From the NCBI GenBank assembly GCA_001724265.1, contig MEDY01000126.1, positions 51,443 to 71,442 of the forward strand: 20,000 bases of DNA, written 5' to 3'. The stretch is from Rhizaria sp. SCN 62-66. Taxonomy: Eukaryota. A program made the translations under genes and the position numbers. A model generated the notes under the pieces. That model had not been told where the DNA came from. It saw only the letters and a program-made list of their open reading frames with translations, and searched no databases. This document shows positions 1-20,000 of the stretch, in pieces; within the stretch, counting starts at the first letter, position 1; the number at the start of each line of letters is the position of its first letter.

Positions 1-723
1 TATGCTTTGATGCCGACCCTTGACGCGAAGTTCGGCTCCGGCGACGTGGCCGAGGACGAGGATGACGGCCACGGCCTCAAGGGCGGGTTCAAGAAGAAGC
101 CCCGCCGTGGCGATGACGACAACGACGAGAACGGCGACGGCGACGGTGGCCGTGGAGGCGGCCGTGGAGGCCGCGGCGGCTTCGGGCGCGGCGGCCGCGG
201 CGGCCGCGGTGGCTTTGGCCGCGGCGGCCGTGGCAGCAGCCGCGGCGACTCAGACTCTCGCTCAGACTCTAGCGCTGGCGCTGGCGCTGGTTCTAGCGAA
301 GACCGCGGTCGCAAGCGCTCGTTTAAGGACGCCAACGGCGGCGGCAGCGGTGATCGTGACGGCGGTGGCAGCGGCGGTCGCGGCGGCTTCCAGGCCAAGC
401 GCGGCCGCGGCGGCAGCTCCAGCGGCGGCTTCGGCGGCGGCCGCGGCGGCGGCTCGGGCGGCCGCGGCGGCGGCTCGGGCGGCCGCGGCGGCGGCGGCTT
501 TAGTCGCGGTGGCAGCAGTCGCGGCGGCAGCAGTCGCGGCGGCGGCGGCTTCAGCCGCGGTGGCGGCGGCAACAGTCGCGGTGGTGGCTTTGGCGGCGGG
601 CGCGGCGGCGGCCGTGGCGGCAGCAGTCGCGGCGGCGGCGGTGGCAGCGGTCGGTCGGGCAATAGCGCGCGTTTCGCCGCGAATAACAGTGGACGTATCG
701 GTGGCGTCGCTAAGAAGCGGTGA
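1..723 (+). CDS. 3' end (5'-truncated) of a protein with a long RGG/GAR-rich C-terminal tail; probably RNA-binding or nucleolar
   Basis: Frame is open from base 1 (YALMPTLDAKFG...) to TGA at 721-723. An acidic/basic linker is followed by many RGG/FGRGG/SRGG repeats and a basic end (..GGVAKKR). GC-rich codons give way to AT-rich 3' sequence. The folded domain lies outside the window, so the family cannot be assigned. Confidence 0.8.
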   Translation, partial: YALMPTLDAKFGSGDVAEDEDDGHGLKGGFKKKPRRGDDDNDENGDGDGGRGGGRGGRGGFGRGGRGGRGGFGRGGRGSSRGDSDSRSDSSAGAGAGSSEDRGRKRSFKDANGGGSGDRDGGGSGGRGGFQAKRGRGGSSSGGFGGGRGGGSGGRGGGSGGRGGGGFSRGGSSRGGSSRGGGGFSRGGGGNSRGGGFGGGRGGGRGGSSRGGGGGSGRSGNSARFAANNSGRIGGVAKKR

Positions 724-1021
724 ATATGAAGTAGAAAGACTGAAACAATCGACGTTTTGTTGTGACGTTGTAGTGTTGTAATCACTGGTCATCGTGCGGA
801 ACTGGCTTAATGAGTGCGTGAAGCGTGGAGGCCAGCTGTGGTTTGCGCTATCCTATTATTTCTACGTTATTCTTAATATAAAAGACTTAGTTGAAACCTG
901 AATGATGCTCTTTTATGATATGTTGCTTGTTTATCGAAGCAAAGAGGTGTGGTGGCTCGTTGAGTGACCTTTGGCGAGTGCATTGCGGAGGAGCTGTGAG
1001 CGGCAGGACGAGGGGGTGAAT

Positions 1022-1030
1022 AAAAAAAAA
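1022..1030 (-). terminator. Candidate Pol III oligo-T terminator
   Basis: T9 on the minus strand, 4 nt after the CCA of the tRNA-like element. Confidence 0.35.
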
Positions 1031-1034
1031 GAGT

Positions 1035-1202
1035 TGGGAGATGTGCGAGAGTTGAACTCGGGTCCACGAGAAGCAAAAATATAAAAATATAAACTCGCTA
1101 TTCGTATAGAAAAGCGAATTAATATCCCTAAAAAACCAAATTTTAATTATTTATATCTCTTAAAAAATCTAATAAAACTTCACTTTATTCAGTCAACATC
1201 TC
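1035..1202 (-). ncRNA. tRNA/tmRNA-like structured element, non-canonical; possible Pol III ncRNA or tRNA/tmRNA relic
   Basis: Minus strand: GAGATGT (1202-1196) pairs perfectly with ACATCTC (1044-1038), followed by CCA (1037-1035). T-arm CCGAG-TTCAACT-CTCGC (1061-1045) lies directly before it. TG plus a D-arm-like ACT..AGT follows the 5' strand. A 20-bp internal hairpin spans 1130-1082 and a T9 run lies at 1030-1022. No valid anticodon arm. Confidence 0.5.
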
Positions 1203-1744
1203 TATTTTACCATGTTGTAACGTTATAATCAGTTAAACTCAAACATTTCTTAGAAAAGTAAGATGGGAATCTGAGCATTTTTTATTTTCACACATATTCT
1301 TTATCAAAGTATATGTACGTATACAGATGCACAAAAAAACAGCAACAGAGGAACAAAAGAGTGATTGAAAGCATTGTTTTATTGAGTATCTACGTAGTTT
1401 TAAACAAACAAAGAAGACCGCATGCGTGCTAAGAGCGACAAACTAACTCATCGTCTTTTGTTCTCTTGTCGATGCCATGACTGGTATCAAAATACAGTCA
1501 CTGGCTTGACACAGCAGTGTTGGAGTTCCAGGCCACAGCGAAACATCATCATGACGTTCCTAAAAAGCCTCCTCGATCTTCCTTATCTTACTGATTCAGT
1601 TTCCGAATGAGTATTCCATATTTTTTGTTTTTGTCATTATTGATATCATACTATTATCATAATTTCTTCGCATAGCCCAGCGTTTCCACCGATTCAGTTC
1701 ACTAACATCATGTAAACCGTAAACAGCATAACTGAACCCATTCT

Positions 1745-3008
1745 TTACAGCGCACCAGCGACAGGCGCCGCTGCCGCCTGCGCCGCCGCCGGGGCGGCCG
1801 CCGTGGCAGTTCCGCCGAGCGTGGACACGGTCTGCCACTGCCCGTCGGCCTGCTGATGCCACAGCGACACGGTGTTGTCGCCCTGCGCCACAGCGAGCAC
1901 ATCCCCCATGAGCGACCAGGACACGCGCCACGGCCGCTGCGGGAAGGCGATGGACTTGGCGACGCGCCAGGTGCCCGCGGCGTCCTCGGCCCAGATGCGG
2001 ACCGTCTTGTCCTCCGAGCACGACGCGAAGCAGGAAGACGTGAGGCCCAGAGAGGGCGCCCACGCGACGTCGCGGACCCAGTCGCCATGGGTCTGCTTCC
2101 CCTCGTGGAACGAGGTGACTTCGACCCAGCGCGTGGCGGCGCCCTCGGCGGGGGGCTGGTGCGGGTGCGCGAGGAGCCAGAGACGGACGGCGTTGTCGCA
2201 ACCGCCCGAGACGAGGCGCAGCGCCGGAACAGCGGCATCAGCGGCGTTGTTGTTGTTGTTACTGCTGTTGTTAGGGTCGGCGTGAAGTGCGGGAGCCCAG
2301 GAGACGGAGGAGACGCCGCCGGAGTGGGCTGGAATAACCTCGCAGGCCCAGGTGTTGTCGAGCTGGTGCGTCCAGATGGAAATGTTTCCATCCGAGGAGC
2401 CCGCCGCGAGGATCAAACCGAGGGAGTGAGGAGCGAACGCGATCGAGTTGACGGAGGCGTCGTGGCGGTCGTCCTCCCAGAGCTTGCCCCACACGCCGGG
2501 GGCCTGCTCCTTCCAGACGATAATCTTGCTGTCGTAGCCGCACGAGGCGAGGATGGGGCCGTATTTGGGGTGCGCCCAGGCCACCTGCCAGACGGGACCT
2601 TGGTGACCGAGGAGGGAGGCGAGGGGCGTGTGGTCGCCGGTCGGGGAAACTTCGAAGATTTTGATCGAGTGGTCGGAGGAGGCAGTCGCCAGGCGATTGC
2701 CGTAGTAGTTCAGCTGAGCATCGTGCTGTGAGAGAGAGGAATTGCAGTGCAAAGCAACAAGAAAGCAAGTGACGAAAAGAGTAGAGTGGAAACGAGGGCG
2801 AGGGAAGAGAGAATAGAAAGATATTGTGTGCAGGGGAGAAACAGTGTGAAGGAGTGTGAGTATGTGCTAAAGATAGATGTTGACGTGAGTGATAACATAA
2901 GTGAAGGGAATTTAGATTGCGTGTAATTGTAGAGCGTGAGAGAGGAGAAGGGGAACGTACAACCATGTCCTGATGACCAGACTCAAACACAACGGGCGAG
3001 GACGCCAT
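1745..3008 (-). CDS. SEC13: Protein transport protein SEC13 (WD40; COPII coat, Nup84/107 complex, GATOR2); exons 3008-2961 and 2725-1745, 342 aa
   Basis: Spliced product reads MASSPVVFESGHQDMV|HDAQLNYYGNRLATASSDHSIKIF...GHQGPVWQVAWAHPKYGPILASCGYDSKIIVWKE...HDASVNSIAFAPH...HGDWVRDVAWAP...WRVSWSLMGDVLAV, all hallmark Sec13 motifs. Stop TAA at 1747-1745. Confidence 0.97.
2726..2960 (-). other. SEC13 spliceosomal intron (235 nt, phase 0)
   Basis: GTACGT donor at 2960, pyrimidine-rich body, ...CTCTCTCACAG acceptor at 2726. Splicing restores the GHQDMV-HDAQL motif. Confidence 0.93.
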
Positions 3009-3457
3009 TGCGGTTTCTACAAAGCGCGCCAAGAAAAGAGAAAGCAAGGACAGAGTGAAAAATACAATCAAATATCGTGTGGCAAAGAAACGAAGCGAAA
3101 AGACTGTTGTTGCGGCCTATAGAGGAGCGAAAGGAGGGGCTGACCGTGTGCCTGACTCAGCGCTTGGCCAAGGGAGGAAACGCCAGTGTGAATCTCGGAC
3201 AAGCAGACAATTCCAGATGCGCAAAAAATAACAACTCGCAATAAAAACAAACGCCAAGGGCCTCTCAGCAAAGATGACAACTCCTGTCGGATTCTATAGC
3301 GCTCTGCGAGCTGCTTGATTCGTTGCCTTCAAGACGAGCCAGCGAGAGCCAGTGCAGAGTTCGACAGCCAAGGAGTCGGCTGGTGACTGTGGTCAGCTCG
3401 GTCCGATCAAAGTTAGGTCGGTGCGGGCGGAGTGATTGCTGGCTGAAGTCGAGAGCC

Positions 3458-3562
3458 AACTTCTAAAGAGGTTTACACCATGTTCCCGGTGTGCAATAGC
3501 GGATTTTTGCTATTGCTCGATTTCTAAATGCAGTGAAGAGTATTCACTGTTTATTAGAAGCT
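3458..3562. repeat. 105-bp multi-hairpin segment with imperfect 9-bp terminal inverted repeats, flanked by 7-bp direct repeats (MITE-like or structured promoter)
   Basis: GAGAGCC (3451-3457) | AACTTCTAA ... TTAGAAGCT | GAGAGCC (3563-3569). Internal stems ACACC/GGTGT, GCAATAGC/GCTATTGC and CAGTGAA/TTCACTG. Confidence 0.35.
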
Positions 3563-3570
3563 GAGAGCCG

Positions 3571-3960
3571 TCTTTGTTCCCTACCAAAGGTACGTCCCCC
3601 GATCCGCTCGGCTCGCTCTCTCTTCTCCGCGTTTGATTTCGACGATTTCCTTGCTGCAGCAGCGTCTTCCCGGCGTCTGGTGGTGCTCGGCTTTCGTCCC
3701 TTCACAAATGATGAAAACTTCTCTTGGCTGTCTAAACTTCCGTGTTGATAACCACTGGTTTCGCAACTATATTCTGAGTGTCAATTCAAACCCTTCACTT
3801 CTCCCAAACCCTCGACACACAATTCGAACCCATTTCTCACACGATATATCTATTTTCTGCTTCTTTTTCTTCTTTAGTTATCTACTTTGCGTGGAGAGCA
3901 AACTATTTTGAGCTAACGTGAACCTCTAAGGTCATGTTATGCTTTGCTCGCAGTTTCATC
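3571..3960 (+). ncRNA. Putative spliced non-coding snoRNA host transcript (intron 3590-3877; outer ends approximate)
   Basis: AAG|GTACGT donor at 3590, the same hexamer as the SEC13 and RPL5 donors. Long pyrimidine tract plus TAG acceptor ending 3877. Pyrimidine-rich TCTTTGTTCCCT just upstream. The two nearest upstream ATGs reach stops before the donor, so there is no credible spliced ORF. Confidence 0.6.
3703..3780 (+). ncRNA. Box C/D snoRNA, SNORD53/plant snoR37-like, predicted to guide LSU rRNA 2'-O-methylation at the C in ACAG[C]CAAG
   Basis: Terminal stem CAC/GTG; box C ATGATGA 3708-3714; guide TTCTCTTGGCTGT 3719-3731; D' CTAA 3732-3735; C' GTGTTGA 3742-3748; TGGTTTCGC 3756-3764; box D CTGA 3774-3777. 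Both antisense elements complement the conserved LSU segment GCGAAACCACAGCCAAGGGAA. Confidence 0.9.
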
Positions 3961-4327
3961 AATGTTTTTTTATTGTCGCTGTGTTGATGCTAACTTGCAG
4001 TCGCGTGTCTAGTGTCCACCAAGCTTGCGTGTTGCACAAAGACGCTGCTGTATCTAGCTGCTGCATTATTACTAGCATTCGTTTCACTTGCACGCACGTG
4101 CTAAGGCCAACGCTGTAGGCTGCTATGATAGTCCAACATATCCTTGAGCCATGAGTTGGATGTTATCTTTTTCTTTTGTTTGCGACAATACACGTCGTAC
4201 TTTGAAACTAAACAACACTTCGTGATCCAATCTTTGCACATACATTTTTGTACAATTAAATTCACGCGAGGTACACTCGCTCAAAAGAGTTGTCAAAGCG
4301 ACTTACACGTCCCCAACTTTCAACATA

Positions 4328-4357
4328 AGCTTATCGTTTTCGAGCTTATCGTTTTCG
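4328..4357. repeat. Perfect tandem duplication of AGCTTATCGTTTTCG (2 x 15 bp)
   Basis: Seen directly in intergenic sequence. Confidence 0.9.
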
Positions 4358-4733
4358 TATTCGAGTGATGATATTGAATTGAAGTTGTCGATTTATTCTT
4401 GCGTTCTGTTTCGTATGGACAAAACCGTCACTATGTCATCGTATTCTTTTCTCTTTTAAGCACAACTGTTGTGTTTAAAGGCGGAGTATCTTATCTTAAA
4501 TAGTACACGTACTACCACCAACACACGAGTGTTATCGTGATCTTTCTTATTTCTACTGAACTGGGCTATTTAAACGTAAAACAATATACATCCTATACAT
4601 AAAGTACTGTGTGATTCTTATTGCGATTCTTCTTCTCTCCCTCTCAAAGCAAAACAACAAACAAAAACAGACGCCAAGTGCACGTCCAATACTGTACGCT
4701 TGCTTGTTTACAGATACTTGTTGTGAAGCTGAC

Positions 4734-7700
4734 TCACTGCTGCTGAGGCTGCTGCTTTTCAGCGGCCTTTTGCACTGCCGCAGCCCTCCCGGCCCGCGCC
4801 GCAAGCGTGGCCCTCACCGCAGCGATTGTGTTGTCTACGACGGCGGCCGAGTCACCCCCGCGTCCCACGAGGGCCGCGTGCAACACCGACGTCACACTGT
4901 CACACGCCGCCGCGTTTGACTCAGACTCTAGTCCAGTGACAGTGGCACTGTCAATGGACGTGGGCGGCGGGTCAGCGGCGGTGGCAAAACGGACGAGGCT
5001 GTTATGCGCTGCATCTGAGGCAGCGACGGAGGCGACAAGCGCAGCCCACGGGACTGTGGAGTTGGACTTGGCTCCCTGGGAACCAATGACAGCGCCGAAT
5101 TCGAACATTTCACGCTTTGCACCGGTTTCAAGCACGCTCGACACACGGCTCCCGGCGGTGAAAACCTTCCCAGTGCCGAGGATGACGACCCCGGCAGCTG
5201 TATTCGCACCCTCGCCATTCGTCGCGCGCACAGTCGCCCTTGCAGAGTCGCTATCACCAATCGCGGCAGCAGCAGCAGCAGCAGCGGGCACGTTTCCAGC
5301 GGAGTTGCTGCCGTTCGCGGCCGCGGCCGCAGAGGAATCGGCGCCATTACTCCCAGCATTGCTGTTGTGTGCACTTTTTGTGGTCGAGAGCGAGCTCGTT
5401 GTGAGCGCCGCCTTCGTGCGGAGATTCTGCAGTGTCTTTGTCGTGCCTCCGTAGTCCTCATCGTCGCCGTCGTCAAGCGCGCCGAACAGGTCGTCCGCGT
5501 CGTCGTTGCCCGCCAGGCTGAGAGTCATTTGGGCCCGCAGCGCGGCGGCGGCGGCGGCGGCAGCGCCCTCGAGTTTGGGGCGGGAGTCCGAGCCCACGCT
5601 GTGGTGGCGCTGAGGGCGGCGGGTGACTGCGGTCAGCGACTCCGCGTCCAGCGTCCGGTGCTTGGACGCCAAAGACGCCGTGATGTTGAGGTGAGACGGG
5701 ATGCCGCCGTTTGAGGTCGCGGTTGCGGAGGGGGTGGCCGAGTTGAGAAGTCCGGCGGCGGCGGCGGCGCGGACGTTGTTGTTGCTGCTGCTGCTGCTAC
5801 TGCTGCTGCTGATGTTGCCGCCGCCACCGGCCGCGTTGTTGCCGCTATGGATCAGGTGGGCTGTCGGGGTGAAACCAGAGCCAAACCCACCGAAACCGCC
5901 GCTGGCGAAGCCGCCACCGTTGAAGCCGGCGGCAGTGCCAGTGCTGACTGCAGCCCAGGACATGCTGTCAGAGCCCCCGCCGTCGGCGTCGGTGTCGCCA
6001 CTGGCGCTCGCGCCGGTGGCCGCCCCCGCATGGCTACTATGGAGGAAGCCGGCGTTGTTGTTGTTGCGACCCTTGTTGTTGCTGCTGCTGCCGCTTTTGC
6101 TGAGGTTCGTGATGTTGCCATAGGCGCTGCTGCCGCCAGCGGTGCTCCCGCTGCCGCGCCCGCCGCCGCCGCCGCCGTTGCCGCCGCCGCCGAAGCCGGA
6201 CTGCGAATGCGACTGCGACTGGGAGCCTGAGCCTGAGCCGCCGGCGGATGTGGTTGATGGACCGGGGATATGGTCAATGTTCAACGGATAGCCGCCGGGG
6301 GAAAGTAAGCCGCCAGCGCCCGCGGAAGTTAAGCCGCTAGCGCCGATGATGGCTGCCGTAACGGCGGAATTTAAGCCGCCACTGGGCAAAGTACGAGAGT
6401 TGCCGGCGCCGGAGCCGGAGCCAGTTGAGCGGTGACTACCGCTAGACAGGCCGTTGCGCTTATTCGTGTTGACATTCAACATCGTAGTGTGATTGTTGTT
6501 GTTGTTATCGAGAGAAGCGTCATTGTTATTGCTATTGTTGTTGTTGGGATGGCTAGGGTTGCGGCGCGGGGGCGGTAGCGGATCACCATCAACGTTCACG
6601 ACATCATCCGTCTCGTTGAACTCGACGAGGTCGTCGGAGTCAAGCCGCATCTGGTGCGGGAAGTTCGGCCGCATCAGACCAGCGGGGCCGCCACTCTGCT
6701 GCTGCTTTTGCTGCTGCAGAGCGGCAGCGCCAGCACCGGTGTGGGTGTTAGCGGTGGCCTCACTAGCGTCCTTGCAAGCGTTGTTGTCAAAAGCGAGAGT
6801 GACGCCGTTAGCGACACCGCTGCTGTTGTTGTTGCTGCTGATGTTCGCAGTGTTGTTGCTGTTGTTGTTGTGCAGCTCGTGGGCGTCAATGACCGCGGTG
6901 ATGTCTAAATCACCGTAGTTTTCCTCATCATCATCGCCGTTACCGTTACCGTTCGGCTTCGCACTGCCACTATTGTTGTTGGCAATTGTAGTAGCAGTTG
7001 TTGTGGCAGCAGTGGCAGCGGCAGCGGCCGTGTTTTCGCTAAAATCCTCAATATCATCAAGACCCCCAAAGTCATCGTCACCAATGTTCTTCCCAGCAGC
7101 CGCAGCAGCAGCACTTGCACTGTCACCCTTGTCGCCGACCGCCTGCTGGCCCCCCGCCTGCTCACTATGGGCCGGCGCGACCGCGCGCATCAGCGTCTCG
7201 CGCATCGCAGCATCATCCGGAGCAGTGATGCGGAACAGACCTGCGCGTTGCTGTGAGATCGTGACTCCAGCACCACCCGCGGCCGCGCTGGCGGCGGTGT
7301 GGAGAGCTGCTGCGGCGGCGGCAGCGGCAGCAGCGGCGGCGGCGGCGGCGGTGTGGTCACTGTCTTCGTCGTCCTCGCCGTTGCCAAAGCCGTCCGTGTC
7401 GACGTCGTTGTCATTGTTCTTGTTGTTGTTCTTGCTGTTGTTGTTGACAGTAATGTTATCGTTGTCGCAGGCCGAGGCAAAGGCGGCGCGCGCGGCGGCA
7501 ACAGCAGGGTCCATCACATTCGTGCCATCGCCGGTGTTGTCGTCGTCGTCATCGCCGATGGAGAAGCCACTCTCACTGCCACTGCCACTGGCGCTGGGAG
7601 CATTCGCGTTGACATCAGCAGCTCTCGGCTTGCGCTGCTGCAGTTGCTGCTTGTTGTTCGCCGCAGTCTCAGCGTTTTTGTCGTAGAGCGCAGTGGCCGC

Positions 7701-9077
7701 GAGCGGAGCATCGTCAAAATCCTCAATATCGAACAGTTCATCAACAGTATCATCAGCAGCGTCGTTGACCCAACGCCCGCGGACAAACCGTGCACCGCCG
7801 ACAATCGCGCCCGTGCTTGCGGTGCCCGCAGCATTCACCGCAGCGTTGTTGTTGTGGTTATTGACCGCCGCAGCAGTACTGGCAGTGTTGTTCGTGGGAA
7901 GTGGGGCGGCGGCATCCAACTCGCCGCTGTCAGAATCAGCCTTTGCATTCGCATTCGCATCGAGAGTGTTGTTTCTAGCTGCAGTAGGACTGAAATCGGG
8001 CGTAAGCGTGTTCATAAGCTCCTCAGTCCCCGCGGCAACAGCAGTACTCGAGCCGCTCGTTCCAGCGTCAACGCGGCCGTGATCGTCCGAGATCGAGTCT
8101 GAGGAGAGACTCACGGTCACCTCAGTCGGCTTCTTGATCGCATTCGTGATGTTCAGACTGTTGTTGGCGTTGGTGGTGACGTTGCTGCTCCTGTCGTCGT
8201 CGTCGAAGTCGCTGAGGTCGTCCAACGCATCAGCGTCGGCCTGAGGAAGACTCTTAGTGCTCAAACCCAGGCTATCAAAAGCACTGGCGCTGGCGCTGGC
8301 GCTGCTGCTTGAGGCACCCACGCTGCGGCCACTGGCAAAGCTGTTGGCAGCAGCGGAGGACTTGCCACCAATGTTGTCGTTCTCAGTGGTGGTGAAGAAA
8401 TCAGCATCATCTTCGTCGTCATCGTTGTTGCCGTTGATCCGCGTCTTGGTGTCGGTGTCATAGCCGGCGAAAGAGGAGGAAGCCTTGCTGCCGCCGGAGC
8501 CCTTCTGCTGCTGCTTGGTGGCGAGCGCAACGCCGGCGGGCACAGCCGGGATGAACCTCAGTGACGATGACGCTGACGCAGCTGTAGAAGCGGCAGTGGC
8601 AGTGGCAGCATGACGCTTCGCAGCGAACGAGCCTGCCGCAGAGTGCGAGGCCGACGCGGCAGTCGAGGCGGAGGCGGAGGACTGGGCGGGGGTGTAGATC
8701 GTGTGGTGAACAGCCTGGATGATTGGCGTGAACGCGGCCACGGTCTGGTTGGGAGCCGTGCGGACCAAGTCAATCCACTGGAGGATCATACCAAACGCTT
8801 CCTCAGTCGTGAAATCAGAGGAGCTGGAAGAGCCTGCCGGTGCTACAGCGCCAGAAGAGGCGGAGGACGAAGCAGGGGCAAACGTGGGCTTGTAGGACGA
8901 GGAAGGGAACGCGCCGGCAGCGCTCCCAGTTGTGGCACTCGAGCCAGCGGTGGAGCCAGCGGGCGGGGCTGGGTGGGGACCGAATGTTTCGTAGATATGG
9001 TTCGCGGAGCGCGAGAGGGCGTCGCAATGGGTGCGCAGGGACTGCACCCGGGCACGGAAGTCGGCCGTCGTCGACAT
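4734..9077 (-). CDS. Large low-complexity, largely disordered protein of unknown function (about 1447 aa from ATG 9077)
   Basis: 4.3-kb uninterrupted ORF with GC-rich coding composition and A/N/S/G/D tracts like neighbouring genes. In-frame TGA at 9098-9096 bounds it upstream and the first ATG is at 9077. Small ordered-looking blocks occur at both termini; no domain recognised. Confidence 0.8.
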   Translation of the reverse strand: MSTTADFRARVQSLRTHCDALSRSANHIYETFGPHPAPPAGSTAGSSATTGSAAGAFPSSSYKPTFAPASSSASSGAVAPAGSSSSSDFTTEEAFGMILQWIDLVRTAPNQTVAAFTPIIQAVHHTIYTPAQSSASASTAASASHSAAGSFAAKRHAATATAASTAASASSSLRFIPAVPAGVALATKQQQKGSGGSKASSSFAGYDTDTKTRINGNNDDDEDDADFFTTTENDNIGGKSSAAANSFASGRSVGASSSSASASASAFDSLGLSTKSLPQADADALDDLSDFDDDDRSSNVTTNANNSLNITNAIKKPTEVTVSLSSDSISDDHGRVDAGTSGSSTAVAAGTEELMNTLTPDFSPTAARNNTLDANANAKADSDSGELDAAAPLPTNNTASTAAAVNNHNNNAAVNAAGTASTGAIVGGARFVRGRWVNDAADDTVDELFDIEDFDDAPLAATALYDKNAETAANNKQQLQQRKPRAADVNANAPSASGSGSESGFSIGDDDDDNTGDGTNVMDPAVAAARAAFASACDNDNITVNNNSKNNNKNNDNDVDTDGFGNGEDDEDSDHTAAAAAAAAAAAAAAALHTAASAAAGGAGVTISQQRAGLFRITAPDDAAMRETLMRAVAPAHSEQAGGQQAVGDKGDSASAAAAAAGKNIGDDDFGGLDDIEDFSENTAAAAATAATTTATTIANNNSGSAKPNGNGNGDDDEENYGDLDITAVIDAHELHNNNSNNTANISSNNNSSGVANGVTLAFDNNACKDASEATANTHTGAGAAALQQQKQQQSGGPAGLMRPNFPHQMRLDSDDLVEFNETDDVVNVDGDPLPPPRRNPSHPNNNNSNNNDASLDNNNNNHTTMLNVNTNKRNGLSSGSHRSTGSGSGAGNSRTLPSGGLNSAVTAAIIGASGLTSAGAGGLLSPGGYPLNIDHIPGPSTTSAGGSGSGSQSQSHSQSGFGGGGNGGGGGGRGSGSTAGGSSAYGNITNLSKSGSSSNNKGRNNNNAGFLHSSHAGAATGASASGDTDADGGGSDSMSWAAVSTGTAAGFNGGGFASGGFGGFGSGFTPTAHLIHSGNNAAGGGGNISSSSSSSSSNNNVRAAAAAGLLNSATPSATATSNGGIPSHLNITASLASKHRTLDAESLTAVTRRPQRHHSVGSDSRPKLEGAAAAAAAALRAQMTLSLAGNDDADDLFGALDDGDDEDYGGTTKTLQNLRTKAALTTSSLSTTKSAHNSNAGSNGADSSAAAAANGSNSAGNVPAAAAAAAAIGDSDSARATVRATNGEGANTAAGVVILGTGKVFTAGSRVSSVLETGAKREMFEFGAVIGSQGAKSNSTVPWAALVASVAASDAAHNSLVRFATAADPPPTSIDSATVTGLESESNAAACDSVTSVLHAALVGRGGDSAAVVDNTIAAVRATLAARAGRAAAVQKAAEKQQPQQQ

Positions 9078-9608
9078 GGGGAGCACGGGGCGGCTTCAAA
9101 GCCCAGAGCTGTTGTGGGGGGAAGACACGAAGAAGGCGACGCTCGTGCTGCTTTGCAAGAGGGTTTGTGGCGTCCCGAAGAGACCTGAAGAGCTACGATT
9201 AAAAATAAAGACGAGAAAAGATAATGAGAACAGCAGAGTGCCATCGGATATGCACGCTTTTGATTGTTTCGGCGACCTTGAGACGTCTGGAGTTCGACCG
9301 TTGCCCTCCGTCCGTTCCAGCCTCCCGCTCGTGGTTTGCAGGCTGGCCGACCGAGAGGGGACTGTGGGTCCCGGTCCAGGGAGCTGGATACCTAACTTCA
9401 CGCTTCTCCAGCACCCTCGTTTCATTGTCAGTGATGCTGTAACTATTTTCCACATTAGCAAATGCGCTTATCATTAGGCCCCTTTATTTGCGGCACCAGA
9501 AAGTCGTGACGATCCCCTTCGAATCCGTGCTGCTTTAACCACGACTCTCGCATTGCGTTTCCACTCACGATCTTCCTTTCTCTTTGCTCTTTGCACACCC
9601 TCTAGGCG
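9078..9608. promoter_or_regulatory. Compact divergent promoter/5'UTR region shared by the unknown gene (-) and the SCYL gene (+)
   Basis: Only 531 bp separate the two head-to-head ATGs. Confidence 0.55.
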
Positions 9609-12600
9609 ATGGGCAACGTCGATAGCTCGTCGTTTCCCTACACCATCGGCAGTGAGGTGCCTACTTACCGCTCTGGCAAGTCCTACTGGACTATGTTTGA
9701 GGGTACAGACAAGGTTCGTTGTCTCTCCTCTCAACTTCGCTTTGCTCGTCAGCAAAGCGCTACCCTCTCTTTGCAACAGCCCTTGTGTTCTTTAATATTC
9801 TTCATTTTAACTAGTTTTCCACTATATTGAGCTTTAACATGTGTTATATCATTAATTTAAAGATTTGCGACGATAGACCGAACTCTTGCTGCCTATATTC
9901 CCCCTCGTATCCACGCTCACACCTTCACGTACCCCCTCCTTGCCCTTCGCTATCTCTTCTGTCTTCTGTCCACTATAACGACAATAACAACACACTACAG
10001 GCTACCAACGCGCCGGTGACGATTTTTAGCCTCGACAAAGAAGCCTTCAGCAACCGCGTTGAGCCCGCCAAAAACGCTCTTTCGGTACTCAAAACCCTCC
10101 GACACCCCGGTGTCATTAAGTTTATCACTGCCGTCGAGCTCCCTGGTCACATCCACCTCGTCACGGAGCGCGTCACACCTCTCAACATCCCGTTCTGCCC
10201 GCCGCCCGACGACGCCGGCGACGCCGACACCGCGGGCCTCACCGCGAGCGGCGGGATTAGCGCCGAGTCGCTCGCCGCCGCCGCCGCCGGTCCACGCCGC
10301 GCTGGCTCTGGCACTGGGACCGGGGGGTCGACCACGGCGGTGGCTGGCGGCGCCTCGCTCGACTTGGGTCCTCACGCACAGCCCTCCTCCTCCCCGGACT
10401 CTCTCTCTGCGTTGATCGTGCTTGGAGTCTACCAGCTCACGTCAGCGCTAGTTTTCCTCTCGGACTGCGGCATTGTCCACGGCAACATCAACCCTGGCAC
10501 GGTGTTTGTCGCTGAAAACGGCGATTGGAAGCTCGGCGGCTTCGATCTCGCGTTCAAAGTCCCGCAAACGACCGTTGGCACCCCCACGAGTTCCGGTGGC
10601 GCAGGCGGCGTGGGTGCCTCCCAGGTCCGCGCCGTTCCGCCGCTCACGCGCCAGTCGTGGTCGGTCCAAGTTGAAGCCTTTGCGCCACCAGAGTTCCGCT
10701 CGCAGCGCTGGGCCGAGACCGAGGCCGCGCCTGTGTACGCCACCGACGTCTACGCTCTCGGCGTGCTGATTAAAGAGCTGTATACGAAGACTGCGAAGCC
10801 GCTCAATAGCACGGCCGGGCTTGCGGGCGCTGGGGCTGGCTCCCCCGCCGCCGTCCCCGCGGCGCTTGCCACTGTCCAGCAACAGCTGACCTCGTCCTCT
10901 GCGTCATCGCGTCCGTCGCCAGCGTCTGTACTACAGTGTCCTTTCTTCTACACGCCGCTCATCAGCTCGATCACTTTCCTGGACCGGTTGATGGTGCAGA
11001 GCGCTGAGGAGAAAGTGCGCTTTTACAAGTCTCTCCCCACGGTGGCCGCGTCTTTTCCGCTCTGCGCTCTGCGTGACCGTGTCGTCCCAGACTTGATCAC
11101 GGCGCTCGAGTACTCGGGTGCTTCGGACGCCCCTTTCCCGTCTCTGTTGGCGTGCGTGCTCAACGTCTCCAAGATGTGCCTGACGCCTGCAGTGTATGCG
11201 AAGCGCATTTTGCCGATCATCACGCGGCTGTTCAAGGCGACGGAGCGCGCGGTGCGAGTGCATTTGCTGCAGCACGTCTCGTCGTACGCACCGTTCCTTT
11301 CCTCCAACACCATCGACACCGAGGTACTGCCGCAGGTGCTCACGGGTTTCCGCGACACGCACCCGCTGGTACGCGACCTCACCGTCCGCGCATTACCGTA
11401 CTTGGCAGAATACTTATCCCCAGACGCCGTCGAGCAGCGCATCTTGCCTCCCCTTGCCGCGCTGCAAGCAGACCCGTCGCCCGATCTCCGCGCTGTGACC
11501 GTGGGGTGCATCGCGCAAGTGGCGCGCGCTCTGCCCCGCGGAGCGCAGGAGCGCGTGCTGCTGCCCGTCTTCTCCCGCGGGCTCCGCGACACGCACGCGC
11601 CCACGCGCCTCGCCTGTATCGCCGGTCTGTTGGCGACCCTTGACGTCTACAGCGCCGAAGTCTGTGCCCGCAAGATCATGCCTTACACTGTGCCGTACAC
11701 TCTCGACGGGGTTCCCGCAGTGCGCCGGGCCGCGCTCAACCTCGCCGAGGGGCTTTTGACCCGTGTGCGTGCCAAGGTCGAGCAGCTGGGCGAGAGTGAG
11801 GACGTCACCGCGACTGGCGGCGCTGCTGGTGGCACGCTCAATGCTAATGCAGTCACGGTTTCTGCGTCGGCTGCTGCCCCCGCGGCGGCTGCGGCGGCAG
11901 CGGGACAGCAAAGCGGTGGCGGCGGGTCAAGCGGGACTGATGTTGCGGCGTCTGCCCTGACGGTGGCTTCGTCGTATTTGGGCTCTGTGGGCGCGTGGGC
12001 CGCGTCCACGGTCAGCAGCCGCGTGACGACGGCAGTCCAGGCCGCGCTAGTCAGCGGCATGCCTGCCGCCGCCGCCGCGCAGCAGCAACAGCAGCAGCAG
12101 CAGGCGAAATCAACCGGTTTCGCGGCGAACGGCGCGAACAGTGCCAACAGCTACGGAAGCGGCAGCGGCAGCAGTATGAGCAGTGGCGTCGGCATTGGAG
12201 GCAGCAACACGAGCTACGCAGCTGCCGCGTCCCGGCCCTCTGGCCCCGCCCCCGCCTCCTCTGGCCTTGGCGGTAGTGTCGCGTTTCATACTCCCTCAGT
12301 GTCGTCATCAAGCTCGAGCTCGAGGCCTCATAACAACGATATGAGTGGGTTTTTCGACTCTGCGCCTGCCGGCAAGCCCGCCGCTGCCGCAACGACCAAG
12401 GGAAGCGCTAACAGTGGGTTTGGCATGAGCGGCGCGTCCGATGTGCCTGACTCTGCGTTTCCGGACTGGGGGGACGACTTCGGTGTCGCAGCCGCTTCTT
12501 CCACCTCAAACGCTCAGAAGAGCAAAACCAACGCGAATACCAACGCATTCGAAGCCATGTCTTTTGCACCGCCGCCGAATCACGCTCCTGTTCCTGCTCC

Positions 12601-12727
12601 GGCGGCGGCCGCTGCGGCGCCGGCGGTGCAGACAGCTGCGTTTGACGCGTTTGGGTTTGCTTCCAGCGTACCGGCGCAGGCTCCCGCTGCGGCGGCCAAG
12701 AACGATGACTGGGGCGAGTTCTTTTGA
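9609..12727 (+). CDS. SCY1-like pseudokinase (SCYL1/SCYL3/Cex1 family): pseudokinase, HEAT repeats and disordered tail; exons 9609-9713 and 10001-12727, 943 aa
   Basis: Spliced N-terminus MGNVDS..FPYTIG..WTMFEGTDK|ATNAPVTIF; LKTLRHPGVIKF; LVTERVTPL; HGNINP in place of HRD; GDWKLGGFD in place of DFG; HEAT region with ERAVRVHLL, GFRDTHPLVR and RGLRD. Stop TGA at 12725-12727. Confidence 0.93.
9714..10000 (+). other. SCYL spliceosomal intron (287 nt, phase 0)
   Basis: AAG|GTTCGT donor and ACTACAG acceptor; joins the 9609 ORF in frame to the 9827-12727 ORF. Confidence 0.85.
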
Positions 12728-13216
12728 GCGGGATATTTTGGGACTATATTGACATATATCGGTATTTAAGATAATCATGCGGTATATATTTGTAATAGTT
12801 AAACAAAAAACGTTAAATAGGTTTATTTCGTACTTATATGGGGGTCATAGGCGGCGCACTATGGTTTAACCACTGTCTTAGTGACTGTGGTCGGGGCCAC
12901 GATTTAGTCTAATACACTAGTTATTTCCAACATTGAAACAATCAAAACACGACACTAACAGTGAACATACGCTTGAGATTGTAAAATCCTTGTTTAAATT
13001 TGCGGAAGTAAGATACAGATGTTCATATTCGCGTTTATAGTGAATTTTGTGATTCCCTCTTTGCTCACGGTCACTTCTTGTCGGTTCGCGAAAAAGAGGG
13101 CCTTAGAAAAAGTCAGGCCGCAGGGCCCGGTTTGCGGGTCGGTCCGGGGAGCGAGACGAGTTGAGCGGTTTGAGGAAAAGGTGTTCCTCGTCACACCGTT
13201 GTGAATTCGTTCAAAC

Positions 13217-14482
13217 ATGGTACGTTTTAGAATTGACCTCGCACTTATCTACATTTGAGTAATTTCGACATCCTTGTGCATGGCCGTTTTGTGCGTCTTT
13301 TTCACCTCGCAATGCTTTCCCAGGCCCCCCCAACCCTGGCTGGCTGGGACTGGGGGAACGAAAATGCGCGGCATTTGCCTGCTTGCCCGTTGCGTCATTG
13401 CTTCTCTTGATCGATTTCTCACTGTTGTCTACTCTTCATTCTATCTTGTGATTGGCTTTTCTTTGCGCTTGTGTTTGCTTGTACAGGGTTACGTCAAGGT
13501 TCAGAAGAACGCCAGCTACTTCTCCCGCTACCAGGTGCAGTTCCGCCGCCGCCGCCAGTGCAAGACTGACTACTACGCCCGCAAGCGTCTTGTCTGGATG
13601 GACAAGAACAAGTACAACGCCCCCAAGTACCGCCTCGTCGTCCGCTACTCCAACCGCGACGTCATCTGCGCCATCATCTCCTCCGATGTCACCGGTGACC
13701 GCGTTGTCAAGGTTGCCTACGGCCACGAGCTCACCAAGTACGGCGTCAAGTTCGGCTTCAACTCCTGGCCTGCCACCTACGCGACTGCTCTCCTCCTTGC
13801 CCGCCGCGTGAACACTCACTTCAAGCTCCCCTACCTTGGCTCCAAGGAGGCTGTTTCCAGCTACTTCAACGTCGCTGATGGTGATGTCGAGGACGACTCC
13901 GGCTCCGATGTCTCTGAGCGCCGCCCCTTCAAGGCTGTCCTCGACGTCGGCCTTCACCGCACCACCATCGGCGCCCGCGTCTTCGCGGCTGTCAAGGGTG
14001 CCTGCGACGGTGGCCTCAACATCCCCCACTCCCCTTCCCGCTTCGTTGGTACCCCCAAGGGCAAGGGTGCTGACACCGACTTCGAGGTTGTCCGCAAGTA
14101 CATCTTCGGTGGCCACATCGCCGAGTACATGAACATGCTCCAGGAGGAGGATGAGGACAAGTTCAAGGCTCACTTCGCCGTCGCCAACAAGGCTGGCGTC
14201 AAGTCCGATGCCCTCGAGGCCCTCTGGCAGTCCGTCCACGACAAGATCCGTGGCGAGTCCGCTGAGGCCCTTGTCGCCAAGGAGGCCAGCAAGCTCGGCT
14301 ACTTCAAGACCCGCACTGCTGCCAAGCCCGCTTCTTACCCCAAGAAGCAGTGGAAGCGCCAGGCTCTCTCGCTCCAGCAGCGCAAGGCCCGCATTGCCGT
14401 CAAGCTCACCATCCGCGATGCCCGCATCGCTGCCAAGCTTGCCGAGATTGCGGCCCTCGAGAACGGCTCTGATTCCGAGTAA
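13217..14482 (+). CDS. RPL5: 60S ribosomal protein L5 (uL18); exons 13217-13219 (ATG) and 13487-14482, 332 aa
   Basis: M|GYVKVQKNASYFSRYQVQFRRRRQCKTDYYARKRLV..DKNKYNAPKYRLVVR..LLLARR..PFKAVLDVGLHRTTIGARVF..GACDGGLNIPHS..RKYIFGGHIAEYM. Strongly biased codon usage of a highly expressed gene. Confidence 0.98.
13220..13486 (+). other. RPL5 intron immediately after the start codon (267 nt)
   Basis: CAAACATG|GTACGT donor; pyrimidine tract plus GTACAG acceptor; yields the expected MG(F/Y)VK start. Confidence 0.93.
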
Positions 14483-14772
14483 GTTGTTTGCTGATGCTCA
14501 CGCAACAGTAATAGCAGCTTGTTCCTAAAACAAAAGCTCACACTCTCTTTCTTCTTTATGAAAGGTGCTTTGCTAACTCGTTAGTAGAGCACGTGAAATA
14601 TTGACGATGACAACGACGACGAAGAATACACAATTCATTGTGACTAAGATATTATAGCTTCAGTACTCATCATGGATTGAAATGAAATAGTAGTATGTAT
14701 TGATATTAAGCTATTGTAACGATATTCTTTGTTATATGACCATTCTGTCTTGGTTTATCTTGATTGTGCTAT

Positions 14773-17700
14773 TCACTTTTGCTGCGACTGCTGTACAGTG
14801 CTACCACTGTTACTATTGCTATTGCCTCCGTTTGTCGAGCCCGTTGCTGTTGCGTTTACCGGCGGCGCTACGAGCAAGAACATAACGCGCTCCATCTCGA
14901 TGAGATACCGCGCCCGAAATTTGGGATTACGCCACACTATGTCACTGTACCGGGCCGTCCAACCCATCGCTCGCGGGTCCCCTCCAGCATTGTTGCCTGA
15001 AGTCGCGACTCCGCTGCCGTTGTTCGGCGACGAGGCTGCGGCTGCTGCAGCGGCCGCGACGGCGGCGCGCTTTTGCGCAGCCGCAGCGGCTGTGGGGAAT
15101 GTGACGCCGTGTACGATCGTGCTGAGAGATACGACCACATCTTCATCGTCGTCGTCGTGATTACCGTTGCCATTGCCGCCAGCAGCAGTGCTTTCACTGT
15201 CGCCAATGCCGCTGATCGAGAGCGAAGCTGCGTTCGCAGTTGAGCCAGCGAGAGGGCTAAGCTGCTGTCCTGACGTGCCACTGTTAAAGCTAGAGCTAGA
15301 GCCATTGCTGGAGCTGCTGCTGCTGTTGCTGCTGCTGTTGCTCGAGTACGTGACTGAGTTGGCGACGGATGCAACGGGGGGCGGGAGCACGTCTAAGGGA
15401 GGCAGCACTGAGAAGGGGTACTTAGACAGCGCCGGGTGACGGGCTGGAGGCTGGCCATACGCTGACTGAGACACGACAGCGGTCGCCGTCGCCGTCGCCG
15501 TCGCCGTCACCGTCGCTGCAGCTGCTGTTGAAGTAAGCAGTGACTGCGAATGCGAATGTGAAAGCGTGCCGGTCGCGCGCGGTGACATCTGCTGTTGAAA
15601 CTGCTGTGAAGCGCGCTTGCTGTTGACACTGCCATCATTCGCGTTCACGTTGACAGTTAATGAGGCCCTGCGACTCGTCGTTGGCGGCGCAGCTGTTGCT
15701 GCCTCAGTCAGGTTACCCGTCGCCGTCGCCGCCGCAGCCGCGGCGGAGTCAGATGGCGCAATTGCATTAGGAACAGTCGCAGTGACAGCTGTGGATGACC
15801 TGGGGCTTAAAGACGCAGTCGCAGCCAGCGTCGCCGTCGTATTCAACTGCTGTTGGAGAGTAAAAACCTGTGGTTTGAGAGCCAAGCCATAACTTTGGAT
15901 CAGAGTCGCTGTGATAACTGCAGAAATGCGCGCTACAACTTCAACAAAGCAGGGGTATGACAGCATTGTCTCACCCCCACCGCCGATCACACTGCTACTG
16001 CTGTTACTACTGTTGCCGTGACTCTGGCTGTGCGCAAACGCGTTGCCAGCCCCAGCGCCTTCATCACGTGATAAAGCGCACGCAAGGCCGATCAAACGCG
16101 TTGGCAGGACGGGTCCAGCGATGCCTTGTCGCGTTAACAACGCGATAACGGCTTCTGGAGAGGCGCCGCGGGCAACGGGCTCGGGATCGCGGTCGTGGGG
16201 GACTGTGAGCGCGGGTAAGGGGGTACTTAGATTACCGCCATTTAAGCCAAGCACAGCGGCGCGAGCAGAGCGGTGCTTGCCGTTGTTCGCTTGAGCACTC
16301 GCAGGGTCATCGTCGTCGTCGGCGTTGTTGTCGGTCTTTTCGTTGTTCCCATCGCTGTTGCTGCCGGTACTCTTGGCAGCCTTCTTTGGCTTGCTCTTGC
16401 GACCGGAACTCGCGCCAGAGTTGTTGTTATTGTTGCTGCTGTTAAGGATAGCAACAGCAAAGTCACTAGGCTGTGTGAAGGCATATCCGACGGCGTTCTT
16501 ACTGCCTTTGCCTCCCGCATTGACCATCGCGCTCACGCTGCTGTTGCTGCTATTGATTCCAAGAGTCGGGCCGTTCTGCGCCCGGTCCGCGCGGAACTGC
16601 TCCGTAATAGCGCAGGCCGCAAGCCAAGCGCGGTGCAGACCGAGCGCGTGGCGGAACAACAGCGCTTGCACGGGGGGCGCGGAGGCTAAGAACACGCGCA
16701 GATCGAGCTGTAGCAGGCGCTGCTGCTGCAGGGCGTGCGGCAACAGATAGTTGTCAAGCAAGAAGGCGAGTTTCGACGACGGCAGCGCGAGGTAGCGCGA
16801 CTGGTCTGTCCCCGCGCCGTTGCCACCACTGCTATTAGAAGTAGAGGCTGGGGGTTGGTAGGTCGCAGGGTCAAAAATAGACGGACGACGGAACGGGATT
16901 CCGCTGCCATAGCCTCCGCCGCTGGCGCCGCCGTTTGGACCAAACATGAGGTCGTCCTCGTCGTCGTCCTCATAATCGCCCTCGGCATCATCGTCGTCGT
17001 TATGATCGTTCTCATCGTCGTTGTCGTCGCTGAAGTTGGTGTTATGCACATCTTTCCCGTTCCCACCGCGCATACGGCGCGCATCAACGCCGCCACCAAG
17101 CTCGCCAGTCTCACCCGCACCGACGCCCGCGCCCGCGCCAGTGCCCGCGGCGATTGAGCTGGTGTAGCTCGCATCGCCGCCGCCGGTCAGACCAGCGCCG
17201 CGCTTACCACCCTTGCCCTTGCGTCTGCGGCCGCCGCGCTTGTTGCCGCCGCTGCTCCCGGCAGCGGCAGCGGCCGCGGCGGCCGCGGCGACGCCCGCGG
17301 GTCCGTGCACCCTCCGCTCGACCCACGCGTAGTCGGCGACGTCGTTGTCGTAGAACTTAGCCTGTGCAATTCGGATCAGCAGCTCGATGAGCTCGGGGAG
17401 GGTGACGAGTTTATCGGGCGCGCCGCCGACGCGGGCCTTAAGTGTGCGGACGCTGGGAAAACGGTTCGAAACGGAGTGAGGCAGCGCAGATGCAGACGCA
17501 GAGTCGTTGTGGTGACTGGAGCTTGCGTTAGAGCTCGAGCTGGAGCTAGAGCTTGCATTGGCGTTTGAGTTGGGTGACTGGAGGTGCAAAGGCGGGAGCT
17601 GCGACGGGAGAGCAACGCGCTGGACAGCTGTACTAGCGCCGGCTGCTGCCGCGGCCGCTGCTGCTGCTGCTGCTGCGGCTGCTGCTGTATTAGCAACGCT

Positions 17701-20000
17701 GCCGCGCCGGCCACCGTTTGCCCCGCCAGTCACGCTTCCGCGACGCCCCCCAGTGCCCATAGTGGCAGCTGCGGCGGCCGCGGCAGCGGCAGCGCCGACA
17801 AGGCTACCACGCCTTCCGCCAGCAGCGCCACTGGCGTTGATGTTGTTGTTCAAGTGAGCGTTTGGTGTGAAGATACTGTGCATGTTGTCGCTCAGGTTCT
17901 CACGACGGCGCTGACGCTGGTAAAGACGCGCGCGCAGCTCGTCGCGGCGCTGGAGCTCGGCTTCAGTGAGGGTGGAGCGACGGATGACGCCCGCTGCGAG
18001 GTGGTCGAGCATCGCAAAAGTTAAGCCGCGGTCGTCAATGAACTAAACAGTTTCCAAGTGAATAGGCAAAAAAAGAAGCAGTGAAGATGAGAATAAACAG
18101 GAAGAGATGTAATTTTTTTTCCATAAATGAGTAAAATAACGAAGCGACACGATATAAGTCGATATAAGTAACGCAGTGTCTTTCTTTCGCATACCTGGGA
18201 CTGGCGACACATTTCGAGCACTTTTCCAAGATCCGCAACAGCAAAGTCGAGCCCTGTGGGACCGACGCCCTTGCCGGCGCACACTGTGGCAAAGATAAGC
18301 CGCAGCGCGCCGTAGTTCGCGCGAATCACGTCGTACAGCTTGTTCGTTTCCTTGATCACAAAGGCCCTCTCAGCTTCCTCCGCAGCCGCAGCCGCCGCAG
18401 TCGTTGCCACAGCTGCCGTCGCCGCCGCCGCCGCCCCCGCGGGCCCCGCCGCGGCCTCCGCCGCCGCCACCGCGGCCTCCGCCGCCGCCCTGCCCGCCCG
18501 GTCGCCCGCAGCGGCCGCCTGAGGCGATTTCGCGACCACACCGGTCAGCTCCGTCTGTTCACAGTCGCTGCGACACTGCGCCTCCCGCGCGCGCGCGGGC
18601 CACGTCGGCACAGACCGCGGCAGAGCAGGAGAGCGCAGAGTCGCCAGCGCACGCCGCGCCGCGCGCAGCGGCTCGGATGCCGTGAGAGCGCGCGTCAGCA
18701 GGGTCAACTGCGCCGGCCGGAGCACGGGGACGGCGGGCGCGGTGGCGGCCATTGCGGCGGCCAAGGCCGGGGCCGTCGCGGCGGCGGCGACGGCGGCTGC
18801 GGCGGCCGCGGAGGGCGTCGCGGCAGTGGCGGAAGCCGTGGAAAGCTGAAAAAGCTTGCGTTCGATCGCCGTGAGTAAATCGGAGAGCCGATCAATCCAC
18901 AGTGCACGGCGGGACTGTTCGCAAACGGGAACTGGGGACGTCAACGCTGCGGCGCTTAGACTGCCGTCCAGCAATGCGTTGCCGTTGCTGCCATCACCGT
19001 TGTCGGGCGCGGGGAAAAAGCGGCGACCAGATGCGTTTTGCTGTTGCCCAGCGTTCGCGTCACTGTTTGCGAGAGAAGACCGCTTGTTTTGCTGCTGCAG
19101 CTGCTTGCTGATCGTAGCGGCTGTCAGCGGGAACTGCGGTGGCACACGTGGGATCACGTACGAAAACGACGTGCCAACAGACGAAAAAGCAAAATACGCA
19201 GCGTTAACCGCAGTCGCCTCAATTTGTACGAGGTGATCGTGCAACACGTGCAGCGAAGTTAAGCCGCACGACCAGTACAAGTCGATAGGGGACGAGCGCA
19301 CGAAGGAATACGTGGACGCAGCTGCTGCAGCCGCGGCCGCGGCGCCTGCCGCCATCGCAACGGCCGCGGGGCCCCGGCGGCCGCTGCTGTCGCTGTTGAG
19401 TGACAGCGCGCCGAACCCAGCGTGTCCGTGTGCAACGCGCGGCACTGCAGCGGCTTCGAGAGGGATAGAGTCACCGTTAGCCACGACAAGGACTGCGGTC
19501 ACTCTCGGCGCCGCAGCCGCAGCCGCTGTCGCAGTCGCAGTGTTCGTTGCAGTTGCGTTCGCGTCCGTAGTCGTAGTAGCGTCGGCAGGTGGACTTTCGC
19601 CTGCAGTCTCAGTCGACGACGCGGTCGCGTCCTTCGTATCAGACTCTGCGGCAACATGCGTGATGCCGGGCGCCGTTGGAATCGACAGCAGACTCAGCGT
19701 GGGCATCGCAGTCACGCCAAGCGCTTCCTCGCCACCCGTGCGCGCCGCCGCCGCAATGTGCGGCCACGTGAGCCAGTAGAAATCGCCCCCGCTGCCGTTG
19801 CTGCCGCCGCCAGCCCTGGAGCCGTTGACGGAGGACTTAGGCGTGAGGAACCCCCACATGTTGGCCACGGACGCGCCCATCATTCCCCCGGCGCCGCCGC
19901 CGCCGCCGTAGCCCATCGCGGCCTGGATCGCCACGGCGGACGCGTCACCTTCGTCTTCCTCATCGCCCCAGCCAAAGCTCCCGCCGGCGCCGCCGCCGCG
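14773..20000 (-). CDS. 3' part of a very large low-complexity protein (>1690 aa visible) with degenerate EF-hand-like helical blocks; exons >=20000-18195 and 18042-14773
   Basis: Frame is open from 20000. The intron joins ..KVLEMCRQSQ|FIDDRGLTFAMLDHL.. Ordered blocks LRLIFATVC, VTLPELIELLIRIAQAKF and LSYPCFVEVVARIS resemble the L..xEFxExLxRxA motif of EF-hand-like proteins in flagellated eukaryotes. Function uncertain. Confidence 0.8.
18043..18194 (-). other. Spliceosomal intron (152 nt, phase 0) joining ORFs 18021-19934 and 14773-18012
   Basis: CAG|GTATGC donor at 18194, AT-rich body within GC-rich exons, TGTTTAG acceptor at 18043, in-frame join. Confidence 0.9.

Follow-up and report, generated by a model that had tools for sequence, protein, structure and literature searches.

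The minus strand of a contig from an uncultured wastewater eukaryote carries, between two protein-coding genes, a unit of about 165 nt whose ends resemble those of a tRNA and whose middle does not, which raises the question of whether it is a gene for an oversized tRNA- or tmRNA-like RNA or something less. A sequence-only reading of the 20,000-nt stretch analysed here (the window) had proposed three explanations for it: a novel Pol III tRNA-mimic noncoding RNA, an ssrA relic derived from an organelle or a bacterium, or a decayed intron-containing tRNA. We conclude that the unit is most likely the broken remnant of a tRNA-type gene and not a new kind of RNA gene. Judged from its sequence, its tRNA-world nature is supported, and its status as a gene is not.

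A 1020-nt spacer holds the unit and separates the stop codon (723) of an RGG/GAR-rich ORF, whose 3' end occupies 1..723, probably on the plus strand, from the stop codon (1745) of a SEC13 homologue on the minus strand (1745..3008), compared with 290 nt at the other convergent pair in the window. The unit shares the strand of SEC13, whose stop codon lies 540 nt upstream of it. The description of the locus as lying between two convergent genes is probably right: SEC13 is on the minus strand and the RGG-rich ORF is probably on the plus strand, the latter having no Pfam match on either strand and a codon-position GC pattern that leaves its strand undecided. Coding regions of the window have a GC content of 0.60-0.66 and the spacers are AT-rich.

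The same DNA is present in bioreactor, wastewater and sludge metagenome runs of several studies. An independent assembly from another study (run X2) covers positions 723-1780 with one difference, at 1340, and the arrangement of the unit is therefore not an assembly chimera. Contigs of four runs across the region of the unit represent one near-identical strain, the single difference being that at 1340, and supplied neither transcript ends nor useful variation. No RNA run was among those listed as containing 850-1450. One further run (X9) is labelled as cDNA and covers only 1389-1900; it is probably DNA. A second contig of run X2, with unrelated flanks, shares at least 80% identity over 40 nt of the AT-rich interior of the unit (1129-1168), a similarity that may have arisen by chance between AT-rich sequences or may mark a related spacer at another place.

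The recognisable genes of the window are the SEC13 homologue, an SCY1-like kinase/HEAT protein and RPL5. SEC13 consists of a short exon 1 of 16 codons (3008-2961), a 235-nt intron (2960-2726, GTACGT...CAG) and exon 2 (2725-1745). At about 13274-13490 on the plus strand, the RPL5 ORF has no ATG near the conserved N-terminus and is preceded by a pyrimidine tract and CAG, a layout which resembles that of SEC13 and thus suggests a 5'-proximal intron in RPL5 as well. Among PDB chains RPL5 scored best with fungal ones (270 bits), slightly above animals and plants, and the closest database relatives of this protein are environmental ones, first at 79% identity and then at 59-66%. Three long minus-strand ORFs (4734-9086, 1450 aa; 14773-18012, 1079 aa; 18021-19934, 637 aa) belong to no Pfam family and contain many Ala, Gln, Ser, Gly and Asn runs encoded by GCN/CAG/GTT-type repeats. 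The spacer from the start of SEC13 to the stop of the 1450-aa ORF (3071-4734) is 1.6 kb, long for an otherwise compact contig, and contains no ORF of at least 100 aa (up to 4610) and no Rfam match. A scan for bacterial promoters and terminators gave nothing relevant.

Direct reading of the minus strand confirmed the elements that had been described, namely the stem, the T-arm, the D-arm-like hairpin, the AT-rich middle of about 110 nt and the T9 run. The unit begins with the 5' strand of a closing, acceptor-like stem, GAGATGT (1202-1196), which forms 7/7 Watson-Crick pairs with the 3' strand ACATCTC (1044-1038). After TG (1195-1194) comes a D-arm-like hairpin composed of ACT (1193-1191), the loop GAATAAAGTGA (1190-1180) and AGT (1179-1177); it is weak, with 3 bp, and its loop has no GG. 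We take the segment 1177-1195 to be a poor A box, which by eye agrees at about five of nine defined positions with the consensus. The place of the anticodon and variable arms is held by an AT-rich interior of about 110 nt (1176-1066), in the 200 nt of the window that are richest in AT (GC 0.24); the 130 nt from the 5' stem strand to the 20-mer discussed below (1195-1066) comprise 61 T, 40 A, 20 G and 9 C. Tracts of T6 (1167-1162 and 1135-1130), T5 (1087-1083 and 1079-1075) and T4 (1177-1174 and 1113-1110) run through it.

On the 3' side, GGAC (1065-1062) stands directly 5' of the T-arm, at the position of the tRNA variable loop and of the conserved GGAC of tmRNA. The T-arm itself, CCGAG (1061-1057), TTCAACT (1056-1050) and CTCGC (1049-1045), has 4 bp and a C.C mismatch at its base and encloses the B-box-like motif GAGTTCAACTC (1059-1049), which matches the consensus at about 8 of 11 positions. 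The 3' stem strand is followed by C (1037) and CAA (1036-1034), so read that CCAACTC precedes the T9 run (1030-1022), which begins 7 nt past the C that follows the stem; neither strand of the window has a longer run of T. The statement that the unit ends in CCA holds only if no discriminator base is assumed; counting one gives a tail of C + CA + A, and a proper discriminator plus CCA is not encoded.

Several short motifs surround the unit. On the plus strand the T9 run is an A9 that overlaps an AATAAA (1019-1024) about 300 nt past the stop of the RGG-rich ORF; this is possibly the poly(A) signal of the left gene, which would account for the T run without Pol III. Downstream of SEC13, minus-strand AATAAA motifs occur at 1384-1379, 1289-1284 and 1190-1185. 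A TATA-like TTATAA (1223-1228, minus strand) lies at -26 to -21 from the first G of the unit, where it could easily occur by chance in AT-rich DNA. Directly upstream of the unit, 1228-1297 on the minus strand gave a weak C/D-box snoRNA-like match to snoR12 (16.1 bits against a cut-off of 39, E 4.2), probably a chance match.

How much of a tRNA is there? The unit shares with tRNAs a 7-bp acceptor stem (7/7) that stacks on the T-arm and, within the T-arm, a TTCRANY loop and the G53-C61 pair; the T-stem has 4/5 pairs, with the C.C mismatch at 49-65. No stem for an anticodon arm pairs in register with the TCTCG strand. The ARAGORN and Rfam searches that the sequence-only reading had proposed returned no clean match to an ordinary tRNA: ARAGORN called 0 genes, as it also did at its default threshold when introns were permitted, and Rfam gave 0 matches at gathering thresholds. 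When ARAGORN was relaxed to 60-70% it produced a 109-nt 'tRNA-Arg(TCT) with a 37-nt intron' (1143-1035), a call we rejected, since 284-285 of 300 shuffled upstream sequences yield one of this kind. The proposed decayed tRNA is retained as the most economical reading, though not proven. We also considered the plus strand as a retrotransposon primer-binding site (TGG plus the complement of a tRNA 3' end) and rejected this as well: the complementarity spans the whole T-arm, there are no flanking noncoding direct repeats, and 0 of 9 scanned ORFs contain a retroelement domain.

At permissive thresholds the only Rfam family to touch the unit was tmRNA (RF00023), which scored 11.8 bits where gathering requires 47. 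The E-value of this match was 0.011 in a search of 501 nt and 0.42 in the search of 20 kb, and the posterior probability was high over the T-arm only. For mt-tmRNA there were 0 matches at the gathering threshold; the E-value search keeps only the best member of a clan, so an mt-tmRNA score below 11.8 bits would be hidden. The alanine identity set of tmRNAs and mitochondrial tmRNAs is described as G3.U70, A73 and CCA (PMC3590771). The third pair of the unit reads G-C when the best register is taken and A-U when that of tmRNA is taken, bearing out the observation that G3.U70 is absent, and the base after the stem is C, not A, followed by CAA, so that A73 and CCA are absent too.

Other hallmarks of tmRNA were likewise not found in the unit. 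ARAGORN -m detected no mRNA-like tag reading frame at default or at 80%, and its call at 60% overran the end of the stretch and was discarded as noise. The 5' D-loop analogue has no likeness to the UUCGAC region of tmRNA. Most mitochondrial ssrA genes are circularly permuted according to PMC3590771; the gene order of the unit is not permuted. An apparent similarity between the interior of the unit and Roizmanbacteria-type tmRNAs (loci L007, L016 and L034) reached a score of 33 (z 5.9; 1/1000 dinucleotide shuffles), and we rejected it on finding that unrelated windows of the fetched loci, 860 of which were scored, reach 35-38 and that nhmmer aligns the T-arm only (E 0.025-0.44). Every defining feature of ssrA that could be tested failed in the unit, and the reading as an ssrA relic fares poorly, with 11.8 against 47 bits, no G3.U70 and no A73-CCA.

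We searched for the 20-mer GGACCCGAGTTCAACTCTCG, which comprises GGAC, the T-stem, the T-loop and CTCG, in three collections: metagenome contigs, one genome per prokaryote species, and viral contigs. It occurred letter for letter in 36 public tmRNA- or tRNA-type loci, 27 in metagenomes and 9 in prokaryote genomes; the viral contigs gave 0 matches to it and 0 to a 22-mer across the T-arm and stem. Among the 27 metagenome loci, 18 are 3' ends of tmRNAs called by ARAGORN, 7 have a tmRNA-type tail by eye, and the other two are a tRNA-Ala and an intron-bearing tRNA-like locus. These counts uphold the rule that GGAC plus T-arm plus CATCTCC is typical of tmRNA 3' ends, and CATCTCC is also the acceptor 3' strand in several of the tmRNAs fetched. 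The prokaryote genomes contributed three tmRNAs (Paceibacterota, Roizmanbacteria and a Firmicutes bin), a tmRNA-type tail at an Anaerolineales locus, four haloarchaeal tRNA-Pro(GGG) genes and one locus of unclear type. The junction found in the window, with its tail CACATCTCC, was present in 0 of the 27 metagenome loci, and the contig of the window and its relatives were not among them.

Two of the loci deserve separate mention. The intron-bearing metagenome locus (L009, with the 20-mer at 1607-1626, plus strand, on an AT-rich contig) looks like a tRNA gene with the anticodon loop CTGTCGA; its intron is AT-rich, about 34 nt long and includes a T5; ARAGORN made no call there at default. In a Crocinitomicaceae MAG (L035, 451-470, plus strand) the 20-mer is followed by the tail gtctcgctacaagaaagctc, which is repeated about 90 nt upstream, and the locus looks like a duplicated tRNA/tmRNA 3' end of the kind found at integration sites.

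Because the 20-mer is common to unrelated lineages and to plain tRNAs, it is not evidence of ssrA ancestry. Its identity to the homologous position in real genes nevertheless marks the module as one of the tRNA world and not as random AT-rich spacer. The 20-mer is a convergent, functionally constrained tRNA-world sequence, generic and no marker of ssrA.

Whether Pol III could make an RNA from the unit was assessed by the rules known from yeast, which may differ in the lineage of the unit. A type 2 gene needs a workable spacing of its A and B boxes and the absence of an internal T-tract terminator, and the unit has neither. In S. cerevisiae type II promoters the distance from A to B box is given as 32-93 bp, and as 89-133 bp in intron-containing tRNA genes (PMC12409998); that from the A-like segment to the B box of the unit is about 137 nt, beyond the yeast range. 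For yeast Pol III, T5 is reported as the minimal terminator and T6 as already giving efficient release (PMC9278858). The T6 tracts of the unit begin 36 and 68 nt into it, and all its T6, T5 and T4 tracts precede the B box. The internal T6 and T5 tracts together with the spacing of about 137 nt thus make a full-length Pol III RNA of 165-175 nt unlikely, unless the lineage terminates differently. The anatomy described for the proposed novel Pol III tRNA-mimic RNA is correct; the proposal itself loses ground through these T6 and T5 tracts, two of each, and through the spacing.

We then asked how readily such a constellation arises by chance. A loosely defined T-arm motif occurs once in the window, counting both strands, against a mean of 0.82 per block-shuffled window, so that by itself such a motif is nothing rare. 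Of 1000 shuffles, 17 contained a T-arm followed by 7 nt that are perfectly complementary to a stretch 50-400 nt upstream. In the predicted ensemble the closing stem has pair probabilities of 0.77-0.96 and the T-arm is present in about 27% of structures. A fold constrained to contain acceptor stem and T-arm reaches -34.6 kcal/mol against -34.9 for the MFE, 0.3 kcal/mol worse, and is a five-way, cloverleaf-like junction in which the D-arm-like hairpin also forms. In a comparison of the folding energy with shuffles, a check that had been suggested, the overall z-score was -1.84, with 12 of 200 shuffles folding equally well, and so is within the shuffled background.

We tentatively favour, at a little short of an even chance, the reading that a tRNA-type gene has degenerated here, leaving in the AT-rich spacer of two convergent genes a pseudo-tRNA that at most still binds TFIIIC. 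What survives would be the acceptor/T-arm minihelix half of a tRNA, that is, both acceptor strands, the GGAC of the variable loop and the T-arm that is also the B box, while the D and anticodon region would have been replaced by, or eroded into, about 110 nt of T-rich and AT-rich sequence. The B box could still bind TFIIIC, and a Pol III that initiated near 1202 would be expected to halt at the T6 tracts, leaving no stable RNA of 165-175 nt. B-box motifs bound by TFIIIC without Pol III are a described class, the ETC sites (PMC12409998), and the locus may at most be such a TFIIIC-bound, ETC-like site at a gene junction. The T9 run may be no more than a part of the left gene's 3'-end signal. This remnant reading is favoured by the identity of the 20-mer, the 17/1000 frequency of a closed T-arm, the lack of any recognised intact gene, the T tracts and the A-to-B spacing, the folding z-score, the ETC precedent and the AATAAA. 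One feature argues against simple decay: the minihelix is a clean, GC-richer island, with 7/7 pairs and a canonical T-loop, next to an unrecognisable middle, and uniform neutral decay should damage both. Selection on an RNA minihelix, or a recent insertion into a tRNA gene, would account for this pattern of preservation no less well than slow decay does.

That pattern leads to the alternative in which the unit encodes a structured RNA with a function, and selection acts on its tRNA-like acceptor/T-arm minihelix. Such an RNA would have to come from a polymerase indifferent to T tracts, for example from Pol II reading through past SEC13 or from a unit of its own, and then be processed in the manner of mascRNA by RNase P, RNase Z and the CCA-adding enzyme. 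Perfect acceptor pairing and a canonical T-arm, with the remainder free, are what minihelix recognition needs; the closing stem forms at about 0.95 with the cloverleaf-like junction within 0.3 kcal/mol of the MFE, and the position on the SEC13 strand, 540 nt past its stop in a spacer of 1020 instead of 290 nt, suits such an RNA. We nonetheless regard it as unlikely, given a z-score of just -1.84, a D-like loop without the GG for a D/T-loop contact, a T-arm in only about 27% of the ensemble and no match to an Rfam family. A chance constellation, in which a T-arm-like hairpin and a complementary 7-mer met fortuitously in AT-rich spacer and the T run came from the poly(A) signal of the neighbour, seems distinctly improbable to us. 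The frequency of loose T-arms in shuffled windows, the window-wide E-value of 0.42 for tmRNA, the folding score and the ease with which relaxed ARAGORN calls a tRNA on this T-arm, as it did with 263-285 of 300 shuffled upstream sequences, would all allow it, and a joint probability of roughly 1e-4 to 1e-3, estimated as a rough product, would be expected to be realised somewhere when very many windows are scanned. Against it are the rarity of a closed T-arm in the shuffles, the identity of the 20-mer to modules of several distant lineages, and the standing of the module as a GC-richer island within the most AT-rich part of the window.

We consider it very unlikely that the unit is an ssrA relic, acquired from a mitochondrion or plastid in the manner of a NUMT, or from a bacterium, and cut down to its tRNA-like domain. 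It is true that tmRNA is the sole Rfam family to touch the unit, that 25 of the 27 metagenome loci with the 20-mer are of tmRNA type, and that an AT-rich interior indifferent to T tracts is like organelle DNA. Such a route would also not be absurd for a lineage of this kind, as mitochondrial ssrA genes without an mRNA domain are known in protists: the sequence-only reading had stated this, and the sources bear it out, describing them in jakobids and, with the additions of Lang et al. 2023, in oomycetes, cryptophytes, haptophytes, malawimonads and amoebozoans (PMC3590771, PMC10352661). These points are outweighed by a score far under 47 bits, the missing alanine identity elements and encoded CCA, the lack of a UUCGAC-like D-loop analogue, an internal similarity matched by unrelated DNA, the silence of ARAGORN -m (default, 80%), the presence of the 20-mer in ordinary tRNAs as well and the unpermuted order. 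An active nuclear Pol III gene of type 2, encoding a novel tRNA-mimic or vault-like RNA of 165-175 nt, strikes us as slightly less probable still. Vault RNA genes have paired ends, a 5'-proximal A box, a 3'-proximal B box and an oligo-T. The unit offers paired ends, a weak A box, a 3'-proximal B box, a T9 run 7 nt past the stem and TTATAA at -26 to -21; but a polymerase would meet two T6 and two T5 tracts on its way from the start to the B box, the A box is poor and about 137 nt from the B box, and the Rfam models for Vault (RF00006), Y RNA and tRNA gave nothing at E up to 10 within 900-1400.

Set beside known systems, the unit resembles tRNA pseudogenes and ETC sites in having an acceptor stem, GGAC, a canonical T-arm serving at the same time as B box, a downstream T run and a place in a spacer between Pol II genes, and differs from them in acceptor strands that are 165 nt apart yet perfectly paired and in lacking an identifiable anticodon arm. 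The likeness to ETC sites in particular is confined to the motif GAGTTCAACTC, and the TFIIIC site here is putative. With the tRNA-like domain of tmRNA, including the mRNA-less mitochondrial forms, it shares GGAC plus T-arm plus CATCTCC, a complementary 5' strand and a non-tRNA body between them; unlike tmRNA it is nuclear, is not permuted and has, besides its low score, no G3.U70, no A73-CCA, no UUCGAC-type analogue, no tag frame and no identified pseudoknots. Vault RNA and other type 2 Pol III noncoding RNAs have the same paired ends, A-box-like 5' element, 3' B-box hairpin and oligo-T, whereas the unit carries internal T6 and T5 terminators and has no Rfam Vault match at E up to 10. Elements of the mascRNA type in Pol II transcripts are compact cloverleaves of about 60 nt. 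The unit is like them in offering, downstream of a same-strand protein gene, a minihelix that RNase P and RNase Z could recognise, and unlike them in its 110-nt insert and in showing no upstream A-rich or triple-helix element.

The boldest form of the idea, a nuclear locus for an oversized tRNA/tmRNA-like RNA in which only the minihelix, carrying a 110-nt AT-rich body, is constrained, synthesis does not follow canonical Pol III rules and tRNA enzymes do the processing, and which would be either a new class of tRNA mimic or a domesticated organellar or bacterial ssrA domain, is in our estimate improbable. If the unit is a mere remnant of a tRNA gene, it is ordinary, and would serve at most as a marker of past tRNA-gene turnover and as a site that TFIIIC may bind where two convergent genes meet, in a lineage of eukaryotes that is unstudied. 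If its minihelix is under selection, the unit would represent either a tRNA-mimic RNA of a new kind or, for the first time, a nuclear descendant of the tRNA-like domain of tmRNA. Either of these selected readings, if true, would bear on how tRNA-processing enzymes are recruited to transcripts that are not tRNAs.
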